Position numbers and translations under genes: made by a program. Shown in pieces: positions 1-64,000 of a DNA stretch of 64,000 nt. The stretch's first letter is position 1; each line of letters starts with the position of its first letter. This DNA comes from Euryarchaeota archaeon UBA462 (GTDB lineage Archaea; Thermoplasmatota; Poseidoniia; Poseidoniales; Thalassarchaeaceae), in NCBI GenBank assembly GCA_002506755.1, contig DAYD01000018.1, positions 37,118 to 101,117 on the forward strand. The letters are read 5' to 3'. The notes beneath the pieces were generated by a model, which was given only the letters and a program-made list of their open reading frames with translations, searched no databases and had not been told where the DNA came from.

Positions 1-787
1 AGAAGGAATGGAGGGGGATATGGTTTTCCAGAAGGGGGATCTCGTGAAACTAGATGTAGGGGTTCACATTAAAGGGGCATTAGGTGATAATGCCCTTACC
101 ATTGAGGTTGGCAACGGGGGGGAGCACACCGATCAAATAAAGGCAGCAAAGGAGGCTAGAGACGCTGCAATAGAGAAGATGCACCCGGGAACTCCATGGC
201 ATGTCGTGGGAGAGGCCGCCCAGCAACCCTCAATCGATGCGGGGTTTGAACCAATCAGGAACCTGAGCGGGCACAAGATGGAGAGGTGGTCGCTCCACTC
301 GGGTGTTTCAATCCCAATGTATTCCTGTGGCCCAAACAACCCAAGTTACAAGGGAGAAGTTGAGGCGGGGGGAGTCTATGCAGTAGAGCCATTCAATACA
401 ACTGGAAAAAGCGGGACTGTCGAGAATGTGCCGCCTCAAGGTTCTTCTAACATACTTCGAGTTACTGGCAGTGTTAAAATCAGAAAGGCTTTGAAGAAGG
501 GAAAGCTAAAGCCCCTAGGTGCTACAATGGCAAGATACATTGAGGAGAGGTACAGCACTCTTCCATTTGCTGAGAGGTGGGCATACCCATTGCTAAGCAA
601 GCCGTTTCCCGAGGAAAGTGAGGATTCCTTGAGGAGAAAGTGGAAGGCCTTGGTAAAAAAGCTGACAAATATACGATTCCTAGAAGTATATGAGGCATTG
701 AGGGATGTTGATGGTGGCTTTGTCGGCCAATTTGAGCATACTGCATACATTACCGAGGGGGGCCCAGAAGTATTGACCGTGGAATAA
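1..787 (+). CDS. map: methionine aminopeptidase, type 2 (archaeal); N-terminus lies upstream of the window
   Basis: The frame of ORF 8..787 stays open to the window edge. It shows the C-terminal two-thirds of the MetAP pita-bread fold (GDLVKLDVGVHIKG, FEHTAYITEGGPEVLT). Confidence 0.85.
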   Translation, partial: EGMEGDMVFQKGDLVKLDVGVHIKGALGDNALTIEVGNGGEHTDQIKAAKEARDAAIEKMHPGTPWHVVGEAAQQPSIDAGFEPIRNLSGHKMERWSLHSGVSIPMYSCGPNNPSYKGEVEAGGVYAVEPFNTTGKSGTVENVPPQGSSNILRVTGSVKIRKALKKGKLKPLGATMARYIEERYSTLPFAERWAYPLLSKPFPEESEDSLRRKWKALVKKLTNIRFLEVYEALRDVDGGFVGQFEHTAYITEGGPEVLTVE

Positions 788-977
788 TGGAAAATATATT
801 CCATTTATTGGAGGGTTTTCTGTAATTTTTCACAACGATTAACTATTGCCGACCAGTTCGGTAGACCGTACAGGAAGAAAGGTTCTCGCTGAGTGCATCC
901 CATCCCCTCGCAATTATCTCTCTCCTGTACACCTTTCTTGATGACTGTGAGGAACACTATAAATTCCCGAAGCGTCA

Positions 978-1907
978 TTAGATTTCTGCATGTTTTGGAT
1001 CGGAGCGGTCGGCTCTACCAAACAATGTGACTGCAATGATGGAGGAAAAGATCAGAGTCATACCTGTAATTTGTTGAAGAGACGGTTGCTCATCTAAGAG
1101 AAAAACCCCCCAAAGGAGTGTTAGAACAGGTTGTAGGAGAACTGCAAAAGACGTGTGAGCTGCTGGTAGTCTGGGAAGCGCATAGGTAATAGCTATCCAT
1201 CCGCAAACTTGGCAGATAAGAGAGAGTGCAATTAGCCAAGCGTGAGCGGGCATCGTGATGGAGAAGTTTACTGGCTGTATGCCGATTAGAGAGAGTGGCG
1301 CAATACCAAAAATCAGTAGCCCAGTTGCAGCTCCTGCGGTGGAGTCGAGCTGAAGACTCACAGAGGGTGCCTGATTACGATTAGAGTATCGGTAAAGGAT
1401 AAGGAACGAGGAATAGAAAATTGCAGCAACTAAACCACCAATTACTCCTTTTATCGGATCTGATCCGTAGGGATTATTGTCCCAAATACCAGAAATTAGG
1501 ACTAATCCCAACATGACAAGTGGCAGACTTAGGAGAATATACCGATTGGGGCGCTCGCCGAATAAAATCCAGCTAGAAAGTGTGACGATGATAACCTGCG
1601 AGTTTCCGATCATCGTCGCGATTCCACTCCCGATGTAGTCTATTGCACTGTGATATCCAGCAAAGTCGATTGCTAGAAGTATTCCTGCAGCAAAGGCAAG
1701 AGCTCTTTCTGAGCGTTTTCTCGTGTCTTCTTTTTTTAATAGCCATACAAGGATTGCCAAAATTGGTATTGCGTACACCATCCTAAAGAATGCTCCCGTC
1801 AGAGGTGAGGTTTCTGATTGGATGTACAACAGTGGAGCGAAGGAAATCATGGTCGCTCCGGATAGAGCTATCAGCATCGTACGAGGTTCGTCGGCGGCTG
1901 CCGACAT
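978..1907 (-). CDS. EamA/DMT-family permease
   Basis: 309 aa with about 10 hydrophobic helices in two similar halves. The family call rests on this overall pattern only. Confidence 0.55.
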   Translation of the reverse strand: MSAAADEPRTMLIALSGATMISFAPLLYIQSETSPLTGAFFRMVYAIPILAILVWLLKKEDTRKRSERALAFAAGILLAIDFAGYHSAIDYIGSGIATMIGNSQVIIVTLSSWILFGERPNRYILLSLPLVMLGLVLISGIWDNNPYGSDPIKGVIGGLVAAIFYSSFLILYRYSNRNQAPSVSLQLDSTAGAATGLLIFGIAPLSLIGIQPVNFSITMPAHAWLIALSLICQVCGWIAITYALPRLPAAHTSFAVLLQPVLTLLWGVFLLDEQPSLQQITGMTLIFSSIIAVTLFGRADRSDPKHAEI

Positions 1908-1916
1908 TGAATCAAC

Positions 1917-2261
1917 TCACTCTGAAGAGTCTTTTGAAGCAACCATCTCACTCAGCTCTCCACTTTGGTACATCTCTATTGCTATGTCTGAGCCTCCTAT
2001 TAGCTCCCCATTGATGAAGATTTGAGGAATTGTTGGAAAGTCTGACCACTCCTTGAGTGATGGTCGAGCCCTAGGGTCGGACAGAACGTTAACGCAGGCA
2101 AACGACTCTATGCCAAGTTCTTGGGCTACCATGCTAACAACTTGTGCTCCCCTTGCTGAGAATCCACACTGGGGCTGATCTGGAGTTCCCTTCATGAATA
2201 TCACAATCTGGTTATCTTCGACTACTTTTTGCAATTCTTCCGCTGTCCATTCAAAACTCAT
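1917..2261 (-). CDS. grxD: monothiol (CGFS-type) glutaredoxin
   Basis: Motif VIFMKGTPDQPQCGFS and a C-terminal FINGELIGGSDI. I chose the internal ATG at 2261 (MSFEW...), which removes the 65-nt overlap with the upstream BolA gene. Confidence 0.85.
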   Translation of the reverse strand: MSFEWTAEELQKVVEDNQIVIFMKGTPDQPQCGFSARGAQVVSMVAQELGIESFACVNVLSDPRARPSLKEWSDFPTIPQIFINGELIGGSDIAIEMYQSGELSEMVASKDSSE

Positions 2262-2265
2262 ATCG

Positions 2266-2604
2266 TCACTCACCCTTTGGTCTTCGTATGTGCACCCCAA
2301 AAAAGCCTTGTTCTTGACCGTGTGGGTCAAAGGCAGTTTTTCCGGAGTCTTCAGCCTGTTTGGGGGTCATGCATTTCAGGTCTAGTGCGTGAACTGTGTT
2401 GGAAGCAATGTAAGACTTGAAATGATCTAGAATTGGCTTCTGCCTTTGTAGGGGCCTTACTCCCTCATAAGTCTCGGATATTACACGGACGTGAAAATGA
2501 TCCCCCGTACCATGTAAATCTGAAACTTCGATTTTTGCATCCGGAACCACCTTCATTACTTCTTGTGTCATCCAATCTACTGTGACCATGTATGCCGAAA
2601 CCAA
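2266..2604 (-). CDS. bolA: BolA-family protein
   Basis: GDHFHVRVISETYEGVRPLQRQK and the later HALDLKCMTP match the BolA signature. Its stop lies 4 nt upstream of the grx start. Confidence 0.75.
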   Translation of the reverse strand: MVSAYMVTVDWMTQEVMKVVPDAKIEVSDLHGTGDHFHVRVISETYEGVRPLQRQKPILDHFKSYIASNTVHALDLKCMTPKQAEDSGKTAFDPHGQEQGFFGVHIRRPKGE

Positions 2605-2619
2605 ATGGTCGATTTGAAA

Positions 2620-3300
2620 CTACGTTTCTAGAGATTTGTAAATAGACTCTAGATTTTCCTTGATTGTTGCCCTGTCATTGATTAGACCTGAACCCACGAC
2701 AGCGATATCAATACCCCATCCCGATACCATAGCTGCATTGTGGTCCTTTACCCCTCCATCGATCATCAGTTTTGTTGTTTTACCCCCATTCTTAACCTGT
2801 GAGTCTATGGCTTTTCTGATATTCTTAACCTTTTTCTCCACCTCTGGAATGAATGACTGGCCCCCTTTTCCTGGAACTACGGACATAACAAGGACTAGGT
2901 CGAGATCGGGTAGTATTTCCATCACATCTTCCTCAGAAGTATCCGGATTTAGAACGCATCCCGCCATTGCTCCAGATTGATGTATTTTCTTAATTAGAGT
3001 AGGAAAATCCTCCACAGCCTCGATGTGGCAAATGATCAAGTCTGCACCAGCATTAACATACTGGTCCCAAGTTTCTTCGGCATTAGTGATCATTAGGTGG
3101 CTATCAATTGTAATTTCTGGGCCAACTCTATCTCTGATTGATCGAATTATTTCAGGACCGAAGGTGATTGTACGATTGATCACCCAATTTCCATCCATGA
3201 CATCCATGTGTAGCCAATCGATTCCTGCTTCTATGGCCTCATCGAGTTTCTCTCCCAATCTGCAGAAATCAACCGTCAGGATACTAGGCGCTACCTTCAC
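2620..3300 (-). CDS. rpe: ribulose-phosphate 3-epimerase
   Basis: APSILTVDF...HMDVMDGNWV...GPEI...DGGV motifs. The longest ORF starts at GTG 3369. GTG 3300 gives the usual N-terminus (M-KVAPSIL) and leaves room for the divergent trx promoter, so the start is uncertain. Confidence 0.85.
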   Translation of the reverse strand: MKVAPSILTVDFCRLGEKLDEAIEAGIDWLHMDVMDGNWVINRTITFGPEIIRSIRDRVGPEITIDSHLMITNAEETWDQYVNAGADLIICHIEAVEDFPTLIKKIHQSGAMAGCVLNPDTSEEDVMEILPDLDLVLVMSVVPGKGGQSFIPEVEKKVKNIRKAIDSQVKNGGKTTKLMIDGGVKDHNAAMVSGWGIDIAVVGSGLINDRATIKENLESIYKSLET

Positions 3301-3410
3301 AATACTCCCTGAGGTGCCGGAAGAGGTCGAGGTTCTCAATACCTTGTGAAGAATTTCTGAAAAATGCACATGTTGATAGCGTCAACTGTGATCCGAAAGG
3401 TGGGGATATA

Positions 3411-3728
3411 GTGGGAAAGGTAGTTGATGTAAGTGATTCTGACTTTGATGTAGCGACAAACAGTGACGAATGGGTCTTAGTGGATTTCTGGGCCCCATGG
3501 TGCGGCCCTTGCAGGATGGTGGGGCCCGTTTTATCCCAGATTGCCGAGGAGAGAGAAATTACGATTGCGAAGGTGAATACCGACGTGAATCCAATGACCT
3601 CTGGCAAGTTTGGTATTCGCGGAATTCCGGCGTTGATTTTGTTCAAGGATGGGGAAATTGTGGACAGGATGACCGGTGCCATGCCCAAGCAGGGAATGGA
3701 CTCTTGGCTAGATCGGCATATGACTTAA
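3411..3728 (+). CDS. trxA: thioredoxin
   Basis: 105 aa with the WAPWCGPCRM active site. The start codon is GTG. Confidence 0.9.
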   Translation: MGKVVDVSDSDFDVATNSDEWVLVDFWAPWCGPCRMVGPVLSQIAEEREITIAKVNTDVNPMTSGKFGIRGIPALILFKDGEIVDRMTGAMPKQGMDSWLDRHMT

Positions 3729-5302
3729 CATTGTGATTCTTGCAATTTCCTGGCTCTTTCACTGATTGGTTTGCCGGCTTCCCTGAGTAATCTCGACCTA
3801 AGGGCTTCATGGAGCCATAACCCTCCATCCAATTCAATCATTAATCCCCGCTCGATAAGTTGTTTTGGGGGGCTTCCATCCACTCCTGCTGCTCTTGCCA
3901 GGGTGTGCCATGGAATGGGTTTGTCCGAGACTGCAAGAATTGAAAGCAACTCTCTATGGTCATTTGGTAAAACATTGAGGATTTCTTCGTCCAAAAAGCG
4001 AAGCCAGTCCACATGGATCGTCTCTCCGTATATTTCCAGTAATTCTACTGCTAATGGGTGTCCCCCTGTCATTCTGTGAATTTGCTCAGCAGGAACAAGT
4101 CCTGAGTAATCCATCAATCCCAGCCATTCTGATAACTCTTCCAAAGACAGGCCGGATAGGTTGATTTCCTTCACTCTTTTTCTAGTGTGAACATCCCTCC
4201 TATCGTAGAACATAAGGCTGGTCCTTGAAATAATCATTAGTCTCAATTTAGTGGTTTCTGCAATCTGTAAAAGAGCTCCCAGTAGATAGTCTCCTGTGGT
4301 TCCAATATTGTGAACATCATCGAGAATTATCAATAATTCATCCGAAGTACTACTATCTTGACCGAGGATTTCATTCTCATCTATTAAGTGGGCGCAGAGC
4401 CTCCTTCTTAACGAGTCGATGTCGATTTTTGATGCTGGTTTGTAGGGCAAGGAATCCAGAACATTGTATGGATCAGAATTTTTGTCTACAATACCGATTT
4501 TATGTAGAAGACTCGTTGCTATTCCCAAGGAAGAGTCCCAAGGTTGGCAAGGATAGTACATGATATCTGTTTCTTCGTCTGATTCGATCAATTCTGAAAT
4601 CCAATCTGAAACCAAAGTCGTCTTTCCACAGCCTGCTATGCCAGAGAGTGCTAACATGGGCATTTCTGAATTGTGCCAGTCTCTGAGCTCATCTTTCTCT
4701 TTCTTCCTACCGTGAACAGTTCTAGTCAGAGGAGGTCTATCGTGATAGGTCGAGTGGGCTCCCATAAGTATGGATAGAGAGCCTGGGGGTGGCTGTAGAT
4801 TTTCTTTCTTGACTAGCGCTCCAAATCTTATGTCTCCAAAGTTGAGAACCCCCTCGTGCTGAGAATGCATGAGTATCTGCAGCAAACTAAGGCCTGCACG
4901 AAGTCTTTTGGCGGCCTGATCGGCCCTAATTTCAAGTAACTCTCCGTCTTTTGATCTAATTAGGACCATCGCCGATTCAAACTTGGAGATTCTTCTTCTG
5001 GCTGTATTCCTTCCTTCTTCTGTGAGTTGCCATGTCTTTTGACGTCTGTTTTCACCCCTTATTGTTCTACTATGCTGTGAAATTAGTCCTTTCAAGGAGA
5101 GTTTTCTCATGGCTCTAGAGACGTTTGGGGGGTGCATTGCGCATGATTCCGCTATCCCAAGCCTTGTGACGTCATAAGTTACGATATAGTGGTCTGCTTG
5201 GTAATCTTGTTCCAATAAGTGAAGGAGAATTCTGTCTTCCACAGGGACAGTCTGACCGGGTTCCCTTCTTGGCATGGAAGCTACGGCTAAGGATCTAGGC
5301 AT
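3725..5302 (-). CDS. winged-helix DNA-binding domain fused to a P-loop NTPase (archaeal ATPase/STAND-like), putative regulator
   Basis: N-terminal MarR-like wHTH (IAESCAMHPPNVSRAMRKLSLKGLI). Walker A is LSGIAGCGKTT and Walker B is LLIILDDVH. A helical C-terminal domain ends in a second wH-like segment. I chose the start at ATG 5302 to avoid overlapping the divergent gene. Confidence 0.6.
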   Translation of the reverse strand: MPRSLAVASMPRREPGQTVPVEDRILLHLLEQDYQADHYIVTYDVTRLGIAESCAMHPPNVSRAMRKLSLKGLISQHSRTIRGENRRQKTWQLTEEGRNTARRRISKFESAMVLIRSKDGELLEIRADQAAKRLRAGLSLLQILMHSQHEGVLNFGDIRFGALVKKENLQPPPGSLSILMGAHSTYHDRPPLTRTVHGRKKEKDELRDWHNSEMPMLALSGIAGCGKTTLVSDWISELIESDEETDIMYYPCQPWDSSLGIATSLLHKIGIVDKNSDPYNVLDSLPYKPASKIDIDSLRRRLCAHLIDENEILGQDSSTSDELLIILDDVHNIGTTGDYLLGALLQIAETTKLRLMIISRTSLMFYDRRDVHTRKRVKEINLSGLSLEELSEWLGLMDYSGLVPAEQIHRMTGGHPLAVELLEIYGETIHVDWLRFLDEEILNVLPNDHRELLSILAVSDKPIPWHTLARAAGVDGSPPKQLIERGLMIELDGGLWLHEALRSRLLREAGKPISERARKLQESQC

Positions 5303-5371
5303 CAAGAGTTCGGGGGTTAGATAACTATTGAAAAAGCAGAAATTCAATAGAAATGGTGTCGATGGGGTGTT

Positions 5372-6253
5372 ATGAACGAATCTATGCGAGCCAGACTTTT
5401 GGGTCTCCAAAAAATGGAAGCTACTGAATCAAGGGTGTATAGGAAGTTAGCTGTAATGCAGGCGGATCCAGTTAATCGTACTATTCTGGAAGGAATTGCT
5501 ATGGAAGAGGAAAGACACGAATCAGAAATTAGGAAGCTTACCGGTAAGGATGTTAAGCCGAATATGCTGAAGGTTTGGAAGTACATCATTCTAGCAAAAT
5601 TATTCGGGTTTACATTTTCAGTAAAAATGATGGAAGCCACTGAGAAAGACTTGGCGACAGAATATAGAGATCTTGGTTTGCACGATATTGCAAATGAAGA
5701 GGAAGAGCACGAGAAAAATATGATTGGCATGCTGGATGAGGAGAGATTGAGATATTCTGGTAGTGTGGTTCTGGGTATGTCTGATGCCCTAGTAGAGCTT
5801 ACTGGAGCCTTGGCAGGACTTACCTTTGCCCTCCAGGATTTACGCCTAGTTGCGTTAGCTGGATTGGTCACGGGAATAGCCGCTTCGTTCAGCATGGGTG
5901 CTTCCGAGTACTTGTCTTCAAGGGCCGAGAAAAAGGAGGGGTCAGCACTCAGAGCCGCTTTCTTCACCTGGATCTCCTATCTAATCACGGTACTTCTCCT
6001 AGTTTCTCCATACTTACTTATTCAATCAGGATTCTCGGCCTATGATGGAATTGAAACTCACTCTCAGGCCCTGATTGGGACCTTTGCATTGGGTCTACTA
6101 ATTGTTGCAATCTTCAACTTCTACGTTTCAGTTGTTGAGGAGGTGTCTTTCAAAGCACGCTTTCTAGAGATGGCGGCAATACTTGGGGGAGTGAGTCTGA
6201 TCTCATATGCTATCGGAATTCTACTCAGAGGGGTTCTGGGAATAGAAGTTTGA
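5372..6253 (+). CDS. VIT1/CCC1-family iron/manganese transporter with N-terminal ferritin-like (rubrerythrin-like) domain
   Basis: N-terminal E..E..H di-iron-like helices (ESRVYRKLA...MEEERHESE...NEEEEHEKNM) are followed by the VIT1 membrane domain (GSVVLGMSDALVELTGALAG plus TM helices). Confidence 0.75.
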   Translation: MNESMRARLLGLQKMEATESRVYRKLAVMQADPVNRTILEGIAMEEERHESEIRKLTGKDVKPNMLKVWKYIILAKLFGFTFSVKMMEATEKDLATEYRDLGLHDIANEEEEHEKNMIGMLDEERLRYSGSVVLGMSDALVELTGALAGLTFALQDLRLVALAGLVTGIAASFSMGASEYLSSRAEKKEGSALRAAFFTWISYLITVLLLVSPYLLIQSGFSAYDGIETHSQALIGTFALGLLIVAIFNFYVSVVEEVSFKARFLEMAAILGGVSLISYAIGILLRGVLGIEV

Positions 6254-6304
6254 TTCTAAGAATCCCTATCAAACGTATTTGTATGATGTGTAAGTCCGCT
6301 TGTT

Positions 6305-7807
6305 ATGGAATCTTACGAGGAGCTGCTTTCTAGATTGAAGGATATCGAATTGATTGGTCAAATTGGCAGCTTACTTAGCTGGGATCAAGAGGTTCTGATG
6401 CCCCCAAACGCAGCACCAATTAGAGCTGAACAACTAGCTTGGATTTCGAAGACCGCACATGAGAGGCTTACCGATCCTAAGATTGGAAACTTACTGGATG
6501 AGGTCGGAAGTCGAGACAACCTAAGCAAGGTCGAATTGGCCAATCTTAGGTTAGCGAGGCAATCTTATGAAAGAGCGACAAAACTACCTACGGAGTTCGT
6601 AGAAGAAATGGCTATGCACAAATCGAAATCGCTGATTTCATGGACTGAAGCCAGGGAAAAGGATGACTTCTCCATCTTCCGAGAGGACCTTTCTGTGTCA
6701 ATAGATCATGCTAGGAGGAAAGCGGATTTCTTGGGTTATGAGGAGCTTAGGTATGATGCCCTATTGGATCTCTATGAAAGCGGACTTACAGTTGATACGC
6801 TGGATCCTTTATTCTCTGGTCTTAGAGATAAAGTGGCACCTTTGATTAAAGCGGTTTCTGAGGGAGCAAGCAGACCAGATTTGTCATGGGTAGAGGATAA
6901 TTCCTGGAAGCAAGAATCACAAGAGGCGTTGAGTCAAAGTATTTCAGAAGCGATTGGTTTCAATTTCTCCTCAGGTAGGAGGGATAGATCGACCCATCCG
7001 TTTTGCGGGGGTCCTAATCCAGATGATGTTAGGTGGACAACACGATATAATGAGAGTGAGCCGTTTGGCTCCTTATTTGGATCAATGCACGAAACGGGGC
7101 ATGGAACCTATGAACAGGGACGCCCAAGGAATTTAGATTTCCAGCCAGCAGGGAAGGCGAACGGTTTGGGGATTCATGAGAGCCAGAGTCGCCTTTGGGA
7201 AAACCAAGTAGGGAGATCGAGAGCTTTCTGCGATTGGTCTCTTTCTATATGGAAGGAGTGCTTTCCAGAGAATATGAGTGGAGTTGATTCAGAGCAACTA
7301 TGGCGAGCAGTTAACTTGGTAGAGCCAGGACTAATTCGAGTGGATGCTGATGAGGCAACATACAACCTGCACATCATGATAAGATACGAGATTGAGAAGC
7401 AGCTTATATCTGGAGAAATTGAGGTAGATGAGCTACCTGATCTCTGGGACTCAATGTATGAGGAGTTTTTAGGAATTAAGCCCCCCAATCGCTCAGAGGG
7501 GATCTTACAGGATATACATTGGTCGATGGGTGCGATAGGGTACTTCCCAACATACACTTTGGGAAATCTGTATGCCGCACAACTACTTGAGGCAGCAAAG
7601 AAGGAGTTGCCAAACCACGAGGATCAAGTCAGGAGTGGAGACTTTCAACCTCTTCTAAATTGGATGAGGAAGAACGTTCATTCAAGAGGAAGTGTTTTGG
7701 AACCTGCAGCCCTAATTGAAGAGGCCACGGGATCCCCTCCTTCGCCCGATGCCTTCGTTGATTATCTCAGCGCTAAGGTAGAAAGATTGTACGGGGTCAC
7801 TGCCTAA
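6305..7807 (+). CDS. carboxypeptidase Taq-like metallopeptidase (family M32)
   Basis: HPFCGG...DVRWTTRY, the HETGHGTYEQG zinc site, and IRVDADEATYNLHIMIRYEIE. Confidence 0.9.
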   Translation: MESYEELLSRLKDIELIGQIGSLLSWDQEVLMPPNAAPIRAEQLAWISKTAHERLTDPKIGNLLDEVGSRDNLSKVELANLRLARQSYERATKLPTEFVEEMAMHKSKSLISWTEAREKDDFSIFREDLSVSIDHARRKADFLGYEELRYDALLDLYESGLTVDTLDPLFSGLRDKVAPLIKAVSEGASRPDLSWVEDNSWKQESQEALSQSISEAIGFNFSSGRRDRSTHPFCGGPNPDDVRWTTRYNESEPFGSLFGSMHETGHGTYEQGRPRNLDFQPAGKANGLGIHESQSRLWENQVGRSRAFCDWSLSIWKECFPENMSGVDSEQLWRAVNLVEPGLIRVDADEATYNLHIMIRYEIEKQLISGEIEVDELPDLWDSMYEEFLGIKPPNRSEGILQDIHWSMGAIGYFPTYTLGNLYAAQLLEAAKKELPNHEDQVRSGDFQPLLNWMRKNVHSRGSVLEPAALIEEATGSPPSPDAFVDYLSAKVERLYGVTA

Positions 7808-7811
7808 AAAT

Positions 7812-8933
7812 TTGAAAAGTCGATATGTTGGACCTCTTTCGAGTATCATGATCAAACCTAGTCTGGAGGGTTGCGCATCTCTAACTAGGGACATCGGGAG
7901 TAGTTGCACTTTGCTTAATTTACGTGATGGTTATCTTATCGCTGGTACAAAAAGTGGCAAAATTTCCTGTTGGAGGATATCAGATGGTTCCAATATATGG
8001 GAGAGAGATTTCGACGGCCCGTGCAATGACAGCGATATATTCGGAGCTTGTATTTACATTACCGAATCAAACAAGGTACACTCAATTGACTTCGCTGATG
8101 GTAGGGTCAATTGGACAGTAGAATTGGAAGGTTCGGTTGATTTGATTAGTGCTGGTGAAGGCCATATATGGGTCACTTCATCTATTTACAATTTTGAAAT
8201 TCAAGATTTTGTCGAGGGAGCAGTTTGCCAAATTGATCTGAACGGAAAAAGAATAGGAACATGGTCTACAGAAGGAAGGGCCTGGTCTCTAACTAACGTG
8301 AAAGGTGTAGCATACCTTGGGCTTAGTAGGCCAAGATGTGGTTTTTGCATCATATCTCACGAACGGATAGAGTACTTTCCATTGGATCATTCCTCCCCAG
8401 TCACAGTTGGAGATGGAAATGAAATAAATGGGGTTATTTTCGGACATAGTGATGGTGGAGCTTCCCAGCTAATTAACGGTGAGGTTTCCACATTTTCTGC
8501 TCGAGGATCGTCTGCGACAGCAATTCATTGCTCAGATGGATGGGTAATTGGGCTTGAAAATGGAGAAATTCGAGGAATGGGTAATTTTGGATCTTGGAAA
8601 TCAAATTTAGAAGGGCGAATAGAAGAGTTTTCGATTGGCCCCTCATTGGACGAAACCAACGTTTTGTGGGCTTCTTCTTGGGAGTATGCTAGCGAAATAA
8701 GCTTGTTCGATATAGCGAGTGGAGAAGTTATTCTGAAAATGGAGCACTCGGACAGAATTTCCCACATGTGTGGATCCCAGAATGTAATTTGCTTTGGCGA
8801 TACTAATGGCAATTTATTTATTTTAGAGGCTGAGGTTTTTCGGCGTCGTTTACAACAATTTCGGCCCACCTTTGTAGAGAGTGGTATGGAGTCGGAAATG
8901 AGGAAGAAAATACGTGAGCTGAGGCGGGATTAG
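7812..8933 (+). CDS. beta-propeller repeat protein (PQQ/WD40-like), function unknown
   Basis: Repeated G-x-I/V-x-x-x-D-x-x-G/N-W blade-like segments. The start is TTG at 7812, and an in-frame ATG at 7848 is an alternative. Confidence 0.5.
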   Translation: MKSRYVGPLSSIMIKPSLEGCASLTRDIGSSCTLLNLRDGYLIAGTKSGKISCWRISDGSNIWERDFDGPCNDSDIFGACIYITESNKVHSIDFADGRVNWTVELEGSVDLISAGEGHIWVTSSIYNFEIQDFVEGAVCQIDLNGKRIGTWSTEGRAWSLTNVKGVAYLGLSRPRCGFCIISHERIEYFPLDHSSPVTVGDGNEINGVIFGHSDGGASQLINGEVSTFSARGSSATAIHCSDGWVIGLENGEIRGMGNFGSWKSNLEGRIEEFSIGPSLDETNVLWASSWEYASEISLFDIASGEVILKMEHSDRISHMCGSQNVICFGDTNGNLFILEAEVFRRRLQQFRPTFVESGMESEMRKKIRELRRD

Positions 8934-8992
8934 TTTGCACTGGAAAAACATGTTTTTACACCCTCATTTCCAGTGTACTGCGCCTAAATTGT

Positions 8993-9005
8993 CGAAATGT
9001 TTATG
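8993..9005 (+). promoter_or_regulatory. BRE/TATA-like element (CGAAA-TGTTTATG) upstream of the candidate RNA
   Basis: A purine-rich CGAAA lies directly 5' of a TTTAT core, about 25-30 nt upstream of the G at 9031 where the GC-rich structured segment begins. Confidence 0.25.
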
Positions 9006-9030
9006 AGCCGGTCATAACCCTGTATTCTTT

Positions 9031-9600
9031 GCCGCTCCGGGGGAGTGGTGTGAGGGCGCTTCGGCGCAACTCGCGGGCCACAAAAACCGAGCCCCGAAAC
9101 CGGGGCGGTAAAATCGAAATCCGAAAGGAAATCGAGGAAAGCTGAAGCGTCATGTGGGCGTGGATGCAACGGCGAAGATTTAGGACAAACCGGACGCAAG
9201 GAAGGTAAGAGCTAGGTTAGAGTTGAAGAGATACACGCGCGTAGGGTGATGAGAATGAACCTGGGTCGCGTAAGTGGGAAACGAAGTGAAAAGAACCCGA
9301 CGCAAGGAAGGTAATGGAAACTAAGGGAAACACTTGGCAACAAGGGCGGGGAGACCCGTGGAGAAGCTAGTATCGAGACGTAGAAGGTTAATCGGAGACG
9401 AAGCACCTAAAACGGATGCGGCAAAAGAGAGAGAGATCCCTCTTTAGTCGGAAAATGACAAAGGAAGAGCGAGAAGTTCCGGAGTCATCTACCCGGGGAA
9501 TCCCGGGCCTTCGGGCCCGGGCGACACCCGGACCCTGCGGAGTTAACAGGGGGGGAAGCTCCCCCATGTGCGGAACCCCCTGTTGCTCCCACCTGGTTAT
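9031..9600 (+). ncRNA. candidate large structured RNA, class unknown
   Basis: ORF-free, purine-rich segment that looks GC-richer than its flanks by eye, lying between two convergent gene ends. It has cUUCGg hairpins at 9056-9067 and 9502-9521, and GNRA hairpins at 9333-9344 (GCAA) and 9347-9358 (GAGA). Further helices are GCCCCG-AAAC-CGGGGC at 9091-9106 and a 9-bp helix at 9545-9553/9576-9584. The ends are approximate. Confidence 0.45.
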
Positions 9601-9642
9601 CAGGCCCTTAGAAATAAAAGCACTAGAGGTAGCTAGATCAAA

Positions 9643-11244
9643 TCATGATTTAGGGCCAATCATGTTCTGAGGTTTTACCCAATTATCAAAATCCTCGTCG
9701 GTTAAAATCTTCAGATCTATAGCGCTCTGCCTTAGAGTGAGACCCTGCTCATGAGCGTGCTTGGCAATCTTCGCAGAATTGTCATATCCGATATGCGGAT
9801 TTAATGCTGTCACAAGCATTAGTGAGTTCTCCAGATGTTCAGAGATCTTTGTCTCATTAGCCACCAGCCCTTCTACACATCTTTCGGAGAAGGAGATGCA
9901 AGCGTCAGAAACTAATCTTATACTGTGAAGTAAGTTGTGAATCATCATTGGCTTGTATACGTTAAGCTCAAAGTTTCCTTGGCTACCACCTATCGAGGTC
10001 GCTAGATGATTCCCCATAACCTGACAACAAACCATAGTCATGGCCTCGGACTGGGTTGGATTTACCTTGCCCGGCATTATACTTGAGCCTGGCTCGTTTG
10101 CGGGCAGTGATAGTTCACCTAATCCGCACCTTGGGCCTGAACCAAGCCACCTGATATCATTGGCTATCTTCATCAACGACGCAGCCAATGTATTCAGTGA
10201 TCCGGATGCAGCTACTATGGCGTCATGAGAGGCTAACTGGGCGAATTTATTTTCAGCGCTGATGAATGGGAGATTGGTCTTTTCTGCGATGCGCTCCGCA
10301 ACAATATCTGCAAAATCTTTACGAGTGTTGAGGCCAGTTCCAACTGCAGTTCCACCCAAGGCTAGCTCGAAAAGATCTGCTTGAGAAGCTTGGATTCTAA
10401 CTAGGTCAGCATCCAGCATAGAGACATAGGCGCCAAATTCCTGTCCCAATGTCAAGGGAACTGCATCCATTAGATGTGTTCTTCCTATTTTGACTATGCC
10501 GGAGAACTCCCCGGCCTTTTCGGCTAGAGCTGCCCGCAGTATTTCTATTGCAGGTATTAGGCTTTGATTTATTTCAACGGCTGCCGCTATGTGCATTGCC
10601 GTAGGAAAGGTGTCATTGCTAGATTGTGCCATGTTAACATGGTCATTGGGATGGATTGGATCCTTGCTTCCTAGTTTTCCTCCTATCAACTCAATTGCAC
10701 GATTGGCAATTACTTCGTTAGCGTTCATATTTGTCTGAGTCCCAGAACCAGTTTGCCATATCCTAAGTGGGAAATGTTCATCCAAAGACCCGGAAATAAC
10801 CTCCTCACATGCTCGATAAATTAGTTGTCCCGTCTCTTCATTAAGGTCTCCAAGCTCTACGTTTGTTTCCGCTGCGGCTTGCTTCAGGATTCCGAAAGCC
10901 CGTATTAATGACCTTGGCATTTTATCTTGGCCGATATCGAAGTTCACCAATGATCTAGCTGTCTGAGCCCCATAATACCTATCTGCGGGTACATCAATCT
11001 CTCCCATGGTATCCTTCTCTAACCTGACCTTTCCACTGGTTATTTTCGGTTTTGTTGGCTCTGATTTTACGGATTCTGTTCGGAAGACCTCCTTCCCGGA
11101 CAGAGAGTTCTCAATCATCTTCGAAATCGTAGCAGATCTTCCACTATCCCTACCTTTGCCTACTCTAGCATCGAGCCTCTTCGCCAAATCCTCGGGTATG
11201 CTTACTGTGATTATCCTCCGATCTCCGGAGCGGTGCTTCGCCAT
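9643..11244 (-). CDS. fumC: class II fumarate hydratase with a ~73-aa N-terminal ribbon-helix-helix-like extension
   Basis: [16 protein letters not shown] signature. The canonical FumC N-terminus ([23 protein letters not shown]) begins at aa 73. It is preceded in frame by [20 protein letters not shown]...[13 protein letters not shown]. Confidence 0.85.
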
Positions 11245-11288
11245 ATTTTATCCATTAATTAGTTATTAATTAATTTATTGGAGACCAT

Positions 11289-11798
11289 TCAGGCTCTTTC
11301 GACTTTGATTATTTTCTGAGGATCCTCCGGCCTATCCCCCGGTACCGTTGTGGTAGATTCGATAGCTCTTACAACTTCCATCCCTTTTGCTACTTCTCCA
11401 AACACGGCATGATTTCCATCTAACCATGGAGTAGGAACTGTTGTCAGGAAAAATTGCGACCCCCCGGTGTTCCTTCCCGCGTTGGCCATGGAGAAGATTC
11501 CTGGCTTGTCGTGTTTCTTCGAGAGTGCTGATTGCTCACAATCAATCTTCCAACCGGGACCGCCAGTTCCCGCTCTACCATTGAATGGGTCACTAGAATG
11601 AGGGCATCCACCTTGAATCATGAAATCTTTGATTACTCTATGAAAGTGTAGACCGTCATAAAACCCCTCATCTACTAATTTGAGGAAGTTTCCAGTGGTT
11701 TCGGGACACTCTTCGATATAGAGTAGGATATCTATTTCGCCGGCGCTTGTTGTCATTCTAACATGAGTCATAATTCCAAGCGGAAGCTCCAAGTTCAA
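11289..11798 (-). CDS. cyclophilin-type peptidyl-prolyl cis-trans isomerase
   Basis: FHRVIKDFMIQGG, SMANAG.NTGGSQFF and HAVFGEV motifs. Confidence 0.9.
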   Translation of the reverse strand: MNLELPLGIMTHVRMTTSAGEIDILLYIEECPETTGNFLKLVDEGFYDGLHFHRVIKDFMIQGGCPHSSDPFNGRAGTGGPGWKIDCEQSALSKKHDKPGIFSMANAGRNTGGSQFFLTTVPTPWLDGNHAVFGEVAKGMEVVRAIESTTTVPGDRPEDPQKIIKVERA

Positions 11799-11817
11799 TA
11801 TGGTATGCTTGAGGAGA

Positions 11818-12216
11818 TTACGCTATAGTTGACCCGGGCAATGTTCCTTCCGGTAATTCAAGTAGTCTTACAGTTCCATCGGGTTCCAAGGACCCAAGAA
11901 TCAAAAATTGAGAAACAAAACCAGAGGGGAGGGTCTTTTCTCCGAGATTTATCGCTCCTACCACTGTCCTTCCAATCAACTGCGCACGGGAGTAGTTGGT
12001 AATTTGTGCCGAGCTCCAAAGCTTGCCTACGATTGGTCCGAAGTCCACCCTTATTTTGTATGAGGGCTTTCTCATCTCGGGAAACTCTTCGACATCAAGG
12101 ATGATTCCTGCTCTCATATCGACGGATAAGAACTCCCCTATTCCGATATACTCCTTCCTTTCTAGTTTGGTTGGGTGGTACTGTTGATTACTTGGATCTA
12201 TTTCGTGCTGACCCAT
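11818..12216 (-). CDS. csaA: tRNA-binding (EMAP/CsaA-type) domain protein
   Basis: The pattern DMRAGIILDVEEFPEMRKPSYKIRVDFGP...SSAQITNY is typical of CsaA. Confidence 0.8.
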   Translation of the reverse strand: MGQHEIDPSNQQYHPTKLERKEYIGIGEFLSVDMRAGIILDVEEFPEMRKPSYKIRVDFGPIVGKLWSSAQITNYSRAQLIGRTVVGAINLGEKTLPSGFVSQFLILGSLEPDGTVRLLELPEGTLPGSTIA

Positions 12217-12219
12217 GGT

Positions 12220-12876
12220 TCAACCAACTATTTCTGATTTCAGAGTTAACGGAAAAAGTGGGATTTTCGCTTTCTCAAAGGCTTGCAGTCCGCCTTCCTC
12301 ACGGTCTAGTATTGTGATGCAACCCACCACATTACAACCCATTTCAGATAGAATTTTTGAGGCTTTGAGCGATGACCCACCGGTGGTTATGACGTCCTCC
12401 AAAAGAACAATTCTGGCCCCTTCATCTAAACTGGCTCCTTCTATCCCGGGAGGGTTCCCGGTCTTTCTTCCTCCTCTGCCTTTTGGCTCCTTCCTTACAA
12501 TGAACCCTCGAAGCAATGAGCCTTTTCCGGCCTTGGCAATAGCTATTCCAGTGAGGGGGACTGCCCCTAACTCCAAGCCTCCTATAGCATCTACAGGGCC
12601 TAATTTTTCAATTTCATTGTGAATTAAAACGCCTAAAAGATGTGCGCATTCTGGGTCCATCATAACAGGTTTCATGTCAAAGAAGTGATTGCTTTGTTTT
12701 CCACTTGCTAAAGTGAAGGAGTCTTCTGAATAAAGATAGGCCAATTCTCTGATTCTTTCAATGAGTATGTCTTTGGCATCTCCGACAGAAGTGGTGTTCA
12801 TCAAACGCTTTGGCCTACAAGGAATCGGATGAAGGTTACCATCGTTGAGTGGGATTTTACTATTGATATCGGTCAA
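12220..12876 (-). CDS. pyrE: orotate phosphoribosyltransferase
   Basis: PRPP-binding loop VLLEDVITTGGSSLKA. The true start may be ATG 12801. Confidence 0.85.
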   Translation of the reverse strand: MTDINSKIPLNDGNLHPIPCRPKRLMNTTSVGDAKDILIERIRELAYLYSEDSFTLASGKQSNHFFDMKPVMMDPECAHLLGVLIHNEIEKLGPVDAIGGLELGAVPLTGIAIAKAGKGSLLRGFIVRKEPKGRGGRKTGNPPGIEGASLDEGARIVLLEDVITTGGSSLKASKILSEMGCNVVGCITILDREEGGLQAFEKAKIPLFPLTLKSEIVG

Positions 12877-12927
12877 TGTTCTTGGACGGCCTATCGCTAG
12901 TAAGCCCGTTGTAGTAGTGGTGGCGTC

Positions 12928-15900
12928 ATGGAAAGTAGCTCGAAAGTTTCAGAAATTGACATCCCAAGGCTTGAGGGTGAGCGTGAATCTTATCAAAAAA
13001 TACTGGATACAATGATCGAAGAGGCTTACGACTTCGCTTCCATTGCCAAACAAAAGGGTCTGGATTTCTCGGACTCCATCGAGATTCCAAGAGCCTCAGA
13101 TTTGGCTAGTAGGACCGAAAAGTTGCTGGAAGACCCATATTTGTACACTGATCCAGTAAATAGAGATCAGACTCCTTTGGCGATTGAGTCTCATTTGAGG
13201 GAGCTTTTGTTGGAACATGACAGGGAAACTGCGGCAATAATGATTGCAATTTCGGTCACCAAAGAAATGCATTCCAGAACTGGTGACAGGAGGAGAGCCA
13301 TAGACTCAGGCCTAAGGGTTGGATTGGCTGTATTGACCGAGGCCGTATTGGTAGCCCCCTTGGACGGAATTGGTGATGTGAGGATAATGAACAATTCAGA
13401 CGGCTCTGAGTTCTTGTCAATAGACTTTTGTGGCCCTATTAGAGCTGCTGGCGGAACTGCTCAGGCCTTGGGTGTTCTGATCGGAGACATTCTTAGAAGA
13501 GAGATGGGGGTTGGGAGATATTTGCCAACTATTCCAGAGGTAGAGAGAGTCAAGGAGGAATTCGGTCTTTATCGAATGAATCTACAATACAAGCCACCCC
13601 CGGAAGAGACTGAAGTTATCGTCAATGCCTGTCCTGTAATGATCAACGGTGAAGAGACCGAAAGAATGGAGTGTGCTGGATACAAGGAGGTTAGGAATAT
13701 TGTGAATGAGAACGGTTCCTACAGGACCAGAGTTCGGGGAGGAGTTATGCTGGTGATTGGCGAGGGCTTATGTCTCAAAGCACCAAAAATACAGACCCAT
13801 ACAGAAAGGCTGAGGGTGCCCGGATGGGATTTCATCTCAATTTTTGCCAAAAAGAAGAAGGGGTCAGATTCTGAAGGATTCGAAGTCAAAAGAAGGATAA
13901 TTCCCAAGGAAAATAGATTCATGGGGGATGTAATTGCAGGGCGTCCTGTATTTGGTGAGCCAAGAGAACCAGGTGGGTTTCGACTAAGATACGGCAGAAG
14001 CAGGGCAACAGGTCTCGCAGCAGCTGGCCTTAATCCAGTCACAATGGAGGCCATGGGAGGTTTTCTCTCTGTTGGGACTCAAATGAAAATTGAGGGGCCT
14101 GGAAAAGCATGCGCAGTCACTCCTTGTGTTGATATCGATGGGCCGATGATCCTGCTATGCGACGGTTCATTCCTAAGGATAGATTCAGAAGATGATTGGA
14201 GGGAAAATAAAGATAATTTAGACAGTATTTGGGACTCTGGAGAGATTCTTTTGGGATATGGAGAGTTTTTGGAAAATAACAAGGATTTAGTTCCTTCATC
14301 TTATTCTTTAGACTGGTGGGCTGCAGACCTTGCTGAATCTCTCGATTCTCCTGAAAAGGTGGGAAGGTTTTCTGATATCATCGGAATTAGAAGGGATAAG
14401 TTGCCCCCTGGTCTACCCTTCAATGGGGCCATCAACAGAGGGGGAGAAGATCCTCTGGATAGATCTTGGCGAAAGATAGACTGGCTTTCCTTCCTAAAGA
14501 GTTTGAATACTTCCTGGAAGCAAATTCGAGGGATAAGTGAGGTATTCGGGACTGCAATACCTCCGCCATGGAACCTATGGTGGTCGGATCTTCCTGTCCA
14601 GTTTTTACCAGATCTAGTCTCCACATTACAAGAAAGAGGATCTATTGTAGAGGGATCTCTGGTCATCAGGCAAACAGTCGAAGAATGGCCTTTCTCTTTC
14701 AATCTAGATGATCTTGGAATTGGTGATCCCTTACTTGGGGACTGGTCAAGATGGAATGAAGCCTGCAGACATGGGTTGGTCAAGTCATCTCTCATGACCC
14801 TTGGATTAAGTCATCACCATGAGAATGGAGATATTATAGTTCCAAAACATTGGGAGTCTCTACTTGATGGGCTGGGCTTGGATTTATTTGATGGAAAGAT
14901 TAGGACCAGGTATGATTGTAGAAATCTCGTCGTTGAGATAACTGACAGGATAAGATCCCTGTTGAAGACCACGACAAAGGAGGAAGAGTCTGGTGAAATG
15001 GCTGCTGATGCTTGGGAAAGTAGATCAAAATTAGACGATTATGAAATCGAAAAATCCCTACAGGTGGTAAGGAAGGCTTCTACATTGCCTAGGTGGGAAG
15101 ACGCAGTTCCATGCAGAGTAGGTTCGAGGATGGGGAGGCCGGAGAAATCTGGAATTAGGGAGATGAATCCGAGGGTGCACGCTATTTTCCCCATTGGCGA
15201 GAGTGGAGGACCACAGAGACTGGTTTCAGAGGCGGCTTCTAGGGGAGCCATTAGAGTGGTTGTTGGCCCCAGAGTATGCCAGAATTGTGGTCGCCAGACC
15301 CCTCATATCAGATGCCACCACAAAACTGATTCGAACCAATCTACTACCTGCGGAGGTAGGACTGCAAGCTCGGCAAAAAGAGGCAGAGGTAGGAGGAAGG
15401 GTGAAAGGACCGCCATAGACCTGGCCCCAATTTTAGAAGAAAAGAGGAGAAGTCTCGGATTGGATAGACTTCCCAAAAAAATCAAAGCGGTCAAGGGCCT
15501 TTTCTCGGAGGATCAAACCCCTGAACCTATAGAAAAGGGAATTCTAAGGGCCTTGCACGGAGTCTCGGTATTCAGAGACGGTACGTCTAGGTTCGATATG
15601 AGTGACGTACCAGTGACGCATTTCAGACCATCAGAAATTAATACTCCATGGAAGATACTGGCAAACCTCGGATACACGCACGATGTCAGAGGGGATGCCC
15701 TAGAAAGTGACGAGCAAATCCTGGAACTTCTTCCCCAGGACTTCATTCCCTCAAGTATTGCCTCAGATCATCTGCTATCTACTTGTGAATTTGTTGATGA
15801 CTTATTGGTCAGATTCTACGGAATGGAGGGTTTCTATAACGCAAAGGTACCAGAGGATATAGTCGGCCACATTGCAATAGGCCTGGCCCCTCACACCTCT

Positions 15901-16788
15901 GGAGGAGTTGCATGCAGGATCATTGGGTGGACCGATGCATCAGCGGGATACGCTCACCCCCTATTCCACGCAGCTAAACGAAGGAACTGTGATGGCGATG
16001 AGGATAGCATAATGATGCTGATGGACGGTCTGCTGAATTTCTCTCAATCCATCTTACCAGCTAACAGGGGCGGCAGGATGGATGCTCCTCTAGTGCTGAC
16101 AACTAGATTGAATCCTAGTGAAATTGACAAAGAGGCTCTGAATGTAGATTGCTCCTGGGGGTATAGCCGAGAATTCTACGAAGCTACTTTGGAGCAACCA
16201 CACTCCAAGGACTTACGCGGCATTGTGGATATTGTAGAAGGGAGGCTAGGGATGATTGGAGAAATAAGGGGATATGGCTGGACTCATGACTCCGGTCCTC
16301 TTGACGCTGGTCCAACGAACTCTTCTTACAAGACCCTCTTGACCATGAAGGACAAGTTAGATAGCCAACTGGAACTGGGAAGGGTGCTGAGATCGGTCGG
16401 AGTCAGAAAGGTGGCAAAACAGGTTATTGAGTCTCACTTTCTTCCTGACATGAGGGGCAATCTTATGGCTTATACTAGGCAAAAGGTGAGGTGCGTGAAA
16501 TGTGGTGAGTCGTATCGAAGAGTTCCTCTTGCGGGAAAGTGCATTAAGGAAGTAAGAACTTCTGGAGGTTTTTCAACATCAGGAGGAGATTCCTCTTGTG
16601 GGGGGAACGTGATTCTCACTGTTTCAAAAGGCAATGTGGAGAAATACATAGGAATCACAGAAGAGGTGATGGAGAGCTATGGTGTTGACGATTACACAAA
16701 GCATAGAGTAGGATGGATGTCATCTAGCGTCGACTCATTATTCAACAATGACAAAGTCACAGTAATGACCCTTGAGGATTTCATATAA
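12928..16788 (+). CDS. polC: DNA polymerase II (PolD) large subunit DP2
   Basis: 1286 aa that is collinear with archaeal DP2 as I recall it, including the Cys clusters and the C-terminal GG...VILTV segment. I see no intein signatures. Confidence 0.93.
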   Translation: MESSSKVSEIDIPRLEGERESYQKILDTMIEEAYDFASIAKQKGLDFSDSIEIPRASDLASRTEKLLEDPYLYTDPVNRDQTPLAIESHLRELLLEHDRETAAIMIAISVTKEMHSRTGDRRRAIDSGLRVGLAVLTEAVLVAPLDGIGDVRIMNNSDGSEFLSIDFCGPIRAAGGTAQALGVLIGDILRREMGVGRYLPTIPEVERVKEEFGLYRMNLQYKPPPEETEVIVNACPVMINGEETERMECAGYKEVRNIVNENGSYRTRVRGGVMLVIGEGLCLKAPKIQTHTERLRVPGWDFISIFAKKKKGSDSEGFEVKRRIIPKENRFMGDVIAGRPVFGEPREPGGFRLRYGRSRATGLAAAGLNPVTMEAMGGFLSVGTQMKIEGPGKACAVTPCVDIDGPMILLCDGSFLRIDSEDDWRENKDNLDSIWDSGEILLGYGEFLENNKDLVPSSYSLDWWAADLAESLDSPEKVGRFSDIIGIRRDKLPPGLPFNGAINRGGEDPLDRSWRKIDWLSFLKSLNTSWKQIRGISEVFGTAIPPPWNLWWSDLPVQFLPDLVSTLQERGSIVEGSLVIRQTVEEWPFSFNLDDLGIGDPLLGDWSRWNEACRHGLVKSSLMTLGLSHHHENGDIIVPKHWESLLDGLGLDLFDGKIRTRYDCRNLVVEITDRIRSLLKTTTKEEESGEMAADAWESRSKLDDYEIEKSLQVVRKASTLPRWEDAVPCRVGSRMGRPEKSGIREMNPRVHAIFPIGESGGPQRLVSEAASRGAIRVVVGPRVCQNCGRQTPHIRCHHKTDSNQSTTCGGRTASSAKRGRGRRKGERTAIDLAPILEEKRRSLGLDRLPKKIKAVKGLFSEDQTPEPIEKGILRALHGVSVFRDGTSRFDMSDVPVTHFRPSEINTPWKILANLGYTHDVRGDALESDEQILELLPQDFIPSSIASDHLLSTCEFVDDLLVRFYGMEGFYNAKVPEDIVGHIAIGLAPHTSGGVACRIIGWTDASAGYAHPLFHAAKRRNCDGDEDSIMMLMDGLLNFSQSILPANRGGRMDAPLVLTTRLNPSEIDKEALNVDCSWGYSREFYEATLEQPHSKDLRGIVDIVEGRLGMIGEIRGYGWTHDSGPLDAGPTNSSYKTLLTMKDKLDSQLELGRVLRSVGVRKVAKQVIESHFLPDMRGNLMAYTRQKVRCVKCGESYRRVPLAGKCIKEVRTSGGFSTSGGDSSCGGNVILTVSKGNVEKYIGITEEVMESYGVDDYTKHRVGWMSSSVDSLFNNDKVTVMTLEDFI

Positions 16789-17773
16789 TGAGAGGAGCGA
16801 TTGGGTCTCCGAAAAACACCAAAGGGAAAATTCCAAGGAAGAGGTAAACTAGGAAAGGGTGCTTTCTAGCTACCCAAACAGTCTCCAACCCCATTTCATC
16901 CAATAACTCCATTTCCGTCGATCTGCTGCCTGAAAAAGAATACTCGGAAGATGATGATTTTTTCGATGGTAAAATCCGATTCACGACCCTTGGACCATTT
17001 TCATGATCGACTAACTCTGTTAGAACCCAAGAGTTGTCATCCTCTACTTCGGATAATCTCTTTCGAGTAGCATGCCACGCCATCTTGAGGTCGGAAATCG
17101 ATTCTACATTTCCCATTACGATATTATTGATGAAGATTAATGGCGGAGCCAATATGAATGCCGCGCCAGCCCAGACAAAGAGGGCCATTGATGGAGGTAT
17201 TCCGAAGACTAGATCTTCATCAAGATGAAGCATTTGATCTGGCAGATATGCCCATGACGGAAAATACAGAGTTACTAGAATTAGAGCCTTCACATCTGCC
17301 CCCCCTTGAATTACACCAAGGCGCCAAGCTGTGAGGTACACGCCCATTGTAACTAATGCTCCCAATAAGCTCCACCAAAGTATTGTGTCTGGGGATTCCT
17401 CGCCTAATATAAGATCGATAAAATTGGTATCATAGTTCTCTATGATACCAAGGGTTATGCCAGAAATTGCTAGTATGTATAGTACGAAAATGAAAGTTTC
17501 ATTCCTTGTCCAGTCCTTTATCCTCCTAGGGTCTGAAGGCCTTACGAAGCAGGATGAGAAGGTTGCAACCAAAGCAAAAACCATGCAGATATTGGCGAAG
17601 TTATCTGAATTAGATAGCACTTCGAAAAGGAGTATTAGCGACCCTGGAATGGCCCACCAGAGCCAATGAGTATCTCGCACATGGAGAGTCACGTAATCAG
17701 AGCGAGCGGCTGCGGCCATGCATAGTATCAATGTAGAAATCCTAATTGTTGAGAGCAGTGGGTCAGCAGTCAC
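16781..17773 (-). CDS. arlK: prearchaellin (preflagellin) peptidase, A24 family (FlaK/ArlK-like)
   Basis: Polytopic membrane protein. The first Asp sits near the N-terminal helix (ARSDYVTLHVRD) and the second in a G-x-hydrophobic-D motif (QGGADVKAL). It lies at the 3' end of the archaellum operon. Confidence 0.7.
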   Translation of the reverse strand: MTADPLLSTIRISTLILCMAAAARSDYVTLHVRDTHWLWWAIPGSLILLFEVLSNSDNFANICMVFALVATFSSCFVRPSDPRRIKDWTRNETFIFVLYILAISGITLGIIENYDTNFIDLILGEESPDTILWWSLLGALVTMGVYLTAWRLGVIQGGADVKALILVTLYFPSWAYLPDQMLHLDEDLVFGIPPSMALFVWAGAAFILAPPLIFINNIVMGNVESISDLKMAWHATRKRLSEVEDDNSWVLTELVDHENGPRVVNRILPSKKSSSSEYSFSGSRSTEMELLDEMGLETVWVARKHPFLVYLFLGIFPLVFFGDPIAPLII

Positions 17774-17818
17774 GATGTCAGGTCTGCTGTCTGAGTCATC
17801 AAACCTTCTGCGCTCTCG

Positions 17819-19624
17819 CTATGCGGCCCCTGTTTGGAACAGCCCTACGGACTGAGTCAGAATCCAAGCACTGAACAGGTTTGCAAGTCCTGCTACCCAC
17901 ATCATTTGTATCATTTGGCCAAGAACAAGAGTTGTACCACCACCTCTTATTCTGGCGGTTATTAGGCCAAGAACGACAATTGATAGTACGATAAGAAACG
18001 AACCCATGTACTGGAACACCCTGATGTTTTGTTCTACGCCCCCAGTGTCTGAGAGTACTGGTAGAGCAACGTCTACTCCTCCTGCGGCTGTGCCTGTCTC
18101 ACCAGCGCTATCGACCAGTCCCTGTGCTACCTGTGCTATGGTCTCCCCCAATCCTGCGATAATGGAGGTGGTTATGTTCAATGCGATAATCATCGCGATA
18201 AGGAGGCCATACGAGACGCTTCTCATGACGCTAGCTGATATCTCCCTCCTCTGTCGAAGCCCCAAGAGGTTTGTAGTGCTCTGGGAGACCATGTCTCCCA
18301 CCAGACCAGCCTCCCCAGTTGATGATGAACCCTCAATGAAGACCCGGGTGAACCTGGATACTAACATAGAATTGTTATCTGCGGCGAACCAGTCCCAAGA
18401 ATAGTCGCTGTCGATCCTCATTGAGAGTCGCTTCTCTAGGTTTGCAATTGAGTCGTCTAGAGCCCCAAAATCGATACCAGATAGCGCCTTTACCATTGCG
18501 CTTGGCTCCTGTGCCCTTGCCTGTGCCGTTCCGCCGAAAGCACGGATGAATTCTGGGAATGCCTCGTCTCTCCTTCTCACCCTAGTTTCCTCTTGAAGGG
18601 TCAGCATCGCCGGTGCAAGTAGGGGGGATGCTAGGGCTGCGATTACCAGAAGTCCGATGTAGTTCCAGTTGTCGGTTAGCCAGGAGGTGCCAGTGAATAT
18701 GAAGAGTCCAATCAGTAGTAGAAACTCCATGGTACCGAGCACAGCGGCGAATATCCATGCCCTCCGCATGTCGATAGCCTGTTCTGTGTTGAATCCATGC
18801 TTGGCGAAGAGATCCTCGTCTGGAATCACGAGCGTGAATAGGTACCAAGCGCCGATCTGCAATAGTCCGAACAGAAGGCCTGCTAGGAGGACCCACCTTG
18901 CTCTCAGGATAATTTGAAATGGGTTGTTTGTTTCATCACCAGTCTGAAAGAGGATTAGATGCAATCCGGCTACTACCAGTAGAAGAAGACCCGTGGTAGT
19001 AAGAGAGACGAATGTCTCCCTGAGTGTGTCAAGTTGTTCTAATCTGGCATCATAGATAGTAGTAAATGCCTGCTCGAATGTCTCGTTCTCGCTAGTGAAG
19101 AACTCACCAATAGGCTGTCCGACCTCCACAGAGAAAGCCATTCTGTCAAGGAAATCGCTCCAAATTGCCGATGGGCTCTGCCGGCCAACGATCCTAGCGG
19201 CCTCTGGAAGATTGGTGTGCCATTTTGTCACAAGAGTCTCTATTGCTTGAATCTCAACTGCCAAGGCGCCGTAGTCTCCCATTTCCTTGAGAACATCGAA
19301 CATCCCCTTTTCGGCTGACTCACCCATAGATAGTATCCCCATCCTAGTCATGAACATGTGCATGTCCTGCTCGATTTGTATTGCCTCGGCGGAGACCTGT
19401 GCTATTGGGAACAGGATCGTAGCAGCGAGGGCGAGTAATGGGAAAATCAGAATCAGAAAGGCAGCTCCAAGACCGGAAACCACATCGCTTACTGTGTACC
19501 AAACTGTAATTCCAGCAATGAGTCCGATAATTGTAGCTGGGAGGCTGAAGAACAACAGGTACCTGGTGAAAGGCATCCCTAGTCTGAGCAGGGCAATCTC
19601 CCAGGTGCTTGCCTTGTCCTCCAT
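17819..19624 (-). CDS. arlJ: archaellum membrane platform protein ArlJ (FlaJ)
   Basis: 601-aa polytopic protein directly downstream of arlI, with a two-domain TadC/GspF-like layout. Confidence 0.85.
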   Translation of the reverse strand: MEDKASTWEIALLRLGMPFTRYLLFFSLPATIIGLIAGITVWYTVSDVVSGLGAAFLILIFPLLALAATILFPIAQVSAEAIQIEQDMHMFMTRMGILSMGESAEKGMFDVLKEMGDYGALAVEIQAIETLVTKWHTNLPEAARIVGRQSPSAIWSDFLDRMAFSVEVGQPIGEFFTSENETFEQAFTTIYDARLEQLDTLRETFVSLTTTGLLLLVVAGLHLILFQTGDETNNPFQIILRARWVLLAGLLFGLLQIGAWYLFTLVIPDEDLFAKHGFNTEQAIDMRRAWIFAAVLGTMEFLLLIGLFIFTGTSWLTDNWNYIGLLVIAALASPLLAPAMLTLQEETRVRRRDEAFPEFIRAFGGTAQARAQEPSAMVKALSGIDFGALDDSIANLEKRLSMRIDSDYSWDWFAADNNSMLVSRFTRVFIEGSSSTGEAGLVGDMVSQSTTNLLGLRQRREISASVMRSVSYGLLIAMIIALNITTSIIAGLGETIAQVAQGLVDSAGETGTAAGGVDVALPVLSDTGGVEQNIRVFQYMGSFLIVLSIVVLGLITARIRGGGTTLVLGQMIQMMWVAGLANLFSAWILTQSVGLFQTGAA

Positions 19625-19636
19625 GATACCACAGCC

Positions 19637-21382
19637 TCAGTGGTTTATCCCAGTCCAAGTGTCAAGAGAAGAGGCGAATCTGTCCCAGCCTTCCTTGAAA
19701 TATATGTCCAGTAAGTCGAACACGTCATCGTAGTGAGTTAGGTCCCTGTCTACCATCTTCTGGATCGCGTCGGTCCTCCTCTGGAGCTCGTCATAGATGT
19801 CCCTCTTACTTCGGAAACCCATTCTGGGGGCGATCTTGTTCTCCAGCATGTCGGACTGGAACATCCCTCTGAAGTAGACCTCGTCGGCTACTGGGTCCCA
19901 CTCGAACATATTCCTAGTCAGAATGCCATCCGCGGTCTTGTCGAAGCCAATTACCTCGCTGACGCCTGTGATTCTCCTTGCAATTCCTCCTCCAGGGGCC
20001 TCGACGACCTCTTGGAAAATTGCGAAGTTCAGGTTATCGAAGAACCGTGCTGGCACGTTGATCGGATCTCCTGTGAACCTCTGAATCAGCTTCACTATGT
20101 TTGATGCGTGGAATGTTCCGACGACAGGGTGTCCAGTTTGCATGGCTTGGAACGCGATAGCCCCCTCCACCCCTCTGATCTCGCCGATAATGATGTACCT
20201 AGGCCTAGACCTCAACGCGGCCTTCAAAAGATCGAACATTTCTACTCGAGAGTCCTCATTCTTTGAGTCCCTGGTGATTAGTCTCTGCCAAATTGTGTGA
20301 GCGACCTTCACTTCAGGGGTGTCCTCAGCGGTGTAAATCTTGACGTTGTGGTCAATGAATGGTAGAACTGCGTTTAGGGTTGTTGTCTTTCCAGATGCTG
20401 TTTCTCCCGATACCAGCATAGACATTCCACTCTCCAAACCGAGCCATATGTATGCGGCCATCTGCGACGAGAGAGTCTTCCATTTAATCAGCTGGATAAT
20501 GGAAATCGTCTCCTCTGCGAACTTCCTAATGGTGAAAGAAGAGCCTTGAATTGAAACGTCGTCGCTATAGATAATGTTGATTCTAGACCCATCCAGTAGA
20601 GCCCCGTCAACGATTGGCTTACTGTCCGAGACTGGTCTTCCTATCCTCTCAGACATTGATCGCAGGTACTTAGTAAGGAGTTCCTGATCCCTGAAGGATA
20701 TATTTGAGGTAAGCATTGGGAATACCTTGTGATCCATGTTGATTGCAGATAGTCCTATTGAGTGTATATCCTCGAGCATCTCGTCGGCTAGGAGTGTCTC
20801 AAGGGGTCCATTATTGACTAAGTCTCGGACGACGACATACTTCAATCGGGCCAACTGCTCTGGTGTGACTTGTATTCTTGCTTCCCCTAGCCCGATGAGC
20901 TCTCTTGCTTGGTCGACAACTGGGTTAGAGAACAATGAAGACGAAGTCGTCGTCATCTCATCCATCATCTCATGGATCATCGCGATGAATTCATTGTCAT
21001 CTTCGAACCTCTCCTTCTGGGGTGCATCTCTCAGAAGCCTCTCTACGATTTGGTCTCTTATTACCTCCTCTTCCGATGTAATGGTCGGTTCTAAGCCGAA
21101 CCAGAAGGTGTTGCCAGCTCCTTCCGCTCCTTCGGGAGGGGCATACACGTGTGCGAAACAAGGGGGTTTTGTGGCGTAGATTAGGTTTCTTGGGCTCACG
21201 CTTTTTGCATCTCTGTCGAGTGGCCCGTAGTATATCGGCCTCGAGCCGTGCTTTGCCTCAAACTCCTCAACCCATGTTCTGATGTGCGGGTATTCGGCCA
21301 TAAGGCCCCCAAGGTCACCAGGCTGGATGTTAAACTCCGGCTCTTTTGGGCCTTCTTCCCCCGTCTCCTGTTCCGTAACCAT
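19637..21382 (-). CDS. arlI: archaellum assembly/motor ATPase ArlI (FlaI)
   Basis: Walker A SGETASGKTTTLNA and GspE/VirB11-type secretion ATPase boxes (IIIGEIRG). Confidence 0.92.
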   Translation of the reverse strand: MVTEQETGEEGPKEPEFNIQPGDLGGLMAEYPHIRTWVEEFEAKHGSRPIYYGPLDRDAKSVSPRNLIYATKPPCFAHVYAPPEGAEGAGNTFWFGLEPTITSEEEVIRDQIVERLLRDAPQKERFEDDNEFIAMIHEMMDEMTTTSSSLFSNPVVDQARELIGLGEARIQVTPEQLARLKYVVVRDLVNNGPLETLLADEMLEDIHSIGLSAINMDHKVFPMLTSNISFRDQELLTKYLRSMSERIGRPVSDSKPIVDGALLDGSRINIIYSDDVSIQGSSFTIRKFAEETISIIQLIKWKTLSSQMAAYIWLGLESGMSMLVSGETASGKTTTLNAVLPFIDHNVKIYTAEDTPEVKVAHTIWQRLITRDSKNEDSRVEMFDLLKAALRSRPRYIIIGEIRGVEGAIAFQAMQTGHPVVGTFHASNIVKLIQRFTGDPINVPARFFDNLNFAIFQEVVEAPGGGIARRITGVSEVIGFDKTADGILTRNMFEWDPVADEVYFRGMFQSDMLENKIAPRMGFRSKRDIYDELQRRTDAIQKMVDRDLTHYDDVFDLLDIYFKEGWDRFASSLDTWTGINH

Positions 21383-21391
21383 TCATCCACC

Positions 21392-22093
21392 TCATGCCAC
21401 CGCAGTGATGTCCACAATGAATCCCATCTCGGGCATCACCTTCCAACCTATCCTTTCCGTGACTGGACCTGCAGCTCTGAGAAACCTAGTCACTCCAACG
21501 GTCCTTACAAGCTGTCCGCCGACCACTGCTGTCATTAGATCAAGAAGAACTTCTGCCGAGTTCTTCATGTCCCTCAGGGTGTCGTGGTCCATCTCATCTG
21601 GGTCAATTGTTAGAATCAAGGTTCGGCCCTCAGAAGTGAACTTGCGGAGTCTTGAAAGAAGCTCCTTGCCCCCCATTTCAGGAGGCATTAATTCGGATGC
21701 TCTGTCGATGATCACTACCTCGGCCTCCTTGGAGGGAGCTGTCTCTAGAAGGTCTAGTAAGGTCACTTGGTCTTCAGACTGGTCTGCAAGCACACCAAAG
21801 CTAGATATCAGATGGAATGTGCCTTCGTCAATTCTCTTGTCCATGTAGTATCCGATGCTTGAAACTTGCTCTAGCCACCCTCTAGTTGTTAGCTCGGTGG
21901 TGTACATGGCGACCTTGACATCGTTTGCGGTCATTCCAAATGACATTCTCTGTCCAATGATGCTCTTGCCAGATCCTATCCCTCCACAGACTAGCATAAG
22001 GGCGCGATTGGGTATGGCTGTCCCCATGCTCTGCCCGAGGCTGTCCTGAATAACTCCGAAGTCGAAGTTGTCAACGTTACTAGGGGACGACAA
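21392..22093 (-). CDS. arlH: archaellum RecA/KaiC-like ATP-binding protein ArlH (FlaH)
   Basis: Walker A CGGIGSGKS, 233 aa, positioned between arlG and arlI. Confidence 0.85.
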   Translation of the reverse strand: MSSPSNVDNFDFGVIQDSLGQSMGTAIPNRALMLVCGGIGSGKSIIGQRMSFGMTANDVKVAMYTTELTTRGWLEQVSSIGYYMDKRIDEGTFHLISSFGVLADQSEDQVTLLDLLETAPSKEAEVVIIDRASELMPPEMGGKELLSRLRKFTSEGRTLILTIDPDEMDHDTLRDMKNSAEVLLDLMTAVVGGQLVRTVGVTRFLRAAGPVTERIGWKVMPEMGFIVDITAVA

Positions 22094-22565
22094 TTCTTAC
22101 TTCCTCCGTGACTGTGTATGACCCGGTGTAGCCGGATGCGGTGGATGAGACTGAAAAGGTCAGTAGAACGTCATGAGTTCCCGACGCATAGCTAAGCCCG
22201 CTTGCTGTGCCATCAATATTCAAGTTCAGGTTTTGTCCAGGGAGCCACTGAGTCTCGCTATTTGGAAGCGTTACTGCCATATTGCTACCCTCCAGCAATA
22301 CTCCTATGGCGTTCACGTCCAAGAAGGTCTCGCCTGAGTTCTGGAGGTATATGTTGGCGCTATCGGTTGCAGTGTCCCACTGTATGTATCTGGGATCACT
22401 CACCAAGGAAGCTCTGGTCCTGACGTCCTCAGCTCCCTGTTTGCCTCTTTCATCAAGTATATCGTCCATGTCATTCCATGTCTGAAGTAGGACTCCGGAG
22501 ACTATTGCTGCTACAATAAGTCCAGCGCTCAAAAGTATTAGTTCCGACGGTCCGCTTCCAGCCAA
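22080..22565 (-). CDS. arlG: archaellum stator-like protein ArlG (FlaG)
   Basis: An N-terminal hydrophobic helix followed by a beta-rich domain. The F versus G assignment comes from the canonical euryarchaeal order B-(C/D/E)-F-G-H-I-J. Confidence 0.55.
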   Translation of the reverse strand: MAGSGPSELILLSAGLIVAAIVSGVLLQTWNDMDDILDERGKQGAEDVRTRASLVSDPRYIQWDTATDSANIYLQNSGETFLDVNAIGVLLEGSNMAVTLPNSETQWLPGQNLNLNIDGTASGLSYASGTHDVLLTFSVSSTASGYTGSYTVTEEVRIVVP

Positions 22566-22574
22566 CTTTTCACC

Positions 22575-23273
22575 TCATGATACAGTTATTGTCTCCGCGT
22601 CATTGTAGTCGTATATAGCAAGGAAGGCTCGATCGGGGTCGGCCCCAATCGGGAAGCCGTGGACACTGAGGTCAAGAGGGAAATCGTCCGTCGTTAGCGA
22701 TTCTCCAGGGAATAGGTACAGGTTAGGTCCATTGTAATGGTTCACAAATGGTGCGAATGGAAGACCGGTCGAGTCCTCCTCTGTGTTCGAAAATGTCACG
22801 TAGATGTGCGATAGGTCGATTGTCTCTGAACCGGAGTTGATAATCGAAATGTTGTTTTGGTCGTGTATGTCATTAATATTGACTTGAGCTGAAGAGCCCC
22901 CAGATGGGCAATCTACGTCTCTGGTCGCTAACTCCGTATAGCCACTTCCGGCTGAGGTTATCGTGACGCTGGTGATTTCCCCAGAGCCGCCAACTGCAGT
23001 TGTGAATGTTAAGCCAGTTCCTGTAGCTCCGGAAATGGTGCAGATTTCAGCCACGTAGCCGCTACCAGGGGTGGATACTGACAGGGATTCGACAGGGCCT
23101 GTAGACATCTCCTGATCGAAAACAGAGACTATTTCCACCTTCGGATCTGGGAGATCGTAGTCCGCATTCCTTACAGATTCGTCTACGCTTTCCACCATAG
23201 TCACAGTTGCCATCCCGAACACCATGATGAACACGGTGCCGACTACCATCGCGCCTACGCTAGACCCGGACAT
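22575..23273 (-). CDS. arlF: archaellum stator-like protein ArlF (FlaF), with a Gly/Thr/Ser-rich insertion
   Basis: An N-terminal hydrophobic helix followed by a beta-rich domain. The assignment is positional. Confidence 0.55.
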   Translation of the reverse strand: MSGSSVGAMVVGTVFIMVFGMATVTMVESVDESVRNADYDLPDPKVEIVSVFDQEMSTGPVESLSVSTPGSGYVAEICTISGATGTGLTFTTAVGGSGEITSVTITSAGSGYTELATRDVDCPSGGSSAQVNINDIHDQNNISIINSGSETIDLSHIYVTFSNTEEDSTGLPFAPFVNHYNGPNLYLFPGESLTTDDFPLDLSVHGFPIGADPDRAFLAIYDYNDAETITVS

Positions 23274-23285
23274 CCAATCCCCCCC

Positions 23286-24104
23286 CTAGGGAGTCCCCTG
23301 GGCCCTCCAAGCCTCGATCATGGCTGCGAACGTCAGGAGCGTCCTGTTGTTTACGGCGGGAGTCCCCTCTGAGGCTTCGCCGGGCTCTGCCAAGGTGGCA
23401 ATCGAGATTAGCGCCTTCTCCTCTGCCGCGGTAATGACTCCGGACTTTGATGCGGCCTTCAAGAAGTTCAAAGCATCCGCGCCATTCATGTGATCTAGCA
23501 GAAGAGCCACGATTTTGGTTGGATCGACGTTTGGGCCATGCATAAGTGCCTCTTCCTCCGAAGTCTTGAGGAAGGGGTTGACGGCTAGGGATTGTGCCTC
23601 ATAGAGGTCCAGAAGACTGGGTCCACCGGGTTTCCCAGTACCTGACATGGCATCGCTCGAAGGTGGTGCGCCGTCTACAGGTCTGCTTGTGACCTGTCCA
23701 TCGTCTCCTACAGTATGGATGACATCCTGAGAACCTCCCCCTCCGTCTCCTACGGATGCGGTGCTGGCGGCGGACTCTGCCGCGATCTTTGCGGTCTGCT
23801 GAGCAGTCATCTTGATGTTCGCCTCCATCATGTCCATAGCCGTCTCCAGCCTTTCGAACCTGTCCTTTACCATTTCCACGAGCTCTGGTATCTTGTCCTG
23901 GTTCTGATTTCCCTGAGGGTCACCGAGGACTCCTACCCTAGTCCCAGAGGGGGCGAAAAGCCATGCCTCGAGATCTGTAGGCCTGAACTCTGTTGGTATG
24001 TCGACGTGCTCTACTGACAACCTTGCGACCTTATCCAGTCGTGATGCCATGCCAGAATCGGCGTTGGTGTCACTAGAGGGCTTGAATTTGTCCAATAGAC
24101 CCAT
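23286..24104 (-). CDS. hypothetical protein occupying the ArlC/D/E position of the archaellum operon
   Basis: 272 aa with no TM segment. It has a coiled-coil-like centre (VEMVKDRFERLETAMDMMEANIKM), a Gly/Ser/Pro-rich linker and a helical C-terminal domain. I recognise no family motif. Confidence 0.6.
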   Translation of the reverse strand: MGLLDKFKPSSDTNADSGMASRLDKVARLSVEHVDIPTEFRPTDLEAWLFAPSGTRVGVLGDPQGNQNQDKIPELVEMVKDRFERLETAMDMMEANIKMTAQQTAKIAAESAASTASVGDGGGGSQDVIHTVGDDGQVTSRPVDGAPPSSDAMSGTGKPGGPSLLDLYEAQSLAVNPFLKTSEEEALMHGPNVDPTKIVALLLDHMNGADALNFLKAASKSGVITAAEEKALISIATLAEPGEASEGTPAVNNRTLLTFAAMIEAWRAQGTP

Positions 24105-24155
24105 TCTTGCACCTCATGCAACCATCTCCGCGCTATATTCTAGCTCTAGCGAGCC

Positions 24156-24881
24156 TCACATTATCGAGGTTCCCAGCTTCACCGAGTCTATCGAGAGCTC
24201 GGTCAGGGTCTCGCCGCCGCCATCGACCACGAGCCTCATGTTTAGGGTCGTTCCAGGGACCGCCATTACGTCGCACCCTGCTGGGTTAGCAGCGTCTGCG
24301 ATGTCAGCAGAGTCGATCTCGTCTTCTGAGTCGCCTGTATTGTCGAAGTCGGCGAGGGCTAGTGTGATTTGCCCCTTGTAGGAGGTTCCTGCTGTGAGTT
24401 CCGTTCCAGCAGGGATTGCGGTTCCATCCAAGTCAGTCACGGTAAGTGTGTCCGATTCGACGACTACTTGGTCAATAGCTGACTCTGCACCGGAATTCTC
24501 CGTAGCGGAGATGGTGCCATCTCCGTTGATGTCAGTTTTGAGCCTGCACGAGATATAGTACTGGATGTCGCCCTGCTGGACTCCTATCGAACCAGATGCA
24601 ATTCTTACGAATATGTCCATCGATTTGAGGTGGGTGTCACCGTTTGCTCCCAGGTTGTCCTCTGATGCTGATACGAACACATCCATTATCGAGACCTTAC
24701 CAGAGATCTGCTCTCTGGTGTCTGAGCTGGTGTTTTCGGCGTTCTGTTGTAGCTCCTCTGCGGTCTTGATGATGATCGTCGATGCCACTGCGGCTACTAG
24801 GATCAGGGCAATGAAAACAATCATCGCACCGATACCGATTGACCCCTCGTCACGTCTGTGGATGTTCATTTCAGACTCCAT
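24156..24881 (-). CDS. arlB: archaellin (ArlB/FlaB), copy 2
   Basis: Class III signal peptide and conserved hydrophobic N-terminus (MESEMNIHRRDEG/SIGIGAMIVFIALILVAAVAS). The ATG overlaps the upstream stop (TGATG), with GGAGGTGA 4 nt upstream. Confidence 0.9.
   Translation of the reverse strand: MESEMNIHRRDEGSIGIGAMIVFIALILVAAVASTIIIKTAEELQQNAENTSSDTREQISGKVSIMDVFVSASEDNLGANGDTHLKSMDIFVRIASGSIGVQQGDIQYYISCRLKTDINGDGTISATENSGAESAIDQVVVESDTLTVTDLDGTAIPAGTELTAGTSYKGQITLALADFDNTGDSEDEIDSADIADAANPAGCDVMAVPGTTLNMRLVVDGGGETLTELSIDSVKLGTSIM
24784..24854 (-). repeat. 71-nt block identical to 25488-25558 (archaellin N-terminal coding region)
   Basis: Direct comparison of the two gene 5' regions. Identity ends at 24855/25559 and at 24783/25487. 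Confidence 0.9.
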
Positions 24882-25591
24882 CAGATCACCTCCTTACCGG
24901 GTACGATCGACTCGATCTTCATCTCTGTGATCGTGGTTCCGCCCTCTTGTACGATCATCTTCAGGTTCAAGGTTTCGCCGACCCCTGCGAGGGTATTGCA
25001 CTGTCCACCCTCATCCAATTCGAGGGCGCCACCTCCATCGTCATCCCAGACCTCGTCGTCGTTGCTAGCCGTACCGTCTGTGCTCTTGTCGAGATCTATC
25101 TCAAACATGAATGACGTTCCCGCCGTCAGTTCGTCATTAGCGGCGAACCTTGTGCCATCCAATTGCATAGCGTTTGGATCGGAGTATCCCGAGCCGCCAT
25201 CTTGGGCTTCTCCCCAGGCGCCGTCGGTACCGAGGTTTCCGGTGACCACACCGTAGTTGGTATCGTCACCGCATGTTATCAGCCATTCGATGTTGTTCAC
25301 CAATACGTCAGTGGAACCCGATGCGACCTTTGCTGTGACAAGTAGGGAGTTTATGTCAGTAGTTCCTGTGGTGTTAACCAGTATCTGAATTATGCTGATT
25401 TTACCCGAGATTTCCTTCCTTGTGTCGTCGCTGGTTGCCTCTGCGTTCTGTTGTAGTTCTTCGGCGGTCTTGATAATGATCGTCGAGGCCACTGCGGCTA
25501 CTAGGATCAGGGCAATGAAAACAATCATCGCACCGATACCGATTGACCCCTCGTCACGGTTTATGTCTACTCTTTGGTATTCTTCGCTCAT
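24881..25591 (-). CDS. arlB: archaellin (ArlB/FlaB), copy 1
   Basis: Same N-terminus as copy 2 (MSEEYQRVDINRDEG/SIGIGAMIVF...). I chose the start at ATG 25591, which is preceded by AGGTGA at 7 nt. The longest ORF extends to 25672. Confidence 0.88.
   Translation of the reverse strand: MSEEYQRVDINRDEGSIGIGAMIVFIALILVAAVASTIIIKTAEELQQNAEATSDDTRKEISGKISIIQILVNTTGTTDINSLLVTAKVASGSTDVLVNNIEWLITCGDDTNYGVVTGNLGTDGAWGEAQDGGSGYSDPNAMQLDGTRFAANDELTAGTSFMFEIDLDKSTDGTASNDDEVWDDDGGGALELDEGGQCNTLAGVGETLNLKMIVQEGGTTITEMKIESIVPGKEVI
25488..25558 (-). repeat. 71-nt block identical to 24784-24854
   Basis: See the partner entry. Confidence 0.9.
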
Positions 25592-25653
25592 ACGCGTGTC
25601 ACCTGTGCCCCCTTGTGGATGCTTTTCACTTATCATGTTAATGGAAAAATCGG

Positions 25654-25662
25654 GTTTATTTA
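25654..25662 (-). promoter_or_regulatory. TATA-like box (CTAAATAAA on the minus strand) upstream of archaellin copy 1
   Basis: This is the only AT-rich TATA-like element in the 89-nt gap 25592-25680. It lies about 65 nt upstream of the ATG. Confidence 0.25.
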
Positions 25663-25680
25663 GATGGCTCAAAACAATAG

Positions 25681-26724
25681 CTAGCTACCTATTCCCACGG
25701 CGTCGTTCAGGTTGAGTGTCTCCACAGGGACATGAACAACATCCCCAGGGCCGATATTCTCGATAAGTGGTAGTCTAAGTGTTTCGAAACCCTCGGGCAT
25801 CCAAGGGTCGAGTAGTATTCCTTTCATCGTATTCGGAGTCCTATTCTCTACTCTTGATTGTACCTTTAGTTGGCCATAGTTTGCAAGATAGCCTGTGGTT
25901 ATGTTCAAGCTTGTTCCTAGGAGTGAGGTCTGAGGGAATGATCCTGAGGGCCTTATTTCCACACCGATCTCGATAAAGCCCTCTGGGGGTATCTCCGGAA
26001 TCTCACACATTTTGGGGGTAGCTGACCATCCGTAAGGTACAGGGGGTGCAAGCCTCATCGTGGAAATATTGTTATCTCCGATGTTTTCTAGCGTTATCAC
26101 CATCAATCCGTGGTCCCTACCTTCGGGCCAAGTAGTTCCAACCGACATAAAGAAGCTGTTGACTAGAAAGGGGCTTGCCGCCTCACTGACTGCTACCGGG
26201 CCCAGAGCCCTGATCGCGTCTTCAAAGGCCTTAGCGGCAGCTGCCAAATCACTATCGAGGTTCCTTTTCCCTTGATTAACAAGCGTAAGTGCGATATTCT
26301 CTATGTCACTTAGCTCACCCATTTCGTTCAAGTGTCTTCCCAATGTAGAAAGGGATCTCTCTAATCCATCCTTTCCCATTGAGGCTACTGCACCCTCTAC
26401 GCAATCTGCGGCTGCCCCCCAATTTCCTTCCCTTAGGTGCTGAAGCCCCAACATTGTGAGATCCCATGCATTGCGATCTCCCTGGGACAATTCCTCGAGC
26501 TCCTCAAGGGACCTCTCAAGAGATGACAGGGCCCTGTAAAGATCCATGATCTGCCCTTCAGCGTCATCTACCTCTTTCGAGAGGTTCTTTAGCAGCTTTC
26601 TAGCGCTAACTGGACGGTTTGACCAGATCGCAAACTGAATGTTCTGAGCCTCTTCCTCTATGTAGTCGATCTTCTTGAGAGTGGCCTCAGCACCACCGAT
26701 AGCTGGAGCCTTGTTTCTTGCCAT
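25681..26724 (-). CDS. hypothetical protein: helical N-terminal domain plus two CARDB/NEW3-like beta-sandwich segments, no signal peptide
   Basis: ITLENIGDNNISTMRLAPPVPYGW and LIENIGPGDVVHVPV strand motifs. There is no N-terminal hydrophobic segment. The ATG abuts the stop of the upstream 1731-aa gene. Confidence 0.6.
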   Translation of the reverse strand: MARNKAPAIGGAEATLKKIDYIEEEAQNIQFAIWSNRPVSARKLLKNLSKEVDDAEGQIMDLYRALSSLERSLEELEELSQGDRNAWDLTMLGLQHLREGNWGAAADCVEGAVASMGKDGLERSLSTLGRHLNEMGELSDIENIALTLVNQGKRNLDSDLAAAAKAFEDAIRALGPVAVSEAASPFLVNSFFMSVGTTWPEGRDHGLMVITLENIGDNNISTMRLAPPVPYGWSATPKMCEIPEIPPEGFIEIGVEIRPSGSFPQTSLLGTSLNITTGYLANYGQLKVQSRVENRTPNTMKGILLDPWMPEGFETLRLPLIENIGPGDVVHVPVETLNLNDAVGIGS

Positions 26725-29700
26725 TCAATTACCTCCGCTTCCCCTGCTTCCGGCACCACCCAAGATTTTCTTGAGCCTGATAGCCCTGAGCTCAATTTCA
26801 GCTAACTGACTGTAAAGAGTGTCGTATGATCTATCCAGGAAGCTTAGCATCATGTGCACTACAACCGGAGATATGAGGATGAAGCCGATCAAGGACACCA
26901 AAGAGGATGCTCCTAGATCTATAGCGAGCGAGGGAGAAATCAAGACGAATGGTAAGAAAGCGAACGGGGCACATGAAATAATCGCCCGAAGTTCCTTTCT
27001 AGTATTGGCCTGCTCCTTGTCGTGATCCTCAATTAATGCTCTTGTGCCTATCTTTGACTTCTTCCTGTCGTCGTGAATTGCTTGGAGTTCTCCAGAAGAT
27101 AGCCAAGCCACTAGTCCCGCGAAGACTATTGAAGCAACTGCGCAAATTATAGTTAGAACTGTCGAGATCGAAGACAAGGATAGCGTTCCGAACGACATTG
27201 CTGCTATGTAGGCTGAAGCATGAAGCTTGTCTTGGTCATCCTCCATGCCTTGTCTCAATAGGGAAAGAGATAGTAGGAAAATCACAGCGAAGGCAACCAG
27301 GGCCGAGGACAGGGGGATTCCTGCGAATTCAATCCCTGGTGCAGCCCATGAGTCAATCTCAAGGGAGGTTGTCACTTGGTCGTTATCAGGATTATTGCCT
27401 AATGGTACCTCGCTATTGGAGTAGTCTAAAATTGCCTTGCAGTCTAAATCAACTGACGAGCTATACCAAGGAATTGGGTTCAGAGTAATTGGCCACGAAG
27501 CCGTGAAACTACCATTCCAGGTCAAGGGGTCTATTTCGCGACTGGTGTATGTTTGTGATATGTCGGCGTAAGGAGTGTTTTCACAGTCGATAGAAATCAT
27601 AACTCCTGTGGGCATTATGGCGTTTCCATGATTTTCGACACGGACATCCACAGTGGTAACATCTCCCTCGATTCCATCTCCAGCAAATGTAATACTCGTT
27701 ATGGTCGGATCGGAGGACTCTGTCATCCTTAGCTTCAGAACAAAGTCAGTCCAAAATGCAGATGTCTCGCTCTCTCCGGGGTTCCTGAGCTGTAGGAAGA
27801 CGTCCCAGCCGTCTCCGGGTGCAAGATACTGTTTGTCTGGTAGGAAAACCTCGATCCTTATACTTCCTCCGTGTCCTGTTATATCTCCTCCGTCATATGG
27901 TGTGGAGGGATCTAGATCCCACTGGGAAGCACAATTAGTTTGGGTAGGACCGGAGACGGAAGGACCTGCTCCTTGGGAGTCTAAGATTTCGCACATGCCA
28001 TCATCAATAAGGATCCCCCAGTGTGTATTGGGCCAGAATTGAGAGCTGACCATCCTGTCAGGAAGATCGGGTTTGGTGGTCAACCTGCTGCGGTCACCAT
28101 CGAGCCCGAGTGTGAATGTTTTCTCTGAGGAGTCTATAGCAGCAAGGCGGGGGATATTGACCCAAGGGATGTCTATCTGGCGACAGTTAGGAGAAGTGTT
28201 GTTGGTGCATTGGTACCTATTTGGATCTTGGTCGGGCCCGGTATTATCTGCGCTGAGTTCAATCAGGTCATCGGTCTGAACTCTGACAACAAAAATCTCG
28301 GTTATTACTGTCCGAGGAGGGAGGTCGACATCGACATCTGGAGCATCAGGAGTACTCTTTGGTGTGAACGTCAGCATGAACATAGCAGTCTCGTCGGCGT
28401 GATGATCGACTGCGACTGCGGAGAATGTGAATGACATGGAAACACTTGTGGGGTACCTCTCACCACTATCTCCGCATCCTGTACAACCTAAAGTAGGGGA
28501 TGTATCAACGAGATCGGCTAGGACTTGGAACCTGCCCCCATCTTCGTCGTCTTGAGTCTCCCAATCTATATCCACATCCATTGCAGCGTTTCCGTCGTTC
28601 TCAATCTCGAAATGAACGGTTCTATCGTGTCCTGGAACAATGGAAATCTTCTCGGGAGCCATGAGTTCCTTCAGCTTAAAAACCGGTAAAATCTCCAGTT
28701 GGAGCGGGTGCATGCCTGCAGTTACTCCCATTCTCTGACTCATAGGTACTGAAACCTGCACTCCGTCGATGAGAGTAGTTGACGGCCAAGTTGGCAATGG
28801 GTCTGTGATATTGATGGCTCTTATCGTGAGAGTGTGTATTTTGCCTGCTTCAAGAGTCACATTGTCCTCTCTGAGGTCGGGCAGTGTAATGTACAACTCC
28901 ACCTGTTGTTCGTTATTTGGGTCAGGATGGGGCTCTAATGAGAAGTTAGAAACGTTGGAAATATAGGACCAATTCTGAAGTCCTTCGAACTCAACAGTCA
29001 CGTTGAGTACCTCCATTAGGTTGCCCATGTTTCTCAGAGTTAGAGGTACCGTGACTGTAGTACCAGGAGCCGCCATTAACATCTGTGGACCAAGTATCTG
29101 GACAGCATGACGTGGGGCTACTTGTACCAAGATTCCGCTTCTGTCGTTCTCAATGAAGCATTGACATTCATCATCGAAGCTTGAAACGGAGACTTCGAAG
29201 AGGCTATCTATGTCAGCCCTTGCTGTGGAAGCGACTGTACCATATATCCTTACTATTGCTTGACCGCCAGGGGCTACGGTCTGAGTTTTGTTCGTTTGAA
29301 CGGTTCCGTCGTCTGCGAATGAAACCTGAACATTATCGGCATCTAGGTTGAAAATAGATAGCTCGTAGGTCCGGTTTGAGTTTCCTGTGTTATTGAGTTG
29401 TAGCATTATAGTGGTCTGGGCAACGCCGCTAGCGCCTATGGCCTCGCTTGATATCACAGCGGTAGTGTTTGAAGGAAACAACTCAGCTGAAACAAGCTCT
29501 GTTAGCTGATAACGAACCGGAGAAAAGGCGAGCAATTCATTTGTTTCAGTGGAGTTAACATACACCCATACCTCATGAAGAATGTCAGCGCTAGCCGTTG
29601 ATGGGGCAGTAGCAGTAACGGTTATTTCAAAGGAATTACCAGTGGGGTTGATATCTGGTGTTTGAGGATATAGATTAGTTCTAGATGGTAGGAGGTTCAC

Positions 29701-31920
29701 TGCCTTGCTGCTTAGTGAGATTGACCAACCAGGAATCTCAATGAAGTTTACTGTGAAATTCGCAACGTCATTCCCTGTATTGTTTACTCTTATGGTGGAC
29801 GAAATGGGGGTTGATGGGTCTCCTGTTGCAACCTCTGGGGTGCTTATTTCTGCAGAGTGCATCTCTTCAATTACGATAGACGCAGAAGCAGTCGCGTTCA
29901 TTGCAATCGTGTTTGGGAACGAGGCCCAATCAGAAGATGCCATGAAGGCATAGGTGAAAGTACCGGCAGAGGGGTATGGGAAGTCATAATTTGAGTTGAA
30001 CCTCATCCCAATCTTTCCATATCCTACCTCTCCTGGCTCTAGCTCCATTGTTTCATGGGAGAGAGAAACATTCCATCTTGTATGCTCGGATATACTAGCT
30101 CCACTTGCAGGTGTATCCCCGACAAATGACTTGCCCGAACTGTCCCCGGTTGGGGTTAGTGTGACTTGCGCTAGTGTACTGTTTGTACCTAGATTATGCA
30201 CTATTCTTACCTCAAAATCAACAAACCTGTCAGTATTTTCACTCAAAATGTCCTCAGTAGAAATTACATTCGCGCCTGAAGTGATTTTTACATCCAATTC
30301 AACTACGCTGTCGATGACAAGGGTTGTCTGGTTAGTAGCCGGTACACCCCCCTCAAGAGGTATGGCCTGAACAATAATGTCCACGGTCTCGATAGATGAT
30401 ACCTTCAAGGAGGGATCTAATGGCATCTCAAGGCCGGGGGTTGTGATTGTCACTGGAATGGTTCTAGTGGTGTCGGGCATCACAATATCCGTGATACTGA
30501 TTGGGGTGTGTATTGTCCAGTGAGGGACCGCCTCAAGTGCCCCCACGTATATCTGAAATTGTGCTGGCGCAGTCCCGGTATTCTTCAATGTGTAGTCAAG
30601 AGTCCTCGAGTCGCCAGGAGTGAGGTTAGCAAAGTTCTCCATAGAGGCGCCTGATGTTGGGTGAACATACGAGTGGTTCTGGAAGATCTCTGCCTGATAA
30701 GTACCTCCTGCCATCACCATGGAGCTAGCAGAGAGTACGTAACCGGCTGCCTCGCTTTGAATTTCTATTGTCACCGTCACGGTTTCACCATTACTCGCGT
30801 CGGAGGGAACGTTAACTGGAACTTGGATGGCCTCAGTATTTCCTTGATTGACAACAAGTAAACCATCGGAACACGTAGAGCAGTATATCTGTGAAGGAGA
30901 TGTCGCCCAGTAGTCCCCCGGTGCTGAGTCATTGGACTGGGTCACTGTGAATGAATCTGATGCTCCTGAGTTTTGAAGAATGAAGTTTAGGATTGTCATT
31001 GATCCGGGATCCACACTCCTGCTATTGGCAGGAATCAAAGATGCCCGCAATGCGATGAAGCTAACTACTCTGGATGGGATGTCGACTGTCGAGGTTCCGG
31101 TACCAGACACTAGAAGAGAGCCTCCGAGAGTGTAGTTACCTTCCAAATTTGACCCATCAAAGCTCACGGTGACGTCTTGTGGCGTAGGAGGGTTTGCTAG
31201 GCTTCCTGGTTGAAGAGTCTCCGTTGTGGATGAGAGGGAGACAGATGGCCCTCCCAAAACTGGAGTTAACGTGAGTTGTGCGGTGACGTCGACCGGCTCA
31301 TTTCCAGTATTCACGACGGTGATGTTGCCTTGCCACATAGCTCTAGCCATTGAGCTGCCAGCTGAAGGTAGACTATCTGTGATATCTGACGCGTCTTCGA
31401 GGGAGACGACCTCAATATTGCTCAATGAGAGCTGGTCATTGGTTGAGTCTGAGTCCCCGGGGGAGTTATCTGCTTCCCAAGAAGCTGTCATCTGAATACC
31501 CGAAGCTGCCGCCAAAGTGGCATCCCAGTATAGCAAATGAACCTCCTGTTGTCCGGGGTTTAGATCAATAGTGCGGTTATCCACTATAACTCCATTTATT
31601 TTCAATGTGAGGTTTCCATAAGCTGTAGATCCTCCGAGGTTGGTGATGGTGATCCTGATAATGTGTTCCATTGGTGAAAGAGTAGGATTCCCACTGGGAC
31701 CTATTACCGAGGGAGTTGTCACATTTAGGTCCGTGACTGCAACGTCTGGGTCGGTCGACTTACCCGAGGTCATGCTCGGCGCTTCTTCAACAGAAGTTGA
31801 CGGAGCCGCAATAAGTAGCGGAGCGATAAACAACATAGTCATCAGAATCGCGGCCTTGCTGGCCGTTACTGACGACTTGGGAGTATGATAACGCCCATTT
31901 GAAACTGCATGAGTTCCCAT
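26725..31920 (-). CDS. giant (1731 aa) surface protein with many CARDB/NEW3-like beta-sandwich repeats and a polytopic C-terminal membrane anchor
   Basis: N-terminal signal/anchor (AAILMTMLFIAPLLIAAP). At least nine x-N-x-G-N/S/D strand motifs (ITNLGGS, VVNTGNE, LQNSGAS, LKNTGTA, VNNTGND, LNNTGNS, LRNMGNL, IENDGNA, VENHGNA). Four to five C-terminal TM helices and a Gly/Arg tail. Confidence 0.8.
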   Translation of the reverse strand: MGTHAVSNGRYHTPKSSVTASKAAILMTMLFIAPLLIAAPSTSVEEAPSMTSGKSTDPDVAVTDLNVTTPSVIGPSGNPTLSPMEHIIRITITNLGGSTAYGNLTLKINGVIVDNRTIDLNPGQQEVHLLYWDATLAAASGIQMTASWEADNSPGDSDSTNDQLSLSNIEVVSLEDASDITDSLPSAGSSMARAMWQGNITVVNTGNEPVDVTAQLTLTPVLGGPSVSLSSTTETLQPGSLANPPTPQDVTVSFDGSNLEGNYTLGGSLLVSGTGTSTVDIPSRVVSFIALRASLIPANSRSVDPGSMTILNFILQNSGASDSFTVTQSNDSAPGDYWATSPSQIYCSTCSDGLLVVNQGNTEAIQVPVNVPSDASNGETVTVTIEIQSEAAGYVLSASSMVMAGGTYQAEIFQNHSYVHPTSGASMENFANLTPGDSRTLDYTLKNTGTAPAQFQIYVGALEAVPHWTIHTPISITDIVMPDTTRTIPVTITTPGLEMPLDPSLKVSSIETVDIIVQAIPLEGGVPATNQTTLVIDSVVELDVKITSGANVISTEDILSENTDRFVDFEVRIVHNLGTNSTLAQVTLTPTGDSSGKSFVGDTPASGASISEHTRWNVSLSHETMELEPGEVGYGKIGMRFNSNYDFPYPSAGTFTYAFMASSDWASFPNTIAMNATASASIVIEEMHSAEISTPEVATGDPSTPISSTIRVNNTGNDVANFTVNFIEIPGWSISLSSKAVNLLPSRTNLYPQTPDINPTGNSFEITVTATAPSTASADILHEVWVYVNSTETNELLAFSPVRYQLTELVSAELFPSNTTAVISSEAIGASGVAQTTIMLQLNNTGNSNRTYELSIFNLDADNVQVSFADDGTVQTNKTQTVAPGGQAIVRIYGTVASTARADIDSLFEVSVSSFDDECQCFIENDRSGILVQVAPRHAVQILGPQMLMAAPGTTVTVPLTLRNMGNLMEVLNVTVEFEGLQNWSYISNVSNFSLEPHPDPNNEQQVELYITLPDLREDNVTLEAGKIHTLTIRAINITDPLPTWPSTTLIDGVQVSVPMSQRMGVTAGMHPLQLEILPVFKLKELMAPEKISIVPGHDRTVHFEIENDGNAAMDVDIDWETQDDEDGGRFQVLADLVDTSPTLGCTGCGDSGERYPTSVSMSFTFSAVAVDHHADETAMFMLTFTPKSTPDAPDVDVDLPPRTVITEIFVVRVQTDDLIELSADNTGPDQDPNRYQCTNNTSPNCRQIDIPWVNIPRLAAIDSSEKTFTLGLDGDRSRLTTKPDLPDRMVSSQFWPNTHWGILIDDGMCEILDSQGAGPSVSGPTQTNCASQWDLDPSTPYDGGDITGHGGSIRIEVFLPDKQYLAPGDGWDVFLQLRNPGESETSAFWTDFVLKLRMTESSDPTITSITFAGDGIEGDVTTVDVRVENHGNAIMPTGVMISIDCENTPYADISQTYTSREIDPLTWNGSFTASWPITLNPIPWYSSSVDLDCKAILDYSNSEVPLGNNPDNDQVTTSLEIDSWAAPGIEFAGIPLSSALVAFAVIFLLSLSLLRQGMEDDQDKLHASAYIAAMSFGTLSLSSISTVLTIICAVASIVFAGLVAWLSSGELQAIHDDRKKSKIGTRALIEDHDKEQANTRKELRAIISCAPFAFLPFVLISPSLAIDLGASSLVSLIGFILISPVVVHMMLSFLDRSYDTLYSQLAEIELRAIRLKKILGGAGSRGSGGN

Positions 31921-31999
31921 TGCTTCCGCTCCCCTCCTCGTAGAGGAGACTAACCATCATTATGAAACAACCGGCCATGGAATGTAATCACAACTTCCC

Positions 32000-33226
32000 A
32001 TGAATGGGTTTGACCGATGTAATGAAAAGTCACTGCTCTCGTTGAGTCACGTGGCGGACGCTGTATCCATCATTGTGATCTTGATTGTTCTGTTCGCAAT
32101 CCTCAGTGGATTGTTCAGAATTCTTCGGTCTGGATCCCGGAGAACCATTCTACCTTCGACCAGAAGAAATCTGCCTGATCAGATATCAGGAATTGGAATT
32201 ATTGGAAGTAGAAGGGGGAGGGGTAGGGATCGATCGGGAACTCCAACCGTCTCTGGATCTATGGGTACTGGTTCGCGTGCCATAGGCCCTGGAGTGCAAG
32301 AAGCTGAAATTTCTACGAAGGAAGCGTCAGCGCTGGAAAAGAGGCTTGACAGAGAGGGTGCAAAAAGAGGTGCTGTTCAGATTACTCTAATGTGGGACAA
32401 CTGGAATGACCTCGATCTACACGTGATCACCCCCTCTGGAGAACACGTTTACCACGATAATAGGAATTCCAGTTGCGGGGGAGAGCTTGATGTGGATATG
32501 AACTTCAAGCCTACCTCAAAAACACCGGTTGAAAATATCGTTTGGACAGGTACCCCGCCCCCAGGTGTTTACAGAGTCGGAGTGAGGCACTACAAGATTC
32601 ACACCAAGGGTATCTTTTCATGGATTCCTTTTGTTTCAAGGATTCATAGGAAGAATTCAACTGATTTCAAGGTCAGTGTTTCAATTGGAGAAAGCAAGCG
32701 ATTCTACGAAGGTGCGATTCTGAAGGGTAATGATCTTCAGTTTGTTGCTAAGTTTGCCATAGCTGGACCTGACGGAGAAGTTCCTGAGGAAGCGGAGGGG
32801 GAGTCAGAAGAGGTCAAGGAAGATTTCGGCGAAGCAAGAGAGGTGGAAACCTTGCGTAGAAGGGTGGGCACTGTACAAGATGGAGTTTCAGTGGAGCTGA
32901 GCTGGGAAGGATCTGGGGACTTGGGGCTCTCTGTTGTCGACTCTGATGGAGAAGAGGTCTCGTTCTTCAATCCAAGGGGGCTTGGAAATGGTAATTTTGA
33001 CTTGGAAGGCTTCGATCCTAAGTCCGGGAGAAGGTCGATCTCCTGGGATTCTAACCCTCCACGGGGAGATTATTCGGTTAGAGTTCGGAATTTTGACATA
33101 GAACCTACAGGTGAAAGTGATGTAGAATTCAATGTTACAGTAAACAATAGAGGGGATTCACAGATTTATAACGGGAGTGCGCCATTAGATGGTGCTATCG
33201 TGGAAGTAGCCAAATTCAACATTTAA
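32000..33226 (+). CDS. membrane-anchored protein with two DUF2135(YfaP)-like beta-sandwich domains
   Basis: One TM helix followed by an Arg/Gly-rich stretch. Then two copies of the pattern L.W....DLDLHV..P.GE..Y......GG.LD.D...P.E......PG.Y.V.V..Y ([24 protein letters not shown]... and [24 protein letters not shown]...). Confidence 0.6.
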
Positions 33227-33990
33227 TTCGTCCATAGACCTTGGAGAATAAAGGACTTCTCCATCCATCTGAGTTTCTCGATTTTTGTTTGTTCAGATGT
33301 ATGCCCTGACCATCTTCCAACCTTGTTGGAATTAGTCCCTAAAATCATTATTTTTCTGTTTCCAACACCTAATGCCGTCAGAAAGCATGATGCCCTATCA
33401 CCGTCTGTGAAACCGCCAGGGTTGTGCATTCCGATGATTTCTTTTGAGGTTTGATGAGTCAAAATAAGATCAGGGGGTGTGGCCTGAGACTCAGCTAGCT
33501 CTATGAGAGCTTTCCAATCATCCCGATTATCACCGTGGGCATGAAGAACTACGGGTATTCCTCTTCGGACTGCCTGTAGTGTGCCTTCCCCCCCATCGGC
33601 ATCGCTCACGATACATGCCATCCTAGACCAAGCCATTTCCGAAAGATGGTTTGGTAATTCGGATATAACGCCAGAAGCTCCGTCAGCAGCTACCATGATT
33701 GTTGACTTGTTGAGATTCGCGATAACTTCCTCAGGCTCAATCGCAGCTCCAAGCACAGCGATTCTGGGGCGTTCAGTTACCAATGTTCTATGTAGCGTGT
33801 CCAAGGAAGCAGATCTGTTTTGATTATTCCATTTTTCAAGTCCAGACTTTTCAACTCTATGCAATAGTTCCTCCGCACTAGAAATGTCTTCGGATTCTTT
33901 CCAGCCAAAGTAAGCCCTCACTTGATCCTGAATCTCAAGTAGCCGATTTGAGGATGGAATCAAAACGATTGGGTTTCTTTGTGACTTCAT
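33223..33990 (-). CDS. mptE: 6-hydroxymethyl-7,8-dihydropterin pyrophosphokinase, archaeal MptE-like (DUF115)
   Basis: [17 protein letters not shown] and VLHAHGDN motifs. I chose the start at ATG 33990 (MKSQRNP). The longest ORF extends to 34038. Confidence 0.6.
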
Positions 33991-34046
33991 GCTCCAGTGG
34001 AAGGGCTCGGTGAGTGTTGAAGAACCCTCTTGGTACACTACATCTC

Positions 34047-35198
34047 ATGCCAATGCCAATGACTAGTCCAGAAATTGGGGATGAGGGACTATTGGCACGC
34101 TATCCTTTCCTTCCTCAAGGAAGACTTTTCATAAAAAAAATGCTAGAAGAAAATAGAATTTCTGTTGAGGATCTAATCGAAGCCCCCTGGCTGGAGGATG
34201 TCAGAGTGAAAGGAAGGCTGAGACTAGTTGACTCAGTTATGCAAGAGGAAGGAGCTTTTTCTATATCCGATATTGATATTTCCACCGAAGTAGGAAGGAT
34301 GACGGAAGCTCTGTCCTTTCTTCACGCGATGTTAGTAGTCTGCGCTTCATTTGATGAAAGGCTGTTATCCAGATGGATCGAAGGGGAGGCCAGTAGAGCA
34401 GATCGTTTGATGGGGATGGATTCTGAAAACTTCAGCGTAATTTCTTCCACATATCTTTCAGGAATTTCTGTGGAAAGGAATGGCGACGGCGCAGAGGATT
34501 ATTGGGTCCCTATGGTTGATTTCATTGAGCTTTGTCCTAGGATTTCTGGTGATTACTGGAGGCTTGTTAACCGTCCAACAAGGGATGGTTGGGTTTGTTT
34601 GGATGCAGGTGCGGGCGAGTCGGGAAGAGAGAGAGCCTCGAGGCTAATCAAGGAGAGAATACGGGAGAGTCTGCGAGAAGCTTGTGATATACGAATGGAA
34701 AAGATAGATGATGAGTTTGCTGCTAAATTTGCTGACCCCGTTGAGAGAATTGTCAGCCTTTTGTCTGAAAGGGTGAAGGAAGAGATGCCTATGACTGCAG
34801 CAATAAGAGAAGATTGGCCACCTTGCTTTGAGTCGGCGGTATCTGAGCTTAACCAAGGTGTCAATGTTAACCATGTCGGAAGAGTATTCCTTGCGGCTTT
34901 CTCAAAGGCCGTAGGATTAAGCCAAGAGCAGACTTGTAGTTTCTTTGCGAACGCTCCCGATTATGATTCAAGCACTACATCATATCAGGTTAATCAGATT
35001 TTTGAGAGAGAATACACCCCTCATGGATGTGCTGCTCTCAAAACCAATGCTAGGTGCCCTGTGGGTTTGGGAGATGACTCGCTTTGTGATCAAGAGTGGC
35101 TGACTCATCCTCTAAAATACATAAGGGCTAAACAGAGAAGAAGATACGTGTCTTCACAAAATGATGATTCATCAGAAGAGAATGCTGGAAATGACTGA
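34047..35198 (+). CDS. priL: DNA primase large subunit PriL
   Basis: C-terminal Fe-S domain pattern WPPCFE...C(x)...YTPHGCAALKTNARCP. The start is one of the ATGs at 34047/34053/34059. Confidence 0.75.
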   Translation: MPMPMTSPEIGDEGLLARYPFLPQGRLFIKKMLEENRISVEDLIEAPWLEDVRVKGRLRLVDSVMQEEGAFSISDIDISTEVGRMTEALSFLHAMLVVCASFDERLLSRWIEGEASRADRLMGMDSENFSVISSTYLSGISVERNGDGAEDYWVPMVDFIELCPRISGDYWRLVNRPTRDGWVCLDAGAGESGRERASRLIKERIRESLREACDIRMEKIDDEFAAKFADPVERIVSLLSERVKEEMPMTAAIREDWPPCFESAVSELNQGVNVNHVGRVFLAAFSKAVGLSQEQTCSFFANAPDYDSSTTSYQVNQIFEREYTPHGCAALKTNARCPVGLGDDSLCDQEWLTHPLKYIRAKQRRRYVSSQNDDSSEENAGND

Positions 35199-35287
35199 CA
35201 CACCAAATTAGGGTTATTTGGGATAACCTAAACGGCCAATTACTCATAAGTGGGGGCCCCCTAAGACACCACAAAAGGAGGGATAGG

Positions 35288-36409
35288 ATGGTACGGACCC
35301 TTGTTCTAACGATAGACAGGGATAATGATCTTGGAGTGAAGGCGGGGATCAGGGGGCCTGTTATTGGGCGCAAGTCATCCCTGACGGCTGCCTTGAGGCT
35401 AGGGATAGCTGACCCGGAAGAGTCCGATACAAACGCGGTTCTAGGTGCCTTGCATCATCACGATAGGTTAGCCGAGGGTGCAGGAGCTGGGGATGAAGTC
35501 CAGATTGCCATTTTAACTGGTGATGTAAGGGTCGGACCAAGGAGCGATAGAACAATTGCCAGCCAACTAGACGAGGTCATTCAAGAGTTTCAGCCAGATA
35601 CCGCATTGCTGGTGACTGATGGAGCTGATGATGAGGCCTGCTTACCGATCATCACATCGAGGGTCAGAGTGGAAACAGTCGAGAAGGTTATTGTCAGACA
35701 ATCTAAGGGAATAGAAGGTACCTATTACTACATCATCAAAGCTGTTGAGGACCCTAGGTTTAGAGCTAGGCTACTAGTTCCTTTGGCTGTTTTTCTAATT
35801 ATCATGGGATTAGGACTAATCCTACCAGGGGGAATTGCTCTGATTGGATCCCTGCCCCTCATCATTGGTTTATGGGTATTGGGCAAGGGGCTAGGCCTAG
35901 AGGCACAAATGGAAAGAGTAGCCATGGAAATGAGAGACAGTGCTACTGGTGGGCTTTTCTCCTCTCTTCTTTGGGGTATGTCTATCGTTTGCTTATTCCT
36001 AGCAATAGCCACTGGCTGGGAGGGTATGAATGACCCGGTGCCCGAAGACAAAGGAAGAGCATGGCAATTAATGTCATTGGTTGATAATGTTCTCCAATGG
36101 ATTATCGGATCAGTATTGTCCTTCCTTCTCGCACTTGGAGTGCTTAGGTGGAAAGAAGGATCCTTCACCGGTAGGAGTGTCCTTTTGGTTGGATTGAGTG
36201 TGGTAATTTACTCATTCATAGCTGCAGCTACTGGAGTTGCCATGCTAATTGCGGAGGGTCAGGAGTATAGCCCTACTTTCGATCAACTAGGGGATGATTG
36301 GAGCCTACCTCTGATATCGCTTGTGATGTATTATCTTCTCAGAACCGTGGTACAGTCATTCTCTGAAGAAGATGAAGCCTCCTATGGAAATAGATTCTGG
36401 GGTGTGTAA
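35288..36409 (+). CDS. DUF373-family membrane protein
   Basis: N-terminal soluble domain VLTIDRDNDLGVKAGIRGPVIGR followed by about six TM helices. Confidence 0.6.
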   Translation: MVRTLVLTIDRDNDLGVKAGIRGPVIGRKSSLTAALRLGIADPEESDTNAVLGALHHHDRLAEGAGAGDEVQIAILTGDVRVGPRSDRTIASQLDEVIQEFQPDTALLVTDGADDEACLPIITSRVRVETVEKVIVRQSKGIEGTYYYIIKAVEDPRFRARLLVPLAVFLIIMGLGLILPGGIALIGSLPLIIGLWVLGKGLGLEAQMERVAMEMRDSATGGLFSSLLWGMSIVCLFLAIATGWEGMNDPVPEDKGRAWQLMSLVDNVLQWIIGSVLSFLLALGVLRWKEGSFTGRSVLLVGLSVVIYSFIAAATGVAMLIAEGQEYSPTFDQLGDDWSLPLISLVMYYLLRTVVQSFSEEDEASYGNRFWGV

Positions 36410-36648
36410 TGGGAAATACTCGAGTCTCAATAGTTTGGAGTGGTGTAAGAAGTAGAGCAGAGTCTCTGCTCGCGGCCATTTCTCCAGACGACCCAGAGGA
36501 TTTTGATGTAGAGTTGGCGGGAAATGGTGAATTTGTAGAGCTAAGAATTTCTGTCCACACAAACGGACTAGGAAGGTCGAGAGCGACGGTAGATGACATC
36601 CTTGCATGCCTTTCTGCTGCTGAATCCGGTCTTGATTCAATCAAATGA
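36409..36648 (+). CDS. small protein, possibly KEOPS subunit Pcc1
   Basis: 79 aa. VELRISVHTNGLGRSRATVDDILACLSAAES resembles the Pcc1 strand-helix pattern. The start overlaps the upstream stop. Confidence 0.4.
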   Translation: MGNTRVSIVWSGVRSRAESLLAAISPDDPEDFDVELAGNGEFVELRISVHTNGLGRSRATVDDILACLSAAESGLDSIK

Positions 36649-36651
36649 TTC

Positions 36652-37641
36652 ATGTTGCAAACTCGGACACTTCAAGTTGTGATGGGCACTCCAGGTGTTG
36701 TGGATTTGCTCCCGCATGACCGATCGGGCCTATTGTGCAAGGATGGAGACTATCTCAGACCAACTTCCCTTTTCCTTGAGTCGATTGACAGATGGACTGC
36801 AGCAATGCTATTTGACGATAAAGCTAGAGGAACTGATGTTGGCAAAGATGTAGAGGGATTGGTATTATCGAAAACCTCAGGCATGGTTTCGGGAATTCCA
36901 GTAATTGAGAGATTAGTAGAGATTCACTTTCCGTATTGTCATCTAAACTGGTTCGTCAAAGAGGGGGAAATGGTATCAAACATGGATAGGGTCCTATCCA
37001 TTCGCGGACCCTCCTCAAGTGTGCTTAGTTGCGAGCGGATACTGCTAAATTTTCTTGGGAGGCTATCGGGAATTTCTAGCCATACCATGAAGTGGGTGAA
37101 GGAATCCTCGGGAATCGCGGTAGCATGTACAAGAAAGACGGCTTGGGGGGTTCTAGACAAATGGGCGGTTCATGTAGGGGGTGGTCTCACTCACCGGCTC
37201 AGCAAACTTGACTCTCCGATGATAAAAGAAAATGATCTAGCTTCATTTGTCCCACCTGTGAATGACCTTGAGTTGGCAGTTAGAATGGCGGTTCGCTCTA
37301 TCGATATCGTTTCAAATTCTTCATTTGCAATAATCGAAGTTAGAAACACTGGGCAGGCATTATCCGCTGCGATCGAATGGTCGGATATTCAATCAAGAGG
37401 TAATGTTAGTGATAGAATTGTATTGTTGCTTGATAACATGGGACCTGATAAGTGTAGAAAGGCTCATGAAAGCTTGCTGAACTCTGGACTAAGAGAAAAT
37501 TGTATTTTGGAGGGTTCAGGTGGAATAGCCAAACGCGATCTTAAGCAATGGATAGGCTCAGGAGTAGACTTGATTTCCACAAGTAAGGTGAATATGGCGG
37601 CTCCAATATTTGATTTTTCTCTCATTATAGGTGATCTATGA
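36652..37641 (+). CDS. nadC: nicotinate-nucleotide pyrophosphorylase (quinolinate phosphoribosyltransferase)
   Basis: ERILLNFLGRLSGISSHT and CTRKTAWG motifs. Confidence 0.8.
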   Translation: MLQTRTLQVVMGTPGVVDLLPHDRSGLLCKDGDYLRPTSLFLESIDRWTAAMLFDDKARGTDVGKDVEGLVLSKTSGMVSGIPVIERLVEIHFPYCHLNWFVKEGEMVSNMDRVLSIRGPSSSVLSCERILLNFLGRLSGISSHTMKWVKESSGIAVACTRKTAWGVLDKWAVHVGGGLTHRLSKLDSPMIKENDLASFVPPVNDLELAVRMAVRSIDIVSNSSFAIIEVRNTGQALSAAIEWSDIQSRGNVSDRIVLLLDNMGPDKCRKAHESLLNSGLRENCILEGSGGIAKRDLKQWIGSGVDLISTSKVNMAAPIFDFSLIIGDL

Positions 37642-38426
37642 TGGTTGAGATTCCCGATAGCCATCCTCGTAAACACTCTCTTATGTCGAGGCAAAGAATA
37701 GTAGATGGGTTGGCAAAAGGAATTCTAGCTGATTCTGCGATGATTGCCCATGGTAGAGGAGAAGCATTCGATTATCTGTTGGGAGAGAAAACCACAGACT
37801 CTGCGAGATTGGCAATAGAAGAGGCTGCTAGAAGATTGAAGCGCGCTAAAAAACCAGTTATCTCGGTAAATGGGAATACAGTAGTTCTAGCCGGTAAGGA
37901 GCTAATTAGAGTAGCTGCTGTTTTGTCTTGCCCAATAGAGGTGAACCTCTATTACAGGACTCCAGAGAGAGTAAACGGACTTCTGTCTATATTGTCTAGT
38001 GACAAAAAAGACGTTGCGAGGGAGCTAAAACCGGAAGGATTCGATAGAGAGTGGGTAGCAGCAGTCGAGTCTGTTGAGCTACTTGGGGAGAATCCCGATG
38101 CGCAAATTGAAGGTCTTGAAGGTCCTAGGTCGCTATGTACTAGCAATGGAATTGGCGAATGTGACACCATTCTTGTTCCTCTAGAAGATGGGGATAGATG
38201 CGAAGCATTAGTTATGTCCGGAAAGGAGGTAATTGTTGTTGATTTGAACCCACTTTCTAGGAGTTCTATTGGGGCAACGGTCACAATCGTCGATGAGATA
38301 TCTAGAGCGGCTGATATTTTGCTCAAAGAAATTCTGAGTGATGGGGAAAATAGTGGTAAATGGGACAACAATGAGGTGATTAGGAGAGCTTTGTCTACGA
38401 TCGCCGATTCTATGAACACAATTTAG
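37638..38426 (+). CDS. 4-phosphopantoate--beta-alanine ligase (archaeal phosphopantothenate synthetase, COG1701-like)
   Basis: The AHGRGEAFDYLLGEKT motif and the protein size. There is a 4-nt start/stop overlap with nadC. Confidence 0.75.
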   Translation: MMVEIPDSHPRKHSLMSRQRIVDGLAKGILADSAMIAHGRGEAFDYLLGEKTTDSARLAIEEAARRLKRAKKPVISVNGNTVVLAGKELIRVAAVLSCPIEVNLYYRTPERVNGLLSILSSDKKDVARELKPEGFDREWVAAVESVELLGENPDAQIEGLEGPRSLCTSNGIGECDTILVPLEDGDRCEALVMSGKEVIVVDLNPLSRSSIGATVTIVDEISRAADILLKEILSDGENSGKWDNNEVIRRALSTIADSMNTI

Positions 38427-39610
38427 GAGGAGATTTCTTCCAGGATACCCCTACAACTCTGAGCAATCGCACTTCCAACTTGGGTGGTGGATGCTTGCCC
38501 CCCTAAATCGTAAGTGACTGGAGCCCCAGATGACAGATGTTCGGATATCGCCCTCTCTAAAACCTCAGAACAAAGTATTGCTTCATCATCATTGTTTCTG
38601 GACCCCAAACTTTCGAACATTAACTGAGTAGAGGAAAGGGCGGCAATTGGATTGACTTTGTTTTTACCGGCATACTTGGGGCTTGATCCATGCACAGGTT
38701 CGAAAAGCATGTGGTTGTCACCTATGTTCGCACTCGCGGCCATTCCCATTCCTCCTTGCAAAACAGAAGCAAGGTCTGTGGCGATATCTCCAAACATGTT
38801 AGGAAGAACTACCACGTCCAGATCTTCTGGATTCCTGACTAGCCACATGGAAAAGGCATCAATGAAGGCCTCGTTTGTTTCCATATTTTCATTTTCGGAA
38901 GCTACCTCTCTGAATACTTCCCTAAACAAGCGACACCCTCTGGTGACATTGCTTTTGTCTACACAAGTGACCTTTTGTGAAACTCCCTTTCTACTTTCAC
39001 GACGCTTTGCGATATCAAATGCGAATCGGATAACTCTCTCGCTGCCATTTCTCGAAATAGGTCTAGCATCCCATTCGACCTGCCCGTTCAGCCCCGGAAA
39101 TTTGTCGATTATTATGGGCTTGTCCTTTTGTCCTCCTTGAGCTGCAAGGGCTGATCTCCGAAGAAGAGCATGGTATAGGCCTTCGGTATTCTCTCGGATG
39201 ATTACCATGTCGACCAATTCGTGATTCCAAATGTCTCTGAATCCTCCGTGGACCTTGTGATTAACACCATTGTAGAGCTTGACTGGCCTAACGTTTGCGT
39301 ATAGATCAAGACCTGATCTAAGACCCAATAGGACTTGCCCTCCTGCAATGTCCCCGTTCGGAAGTTTTGCACCCGGCCAACCTACTGCCCCCACAATTAT
39401 TGCGTCTGTATTATCTCTGCAGTGCTCGAATGATCCCGCTGGCCATTCTTCGCCCGTTTCGAGAAAGTGTTGCCCCCCACACGGAATCTCGTTGATTTCA
39501 AAGGAAATAGGGCCATATTCTTGGAAAACAGTGAGTACTCGCTTTACTTCTTCAACAACTTCGCGACCAGTTCCATCGCCGGGTAGTAGCGTGACCCTAT
39601 ACGTCGCCAT
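38423..39610 (-). CDS. isocitrate/3-isopropylmalate/tartrate dehydrogenase-family oxidative decarboxylase
   Basis: LLPGDGTGREV and NMFGDIATDLASVLQGGMGMAASANIG motifs. I cannot resolve the substrate from the sequence. Confidence 0.8.
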   Translation of the reverse strand: MATYRVTLLPGDGTGREVVEEVKRVLTVFQEYGPISFEINEIPCGGQHFLETGEEWPAGSFEHCRDNTDAIIVGAVGWPGAKLPNGDIAGGQVLLGLRSGLDLYANVRPVKLYNGVNHKVHGGFRDIWNHELVDMVIIRENTEGLYHALLRRSALAAQGGQKDKPIIIDKFPGLNGQVEWDARPISRNGSERVIRFAFDIAKRRESRKGVSQKVTCVDKSNVTRGCRLFREVFREVASENENMETNEAFIDAFSMWLVRNPEDLDVVVLPNMFGDIATDLASVLQGGMGMAASANIGDNHMLFEPVHGSSPKYAGKNKVNPIAALSSTQLMFESLGSRNNDDEAILCSEVLERAISEHLSSGAPVTYDLGGQASTTQVGSAIAQSCRGILEEISS

Positions 39611-39707
39611 AGACCCTTGCAGTAACCTTTCCTACATCAATCCGACCCTAAAAATTTCTAGATTATAATAGGAGATAATTGATAGACGGTCAAGAGGAGA
39701 GCGCCGC

Positions 39708-40310
39708 ATGGACAATGATCCTGAGGAAAATGCAAGTGGGCCAAGAATAGACGTCCGAAATCTACCGGAATCTGTTTCACATCTCTGGGAGGCTATGCTT
39801 AGACAAAATCCTAGTTGGGATCTTGCCAAGTGGCTTGACGAGAGGGCTAGCGAAGAGTTAGAACTCCTGGAATCACATCTAGGAAGAGAGAGGCTAAGAA
39901 CAGAGCAGAGGCTGCACCGAATTGAGAATCTATCAAAGCAAATGAAGAGGAGGAGGGAAAACTCAAGACTTGCTCACACCAAAGACCCAAATCAAAAAAA
40001 TTTGTTTGATGTTTACAGCCTTTCTGATAATGAGAAGCCAAAGGCCTCTGGTCATGAAACTGAGCCGCTCATAGATCTAGGTAGCCTTTCTGCTGATGAT
40101 GATCCGCTCCTAGCATACGTAAGTCAAAAAATACTCATGGCTATTGAGGACTCTAATCTTCTCGGAGAGGGTCTTCATTTTGATGATATTTTACGACTAC
40201 TGCAGTCACCAGTTATCACTTCAGATGATATTGACGAGTCGATAGGTTGGTTACTTCAGAAAAGAGAAATTGTGGAAATTGAGAGAGACGTTTTCATAAT
40301 AGACGGATGA
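39708..40310 (+). CDS. hypothetical protein (acidic N-terminus, coiled coil, C-terminal winged-helix-like segment)
   Basis: 200-aa ORF with protein-like composition and no recognisable catalytic motif. Confidence 0.5.
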   Translation: MDNDPEENASGPRIDVRNLPESVSHLWEAMLRQNPSWDLAKWLDERASEELELLESHLGRERLRTEQRLHRIENLSKQMKRRRENSRLAHTKDPNQKNLFDVYSLSDNEKPKASGHETEPLIDLGSLSADDDPLLAYVSQKILMAIEDSNLLGEGLHFDDILRLLQSPVITSDDIDESIGWLLQKREIVEIERDVFIIDG

Positions 40311-40381
40311 TTATTTTTTTCTGAATTATCATCATCTCAATACAACCCTTCAAAGATTAAGAGCATGTCGGGTTGTATACT

Positions 40382-42343
40382 ATGGTCAGTGAAACTTCCG
40401 GTTGGTATGCTAGACTCGATCATGAGTGTCCTGACAGGACTCAACAGATTTCAATTTGGTTAGAATCATGGATGGCTGCAACAAAAAATAAGCAACCAAT
40501 AGCCGCTAACCTTCCTCTTGGATGGCCAACTCTTCCCGCTGGACTTCTAAGCAATCCTGGGACTGTCCTTGACCATTTGCTTGCAAGATTTGAGGCCGAA
40601 AGCGATGGTCGTTCCCCACGAGGGGTTTATGCTACCCCAGCTAAATTCGTGGATGCTATTCTCTATGACGAGTTGCGCCATGGTAGAAATACAAAGAGGG
40701 AACCGCCAGCAACTCTTTCGCTAGCAGCACTTCCTCCAAGTTTCCGTGCCTTTGCAAAGCAGATAAACGAGGATATTCGTCACGACGACACAGACTCTCA
40801 AAGGGATCACGATTCCTCCACTAACAAAACCAAATCCGGAATTCCGCTTCCGTTCGCAGATCCCTGTGTGGGCGGTGGACTGTTTGCTGAAAGAATGCTC
40901 AGGATTCATTCCGAAAGAATGTCCGGTTCAACTCCAAAGGAAAGGAGAGATGACACCCTACGACTGCTAGAAGGATTGCAACTGGTTGATTCATCTGAAA
41001 TTGCGGTAGATAGCGCCAGGAGGAGATTGATCATAGTTCTGGCTAGACTTGGGCTCGTGGATTTAGATGGGGATGGGGATCAAGGTAAGATAGGTCGTAG
41101 CGAAGCAGAAATGATTATCGAAAGCAACGTTCGATGTGGAGATCCTCTAAGAGGGGAATGGCCATGGAATGAAAGGCCGGAGCTTCTGATTACAAGGCCT
41201 CCATGGCTCAGAATAAAGGATCGGTTCAGAGGGCATCCTGAGGGAAGCAGAATGAGGAAAAAGTTGTCAAAGGAGCTTCGACAATTTACAGGACCTAATG
41301 GAAAACCAAGGTTCTCCGCAATCAGGGGAAACGTTAACCTATATCGCCTGTACATAGAGAGATCTCTTCAAATAACTAAACAAGGTGGAAGGGTTAGACT
41401 AGTTGTTCCTGACTCTGTGTTGAGAGAGAAGAGTAGTGTTCCGCTAAGGAAGTTAATGGTCCAAAGCAACGAATGGGACTCTGTTTGGTCTTTCCCCGAA
41501 AACAACAAGCTTCTTTTTGGCGGCTCACAAGGAGTTTCTGTCCTTGGAATTACAGTTAAGGGTTCAACTGATGTTCTGACGAGCTTTGGTCCACTTACAA
41601 CGGGGGACATTGTAGAGGGAAGGGGATTGTCGACATCGGCTCCTTTCTTGAAATTAGAGAGAGGTCCATGGTCCTCTTGGACAGACACGACATGGGCAGT
41701 TCCGAAAATGCCAAGAGCAGAAATGGATCGAAATAGGACCCTATCTGCTATAGACTCGTTGTCGGACAAACCTAGATTGGTCGAAGAAGGAACTTGGCTG
41801 AACCCCAATGGGAGAGCAATTAAGGTCAAGGTGGGGGAAGTTGATCGATCCTCATGGTCAAGAAACATAGAGGATTGGTCTGAAGAACAAGACTTGATTC
41901 CATTCATCAGAGCTGCTCATATTGTTTTTGTTGATGGTCGAGCATCCCTTGTTCATCCTGCCTTTGACTCGGGGGTTCACGGGCATCCAAATTGTAGACA
42001 GGCTGGTTGGCGCGGTTCCAGAACGATGGCTGGGCCAGCCAGAATTGCCTGCCAAGCAATAGTGAACCCGCAAGTAGAAAGAAGGCTTGTTTGGGTGGTA
42101 ATCCCATCAGGTTGTGTATTGGGTAATTCGGTCAGCTTCCTAGATTTACCCGAACAAGTAATTACTAGGCTAGAGGAAGATTTCGTATCTCTTGAAGAGG
42201 GTTTAGAATTTCTTGCTGGAAGATTAAACTCTGATGAGTTGGATCTTTGGTCAAAAGCTTGGGCTGCAAATAATAACGTGAACAACTACGAAATAGAGAT
42301 GCTTCCTTTTGATGCAAACGATATTTCTCGGTTTACGGATTGA
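40382..42343 (+). CDS. gamma-class N6-adenine DNA methyltransferase-like protein with non-canonical motif IV (RPPW)
   Basis: GVYATPAKFVDAIL. Motif I is FADPCVGGGLF (nt 40853-40885). Motif IV is LLITRPPW (R = AGG at 41195-41197). NLYRLYIERSLQITKQGGRVRLVVPDS follows, then a C-terminal region of about 300 aa that resembles a target-recognition domain. The longest ORF starts at TTG 40373. Confidence 0.65.
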   Translation: MVSETSGWYARLDHECPDRTQQISIWLESWMAATKNKQPIAANLPLGWPTLPAGLLSNPGTVLDHLLARFEAESDGRSPRGVYATPAKFVDAILYDELRHGRNTKREPPATLSLAALPPSFRAFAKQINEDIRHDDTDSQRDHDSSTNKTKSGIPLPFADPCVGGGLFAERMLRIHSERMSGSTPKERRDDTLRLLEGLQLVDSSEIAVDSARRRLIIVLARLGLVDLDGDGDQGKIGRSEAEMIIESNVRCGDPLRGEWPWNERPELLITRPPWLRIKDRFRGHPEGSRMRKKLSKELRQFTGPNGKPRFSAIRGNVNLYRLYIERSLQITKQGGRVRLVVPDSVLREKSSVPLRKLMVQSNEWDSVWSFPENNKLLFGGSQGVSVLGITVKGSTDVLTSFGPLTTGDIVEGRGLSTSAPFLKLERGPWSSWTDTTWAVPKMPRAEMDRNRTLSAIDSLSDKPRLVEEGTWLNPNGRAIKVKVGEVDRSSWSRNIEDWSEEQDLIPFIRAAHIVFVDGRASLVHPAFDSGVHGHPNCRQAGWRGSRTMAGPARIACQAIVNPQVERRLVWVVIPSGCVLGNSVSFLDLPEQVITRLEEDFVSLEEGLEFLAGRLNSDELDLWSKAWAANNNVNNYEIEMLPFDANDISRFTD

Positions 42344-42480
42344 TGAAAAAAGAAAACAGTATTATCAACCGTTTACTTCTAATTTCCCATTTCCGGAATT
42401 AGGACAATGGAAGAATGGATTAATATCCTTGGTTTGTGTACGATGGGTATTACCACATAGGGATTTGAGCTGGGAGAGAT

Positions 42481-43059
42481 ATGGGAATTAATCCAAAGAT
42501 TGGGATAACAGGCCTCCCTAGATCTGGGAAGTCAGCGGTGCTTCAGAAGGTGGTTGACATGATTACCGAGGAAGGAGGTGGAGCAAGGAGGACAAAGGGG
42601 CCATCTCCTCCGGAGCATATCGTAGGTGGTGTGAGATCAGAACCGGTAATTGAAAACGGGGAAAGAGTTGGGTATGCATGCGTAAATATCTTGACGGGGG
42701 AAAAGGGAGTAATGGCTCACAAGGAAATAGACTCCAGAAATAGAGTTCTAGGATTCGGGATAGACCCCAGTGAGATAGAGAGAGTTGGTGTCCCTGCAAT
42801 AATGGATAGCGTAGGAAACTGCGAGATTCTTGTTATAGACGAAGTTGGAAAGTTCACTGTGGAGAGTGAAGGATTCGTGAATGCGGTAAGATTAGCATTG
42901 AATCATGATATGCCTACGCTTTTGACGCTACACAAGAAGAGTAGGCACCCACTATTGCAGGACATAAGAAGGAGAGACGATGCAAGAATTCTAGAGGTTA
43001 CTCCAGTCAATCGATCTCTGCTTCCTTACAAAATCCATAAACTAATCCAAGAGTTCTGA
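42481..43059 (+). CDS. nucleoside-triphosphatase THEP1 family (COG1618)
   Basis: Walker A GITGLPRSGKS and Walker B ILVIDEVGKF, in a 192-aa protein. Confidence 0.75.
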   Translation: MGINPKIGITGLPRSGKSAVLQKVVDMITEEGGGARRTKGPSPPEHIVGGVRSEPVIENGERVGYACVNILTGEKGVMAHKEIDSRNRVLGFGIDPSEIERVGVPAIMDSVGNCEILVIDEVGKFTVESEGFVNAVRLALNHDMPTLLTLHKKSRHPLLQDIRRRDDARILEVTPVNRSLLPYKIHKLIQEF

Positions 43060-43105
43060 CCTAATTTTCGGTCAAGTTGATTCATGACTGCACTCCCGTA
43101 GTGGC

Positions 43106-43459
43106 ATGGAATCCTCGGCACACAGGATGCGTAGGGCGCTTGTTGGTTTTGGGCTGAGCTTGGTAGTCGCGGTTTGTATTGCCATGCTCGACGAATCAAA
43201 TGGGTGGATGAGTGGTTTTCTATGGGTTATTCCTACTTCTCTATTTTTTATTTCATTTGTTCTAATTTTGATTCTATCGGGAGGTGGAGATAGGTATCAC
43301 GGGAATTGGATTTCAGACTCATGGATGAGCAGAGAGACTGAAGGAAAAATGAGAGATAGGCTTGAGAAAGAAAGGGAAGAGGCTAACTTGGAAGGTCTTG
43401 GCTCAAACTGGGCAAAGATGGAAATGAGGCACTTGGAGTCTAAGCACAGCGAGGAGTAG
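43106..43459 (+). CDS. small membrane protein, unknown function
   Basis: Two to three TM helices followed by a charged C-terminal tail. Confidence 0.45.
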   Translation: MESSAHRMRRALVGFGLSLVVAVCIAMLDESNGWMSGFLWVIPTSLFFISFVLILILSGGGDRYHGNWISDSWMSRETEGKMRDRLEKEREEANLEGLGSNWAKMEMRHLESKHSEE

Positions 43460-43509
43460 CAAGCGAAACCTTGACCCCCTCCTGCCCTCTCAGGTGGACC
43501 GGTGGAAGC

Positions 43510-43893
43510 ATGGGAGAAGTGCCTGACGATCTAAGATATACTGCGGAACACGAATGGGTGAGGGAGGAGGGTGAAGAAGTCACTATCGGTATAACCGATT
43601 TCGCGCAAAATGCTCTTACCGAAGTAGTCTGGGTTGAGCTTCCCGAAATTGGTTCGAATGTAGAGGAGATGGAGGCTTTCGCGAGTGTCGAGTCAGTCAA
43701 ATCGGTCAGTGAAATTTACGCCCCTGTAGCTGGTTCAGTATCGAACATCAACCAATCGTTGGAAGAATCCCCCGAGAAAATTAACGAAGATCCGTATGGT
43801 TCGGGATGGATATGCAAAATCACCGTTCATGGTGGTTTGAATCCGGATATTCTGCTCGATGCGGCGAGCTACTCCGCATTGATAGAGGACTGA
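43510..43893 (+). CDS. gcvH: glycine cleavage system protein H
   Basis: YTAEHEWV and the lipoyl-lysine motif VESVKSVSEIYAP. I chose the start at ATG 43510. Confidence 0.9.
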   Translation: MGEVPDDLRYTAEHEWVREEGEEVTIGITDFAQNALTEVVWVELPEIGSNVEEMEAFASVESVKSVSEIYAPVAGSVSNINQSLEESPEKINEDPYGSGWICKITVHGGLNPDILLDAASYSALIED

Positions 43894-43895
43894 GG

Positions 43896-44438
43896 ATGAA
43901 TTATTCCGATGAGGTACACGTGTACGTAGACGGTTCATGCGCTGAAAATCGAAACGTCGACTCGGAAACTCGTGCTGGATGGGGGCTATGCGTAATTGAA
44001 GGAGATTCTTCTTCTTCTGGTAAAGGCATGGGTAATCTGGTATTCGAATCTAATGGGTTAGTAGTTACCAGTCCCACTAAGGAAGGTTATCTAGGAGCTA
44101 ATGTCGGATCAAATAACACCGCTGAGCTTTCAGCTGTGGCACATGCACTCAGATGGGTTTTGGGAAATGCCCAGATCGTATCAATCACAATTAGAAGTGA
44201 CTCTAATTACGCATTAAAGATCGCCTCGGGGGAGTGGAAAGCAAAAGCTAACCTAGGGCTATCGACTAAAGTCAGATCATTATGGGATGAAGTAAGCGAA
44301 CTAATTGCACTAAAAGGAGAACACGTTCCTGCTCACAGTGGGCACCGGTGGAATGAACGTGCAGATCATTTGGCGTTTAGAGCAATGCAAGGAGAAAGGG
44401 CTCTGCCTCTACAATTCTGGAAACCAGGACAAAGGTAG
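43896..44438 (+). CDS. rnhA: ribonuclease HI
   Basis: VYVDGSC, NNTAELSAV, IRSDSNY and NERADHLA carry the DEDD residues. The ATG at 43896 lies 2 nt after the gcvH stop. Confidence 0.85.
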   Translation: MNYSDEVHVYVDGSCAENRNVDSETRAGWGLCVIEGDSSSSGKGMGNLVFESNGLVVTSPTKEGYLGANVGSNNTAELSAVAHALRWVLGNAQIVSITIRSDSNYALKIASGEWKAKANLGLSTKVRSLWDEVSELIALKGEHVPAHSGHRWNERADHLAFRAMQGERALPLQFWKPGQR

Positions 44439-44852
44439 TCATTCCTCCTTCAATGGGCCAATGCTAAGCATCACATACACGGCTTGTAGCAGCATCAGTA
44501 GTCCAATCAAGCTTATCACAAGCCCCGTAGGATTAGGTAGATTTGCCTGTAAAGGGTTACCAGCGATCCAAGCTATTGCTAGGACAATGATAGAAAATAA
44601 AAATTCCTTTCGAGCCGATCGATGAGGATCCTCCCAAAGATCTGTCCATGGAATTAGACCTTGTCTCTTAAATGTGAATCTGTACCAAGCAACATAACCA
44701 AAACATAGGCCACATAAACCGATTAGCCCTCTGGAGAAGCTCCCATCTTCCCATGGACCATCGGGTGCAATTCCAATTAGCAAAGAGTCTGTAATTAGCA
44801 GGCATGCCGCTCCGGCAAAGTACCTCCATTCGGGTTCTTCATCCCCTTTCAC
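44439..44852 (-). CDS. membrane protein, unknown function
   Basis: 137 aa with about four TM helices. Confidence 0.45.
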   Translation of the reverse strand: MKGDEEPEWRYFAGAACLLITDSLLIGIAPDGPWEDGSFSRGLIGLCGLCFGYVAWYRFTFKRQGLIPWTDLWEDPHRSARKEFLFSIIVLAIAWIAGNPLQANLPNPTGLVISLIGLLMLLQAVYVMLSIGPLKEE

Positions 44853-44912
44853 AGTGGGACGGGGGAGAAGCGTAGTAATGATGTATTGCTATCTTCTGGC
44901 ATTGAATAGAAT

Positions 44913-45860
44913 ATGCACGCAGTGAATTTCTCCGATGTTCAATCGGCAGCATCAAGAATTGAAGGGATAATCGCCAGAACACCAGTAGTAAACTCCACTG
45001 AAATAGACAAATTAGCTGGAAGAACAGTTTACATGAAGTGTGAAAATCTTCAACATATTGGTGCCTTCAAGTTCAGAGGAGCCACGAATGCGATCCAACT
45101 TATGGGGCAGGAGGCTGAGAATGGAATCTGCACACATAGTAGTGGGAACCATGGTCAGGCAGTTGCTCTAGCTGCAAAACAGAGAGGAGTCCCATCTTAC
45201 ATCGTTATGCCTGAGAATGCGCCCAGAATCAAAGTTGAGGGGGTTGCCAGTCATGGGGCTGAGGTGATACTCTGCGAGCCAAATCTAGCTGCTAGGATTT
45301 CAACCGCAAAATCTGTTCTGGATAGAACTGGAGCAGTGTTCATACATCCTTTCGACAATCCAAACGTAATAGCCGGACAAGGTACTGCAGCAAAGGAGAT
45401 GATCGAAGAATGTGGTGGTTTAGACGCGATTCTTTGTCCTATAGGGGGTGGAGGTTTGATGTCAGGAACCAGTATCTCCACTAAAGCAATGCTTCCTAAT
45501 GCAAGGATATTTGGAACAGAACCTGTAGGAGCAGATGATGCCGCTAGGTCACTTGAAGCAGGGAGCTTCTTCCCCCAGACAGGGCCAAACACAATCTGTG
45601 ATGGGCTTCTGACTAGTATGGGAGAGCTTACTTGGCCAATCATCAGAGATCACGTCGAGAAAATCGTACGTGTGCCTGATGAGGAAGTTCTGGAGGCGAT
45701 GACTCTGATCCACAATATATTCGGTATGGTCGTAGAACCAAGCGGAGCAATATCACTTGCCGCTGTTTTGAGAGGGGATTTCAAAAACCTAACAGGAATT
45801 GAAACGATTGGTATCATCCTTTGTGGGGGTAATGTTGATCCTGAAAAATTACCTTTCTGA
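44913..45860 (+). CDS. PLP-dependent serine/threonine dehydratase (threonine ammonia-lyase/serine racemase family)
   Basis: ENLQHIGAFKFRGA (PLP lysine), HSSGNHGQA and the GGGGL loop. Confidence 0.85.
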   Translation: MHAVNFSDVQSAASRIEGIIARTPVVNSTEIDKLAGRTVYMKCENLQHIGAFKFRGATNAIQLMGQEAENGICTHSSGNHGQAVALAAKQRGVPSYIVMPENAPRIKVEGVASHGAEVILCEPNLAARISTAKSVLDRTGAVFIHPFDNPNVIAGQGTAAKEMIEECGGLDAILCPIGGGGLMSGTSISTKAMLPNARIFGTEPVGADDAARSLEAGSFFPQTGPNTICDGLLTSMGELTWPIIRDHVEKIVRVPDEEVLEAMTLIHNIFGMVVEPSGAISLAAVLRGDFKNLTGIETIGIILCGGNVDPEKLPF

Positions 45861-45911
45861 GTTTCGTTTAGATTCGTAATTATTTTACCCCGAGTTTGAA
45901 TCTCGAGGGTT

Positions 45912-46928
45912 ATGGGAATCTTGAGAATTAAATCAATGCCTGCTGCCTTGCTTCTATCTTTCACTGCTCTAGTGACATTTGTATACGCACTGAACTTCAT
46001 GTTTTTCGCTGACTGCTACGTGACAGGAGCAGCTGGTGATTGCTTCACGATACTATCGAATGACACTACCGCATCCAGCAATTCCTATGGAAATGGTGGG
46101 CCTGAGACTGCTTTCAACGGAGTTCTGATGTTTGGTATCTTCATCTCTACTGCAATCATCCTAAACGAGGGAGCTAGGGGGAAGTGGACAATAATGATAC
46201 CAGTGATTATCGGTCTTGCAACGATGACTGCAATGCTCTGGATCCACTGGGGAGATAGTTTGGACTCATCAGAGACTCCTAAATTCGTTACTCCAGTTGT
46301 TCTATTAGCATACATTGGTGCTTACTGGCTATTGATGAATGAGGATGAAGTAAACGAAGGGCTCTCAGATTTCTCTCCCGGACTAAAAATAAAGGACACC
46401 CCTGCCCTAATTGCACTAGTTCTACTTATTGTGATGGGATTGTATTACTGTTTTAGAGCGCTCCTTGATCCGGAATCTGTAGTAGAACTTGTTGAGGGCG
46501 GAGAAGCTGCTGATGGCAACGGGGCGCCATCGGCTGTAACAGTCTCAGTGGGGGGTAGTCTGTTTCTTGTATACCTTCTTTGGACTATTCTTACAGTAGT
46601 GGATGGTCCGAGTGGAAAGTGGTCTGTAATCCATCCAGGAATTTTCTTCACTCTTGCTGCTACTATCCAGAGTTATGTCTCTTACGTTGATGATGAAGCA
46701 AGAAGGGCGATTACAGATCAAACAATCCAAGATGCTGTGGCGGGGCCGCTTGCTCTGCTGCTAATCCTATTTGCCTACTACAGACTAAGACCCGAGGGGA
46801 TTGAGGACGGCATGACTTATGCTGGGGAAGAGTGGGAAAATAAGGCTGAGGACTTCAATGTCATGGTTATAACATTCGCAATCATATTGGGTCTATTGTT
46901 TACCCTTAACGCAGTTATGAATATTTGA
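45912..46928 (+). CDS. polytopic membrane protein, unknown function
   Basis: 338 aa with about nine hydrophobic helices. Confidence 0.5.
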   Translation: MGILRIKSMPAALLLSFTALVTFVYALNFMFFADCYVTGAAGDCFTILSNDTTASSNSYGNGGPETAFNGVLMFGIFISTAIILNEGARGKWTIMIPVIIGLATMTAMLWIHWGDSLDSSETPKFVTPVVLLAYIGAYWLLMNEDEVNEGLSDFSPGLKIKDTPALIALVLLIVMGLYYCFRALLDPESVVELVEGGEAADGNGAPSAVTVSVGGSLFLVYLLWTILTVVDGPSGKWSVIHPGIFFTLAATIQSYVSYVDDEARRAITDQTIQDAVAGPLALLLILFAYYRLRPEGIEDGMTYAGEEWENKAEDFNVMVITFAIILGLLFTLNAVMNI

Positions 46929-46938
46929 TGCTTTATTG

Positions 46939-47012
46939 TGGAGCACGAGCCGGGATTTGCACCCGGGTCCATGGATCTGCAGTCCATTGCATAGCTGCTC
47001 TGCCACTCGTGC
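46939..47012 (-). tRNA. tRNA-Cys (anticodon GCA), CCA encoded, atypical D/T loops
   Basis: Minus-strand cloverleaf: acceptor GCACGAG/CTCGTGC, anticodon arm ATGGA-CTGCAGA-TCCAT, T arm CCGGG-TGCAAAT-CCCGG, discriminator U, then CCA. Confidence 0.75.
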
Positions 47013-47077
47013 TGTACCTTTCCGACTAACCTCCCTCTCTTGAAGACTGTCCGTGTATCACGAATACCTTCATTGGT

Positions 47078-48235
47078 GTGAGCGGGTCCTGTATTGTTGT
47101 GCCTCGAGTGTCTTCAAGGTTCGACGGGCTGGGCGTGGGGTTCGCTCCATACTTACAACCGCCTGGCCCCGGAGTTGTTAGGTGGACAGTGGGAGAACCC
47201 GGTTTTGACACCCCGGATGAGATTGTAAATGCCGCGATTGATCAGTTGAGAAGGGGGAAGACGAAATACACCCGAGGACCGGGAACTATGGAACTTTGCC
47301 AATCTGTGGCCGACTACCTATCAGTCCACCATGGTATTGAGGCTGAAGCTGAGGAAATAGTTGTGACTCCTGGAGCTAAACAGGCTTTGCTGTATTCCTT
47401 CATGATCACCACAATGCCGGGTGACGAGGCCATACTACTAGCACCTTCCTGGGCGTCGTACGAGCCTATGCTCAAATTCATTGGTGCGGTTCCAATACAT
47501 GTTCAGGTTAAGATGGATAATTTCCACCCGGATATGCAAGCAATTAGGGACTCTATCACTGAAAGAACGAAGATGATACTCATAAATTCGCCAAGCAACC
47601 CCACCGGCGCGGTATATACTCCAGAGGAAATTGCTGAAATTGTAGAGATTGCGGTTGAAAACGACCTATGGATAGTCTCTGACGAAATTTATGGAAGGAT
47701 GATCTGGGTCGATTGGCCCCATGTATCTCCTGCGACAATTGCTGGTGGTAGAGAGAGGACAATAGTAGTAAACGGATGGTCAAAGTCATGGGCTATGACA
47801 GGAATGAGAGTTGGGTTCCTAACCGGTCCAAAGTCAGCGATGAAGGCAGCCATGAAGAGTCAAGCCAATTCCGCCTCCCATATTCCAACGTTCATGATGG
47901 AAGCGGCAAAAGTAGCACTAGAGTGCGATGATGCTGTTGAGGCGTTCAACAAGGAGTACCTCAAGAGAAGGGATATTCTAACCAAAGGATTGGATTCAAT
48001 CCCGGGGATTCGCGTACCTGAACCCGAAGGAGCCTTCTATGTATTCGCGGACATCACAGGCACGGGTATGACCGACATTGAGTTCGCGGATGGAGCATTG
48101 GATGCTGGTGTCCAACTTATTCCTGCCTCCTTAATCACAGGAGGCGCGGGTTTCGTTAGAGTCTCCTACGCTGTCGATGAAGAGTCGATACACGAAGGCC
48201 TTTACAGGCTTAGAAAATGGCTGACTAAAGAGTGA
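47078..48235 (+). CDS. class I PLP-dependent aminotransferase (aspartate aminotransferase-like)
   Basis: GEPGFDTP, NSPSNPTG and SKSWAMTGMRVG (PLP lysine). Confidence 0.85.
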   Translation: MSGSCIVVPRVSSRFDGLGVGFAPYLQPPGPGVVRWTVGEPGFDTPDEIVNAAIDQLRRGKTKYTRGPGTMELCQSVADYLSVHHGIEAEAEEIVVTPGAKQALLYSFMITTMPGDEAILLAPSWASYEPMLKFIGAVPIHVQVKMDNFHPDMQAIRDSITERTKMILINSPSNPTGAVYTPEEIAEIVEIAVENDLWIVSDEIYGRMIWVDWPHVSPATIAGGRERTIVVNGWSKSWAMTGMRVGFLTGPKSAMKAAMKSQANSASHIPTFMMEAAKVALECDDAVEAFNKEYLKRRDILTKGLDSIPGIRVPEPEGAFYVFADITGTGMTDIEFADGALDAGVQLIPASLITGGAGFVRVSYAVDEESIHEGLYRLRKWLTKE

Positions 48236-48245
48236 GTTTGAAATC

Positions 48246-48650
48246 TTGGTCACTAGACAGTGGCCTATGAGGGAGTCTGGGCCCATAGGCAAGCACATCC
48301 TGATGGACTATGTCGATTACATATCCCCTAGAGATAACGATGGTGATTGGTTGTTAGGAATTCTCAGAGACTCTGTTCGAGACTCTGGTGTGATCGAGGT
48401 TCACTCTCATGTAGAGGCTTTTGATGGAACTAAAAGCCCTCCTGGCTTCGCATCCGTAGTGTTGATTGATGAGAGTCATGTGAGCGCCCACTGTTATTCT
48501 GAAAGGGGACTGCTGGCAATTGACGTCTTTACCTGCGGGAAACACGACCCAGAAATTATTGCTGAACTGATTCACGATAGGTTGAGATCGGAAATACCCA
48601 GCCTCAGACTAGTTTTCAAGAAAAGTGTTGATCGTTTTAGAGGTGATTGA
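48246..48650 (+). CDS. speH: S-adenosylmethionine decarboxylase proenzyme (pyruvoyl type)
   Basis: Self-cleavage motif LIDESHVSAHCYSE. The start codon is TTG. Confidence 0.8.
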   Translation: MVTRQWPMRESGPIGKHILMDYVDYISPRDNDGDWLLGILRDSVRDSGVIEVHSHVEAFDGTKSPPGFASVVLIDESHVSAHCYSERGLLAIDVFTCGKHDPEIIAELIHDRLRSEIPSLRLVFKKSVDRFRGD

Positions 48651-49595
48651 TTGGGAGTCAAGGATTTTATGAACGAGCATTACAAACACTTCAATGCAGG
48701 TGAGTTGGCTCGTTGCTCCAACTCTCTCGATGACTTCCTCTCTGAAGGAGGGAGGTTGATCGTAACTTTGGCAGGGGCGATGTCCACAGCCGAGATAGGG
48801 AGGAGCCTTGGTCCTGCAATAAGGCAACAGAAAATTCACGCAATATGTTGTACTGGAGCTAATCTAGAAGAGGATTTGTTCAGTCTTGTCTCACGTTCTG
48901 ACTATGAAAACATAACAAATTGGAGGCAGCAGACTGGAAATGATGATGCTTCTCTTGCAAAGAGAGGGATGAATCGTGTAACAGATGTTGCAATTCCCGA
49001 GAAGACTATAGTTAAGATTGGGGCCAAGATGGTGGAGCTATGGGAAGAAGCAGAGGCGGTGGGTGACAGCAGGTTTCCTCACGAGTACTTCTACGATCTA
49101 ATCCTTCATAGCAATCTGGAATACTCTGCTCCACCTGAAGAGTCCTGGTTGGTTGCTGCAGCTGATGCCAATTTGCCAATCTTCACCCCTGGGTGGGAAG
49201 ACTCGACTATCGGCAACCTACTCTCCGCAAAGGTACTAGATTGCACCTTGAAGAGTAATTCGGTTGTTAGAGGGGGTCTTGATGCTATGCAGTCACTTGC
49301 AGATTGGTACAGGGAAGACGATTCCCCTACGGGAATACTGCAAGTTGGAGGAGGGATATCCGGCGATTTTGCAATTTCGGTAGTCCCGATGTTAATACAG
49401 GATGCTGGAATAGAAGTGCCCCTTTGGTCTTGGTTCGCTCAGATTTCTGAATCTAGACCATCATATGGAGGGTACTCTGGAGCCCCTCCCAGTGAAAAAA
49501 TTAGTTGGGGGAAGCTTAGTGTTGACACGCCTCAGTTTGTAATCGAGTCTGATGCAAGCATCGTGCTACCACTGCTACTATCTTCACTAGAATAG
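48651..49595 (+). CDS. dys: deoxyhypusine synthase
   Basis: LAGAMSTAEIG...CCTGANLEEDLF and GGGISGDF patterns. The start abuts the speH stop, and ATG 48669 is an alternative. Confidence 0.8.
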   Translation: MGVKDFMNEHYKHFNAGELARCSNSLDDFLSEGGRLIVTLAGAMSTAEIGRSLGPAIRQQKIHAICCTGANLEEDLFSLVSRSDYENITNWRQQTGNDDASLAKRGMNRVTDVAIPEKTIVKIGAKMVELWEEAEAVGDSRFPHEYFYDLILHSNLEYSAPPEESWLVAAADANLPIFTPGWEDSTIGNLLSAKVLDCTLKSNSVVRGGLDAMQSLADWYREDDSPTGILQVGGGISGDFAISVVPMLIQDAGIEVPLWSWFAQISESRPSYGGYSGAPPSEKISWGKLSVDTPQFVIESDASIVLPLLLSSLE

Positions 49596-50828
49596 GTTGG
49601 TGTATGGGATACCAGATTCTGATATTCTGATTAATTGATTGTACTTTGAGGTTCGGTCTGATCTAGCAGGAGCACCTGTTTTGATCTGACCAGAGTTGGT
49701 GCCTACTGCTATATCGGATATTATGTGGTCCTCGGTTTCACCGGATCTATGACTAATTATAGTCCCAAAGCCGGCCTCCTTAGCCATTCTGATTACCTCC
49801 ATGGTCTCAGTGACTGTACCAATTTGGTTCAATTTTATGAGTATTGAATTGGAAGCTCTGTCCTCTATGCCCCTGAGTAGTCGATTGGGATTAGTCACAT
49901 ACAGATCGTCTCCAACTATCTGAACTCTGTTGCCTTCTAAATTAGTAAATGCAATCCATGACTCCCAATCATCCTCCCCAAAAGGATCCTCAATCGAAGT
50001 TATGGGGTATTTATCCAGCCAACTTGAGTATAATTGCCCGAGTTCTAGTCCTGAGACTTCCTTTCCATCTATTCGGTATATCTCGCCATCAAAGAATTCC
50101 TGAGCGGCAATGTCCAGAGCTATTGAAATCTGATTGCCAGGAGAATATCCAGCGTTAATTATTGACTGATGAACTAGCTTTAGCCCCTCTTCGTTTTTGG
50201 AAAGATTTGGGGCGAATCCTCCTTCATCACCAATCCCGCTCAATAGTCCCTCTTTCTTCAGAATGGATTTCAGTGTGTGGTAAACCTCCACACCTGCCCT
50301 TAGGGCTTCAGTGAAGCTGGCAAATCCGTGTGGGACTACCATAAATTCCTGCACGTCAACATTAGATTCGGCGTGAGCCCCTCCGTTGAGAATATTCATC
50401 ATTGGAACTGGAAGAGCCACTTCTTCCCCTGAAGAAATGTACGACCACAGTGCCCCCTCGGTAGCAGATTTTAGACATGCCAAAGAGGCACCAAGAGTTG
50501 CATTGGCTCCGAGTCTACCTTTGTTTGAGGTCCCGTCTAACTGAATCAGCGCCGAGTCAATTGCTTCTTGTTTCGACGGGTCCTTCCCTATCAAGGCGGA
50601 TCTGATTTCGCCATTCACGTTTTGTATAGCATTTTGTACTCCCATTCCCATCCAATTTGATCCACCATCTCTGATTTCCACTGCTTCGTGGGTTCCTGTG
50701 CTTGCACCTGATGGTACGGCAGCCTGGCCTCGTAGGATGTCATTTACATAGCACTCAACTTCAAGAGTGGGATTTCCTCTGGAGTCAAGAATTTCTCGAG
50801 CGAAGATGTCGCTGATAGCGGCACCCAT
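49587..50828 (-). CDS. eno: enolase
   Basis: SHRSGETED, IKLNQIGT and AREILDSRGNPT motifs. Confidence 0.95.
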   Translation of the reverse strand: MGAAISDIFAREILDSRGNPTLEVECYVNDILRGQAAVPSGASTGTHEAVEIRDGGSNWMGMGVQNAIQNVNGEIRSALIGKDPSKQEAIDSALIQLDGTSNKGRLGANATLGASLACLKSATEGALWSYISSGEEVALPVPMMNILNGGAHAESNVDVQEFMVVPHGFASFTEALRAGVEVYHTLKSILKKEGLLSGIGDEGGFAPNLSKNEEGLKLVHQSIINAGYSPGNQISIALDIAAQEFFDGEIYRIDGKEVSGLELGQLYSSWLDKYPITSIEDPFGEDDWESWIAFTNLEGNRVQIVGDDLYVTNPNRLLRGIEDRASNSILIKLNQIGTVTETMEVIRMAKEAGFGTIISHRSGETEDHIISDIAVGTNSGQIKTGAPARSDRTSKYNQLIRISESGIPYTNLF

Positions 50829-50872
50829 TGACTGCGCGAGTAGCCTTCAGTTTCTCAAGTTAGCGCAATAGT

Positions 50873-51346
50873 TCATTTGTTAAGCCAACTAAGCCATCTA
50901 GAAACTTTGTTTTGGGTTTCGGGAACCTCAAGTTCAGACCTACAGCAGTATTCCCAACACAATTGCTCGTCTTTTGGAGAAATTGAGAATAGCTCGGCCC
51001 TAAGTAAAACTCCGTCGGTGCTTGTTGGTTTTGATCTGTTATCATCGACGAAACAGTGTATTAGGTGCTTTGGATAGTGATGTATCCTGCCCGTTTCGGG
51101 ACAGCATAACATTGCACTATTTTTCAGGAAAATTAGTGAAGAACCTGACTCGGAGTCAATTTCATGTCCTATTATTTTTGACCCGCTTATTAAAGAAGCA
51201 ACGTCAACATTGTACCACTGAGAGTAAGTTTGTGGTATGTTCATCCCTGAGACGTCATCAAGATATTCCTGAATTTTGAGGTGGGAGAGTGCCTCCTCCT
51301 GACTCATATTAACCCAACTAAGGCCATCCCATTTGAATACAACCAA
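50873..51346 (-). CDS. hypothetical protein
   Basis: 157-aa Cys-rich ORF (CC, CFV, CWEYCC) with no recognised family. Confidence 0.4.
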   Translation of the reverse strand: MVVFKWDGLSWVNMSQEEALSHLKIQEYLDDVSGMNIPQTYSQWYNVDVASLISGSKIIGHEIDSESGSSLIFLKNSAMLCCPETGRIHHYPKHLIHCFVDDNRSKPTSTDGVLLRAELFSISPKDEQLCWEYCCRSELEVPETQNKVSRWLSWLNK

Positions 51347-51448
51347 AATTTATGAATTACGGAAAAACTGAATAGCGGAAAATATTATGTTAAAAAACGA
51401 AGAAAAGTACAAGAAAAATCCATAAATTATCTTTTTTCGGACATAACT

Positions 51449-51871
51449 ATGCGGAATGTGGATTCCTTAGATAGATCAATTTTATCCCACCTCAGAGAGT
51501 CAGCCAGAGCACCCTATGTGGATATTGCTAAGTCTGTTGGAGTCACTGAGAGGACAGTAAGGACTCGAATAAAAAAATTAGAAGATGATGGCATAATTAG
51601 AGGTTATACAGTAAGAGAAGCTGGAATTGGACTCACTGCATTAATCCGCTTAAAAGTTGGATCTGGTACTGAAATCAGTACATTAGCAGGAGATTTCTCG
51701 GGCTGGAGTGGGGTTGAATGTGTTTACGAAATTAGTGGGGATGCTGACTTAGTGGCGGTTGTTCATGTAGATGATACGGTTGCTCTTCGAAACATGCTTG
51801 ATAAAATGTGGCTAGCAGCTCCTGGTGACATCGACTCTACACAGACCGAACTTGTTCTTGAGCAGTATTGA
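51449..51871 (+). CDS. Lrp/AsnC-family transcriptional regulator
   Basis: HTH segment LDRSILSHLRESARAPYVDIAKSVGVTERTVRTRIKKLEDDGII followed by a RAM-type C-terminal domain. Confidence 0.85.
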   Translation: MRNVDSLDRSILSHLRESARAPYVDIAKSVGVTERTVRTRIKKLEDDGIIRGYTVREAGIGLTALIRLKVGSGTEISTLAGDFSGWSGVECVYEISGDADLVAVVHVDDTVALRNMLDKMWLAAPGDIDSTQTELVLEQY

Positions 51872-51874
51872 GTT

Positions 51875-52687
51875 CTAAGGCTTAGACAAGAGATATCGAA
51901 AATAACCTATCTTTCCTGTTTCTAGAGCCGAGAAAATCGGCGTCCCCGGTACGCCTCCAAATGTCTCAAAACTCTTTCTTAGTGATGGGGGTGCACTATT
52001 TCTGATCAGCTCTCTTCTGTCCGTGTCTATTACACTTAGAGCTTCGAGAACATTGTCTGTAATCTCTTTTCTTGATTCTATGGAAAATCCTGAATGAAGA
52101 AATTGTTCATGCATCTCATCCATTGTTTTCTGATCCCTCATATCTGTCCAACAGAAATTGCCTCCCTTTCTCAATACTCTGTAAGTCTCGTCAAGAAATG
52201 CTGGGATATTTCCATAGCAGTGTGATGATTCAACATTGTATACCACGTCAAAAGTCTCGTCTTCGAATGGTAGATTTTCAGCATTGCCCTCTAAAAATAT
52301 TAAATTTTCCTGAGAGGAATACCACTCAATACAACGATTTACTGCCTTTTCTGAATAGTCTAGAGCAACTAATGACTTGGGATTCATTGTTTTAGAAATC
52401 CAACTTGCTCCACCTCCTCTCCCTGAGCCTATTTCAAGGATTTCTTTTCCTTCTAAGTCAGTATCTCTTACGTTCATGTGGTATAATTGAATGAATATTC
52501 GGTTTGGCTCATCTTCAGGAGATAGAGTGGGCGGGTAATTGTCCTTGAAGCCATAGTTCATGAACTTGAATTCTGGGTCTTTGTGAGATCTAGCCATTCT
52601 TTGATAGAGGGATTTCCACATCCTACTCCTGATATTTGGGGGTGAGATTCTCAAAGCTATGTAAAATAGCCTAGCAGGGAGTCCCAT
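51875..52687 (-). CDS. class I SAM-dependent methyltransferase
   Basis: Motif I ILEIGSGRGGGASW and post-I DYS. Starting at ATG 52687 avoids overlap with the upstream gene. Confidence 0.7.
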   Translation of the reverse strand: MGLPARLFYIALRISPPNIRSRMWKSLYQRMARSHKDPEFKFMNYGFKDNYPPTLSPEDEPNRIFIQLYHMNVRDTDLEGKEILEIGSGRGGGASWISKTMNPKSLVALDYSEKAVNRCIEWYSSQENLIFLEGNAENLPFEDETFDVVYNVESSHCYGNIPAFLDETYRVLRKGGNFCWTDMRDQKTMDEMHEQFLHSGFSIESRKEITDNVLEALSVIDTDRRELIRNSAPPSLRKSFETFGGVPGTPIFSALETGKIGYFRYLLSKP

Positions 52688-52701
52688 GCCCAATTTAGCA
52701 C

Positions 52702-53256
52702 CTAAGCCTTCCACTTTACAGAACAACCGATGCTATCTGTCCTAGGCACTGATATGGTCTGTGCCGAGGCCAACTGCCTAATAGCGTCCTCTAGCTCTGA
52801 GGTGGTGGCATGTGAGGGATCACGGGGTGAGTCATCCAATCTTCCCCTGTATACTACTTTGGAATCTGAATTGATTAGATAGAATTCCGGGGTCCTTTCT
52901 GCACCATAAGAAAGCGCCACTTCCTGAGAAGAGTCGTGAAGGTAAGGATATGACATCCCTCTTTTCGCCCTCTTTACCATATTCTCCCATGAGTCAGACT
53001 CGTACTTTACAGGGTCGTTTGAGTTTATCCCTACGAAACCTAATCCGATATCCCTAGCAATCTCTGCTACGTTCTCTATCCTAGGTTCAGAACCTACCAC
53101 ATACGGACAATGATTGCAAGTGAAAAAGACTACTGCCCCATTTTCGCCCATTACTTCCGATAGTGCCATAGTCGCTTGACCGGAGCTTTGGTTAGCGTTC
53201 GGAAGATTAAATTCTGGAGCCGTTGCCCCAGGTTCCACAGATTTGGTTTGTTGCAT
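52702..53256 (-). CDS. thioredoxin-fold redoxin (AhpC/TSA / TlpA-like)
   Basis: VVFFTCNHCPYV active-site CxxC in a redoxin-sized protein. Confidence 0.65.
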   Translation of the reverse strand: MQQTKSVEPGATAPEFNLPNANQSSGQATMALSEVMGENGAVVFFTCNHCPYVVGSEPRIENVAEIARDIGLGFVGINSNDPVKYESDSWENMVKRAKRGMSYPYLHDSSQEVALSYGAERTPEFYLINSDSKVVYRGRLDDSPRDPSHATTSELEDAIRQLASAQTISVPRTDSIGCSVKWKA

Positions 53257-53281
53257 ATTGTTGCGGTTGGGTTAGACCTGT

Positions 53282-55573
53282 TCAATCCTTTGGAATGATT
53301 GGCTCACTAGATTTGTGCAGCGCCCTGCACTCTTCCAAGCGTCTTCTCGCGAGTTTGCTTTGAGGATCGACATCCAGAACCCTTCTCCATGCCAATGCTG
53401 CCTTCTCAACGTCGTCTCTCTCATGAAGGATTGCAGCAATTCTCAGTCTGGCATCAATGTGTTGTGGGTCGGAAGATACTGCCGATTCAAAGTCCGATAA
53501 TGCTTCATCGGACTTGCCAAAGTCCAGGTAAAGGAGGCCTCTTTGATACCAAGCTTCGGAAAGGTGGGGATTGGCTTCAATCGCCTTGTTCAGTGGCTTC
53601 TCTGCCTGTTCTGATTTCCCCATTGCAATCATGCAGGTTCCAAGATGGACAAGCCCCAAGGAGTGGTTCGGATTGATCTCTAGCAAATCTCTTAATTCAA
53701 TCTCGGCAGATGTCCAGTCTCCCTGGTTCATCAGGATTTCAGATCTTCTCAACCTAGCAAGTTGATGATTTGGCCTAGTCTGTACAAGGAGGTTCGCGTC
53801 ATCAAGAGCAGTTTCCAAGTCATCACATAGAAGAGCAGCTGAAGCTCTATTGAGCCTCGCCCTTACGTGCTCTGGCTGGATTTCTAAAGAGGTAGAAAAG
53901 AGTTTCTTAGCCTCCTCAAGTCTTCCCAATCTAGCTGAAATTATTCCTCGAATAAATGGGACTGTTGGGCTATTTTTCAGAGTTCTAGTTGCCTCTAGTG
54001 ATAATGAATTCGCTTGCTCCAAGTGTCCAATTTCTATACAAAGTTGAGCTTCCTCAAGAGGAATTGAAGGATGATCCGGAATTAACCTCCTTGCCCTAAC
54101 TAATGCTACTTCTGCTTCATCCAATGCCCCTTGATACCTCAGAGCTCTAGCCCGTCCAAGCCAAGCGAGTCCAGATTCTCGATCTATTTCGATGGCTCTA
54201 TCGAACGAAACCAAAGAATCTATGACTGCTATGGGGTCGAGTTTCCCTGTTTCGTCCCTGTGCTCTTCCGATTGGACTAGAGACAATCTACCTTTCATCA
54301 CATTCATAGTGGTGGAATCCCAACACTCTTCTGGTGCATCATCGAGTATTGCTTTGGAGGAGTCGATTGAGCCTTTGCTCAGCCATAGTTGGCTAAGTCT
54401 GCCTCTGGCCTCTGAATCAATCGGTGTCCTTTCTAGATGCTCCGCTAATACCTCTATTGCAGCATCCGATCTACCATCTTTCTCAAGTATTTCTGACTCA
54501 AAAATTACAGTATATTCTCCCAAAGCGTTAGCTCTCCGTAGACATTTCACTGCTTCCTTGACAGGCTTTCCTTGGGCTGCCATCAGCCTAGCTTTCAAGG
54601 ACCACGCGGGACCGAATTGAGCATCTGCCTCTATTGCTAAGCTTACTGTTTCGAGAGCGATGCCAACCTCTCCTAGAATTAGTTGCTTTTCGGCCTTTTT
54701 TGTTAGAACGGATGCGCTTGATATTATTCCGGGTCCAAATTTTTCTCCTACTTCATATTCTCTTGCTCTTTTGGTAATTCCAGAAATTTCTATTTCTTCT
54801 TCAAATGACTCAAGGCCTATCCCAAGAGCTTCTAGTCTCTTTTCATTCCTCTCAATTCTTTCGTCGTCTCTTCCTTCCAGAAGGACAAGCTGCTCTTGAA
54901 GAGCTTCAACATCATCTGGAACGATCGCAAGCAGCCTCTCTAGGGTTCTATCAAGCGCGACTAGGTCCCCACTTTGCCTTCGAATCTCTGAAAGGGACCT
55001 AAGTGATGACTCGTCATCTGGATCCAATTCATTTGCACGCTGGAAGCAATCTGCGGCCCAATCAAACCTACTGACCAAATGAAGTATTTCACCCAACCGC
55101 CTATGCTCCCCTGCAGAAATTTCAATATCCTCTGCTTTCATCTCCGCCTCGGTAAGAATTGCAGCTAATCTCTTCGCGAGGGGAATTAACCCGGGAATTG
55201 GTTCACTGGTCTCCCCACCCGTTTCGGGATAGTGTTTCAACAGTAGCTTTGTTGCGTGACTAGCAATAGCACAAGATTCACTATTGCTTATCGGTATTCC
55301 TTGATTAAAAAGTAAGGATTCTGCTGATTCTAGTGACCTATGAACCCCTAATAGATCGTGGACCTCAGGTGCGTCGGACAAAATAGTGTCAACACCTCTT
55401 GAGAGCAGATCAAGTTTGTCAGAAGTATCACTGAGACTGCCCTTCATTGATCCCAGTTTAATGGCCATTTTTTGGTTGTACAAACTTACACTTCTGTGTT
55501 TAATCCAAAGTGCGAGAAAAGCGATTGAAACTACTCCGTACACAGTGAGCAACATCATTGTTGTCTCTTGCAT
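53282..55573 (-). CDS. TPR-repeat protein with N-terminal membrane anchor
   Basis: 763 aa. One N-terminal TM helix is followed by many 34-aa A/L/Y/W-patterned repeats (e.g. AWYQRGLLYLDFGKSDEALSDFESAV). Confidence 0.7.
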   Translation of the reverse strand: MQETTMMLLTVYGVVSIAFLALWIKHRSVSLYNQKMAIKLGSMKGSLSDTSDKLDLLSRGVDTILSDAPEVHDLLGVHRSLESAESLLFNQGIPISNSESCAIASHATKLLLKHYPETGGETSEPIPGLIPLAKRLAAILTEAEMKAEDIEISAGEHRRLGEILHLVSRFDWAADCFQRANELDPDDESSLRSLSEIRRQSGDLVALDRTLERLLAIVPDDVEALQEQLVLLEGRDDERIERNEKRLEALGIGLESFEEEIEISGITKRAREYEVGEKFGPGIISSASVLTKKAEKQLILGEVGIALETVSLAIEADAQFGPAWSLKARLMAAQGKPVKEAVKCLRRANALGEYTVIFESEILEKDGRSDAAIEVLAEHLERTPIDSEARGRLSQLWLSKGSIDSSKAILDDAPEECWDSTTMNVMKGRLSLVQSEEHRDETGKLDPIAVIDSLVSFDRAIEIDRESGLAWLGRARALRYQGALDEAEVALVRARRLIPDHPSIPLEEAQLCIEIGHLEQANSLSLEATRTLKNSPTVPFIRGIISARLGRLEEAKKLFSTSLEIQPEHVRARLNRASAALLCDDLETALDDANLLVQTRPNHQLARLRRSEILMNQGDWTSAEIELRDLLEINPNHSLGLVHLGTCMIAMGKSEQAEKPLNKAIEANPHLSEAWYQRGLLYLDFGKSDEALSDFESAVSSDPQHIDARLRIAAILHERDDVEKAALAWRRVLDVDPQSKLARRRLEECRALHKSSEPIIPKD

Positions 55574-55677
55574 CGGACTGAGCGGGCATGAGAGACTTTT
55601 GATGGCTTCTACTGTGTTCCACCTTGCGGAGGCTATTATACGCCTAGGCTTGAAATGCCAGAGTCAGGTATGGCCTT

Positions 55678-56847
55678 TCATTCTAAATCTCTTACAGAGT
55701 ATGCCTGTACTCCTAGTTTCAGTGATTGTGGGCCGACTGTTTTAGCAACGACGGTGTTTATTCCGGCTCCGGAAGCCAATTCGTGAATTCTATCCGTTAC
55801 CTTTCCAGAGAACACAAGGCCTTTGGGAGATTCGGCATTACCTAAAGCCGTCTCCAGATCCTTTGCACTAACAGGGTCAGATCCCTTTCCATCTCCCAAC
55901 ACAATAATTGCCTGATTCCTCTTTAATCCATCCATCATAGAAGCCCACGCCTTAATTTCTTCAGGTGCTTCCAAGGAGGGTTTTCCTTGCCCCACGGAGG
56001 CATCATCGTCCTTCTGAATCTCTGTCTGAATCCTTGCCACTGCCTTGGAGGCTGGCTCCTTCTGCCCAAGGCACTTTGTGACAACTTTCCCTTCTAGATG
56101 CTCCACTTCTCTGCTTTGTGGTGCGAAGGCTACGTGAGTAAGTGACTTGCCTAGGGTCCCGCTGATTTCCATCAGTAGTAGCTTACCCCCTCTGTCTCCA
56201 TCTAGGAATGCGGTCACGGTCTTCTTTTTTGACGCGAGTTGGGCCAGCTGGGGTTTTATTCCAGATCCCATCGTCGCGATGGCATTGTTTATTCCGTACT
56301 TCAGGAGATTTCTGACGTCATTCCTTCCTTCCACGATAATTATTGCATCTGAGTCTTTTACCTTTGGACCCGCAGTCATCTCTTCATAATCTATCTCTGT
56401 ATCCAATGTAAGCACTGCTCTGACTTCATCTAGAATATTCTTCGATTCTCCAGAAGCAGAGTTTACTATTCCCAAAAGTAGCTGCTTTGCTCTATCGATT
56501 ACATGATCCCTCTTTGCAGACCTCACATTTTCAATTTCCTTGACCTTAATTACTGCCTTACAAGGACCGATCCTATCGATTGTTTCTAGAGCTGCTCCAA
56601 TTACTGCAGTACTGACTTGGTCGATAGAGGATGAGACCTCTAGAGTTCCCTGAACTCGGCCCTTGTGGTTGTTTAAACTCACATCTACATGACCTATGCG
56701 GCCTGAGGACTGTAGCTTCCTTAGCTGTAATCCCTCTCCGAGTAGGCCTTCTGTTTGTCCAAAAATGGCCCCAACGACATCCTTTCGTGCTACTGTACCA
56801 TCGACTCTGATTGTTGCGTGTATGACATATTTTCCTTCACTTGACAT
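55678..56847 (-). CDS. dnaG: archaeal DnaG-type primase / exosome-associated TOPRIM protein
   Basis: N-terminus KYVIHATIRVDGTVARKDVVGAIFGQTEGLLG, with TOPRIM motifs IIIVEGRNDV and FLDGDRGGK. I chose the start at ATG 56847 (MSSEGKY). The longest ORF extends to 56880. Confidence 0.9.
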   Translation of the reverse strand: MSSEGKYVIHATIRVDGTVARKDVVGAIFGQTEGLLGEGLQLRKLQSSGRIGHVDVSLNNHKGRVQGTLEVSSSIDQVSTAVIGAALETIDRIGPCKAVIKVKEIENVRSAKRDHVIDRAKQLLLGIVNSASGESKNILDEVRAVLTLDTEIDYEEMTAGPKVKDSDAIIIVEGRNDVRNLLKYGINNAIATMGSGIKPQLAQLASKKKTVTAFLDGDRGGKLLLMEISGTLGKSLTHVAFAPQSREVEHLEGKVVTKCLGQKEPASKAVARIQTEIQKDDDASVGQGKPSLEAPEEIKAWASMMDGLKRNQAIIVLGDGKGSDPVSAKDLETALGNAESPKGLVFSGKVTDRIHELASGAGINTVVAKTVGPQSLKLGVQAYSVRDLE

Positions 56848-56872
56848 ATTATTCAATTCCTTCTTGCCTTTC

Positions 56873-56942
56873 GGCCCCAAACCGGGGCCTTGCCCCCTTT
56901 TTCGCTATTCTAGCGGGGGGTTCGGATGGGCGCAAAGCGCCC
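56873..56942. other. cluster of three GC-rich hairpins in the dnaG-upstream divergent intergenic region
   Basis: GGCCCC-AAACC-GGGGCC at 56873-56889. CCCCC-UUUUU-[CGCUA-UUC-UAGCG]-GGGGG at 56893-56920. GGGCGC-AAA-GCGCCC at 56928-56942. The strand is undetermined. Confidence 0.5.
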
Positions 56943-57070
56943 GCGAGTGGGCTGATCAGCGGTCTCCGGGGCGTGAGTAGCCTTCATGAATGCTACTATC
57001 GAACTATGGTTTCAGATATTGCAGTATTTCTGAAGCCAGCCGTTAAGTCATAGAGCCCCTATCGGAGCAT

Positions 57071-57559
57071 GTGGCGGAGGTGGTTAGTGACCGATCGATG
57101 GTGTTCTTCAATGCAACTAGACTGGCATTGAGGGACGGCCAGCTAACAAATGGGGAGAAGCGAATATTGGTGAAGCTAGCCCATGCTTTGAGGCTAGATC
57201 AAGATGAGCCAAAAAGGGTGTATGAATCGGTTTTATCTGGTGACTTTAAGTCCATTAAAGGAGGAGTTCTTGACGTTTCCGAAATGAGATTAGTGTATGG
57301 CCAAGTCCTAGAAGCAATGCTAATTCATACCGATAGATCGGAAGATGTGCTTGCCCAAATAGCATACCTAAGAATGATGTTCGGCATAGATGACTCCGAG
57401 CACAGGGCTATTGCACGAAGCTTGGATAGACAGCTTGAGGAGATAGTGCATAGATCGATTATTGATGAATATCGAATGCGTCTAAATGAATCGGTGGACA
57501 GTCTACGTGATGTTTTCGATAGTATCAAAAAACTCACCAAGAAAGAGCAGAAAAGATGA
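57071..57559 (+). CDS. TerB-like domain protein
   Basis: The pattern DGQLTNGEKRILVKLAHALRLD is typical of TerB/co-chaperone-like helical bundles. The start is GTG, with ATG 57098 as an alternative. Confidence 0.45.
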   Translation: MAEVVSDRSMVFFNATRLALRDGQLTNGEKRILVKLAHALRLDQDEPKRVYESVLSGDFKSIKGGVLDVSEMRLVYGQVLEAMLIHTDRSEDVLAQIAYLRMMFGIDDSEHRAIARSLDRQLEEIVHRSIIDEYRMRLNESVDSLRDVFDSIKKLTKKEQKR

Positions 57560-58206
57560 CTGGTGCAAGACAACTCGATGACTTTCTTGATAGTCAAAAA
57601 AAGGCATCATATAAGTCTCACAAAAAGTTGGCAAGAATAGCTAGAGAAGCATATCCAATCGGGGTTCCAGCCTTGATTATGAAGTCCAGCACTGACCGCC
57701 TAGGTGCTTCAGCGGGGTATTCTTTTCATTTAGGTACACCTGATGATCTCTTGAGAAGAATTGCATCTTGGATTTTAACTAAATCAGAAAATGACCATAA
57801 AGTTGTAAATAAATTGGTTTCGACCCTTTGGAAAAGGCACGGAAGAGAGGATGTCGCCTTGGCTGCTCTATTGCTAGCCAACGTCGATCATCATGCTTTA
57901 GGGACTGACCCGTGGAAAATCCTTGCATCCTGTATTAATTCCATAGAGCCTGCAGAAGCTCTTCTACTTAGCATTGAAGAGCTATCGAGAGCGGGTCATC
58001 CTACTCCCGATAATAATATGTTGAGGCAATGGTATTATGGCAGGCTGGTCGAGTCTCATCTTGCTCTACTTTGTGTTCATGTTGCAATCAGCAAGGGAGA
58101 GGAAATTGATGAGGGGGTATTTCGGTTGCTTTCTACCATAAATGTCCCTCTTGGTGACTCTTTGCTTGGTAGGATTCGAGACAAAATGTCCTCGGCAATA
58201 GAATAG
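57556..58206 (+). CDS. HEAT-like repeat protein, possibly DNA alkylation repair (AlkD-like) family
   Basis: LVSTLWKRHGREDVALAALLLA resembles the AlkD-family LW...E.R motif. There is a 4-nt start/stop overlap with the upstream gene. Confidence 0.4.
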   Translation: MTGARQLDDFLDSQKKASYKSHKKLARIAREAYPIGVPALIMKSSTDRLGASAGYSFHLGTPDDLLRRIASWILTKSENDHKVVNKLVSTLWKRHGREDVALAALLLANVDHHALGTDPWKILASCINSIEPAEALLLSIEELSRAGHPTPDNNMLRQWYYGRLVESHLALLCVHVAISKGEEIDEGVFRLLSTINVPLGDSLLGRIRDKMSSAIE

Positions 58207-58237
58207 TACTAATTTGTAATCTTTCTCCTATGTCTAC

Positions 58238-58447
58238 ATGTCAGACCGCCTACTCCCTTCAGATGATCCTGTAGCTGAAGAGGTCCTTGAGTGGACAATA
58301 AAGAGGAATTCGCAGGATATATCCCAGCTCATGGACTGGTTGGAAGCAACGGATTCTAGGAAGGACAGAGAGTTGCTAATAGGAAGGGCGATGGATCTAA
58401 TGGAAGAGATTCGGCATGCCCTACGGCGGTTGGATGATTTGAGGTGA
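58238..58447 (+). CDS. small hypothetical protein (69 aa)
   Basis: The ORF fills the gap upstream of mobA and has a helical, charged composition. There is no family support. Confidence 0.3.
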   Translation: MSDRLLPSDDPVAEEVLEWTIKRNSQDISQLMDWLEATDSRKDRELLIGRAMDLMEEIRHALRRLDDLR

Positions 58448-58451
58448 AGGC

Positions 58452-59012
58452 TTGCGTTCCCTAGTGCTTGCTGGAGGTAAATCATCCAGGATTGGTGTGG
58501 ATAAATCATTGATCAGAATAAACGGGGAGTCTATGATCTGTAGAGTTGTCAATTCCCTCTCAAGGGCTGGTTTAGAGCCTATTAGAGTGTCTGTAGCCAG
58601 AGTGAGCGATATAGAGGAATATGGTTCTACTTTAGATGAAAATATAGACCTTGAATGGGTTCTGGATTCCAAAACCCACGCCGGACCTATAGAGGCCATA
58701 GAAGAGGGGCTACTAGACCATGTAATGGGGGGAGAAACAATTCAGTTGGCTGCAGTTGACTACCCATGGATTTCCAGTGATCTCTTTGTATCCCTTCAGG
58801 ATAGGATTGGAGAAGATGACACTTTGATTATGCCCCATGATGGAGAAAGGCTACACCCACTTCTAGCTCTGATTCGGCCGAAGCCAGTACTCGAGCAAAT
58901 TAGAGGAGATAGGCGCCCCCTTCACATACAGTTCTCAGAAATGAGTCATTCACTTCTTCTGGAGGACCCAAAGACTCTCACAAATGTGAACTCGTTGGAA
59001 GATCTAAAGTGA
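58452..59012 (+). CDS. mobA: molybdenum cofactor guanylyltransferase (MobA-like nucleotidyltransferase)
   Basis: VLAGGKSSRIGVDKSLI N-terminal motif in a 186-aa protein. Confidence 0.75.
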   Translation: MRSLVLAGGKSSRIGVDKSLIRINGESMICRVVNSLSRAGLEPIRVSVARVSDIEEYGSTLDENIDLEWVLDSKTHAGPIEAIEEGLLDHVMGGETIQLAAVDYPWISSDLFVSLQDRIGEDDTLIMPHDGERLHPLLALIRPKPVLEQIRGDRRPLHIQFSEMSHSLLLEDPKTLTNVNSLEDLK

Positions 59013-59657
59013 AAATTCCCCAGAGCAGAGAAGGTCTATTGTCTCGGGATATAGCAAGTGTTCAACTTTCTTGACTCTTTCTTGGAGTGATTTCTCATCA
59101 TCTTCCGGCAGGACTGGGACTGTCTTCTGTGCTAGAATGGGACCAGAGTCTACACCTTCGTCAACCAAATGTACAGTGCATCCAGTAGTGCTTACTCCGG
59201 CCGAAATAACTTCTCTATGAGCATGTGCACCCGGAAAATCTGGTAACAATGAAGGGTGAATGTTGACCAATCTTCCCTTCCATTTTTTAACTATCCATGG
59301 GGAGAGGATTCTCATATACCCACTAAGAACCACTAGTTCAATCTTTGATGACTCGAGTTCTGTCTGAATCAGCTTCTCGTGAGCTAACCGGTTTTCTGAT
59401 TTTGATGCGTTGTCTGGAATTGGAATACCTATAGAACGGATGCTGCGATTTTTCCCATGGGACAAACCTCTTGCCCCGATTCTATCCGCAAGAACCAACA
59501 CAGTATGATGACATCTTTGTTCCTTAGACTGGAATCTTAGCAAAGCTTCCAAACCTGAACCACCGCCGGAAATCATCACTGCTATTCTCAGAGGATCTTG
59601 CAATGAAGCGGGCCGTGGAAGAATGAAGGGGCTGCCCATAAGGTGCTGAAATAGCAT
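59004..59657 (-). CDS. purN: phosphoribosylglycinamide formyltransferase
   Basis: ISGGGSGLEAL, GYMRILS and VNIHPSLLPDFPG motifs. Confidence 0.9.
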   Translation of the reverse strand: MLFQHLMGSPFILPRPASLQDPLRIAVMISGGGSGLEALLRFQSKEQRCHHTVLVLADRIGARGLSHGKNRSIRSIGIPIPDNASKSENRLAHEKLIQTELESSKIELVVLSGYMRILSPWIVKKWKGRLVNIHPSLLPDFPGAHAHREVISAGVSTTGCTVHLVDEGVDSGPILAQKTVPVLPEDDEKSLQERVKKVEHLLYPETIDLLCSGEFSL

Positions 59658-59710
59658 CGACGCTTGAGCCTTCGTGATGCTCCTCCTTATACGAAGAATA
59701 TCGTCAGGCT

Positions 59711-60208
59711 ATGATTATGGTGAGACTACAGAGCGTCGATGAAATAGTTTCAGCGTATTCAGTAGCCAGTAGCCCGCTTAAGAGTCGAGTATTCATTGGA
59801 TTGGGATGTCTATTCGTATTATTTGCTATTGTTGGCTTGGTAGTTCCCGGATGGCCAACGGTATCTTGGGCAGTCCCAGCAGCGTATTTCTTCTCTATCT
59901 CCAATGAGAAATTGTTCAGATGGACCCTCACGAACCAGTATTTCGGATCTTCCATCTTTGAGTACTATGCCACTGGAAAAACAATTCCGAAGCATGCTAA
60001 ATATGGCGTTATGTTATTTATAGCTCTGATGTCCATAATTTCTTCCTATTTCGTCTGGTTTGTATCTACCAAGGGTGACGGTGCCCTACTCGATCCAGAC
60101 TCATGGGATGGAGCCGACCCTGGATTTGGTGCTGCCACGATTCTTGCTGTTGGAATAATTGGAATTTGGTATGTCGGAGCAAGGGTTGGCAGCAGGGACT
60201 CCATGTGA
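59711..60208 (+). CDS. DUF454 (YbaN-like) inner-membrane protein
   Basis: GLVVPGWPTVSWAVPAAYFFSISNEKLFRW pattern. Confidence 0.6.
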   Translation: MIMVRLQSVDEIVSAYSVASSPLKSRVFIGLGCLFVLFAIVGLVVPGWPTVSWAVPAAYFFSISNEKLFRWTLTNQYFGSSIFEYYATGKTIPKHAKYGVMLFIALMSIISSYFVWFVSTKGDGALLDPDSWDGADPGFGAATILAVGIIGIWYVGARVGSRDSM

Positions 60209-60249
60209 AACCCTTTTCCAGCGGTTCATTCTGGAGTAGTCCGATAGCA

Positions 60250-61392
60250 ATGGAGTTCGATACGAAATCAGTCAGAGGGAAAAGTCAACCAGACCCAACA
60301 ACAGGGGCAATCATACCCCCGATTTATCAGACTGCAACCTATGTTCTCGATGAGGTTGGCGTGGACAAGGGGTTTGACTACACCAGATCTTCGAATCCCA
60401 CACGCCAGGAGTTAGAAGAGCACTTGGCGGCAATTGAAGGGGGGCAGCATGCGATTGCTTTTTCCAGTGGGATGGCTAGTGCGGATAGCTGCATGAAGCT
60501 TCTAAGCCAAGGAGATCATGTAGTTTGTTGCGACGACGTTTACGGGGGTACTGCAAGGTTGTTCAATAATCTCATGACAAATTATGGTGTAGAGTTCACT
60601 TACGTAGACTCCCAAGCTGCTGAAAATGTAGAGATTGCTATTCGACCTGAGACAAAAATGGTCTGGATTGAGACACCGACAAATCCCCTGTTGAAAATAA
60701 CCGATTTGGAAAAGGTGGGAAAGATTGCTAGAGACAATGATTTGATATTTGTCGTTGACTCCACGTTTGCAACACCCGTATTTCTTACACCTCTGGAGTA
60801 CGGAGCTGACTTGGTTCTGCATAGTACTACAAAGTACTTGAGCGGGCATAATCAGATAATTGGAGGGGTAATCGTGACTAATCGTACCGATTTATTTGAT
60901 AGGCTGAAGTATATTCAAAAGAGTGTTGGAGCTGTACCAAGTCCCTTTGATAGCTGGCTTACAATCATAGGCCTGAAGACTCTTCATCTCAGAATGAAGC
61001 GACACTGGGAGAATGCTGAGAAAGTGGCGAGTTATCTTGAAGGTCATGAGAAGGTTTCGAAGGTTGTCTATCCGGGCTTAGAGTCTCACCCAATGCACGA
61101 AGTAGCCAAGGCACAAATGAAAGGATATAGCGGGATGATATCATTTGAGCTTAAGGGGGGTCTTGAAGCAGGAAAGAGGTTGATGAACTCCGTTGAGTTA
61201 TGCCTTCTAGCTGAGAGTCTTGGATCGGTCGAGACAATGATCACTCATCCCGCAACAATGACTCATGCAGAGGTCCCCAGAGAAGAGAGGCTTGCTAGGG
61301 GTTTCGAGGATGGTTTGGTGAGGCTTTCTGTTGGAATAGAGGATCCGGAAGATCTTATCTCCGATCTCGAGAAGGCGTTCAATAATGTCTGA
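60250..61392 (+). CDS. Cys/Met-metabolism PLP enzyme (cystathionine gamma-synthase/gamma-lyase/beta-lyase family)
   Basis: STTKYLSGHN PLP-lysine motif and the N-terminus GAIIPPIYQTATY. I chose the start at ATG 60250 to remove the overlap with the upstream gene. Confidence 0.88.
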   Translation: MEFDTKSVRGKSQPDPTTGAIIPPIYQTATYVLDEVGVDKGFDYTRSSNPTRQELEEHLAAIEGGQHAIAFSSGMASADSCMKLLSQGDHVVCCDDVYGGTARLFNNLMTNYGVEFTYVDSQAAENVEIAIRPETKMVWIETPTNPLLKITDLEKVGKIARDNDLIFVVDSTFATPVFLTPLEYGADLVLHSTTKYLSGHNQIIGGVIVTNRTDLFDRLKYIQKSVGAVPSPFDSWLTIIGLKTLHLRMKRHWENAEKVASYLEGHEKVSKVVYPGLESHPMHEVAKAQMKGYSGMISFELKGGLEAGKRLMNSVELCLLAESLGSVETMITHPATMTHAEVPREERLARGFEDGLVRLSVGIEDPEDLISDLEKAFNNV

Positions 61393-62430
61393 CTATTCCC
61401 AGTCATCTGGTTCCCAGCCATTCTCCCTCAACCAATCATCGTTATAGAACTTAGAAAGATAGGGGTTCCCTGAATCTGGGAGAATTGCAACAACCATTGC
61501 TTCTTCACCCCTCTTATCCGCTTCTCTAGCGATATCTATTGCCACCTTGATTGAGCCACCACATGACCCGCCGCAAAACATACCCTCCTTCCTAGCGAGC
61601 GCTCTGGCCCACTGGAAGCATTCGCCATCATCCACTTGATGAATCTCATCAATCATTGAGAAATCTGTTGCCGATGGGATGAAGTCCTCCCCAAAACCTT
61701 CTACTTTGTACGTACTTGGCTCACCCAAGGTACCCTCTTCGAACCACTGCTTCAAGATGGAACCAACCGCATCTACTCCGATAATCTTTGGTACAGAAGA
61801 GTCGTTTTGACTGGCAATTTCCCTGAGAGCCTTGGAAGTTCCAGATATGGTCCCCCCAGTCCCCATAGTGGCAACAAAATGAGTGATTTTTCCTTCCGTC
61901 TGATCCCAGATCTCGGGTCCAGTTGAATAATAGTGAGTCAGAGGATTGGCGTGATGAGAGTATTGATCGGGATACCATGCCCCGGGAATCTCTCTAGACA
62001 ACCTAGCTGCAACCTCGTAGTATGATCGAGGGTCCTCCTTCTCTACGTTTGTTGGACATACATGGACCTCAGCACCCATGGCCTTTAGGAGATCGATCTT
62101 CTCCTTACTCATCTTATCGGCCATCGTAAAGACGCACTTGTAGCCTCGCTGAGCAGCGACCATTGCAAGTCCTATACCAGTATTTCCAGATGTGCCTTCA
62201 ACGATTGTTCCTCCCGGTTTAAGGAGGCCCTTCTCCTCAGCATCCAATACCATCTGCAATCCGATCCTATCCTTTATCGAACCTCCTGGATTGCATCTCT
62301 CGAGTTTAACCCAGACTGAGGATTCTTGCAAATCCTCAGTAATTCTGTTTAGTCTGATAAGTGGGGTCTTTCCAATTGCTGATATCAGATCCTCGTGTGT
62401 GTTTGGAGGAGTACTATGTCGCTCGTTCAC
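61393..62430 (-). CDS. cysteine synthase / cystathionine beta-synthase catalytic-domain protein
   Basis: NPGGSIKDRIG (PLP lysine), GTSGNTGIGLA and GTGGTISG motifs. No CBS-pair domains are present. Confidence 0.88.
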   Translation of the reverse strand: MNERHSTPPNTHEDLISAIGKTPLIRLNRITEDLQESSVWVKLERCNPGGSIKDRIGLQMVLDAEEKGLLKPGGTIVEGTSGNTGIGLAMVAAQRGYKCVFTMADKMSKEKIDLLKAMGAEVHVCPTNVEKEDPRSYYEVAARLSREIPGAWYPDQYSHHANPLTHYYSTGPEIWDQTEGKITHFVATMGTGGTISGTSKALREIASQNDSSVPKIIGVDAVGSILKQWFEEGTLGEPSTYKVEGFGEDFIPSATDFSMIDEIHQVDDGECFQWARALARKEGMFCGGSCGGSIKVAIDIAREADKRGEEAMVVAILPDSGNPYLSKFYNDDWLRENGWEPDDWE

Positions 62431-62500
62431 AGGTCTCCATCAAAGCCAGATGTATGATGGTTTTTACTCATAGGTCCATGAATAGCCAAGTAGCCATAAT

Positions 62501-64000
62501 CTAGTGTCTAAAAAGTCTGATACCAGTAAATATCATTTCGATTCCATACTCGTTGGCGGCGTCAATCACCTCTTTGTCCCGAATTGAGCCGCCGGGTTGA
62601 ACAATGCTTCTTATTCCGATTTGTTTTGATTTTTCGACACCGTCTTTGAATGGAAAGAAAGCGTCAGAGATTAGCATTGCGCCTTGCGCTCTTTCTCCGG
62701 CCCTTCTAGCAGCTATCCTAACAGCTTCGATTCGGCTTGTTTGACCCGGGCCGACTCCTACTGTCGCCATTCCATTGTCAGTAGCTCTTACGATTACAAT
62801 GGCGTTTGACTGGACCTCAGATATGACAATCGACCCGAATTTAGCGAGGCTAATCCCGCCTTCACTCAACTTTAGATTTGTAACGCATTCCAAGGAATCC
62901 CATTCTATAGGAGGTAGACCTTGGGATTGGGCAAGCCAACCACCCTCTACTTGCCGTATAGCCGGTTCTGTTCTGTATTCTCCCATTGGCGAGAGAGAAA
63001 GGATTCTTCGATTCGTTTTCCTTGATAGTATATCGAGTGCTTCTGGTTCATAACCGGGTGCAATAATGCATTCGAAAAAGTGATTTCCTATTTTTTCAGC
63101 AGTTTTGATTTGCACGACACTATTTAGAGCGATCACACAACCAAAGGCGCTCTCTGGATCGCATTCTAGGGCGCTCTCCCATGCTGATTGCTGACTAATG
63201 TCCACCGATGCCCCGCACGGATTGGTATGTTTGATGATCACGCACGAGTGGGGGTGGTGGTCTGTAGAATCGGATAGTGCCCTAGATAGCCTCAAAGCAG
63301 CATCTAGATCGAGATAGTTGTTGTAGGACAGGGGCTTTCCACAATGTTGAATGGCGGCTGACAGCCCATGAGAGGTGCCAAAATCTGAGTAAAAGGCCGC
63401 ATTCTGATGTGGATTTTCACCGTATCGCAAGGGTTTACTGGCGTAAGAGGAAAAATTGAGACTGCCAGGAACCGCATAGTCGTAAAATCTGGCTTCTAGC
63501 TCATTGGACACAGAGTTATCATAGGCTGCAGTAGTTCGAAATGCATCTAGAGCTAGTGACCTCCTCATTTCCAAATCGACCCCTTCAGGTAGGCCATCAG
63601 AGTTTGAGAGTGCCTCCAGTATTGAGTCATACTGTGTTGGACTGGTTGCGACTATTACATCGATGTGATTCTTTGCCGCAGAACGTACCATCGTCGGGCC
63701 TCCAATATCAATCATCTCGATAATTTCCTCGTCAGAGACCGGTGGCTCCTGAGATGCTGTTTCCTGAAAAGGGTACAAGTTCACACAAACTAAGTCAATT
63801 GTCTTGTAGCCCAATTCTGAGATCTTCAAGACATCCTCTTTGGAACCCCTTCTTGCGAGAATACCCCCATGAACAGCAGGATGAAGGGTCTTTACTCTGC
63901 CATCAAAGATTTCCGGGTGTTCTGTCACCTCCGATACGTCGATGACTTCTATTCCTGATTCCCTTAATTTTGAGGCTGTTCCTCCTGTGGAGATTATTTC
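62501..64000 (-). CDS. purH: bifunctional AICAR transformylase / IMP cyclohydrolase; N-terminus beyond the window
   Basis: GRVKTLHPAVHGGILAR motif. The frame stays open through 64000 (…EIISTGGTASKLRESGIEVIDVSEVTEHP…), so the ORF-track Met at 63928 is an internal GTG. Confidence 0.93.
   Translation of the reverse strand, partial: EIISTGGTASKLRESGIEVIDVSEVTEHPEIFDGRVKTLHPAVHGGILARRGSKEDVLKISELGYKTIDLVCVNLYPFQETASQEPPVSDEEIIEMIDIGGPTMVRSAAKNHIDVIVATSPTQYDSILEALSNSDGLPEGVDLEMRRSLALDAFRTTAAYDNSVSNELEARFYDYAVPGSLNFSSYASKPLRYGENPHQNAAFYSDFGTSHGLSAAIQHCGKPLSYNNYLDLDAALRLSRALSDSTDHHPHSCVIIKHTNPCGASVDISQQSAWESALECDPESAFGCVIALNSVVQIKTAEKIGNHFFECIIAPGYEPEALDILSRKTNRRILSLSPMGEYRTEPAIRQVEGGWLAQSQGLPPIEWDSLECVTNLKLSEGGISLAKFGSIVISEVQSNAIVIVRATDNGMATVGVGPGQTSRIEAVRIAARRAGERAQGAMLISDAFFPFKDGVEKSKQIGIRSIVQPGGSIRDKEVIDAANEYGIEMIFTGIRLFRH

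What the first reader, a model, noticed from the sequence alone, without database searches (positions are those of the whole stretch)
8934..9642. 709-nt ORF-free gap between two convergent genes, full of cUUCGg and GNRA hairpins: candidate large structured RNA of unknown class
The flanking genes end facing each other (stops at 8933 on + and 9643 on -), so this region is neither a promoter nor a 5' UTR for either gene. Most other intergenic gaps in the window are under 150 nt. Only short ORFs occur here, and they translate to low-complexity Pro/Arg/Ser strings. The + strand is purine-rich, looks GC-richer than its flanks by eye, and carries textbook RNA building blocks. These include C-UUCG-G hairpins at 9056-9067 (extended by 9050-9054/9070-9074) and 9502-9521 (8 consecutive GC pairs). 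Two adjacent GNRA hairpins follow: CUUG-GCAA-CAAG at 9333-9344 and CGGG-GAGA-CCCG at 9347-9358. There is also GCCCCG-AAAC-CGGGGC at 9091-9106 and a 9-bp helix at 9545-9553/9576-9584. A possible end-closing helix pairs 9039-9045 with 9559-9565 and 9032-9035 with 9570-9573. The tetraloops are canonical only when read on the + strand (the complement gives CGAA/UUGC/UCUC), which fixes the orientation. A BRE/TATA-like CGAAA-TGTTTATG at 8993-9005 sits about 25-30 nt upstream of 9031. At roughly 550 nt this is longer than archaeal SRP or RNase P RNAs as I recall them, and I could not fit either class (see the rejected items).
Basis: seen in the sequence. Interest (0 to 1): 0.7.

Follow-up and report, generated by a model that had tools for sequence, protein, structure and literature searches.

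The report
New large structured RNA of marine archaea
The gap holds a separately transcribed, highly conserved, non-coding RNA gene of about 575 bases, found at this spot in every relative sampled of the abundant ocean archaea Poseidoniales (Marine Group II); it matches no described RNA family and its function is unknown.

Summary
Window 9031 to about 9607 (+ strand) is an RNA gene with its own conserved BRE/TATA promoter.

- **Family:** I recovered 78 distinct full-length copies from marine metagenomes. Each lies directly downstream of the same Poseidoniales-specific PQQ-like beta-propeller gene.
- **Conservation:** Short-form copies are 82-100% identical, while that neighbouring protein is only 31-47% identical.
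- **Structure:** On 45 sequences, 99.3% of cells in 129 predicted pairs are paired. 31 pairs show compensatory double changes, against 14±2 in shuffles and 2-7 in slid controls. Conserved G·U pairs fix the + strand.
- **Not coding:** Variation has no 3-base periodicity and indels are 1-2 nt.
- **Not a known RNA:** No Rfam 15 family matches. A published study found separate RNase P and SRP RNAs in MG-II/III contigs.
- **Architecture:** The 5' (~130 nt) and 3' (~120 nt) domains are near-invariant. Between them sit purine-rich arms tipped by AAC-Y-GGA-S-GNAA-S'-GAAGGGG. The window has 2 arms; relatives have up to 7, giving RNAs of 565 to about 1000 nt.

Function is inferred only. My best guess is an RNP scaffold with multivalent arms. 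The RNA may overlap the unpublished-sequence "Tan1".

The parts
8938..8975 (+). Conserved inverted repeat (CACTGGAAA ... TTTCCAGTG, about 20-nt spacer). It lies between the stop codon of the PQQ-propeller gene and the RNA promoter. It could be a terminator or 3'-UTR hairpin of the upstream gene, or an operator for the RNA promoter.
   Evidence: The arms are conserved in all size classes. One position switches T-A to C-G (L172) or to T.G (L150), and other positions mismatch. Its role was not tested.
8993..9007 (+). Archaeal BRE/TATA promoter (CGAAA-TGTTTATGAG) of the RNA gene.
   Evidence: It is conserved in every copy as (C/G)GAAA(T/G)GTTTA(T/A)G. The distance from the first T of TTTA to the first G of the RNA is 31 nt both in the window and in the most divergent (~650 nt) class. 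The promoter assignment rests on the known archaeal promoter consensus, not on an experiment.
9031..9607 (+). The predicted RNA transcript. It has a 5' domain, purine-rich arms, a central domain, a 3' domain and a short tail.
   Evidence: The 5' end is inferred from the TATA spacing and from the start of helix 1. Conservation runs to CUCCCACCU (9594), followed by a conserved RGCCC (9603-9607) and, in most relatives, a T-rich tract. The ends have not been mapped experimentally.
9031..9049 (+). Helix 1: GCCGCUCC / GGAGUGGU with a 3-nt loop.
   Evidence: All 8 pairs are always paired in 61 distinct 5' domains. The apical pair switches C-G (51) to U-A (10), and the loop varies among GGG, GUG, UUU, UGU and UCU.
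9050..9074 (+). Helix 2: a bipartite hairpin capped by UUCG (9060-9063).
   Evidence: It is invariant in the short forms. In the other classes both stems change with pairing kept (GUGAG/CUCGC to GUGGG/CCCGC or GUGGC/GCCGC; GCGC/GCGC to GUGC/GCAC or GCAC/GUGC). The loop is UUCG, UCCG or UUAG.
9077..9109 (+). Hairpin domain: GCC/GGU closes an A-rich bulge, followed by GCCCC-GAAACC-GGGGC.
   Evidence: The inner helix has compensatory changes at two pairs (C-G to U-A in 17-21 sequences; G-C to A-U in 14). The outer pair 9077:9109 is G.U (48), G-C (11) or A-U (2) and is never unpaired.
9114..9167 (+). Two small hairpins: a GAAA-capped hairpin at 9114-9135 and a second at 9141-9167.
   Evidence: Compensatory changes are seen in both: UCGA/UCGA to CCGU/ACGG, UCC/GGA to UUC/GAA or UCU/AGA, and helix 7/8 pairs.
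9170..9225 (+). Purine-rich arm 1. Short Watson-Crick steps (9170-9173/9222-9225, 9181-9183/9212-9214, 9190-9191/9204-9205) are separated by symmetric all-purine internal loops. The arm is tipped by the module AACCGGA-C-GCAA-G-GAAGG (9188-9208; tetraloop 9196-9199).
   Evidence: The loop-closing pair 9195:9200 is G-C in 31 and C-G in 14 of 45 sequences. The loop is GCAA, GAAA or GUAA.
9230..9374 (+). Central domain closed by GAUAC/GUAUC. It holds hairpin 9236-9270; purine-rich arm 2 (9273-9334), whose module at 9294-9314 has its tetraloop at 9302-9305; and the GAGA hairpin 9346-9359 inside the 9336-9338/9366-9368 helix.
   Evidence: In helix 14, three pairs each show 11-21 double changes. The arm 2 closing pair is G-C in 24 and C-G in 21. 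The GAGA hairpin has three covarying pairs.
9379..9486 (+). Three consecutive hairpins: 9379-9414, 9419-9450 and 9457-9486.
   Evidence: Compensatory changes occur in helices 21, 22, 24 and 26. In other size classes the last hairpin is replaced by different sequences that still form a hairpin capped by a CUCG, UUCG or UUAG loop.
9496..9529 (+). 3' domain hairpin: GGG/CCC, then CCCGGGCC-UUCG-GGCCCGGG.
   Evidence: Pair 9504:9519 is C-G in 24 and U-A in 21. Across the classes the stem sequence changes (CUGCC/GGCAG, GGGC/GCCC, CCGGCC/GGCCGG). The loop swaps among UUCG, UUAG, GAAA, GAGA and GCAA.
9536..9591 (+). Terminal 3' hairpin: a 14-16 bp stem with one bulged U. It encloses a small helix (9557-9559/9570-9572) that presents the invariant C-rich loop CUCCCCCAUGUG.
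   Evidence: The stem is invariant in short forms. In other classes A-U becomes G-C (AACAG/CUGUU to AGCAG or UGCAG/CUGCU). In the inner helix, G-C becomes A-U, and the adjacent A.G becomes A-U or U-A.
9592..9607 (+). 3' tail ending in the conserved element (U)C(A/G)GCCC.
   Evidence: RGCCC is present in all classes, 7-24 nt after CUCCCACCU. Longer forms insert a GUAC-N4-6-GUAC hairpin before it. A T-rich run follows in most relatives but is weak in the window. Whether the mature 3' end lies here is unknown.

Best explanation
**Shown.** Window 9031 to about 9607 (+) is a single-copy gene for a large structured non-coding RNA. It has its own promoter and is specific to Poseidoniales (Marine Group II archaea). 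In every locus sampled it sits directly downstream of, and co-oriented with, a lineage-specific PQQ-like beta-propeller gene. The RNA has a near-invariant 5' domain (~130 nt) and 3' domain (~120 nt). Between them are rod-like arms that are purine-rich on both strands. Each arm is tipped by the module AAC-Y-GGA-S-GNAA-S'-GAAGGGG. Arm number ranges from 2 (this window) to 6-7 and has grown by tandem duplication.

**Inferred** (my estimate about 0.3-0.35, the highest among the mechanisms I considered). The RNA is the scaffold of a ribonucleoprotein. The invariant terminal domains would engage a conserved cellular partner. The repeated arm tips would be multivalent binding sites for one protein (or one RNA surface), so that copy number sets valency. 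This is the logic of Csr/Rsm sponge RNAs, or of a conserved core with flexible arms as in telomerase RNA. The adjacent propeller protein, with its conserved Arg-rich C-terminal tail, is the first candidate partner. That link rests on gene adjacency only.

The confidence figure below is for the 'shown' part.
For: **Family and conservation**
- 78 distinct full-length copies were recovered. Two further short-form copies were found, one on a 1.57-Mb contig.
- Short forms are 82-100% identical. The flanking propeller protein is 31-47% identical and fumarase 74-83%.

**Structure and strand**
- 129 pairs on 45 sequences give 99.3% paired cells.
- 31 pairs show double changes, against 14.2±2.0 in shuffles (0 of 500 reach the observed value) and 2-7 in slid controls.
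- More compensatory changes appear in helices 1, 2 and 4, and in the 3' hairpins, once the longer classes are added.
- At least 9 conserved G.U pairs would be C.A on the other strand.

**Promoter**
- BRE/TATA is conserved with a fixed 31-nt spacing to helix 1.

**Not coding**
- Per-position entropy by frame is 0.23/0.29/0.28.
- Indels are 1-2 nt.
- The longest stop-free run on the - strand varies from 69 to 191 aa among close relatives.
- The called ORFs have no Pfam match.

**Module**
- 181 modules in 75 RNAs share the consensus AAC.GGA.G.AA.GAA.GGG. The closing pair is C-G or G-C and the loops are GCAA, GAAA or GUAA.
- A 69-nt unit is duplicated in tandem at 100% identity in L094.
- Size classes are 565-574, ~650, 679-700, ~746, 768-807, 834-855 and ~1003 nt.

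**Linkage**
- The propeller gene is immediately upstream on the same strand in every locus with enough upstream DNA. This includes the loci found by RNA pattern alone. The downstream gene differs: fumarase or PTH2.
- The propeller family was found only in Poseidoniales-type sequences.
- It has the conserved C-terminal motif VLRRRF...LRxKIRxLR.
Against: - No transcript data were available to me, so expression, RNA ends and abundance are inferred.
- The scaffold or sponge mechanism has no direct support. No partner protein is identified. The propeller is acidic overall (pI 4.5-5.0), and its only solved relatives by sequence are BamB-type propellers and designed repeat proteins, not RNA binders.
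- Gene order is broadly conserved across these genomes (the M32 peptidase, propeller, RNA, fumarase order recurs), so adjacency may be mere synteny.
- The window's own two modules deviate from the consensus (GGUAA instead of GGGGA in both; CGA instead of GGA in the second). A strictly sequence-specific binding site would not be expected to tolerate this.
- One relative (L127) lacks helix 1 altogether.
- No long-range helix closing the RNA could be established. The candidates are invariant, and one of them (9075-9079/9530-9535) is contradicted by a G-to-A change that fits a local pairing instead.
Confidence: 0.85

Rival explanations
1. The RNA is a self-assembling, RNA-only particle. Its GNRA-tipped arms and GC-rich hairpins would dock onto other copies to build a homo-oligomer, as recently shown for the bacterial large RNAs ROOL, GOLLD and OLE.
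For: - The RNA is large and ornate, with many GNRA and UNCG caps. GNRA loops are classic tertiary-contact elements (established knowledge).
- The arm tips are conserved in sequence although their closing pair flips.
- Cryo-EM of ROOL, GOLLD and OLE showed homo-oligomers (PMC12286853, abstract seen).
Against: - A defined cage would be expected to need a fixed geometry. Here arm number varies from 2 to 7 between related lineages and changes by recent tandem duplication.
- There is no Rfam similarity to those RNAs.
- No conserved tetraloop-receptor motif was identified.
Confidence: 0.2
2. The RNA is a catalytic RNA, or the RNA subunit of a catalytic RNP. The invariant 5' and 3' domains would form the active core, and the arms would be peripheral expansion segments.
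For: - The terminal domains appear nearly invariant across the family, including unpaired invariant stretches such as GAGUCNUCUACCCGGGG and the CUCCCCCAUGUG loop.
- The pattern of a conserved core with variable periphery matches RNase P RNA and rRNA (established knowledge).
Against: - There is no similarity to any ribozyme family in Rfam.
- No substrate is suggested by the context.
- The arm tips are themselves conserved, which is unlike neutral expansion segments.
Confidence: 0.12
3. The transcript has already been seen. It would be, in whole or part, the 229-nt 'Tan1' ncRNA of Ca. Thalassoarchaea, or one of the very abundant 'intrinsically disordered protein mRNAs' reported from the Red Sea metatranscriptome. 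The second case would arise if ORFs wrongly called on this RNA were taken for genes.
For: - PMC5069720 reports Tan1, an unknown, abundant, structured MGII ncRNA. [quoted passage not shown]
- The reference contigs of that study were GenBank KF900301-KF901297. A UniRef protein is named for 'uncultured marine group II/III euryarchaeote KM3_62_D04', and from my own knowledge I take the KM3 fosmids to be that accession set.
- That protein, P0185, starts MGELPPLHTPQGPG. By my own reading, not a tool alignment, this is the - strand translation of the invariant 3' hairpin of a long form.
- It is Pro/Ser/Leu-rich and would likely score as disordered.
- At least 91 clusters of such ORFs are in the protein database.
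Against: - Tan1 is 229 nt and its homologs are only 75-79% identical. This RNA is 565 nt or longer and at least 82% identical among short forms.
- One of the two IDP clusters has a signal peptide and looks like a real protein.
- The Tan1 sequence and Table S5 were not available to me, so nothing could be compared.
Confidence: 0.3
4. The RNA is a very divergent archaeal RNase P RNA or SRP RNA.
For: - The window contains GAGGAAAG (9134-9141) and GGUAAGAGC (9204-9212), which resemble the CR-I and CR-II motifs of RNase P as I recall them.
- The ends are conserved and the middle is variable.
Against: - There is no hit to RF00373, RF02357, RF01857 or any RNase P or SRP model even at E<=10 with lax filters.
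- The CR-I-like string is not conserved. Relatives read GGAGAAA or GGGGAAA followed by variable bases.
- The would-be P4 partner pairs locally, not at long range.
- In MG-II/III euryarchaeal contigs, separate 292-306-nt RNAs matching RF00373 and 305-315-nt RNAs matching RF01857 were already found (PMC5069720).
Confidence: 0.02
5. The region is not an RNA gene. It would be a decayed or low-complexity protein gene on the - strand, or merely a long structured 3' UTR or terminator region of the two convergent genes.
For: - Gene callers place 184-289-aa ORFs on the - strand in many relatives, and some + strand ORFs in others.
- The RNA is co-oriented with the upstream gene, about 100 nt after its stop.
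Against: - The ORFs are broken in the window (71 aa or less on the - strand) and vary from 69 to 191 aa among close relatives.
- Variation shows no codon periodicity, and indels are 1-2 nt.
- The ORFs have no Pfam domain.
- Pairing-preserving double substitutions and conserved G.U pairs are not expected of coding sequence.
- A conserved BRE/TATA sits at the right distance from helix 1.
- The RNA stays with the propeller gene when the downstream gene changes.
Confidence: 0.03

Closest known systems
OLE, GOLLD and ROOL (large 'ornate' bacterial ncRNAs of unknown or newly emerging function)
   Same: All are stand-alone genes of about 600 nt or more. All have many covarying helices, highly conserved unpaired stretches and a lineage-restricted distribution. 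All were found by comparative sequence analysis rather than genetics.
   Different: There is no sequence or structure similarity to any of them (no Rfam hit). This RNA is archaeal and strongly purine-rich (63-69%). It carries a repeated arm module whose copy number varies 2-7 within the family, which I do not recall being described for those RNAs.
CsrB/RsmZ-type protein-sponge RNAs
   Same: Both carry a short conserved motif presented repeatedly on hairpins, with a copy number that differs between related organisms. This is the basis of my functional guess.
   Different: Csr/Rsm RNAs present GGA in hairpin loops and bind CsrA, a bacterial protein family. Here the loops are GNAA and the conserved purines flank the loop. 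About 250 nt of invariant non-repeat core is present, which sponge RNAs lack. No partner is known.
Archaeal RNase P RNA (RF00373) and SRP RNA (RF01857)
   Same: All are housekeeping-type RNAs with their own promoter. All have a very strongly conserved core with more variable peripheral elements, and stable tetraloop caps.
   Different: The covariance-model test failed. The defining motifs are absent or not conserved. MG-II/III contigs already carry both RNAs elsewhere (PMC5069720). This RNA is about twice their length.
Tan1 (Thalassoarchaea ncRNA 1; Hou et al. 2016, PMC5069720)
   Same: Both are unknown, apparently structured ncRNAs from the same group of organisms (MGIIb).
   Different: Tan1 is reported as 229 nt with homologs 75-79% identical.
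Sarcin-ricin loop / bulged-G motif of 23S rRNA
   Same: The arm tip GGA-C-GNAA-G-GAA has the same layout as AGUA-C-GAGA-G-GAA(C). That layout is a GNRA loop on a single C-G pair, stacked on purine-purine pairs. This is a comparison from memory, not a test.
   Different: The 5' side is GGA, not AGUA, so there is no bulged-G/U.A element. The loop is GCAA, GAAA or GUAA and never GAGA.

Membership tests
Archaeal RNase P RNA (Rfam RF00373 / RF02357) | Match to the family covariance model | tested here: not met
   There is no hit at gathering score in the 64-kb window. There is none at E<=10 on 8800-9800 with lax filters, and none at E<=1 in five loci carrying longer forms.
Archaeal RNase P RNA (Rfam RF00373 / RF02357) | Conserved regions CR-I and CR-V forming the long-range P4 helix | tested here: not met
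   The CR-I-like GAGGAAAG at 9134-9141 is not conserved in relatives. The CR-V-like GGAACCCCCUGUU pairs with the adjacent AACAGGGGG in a local hairpin.
Archaeal RNase P RNA (Rfam RF00373 / RF02357) | It is the organism's RNase P RNA, with no other copy in the genome | not testable with these tools
   Whole Poseidoniales genomes were not available to scan. The literature reports separate 292-306-nt RF00373 matches on MG-II/III euryarchaeal contigs (PMC5069720).
Archaeal SRP RNA (Rfam RF01857) | Match to the family covariance model (helix 8 and Alu-domain motifs) | tested here: not met
   There is no hit. Separate 305-315-nt RF01857 matches are reported for MG-II/III contigs (PMC5069720).
Known large bacterial ncRNAs (OLE, GOLLD, ROOL, HEARO, raiA) and group I/II introns | Match to any of their Rfam covariance models | tested here: not met
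   All 4227 Rfam 15 families were searched. Only chance-level hits to unrelated families appeared.
Csr/Rsm-type sponge RNA | Repeated hairpins presenting one conserved motif, with variable copy number | tested here: met
   There are 181 modules in 75 RNAs, 1-7 per RNA by strict pattern, with a recent tandem duplication. This supports 'works like', not membership.
Csr/Rsm-type sponge RNA | GGA motif in the hairpin loop, and a CsrA/RsmA partner encoded by the organism | tested here: not met
   The loops are GNAA, and the GGA lies in the stem flank. CsrA is a bacterial family (established knowledge); its absence from these genomes was not checked.
Kink-turn / K-loop (L7Ae-binding) element | A 3-nt bulge followed by tandem sheared G.A/A.G pairs | tested here: not met
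   The arm tip can form G.A, G.A and A.G opposite each other (5'-GGA/5'-GAA), but the loop is symmetric 3x3 with no 3-nt bulge. This is from sequence inspection of the consensus; no structural test was possible.
Tan1 ncRNA (PMC5069720) | Sequence identity or overlap with the published 229-nt Tan1 | not testable with these tools
   The sequence and coordinates are only in a figure and in Table S5, which is truncated in the held copy.
Structured non-coding RNA gene (generic) | Significant compensatory covariation, strand-specific G.U pairs, own promoter, no coding signal | tested here: met
   See (covariation; promoter; no periodicity). Transcription itself was not tested.

The most novel reading that the evidence does not exclude
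This would be the first large 'ornate' non-coding RNA class specific to archaea. It would be a 565 to about 1000-nt RNA universal to Poseidoniales, with very strongly conserved terminal domains and an expandable set of purine-purine-paired, GNRA-tipped arms. It would form a cellular machine (RNP or RNA-only) of a kind not yet described, and it may be among the most abundant non-ribosomal transcripts of these uncultured ocean archaea.
Probability: 0.5. Interest if true: 0.88.

Novelty: categorically new. Interest (0 to 1): 0.8.

Why it matters
- Marine Group II archaea are among the most abundant planktonic archaea in surface oceans and have never been cultured. Almost everything known about them comes from protein-gene annotation.
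- A single-copy RNA whose terminal domains are nearly invariant across the family, present at the same locus in every relative sampled, implies an important piece of their cell biology that annotation has missed.
- Large structured RNAs of unknown function are rare, and as far as I know none specific to archaea has been described. Such RNAs have repeatedly led to new biochemistry, such as ribozymes, RNP machines and RNA cages.
- The arm design is structurally unusual: long symmetric purine-purine 'internal loops' with a conserved GNRA tip, multiplied by tandem duplication.
- There is a practical point as well. At least 91 clusters of 'hypothetical proteins' in public databases are false translations of this RNA. 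These can distort metatranscriptome and metaproteome interpretation.

Tried and rejected
1. **Fumarase-based genome scan.** The fumarase is too conserved. 77 of 80 loci were bacterial, only three were Poseidoniales, and only one of those (L001) carried the RNA, cut by the contig end.
2. **Viral contigs.** The pattern scan gave 0 matches.
3. **RNase P idea.** It came from the GAGGAAAG and GGUAAGAGC strings. I dropped it when relatives showed these are not conserved and the literature showed a separate RNase P RNA.
4. **Naive all-against-all covariation scan.** It gave hundreds of false pairs, from G/A and C/U transitions tolerated through G.U. I did not use it.
5. **RNAalifold with RIBOSUM scoring.** It gave an implausible end structure, so I used the default energy model instead.
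6. **Long-range closing helices.** GGGCC 9075-9079 with GGACCC 9530-9535, and GGUAGA with UCUACC, are invariant and so untestable. The first is disfavoured by L162/L181.
7. **'Shine-Dalgarno sponge' idea.** Genes in the window show only weak G enrichment at -9 to -5 and few GGAGG (4 of 52), so nothing supports it.
8. **Pairing of the C-rich loop CUCCCCC with GGGGAG strings in the arms or helix 1.** No covariation was found, and the window's arms lack GGGG.
9. **Tan1 and Table S5 of PMC5069720.** They are truncated in the held copy.
10. **MGIIa against MGIIb assignment of size classes.** A long-form lineage includes Ca. Thalassarchaeum betae (MGIIb), so the simple split fails.
11. **The other ORF-free gap (58207-58451).** It is just a 69-aa ORF.
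Full report
**Observation.** The gap 8934-9642 lies between two convergent genes. Upstream is a 373-aa PQQ_2/BamB-like beta-propeller (7812-8933, +). Downstream is a class II fumarase (9643-11244, -). Only short ORFs lie between them. The gap is richer in GC than its flanks: 0.515-0.595 against about 0.41-0.45. It is also purine-rich on the + strand: 63% overall and 69% in the middle, against 50% for the window. The + strand folds better than shuffles (z = -3.06, 0 of 100 as good), and the - strand less so (z = -2.12). The only other stretch of 200 nt or more free of ORFs of 100 aa or more in the 64 kb (58207-58451) simply holds a 69-aa ORF.

**Organism and relatives.** The closest genome contigs carrying the fumarase are Candidatus Poseidoniales, that is Marine Group II archaea. 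The propeller protein has homologs only in Poseidoniales-type sequences. Fetching contigs that encode ten diverse propeller homologs showed the same gap of about 710 nt or more after the gene each time. The gap aligns almost base for base although the proteins are only 34-48% identical. A 20-base pattern from an invariant loop found 111 further stretches in metagenome contigs and none in viral contigs. This gave 78 distinct full-length copies in all. Two more short-form copies turned up later, one of them on a 1.57-Mb contig. In every locus with enough flanking DNA the propeller gene is directly upstream on the same strand. This includes the loci found by RNA pattern alone. The downstream gene is fumarase, or PTH2 in one clade.

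**It is not coding.**
- Gene callers often place 184-289-aa ORFs on the pyrimidine-rich - strand. These have no Pfam domain, and 91 such clusters sit in the protein database.
- Among 45 close relatives the longest stop-free run on that strand varies from 69 to 191 aa.
- Indels are 1-2 nt.
- Sequence variation has no three-base periodicity (0.23/0.29/0.28).

**It is a structured RNA on the + strand.** I tested an RNAalifold consensus of 45 short-form sequences pair by pair.
- 99.3% of 5805 cells are paired.
- 31 of 129 pairs show changes on both sides, against 14.2±2.0 in column shuffles (0 of 500 reach the observed value) and 2-7 when partners are slid by 1-3 columns.
- At least nine conserved G.U pairs would be C.A mismatches on the other strand.
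- The terminal helices never vary within the short forms. Adding the longer classes supplies the missing test:
  - Helix 1 switches C-G to U-A.
  - Both stems of helix 2 change with pairing kept.
  - The GC-rich 3' hairpin changes stem sequence, and its cap swaps among UUCG, UUAG, GAAA, GAGA and GCAA.
  - The terminal hairpin switches A-U to G-C.
  - Its inner helix covaries.
- Interchange of stable tetraloop types is what one expects of a purely architectural hairpin.

**Gene boundaries.** A BRE/TATA element (8993-9007) is conserved in all classes. The distance from TTTA to the first G of helix 1 is 31 nt both in the window and in the most divergent class. This places the start at about G9031, given the usual archaeal spacing (the spacing rule is established knowledge). 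Strong conservation runs to CUCCCACCU (9594). A conserved RGCCC follows 7-24 nt later (9603-9607 here). Longer forms insert a GUAC-N-GUAC hairpin in between. Most relatives then have a T-rich run, which is weak in this window. The ends are predictions.

**Architecture.** About 130 nt at the 5' end and 120 nt at the 3' end are near-invariant across the whole family. The middle contains arms in which two- to four-pair Watson-Crick steps alternate with symmetric internal loops made only of purines: 3x3, 6x6, 7x7 and up to 19x19. Each arm ends in a module whose consensus over 181 instances is AAC-Y-GGA-S-GNAA-S'-GAA-G-GGG. The S:S' pair is C-G or G-C, and the loop is GCAA, GAAA or GUAA.
- The window has two arms (modules 9188-9208 and 9294-9314). 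Both are slightly off consensus.
- Other lineages have 3 to 7 modules and RNAs of about 650, 680-700, 746, 770-807, 835-855 and about 1000 nt.
- In L094 a 69-nt unit is duplicated in tandem without a single difference, so arm number is still changing.
- 20 of the 112 copies found are cut by a contig end. The repeats probably break assemblies.

**What it is not.** No Rfam 15 family matches the window at gathering score apart from one tRNA elsewhere. Nothing meaningful appears at E<=10 on the region, or at E<=1 on five loci with longer forms. I considered RNase P because of GAGGAAAG and GGUAAGAGC strings. These are not conserved, and the P4-like sequence pairs locally. Independently, a Red Sea metatranscriptome study found separate RNase P RNAs (292-306 nt, RF00373) and SRP RNAs (305-315 nt, RF01857) on MG-II/III euryarchaeal contigs (PMC5069720). 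Full-text searches found no paper describing this RNA.

**A possible earlier sighting.** The same study reports Tan1, an unknown 229-nt structured ncRNA of Thalassoarchaea. It also reports 13 'intrinsically disordered protein mRNAs' that take 93% of the euryarchaeal RNA-seq reads. Its reference contigs were GenBank KF900301-KF901297, which I take from my own knowledge to be the KM3 fosmids. A database protein named for fosmid KM3_62_D04 begins MGELPPLHTPQGPG. By my reading, not a tool alignment, this is the - strand translation of the invariant 3' hairpin. So the locus was probably in that reference set, carrying a false Pro/Ser-rich ORF. I could not obtain the Tan1 sequence or Table S5, so the link is unverified. 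I put it at about 0.3.

**Mechanism.** The following are shown:
- an independent gene
- a conserved fold and strand
- an invariant core
- a repeated conserved arm tip with variable copy number
- obligatory adjacency to the propeller gene

The function is inferred. The combination of an invariant core and an expandable number of identical, conserved hairpin tips is most simply read as an RNP scaffold with multivalent binding sites (about 0.3-0.35). The neighbouring cytoplasmic propeller has a conserved Arg-rich C-terminal tail, VLRRRF...LRxKIRxLR. It is the obvious first partner to test, but the argument is adjacency only. Its solved relatives by sequence are BamB-type propellers and designed repeat proteins.

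The rivals are an RNA-only oligomeric assembly of the ROOL/GOLLD/OLE kind (about 0.2; the variable arm number argues against a fixed cage) and a catalytic core with peripheral arms (about 0.12). An anti-Shine-Dalgarno decoy idea found no support.

- Right: the gap, the composition, most hairpins, the strand, the promoter, and 'not RNase P or SRP'.
- Not supported: the end-closing helix 9039-9045/9559-9565. Its 5' side varies without any change in CUCCCCC, and it lies in the loop and 3' strand of helix 1.
- Not supported: the CUUG-GCAA-CAAG hairpin, which is specific to this window.
- No alternative long-range closure could be established. The candidates are invariant, and one is disfavoured by a G-to-A change that fits a local GCC/GGU pairing.

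**Limits.**
- I had no transcript data.
- The covariation statistic is the tool's shuffle and slide control, not a phylogeny-aware test.
- The secondary structure of the purine-rich arms is a model.

Noticed in passing
window 8938-8975: There is a conserved inverted repeat (CACTGGAAA ... TTTCCAGTG) with a partly conserved ~20-nt spacer. It lies right after the propeller gene's stop codon and about 20 nt before the RNA's BRE/TATA, and it is present in all size classes. It could be a terminator or 3'-UTR hairpin, or an operator controlling the RNA promoter. Only one position shows a compensatory change.
   Followed up: partly
L081 7180-7734 (-), L085 7120-7722 (-), L094 5177-6046 (-), L106 3661-4254 (+); equivalent to window 9031-9600: Gene callers routinely annotate 160-290-aa 'hypothetical proteins' on this RNA, mostly on the antisense strand. 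They are Pro/Ser/Leu/Phe-rich with no Pfam domain. 91 clusters of them are in the protein database. One (P0185) is a UniRef entry named for fosmid KM3_62_D04; its opening residues MGELPPLHTPQGPG read to me as the antisense translation of the invariant 3' hairpin.
   Followed up: yes
L127 8380-8990: One metagenome copy lacks helix 1 entirely. About 35 nt between the TATA box and helix 2 are missing, so the TATA box sits almost against helix 2. The rest of the RNA is intact. It could be a natural deletion variant, a defective copy or an assembly error.
   Followed up: no
window 7812-8933 (+) and its homologs P0001-P0067: The upstream PQQ-like beta-propeller is a Poseidoniales-restricted family. 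It has no signal peptide visible in its N-terminal sequence and is acidic (pI 4.5-5). It has a conserved Arg/Lys-rich C-terminal tail (VLRRRF...LRxKIRxLR). It is always the RNA's upstream neighbour, although it evolves far faster than the RNA.
   Followed up: partly
L094 5785-5917; L093 5909-6008: A 69-nt arm unit is duplicated in tandem at 100% identity in L094. The otherwise identical L093 has a run of N at this point and one more unit. 20 of 112 copies are cut by contig ends. Arm copy number is probably under-counted in short-read assemblies.
   Followed up: partly
PMC5069720 (Red Sea mdRNA-seq), sections on Euryarchaeota: The study reports that 13 'intrinsically disordered protein' mRNAs take 93% of MGII RNA-seq reads, and it names an unknown 229-nt ncRNA, Tan1. 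Some of these may be this RNA or ORFs falsely called on it.
   Followed up: partly
window 9608-9642 and the equivalent stretch in relatives: Between the RNA's 3' tail and the fumarase stop codon there is a semi-conserved element. It reads ...ACGGAG/GCGGAGC... in relatives, forms a GGAGCG-UUU-CGCUCC hairpin in the longer-form lineages, and reads CUAG-AGGUAG-CUAG in the window. It is possibly a terminator for the convergent fumarase gene.
   Followed up: no
window 58239-58448 (+): The only other sizeable ORF-free gap in the window contains a 69-aa ORF (MSDRLLPSDDPVAEEVLEW...), which an ORF filter set at 100 aa misses.
   Followed up: partly
window 46942-47012 (-): This is the only Rfam match at gathering score in the window: a tRNA (57.2 bits).
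   Followed up: no
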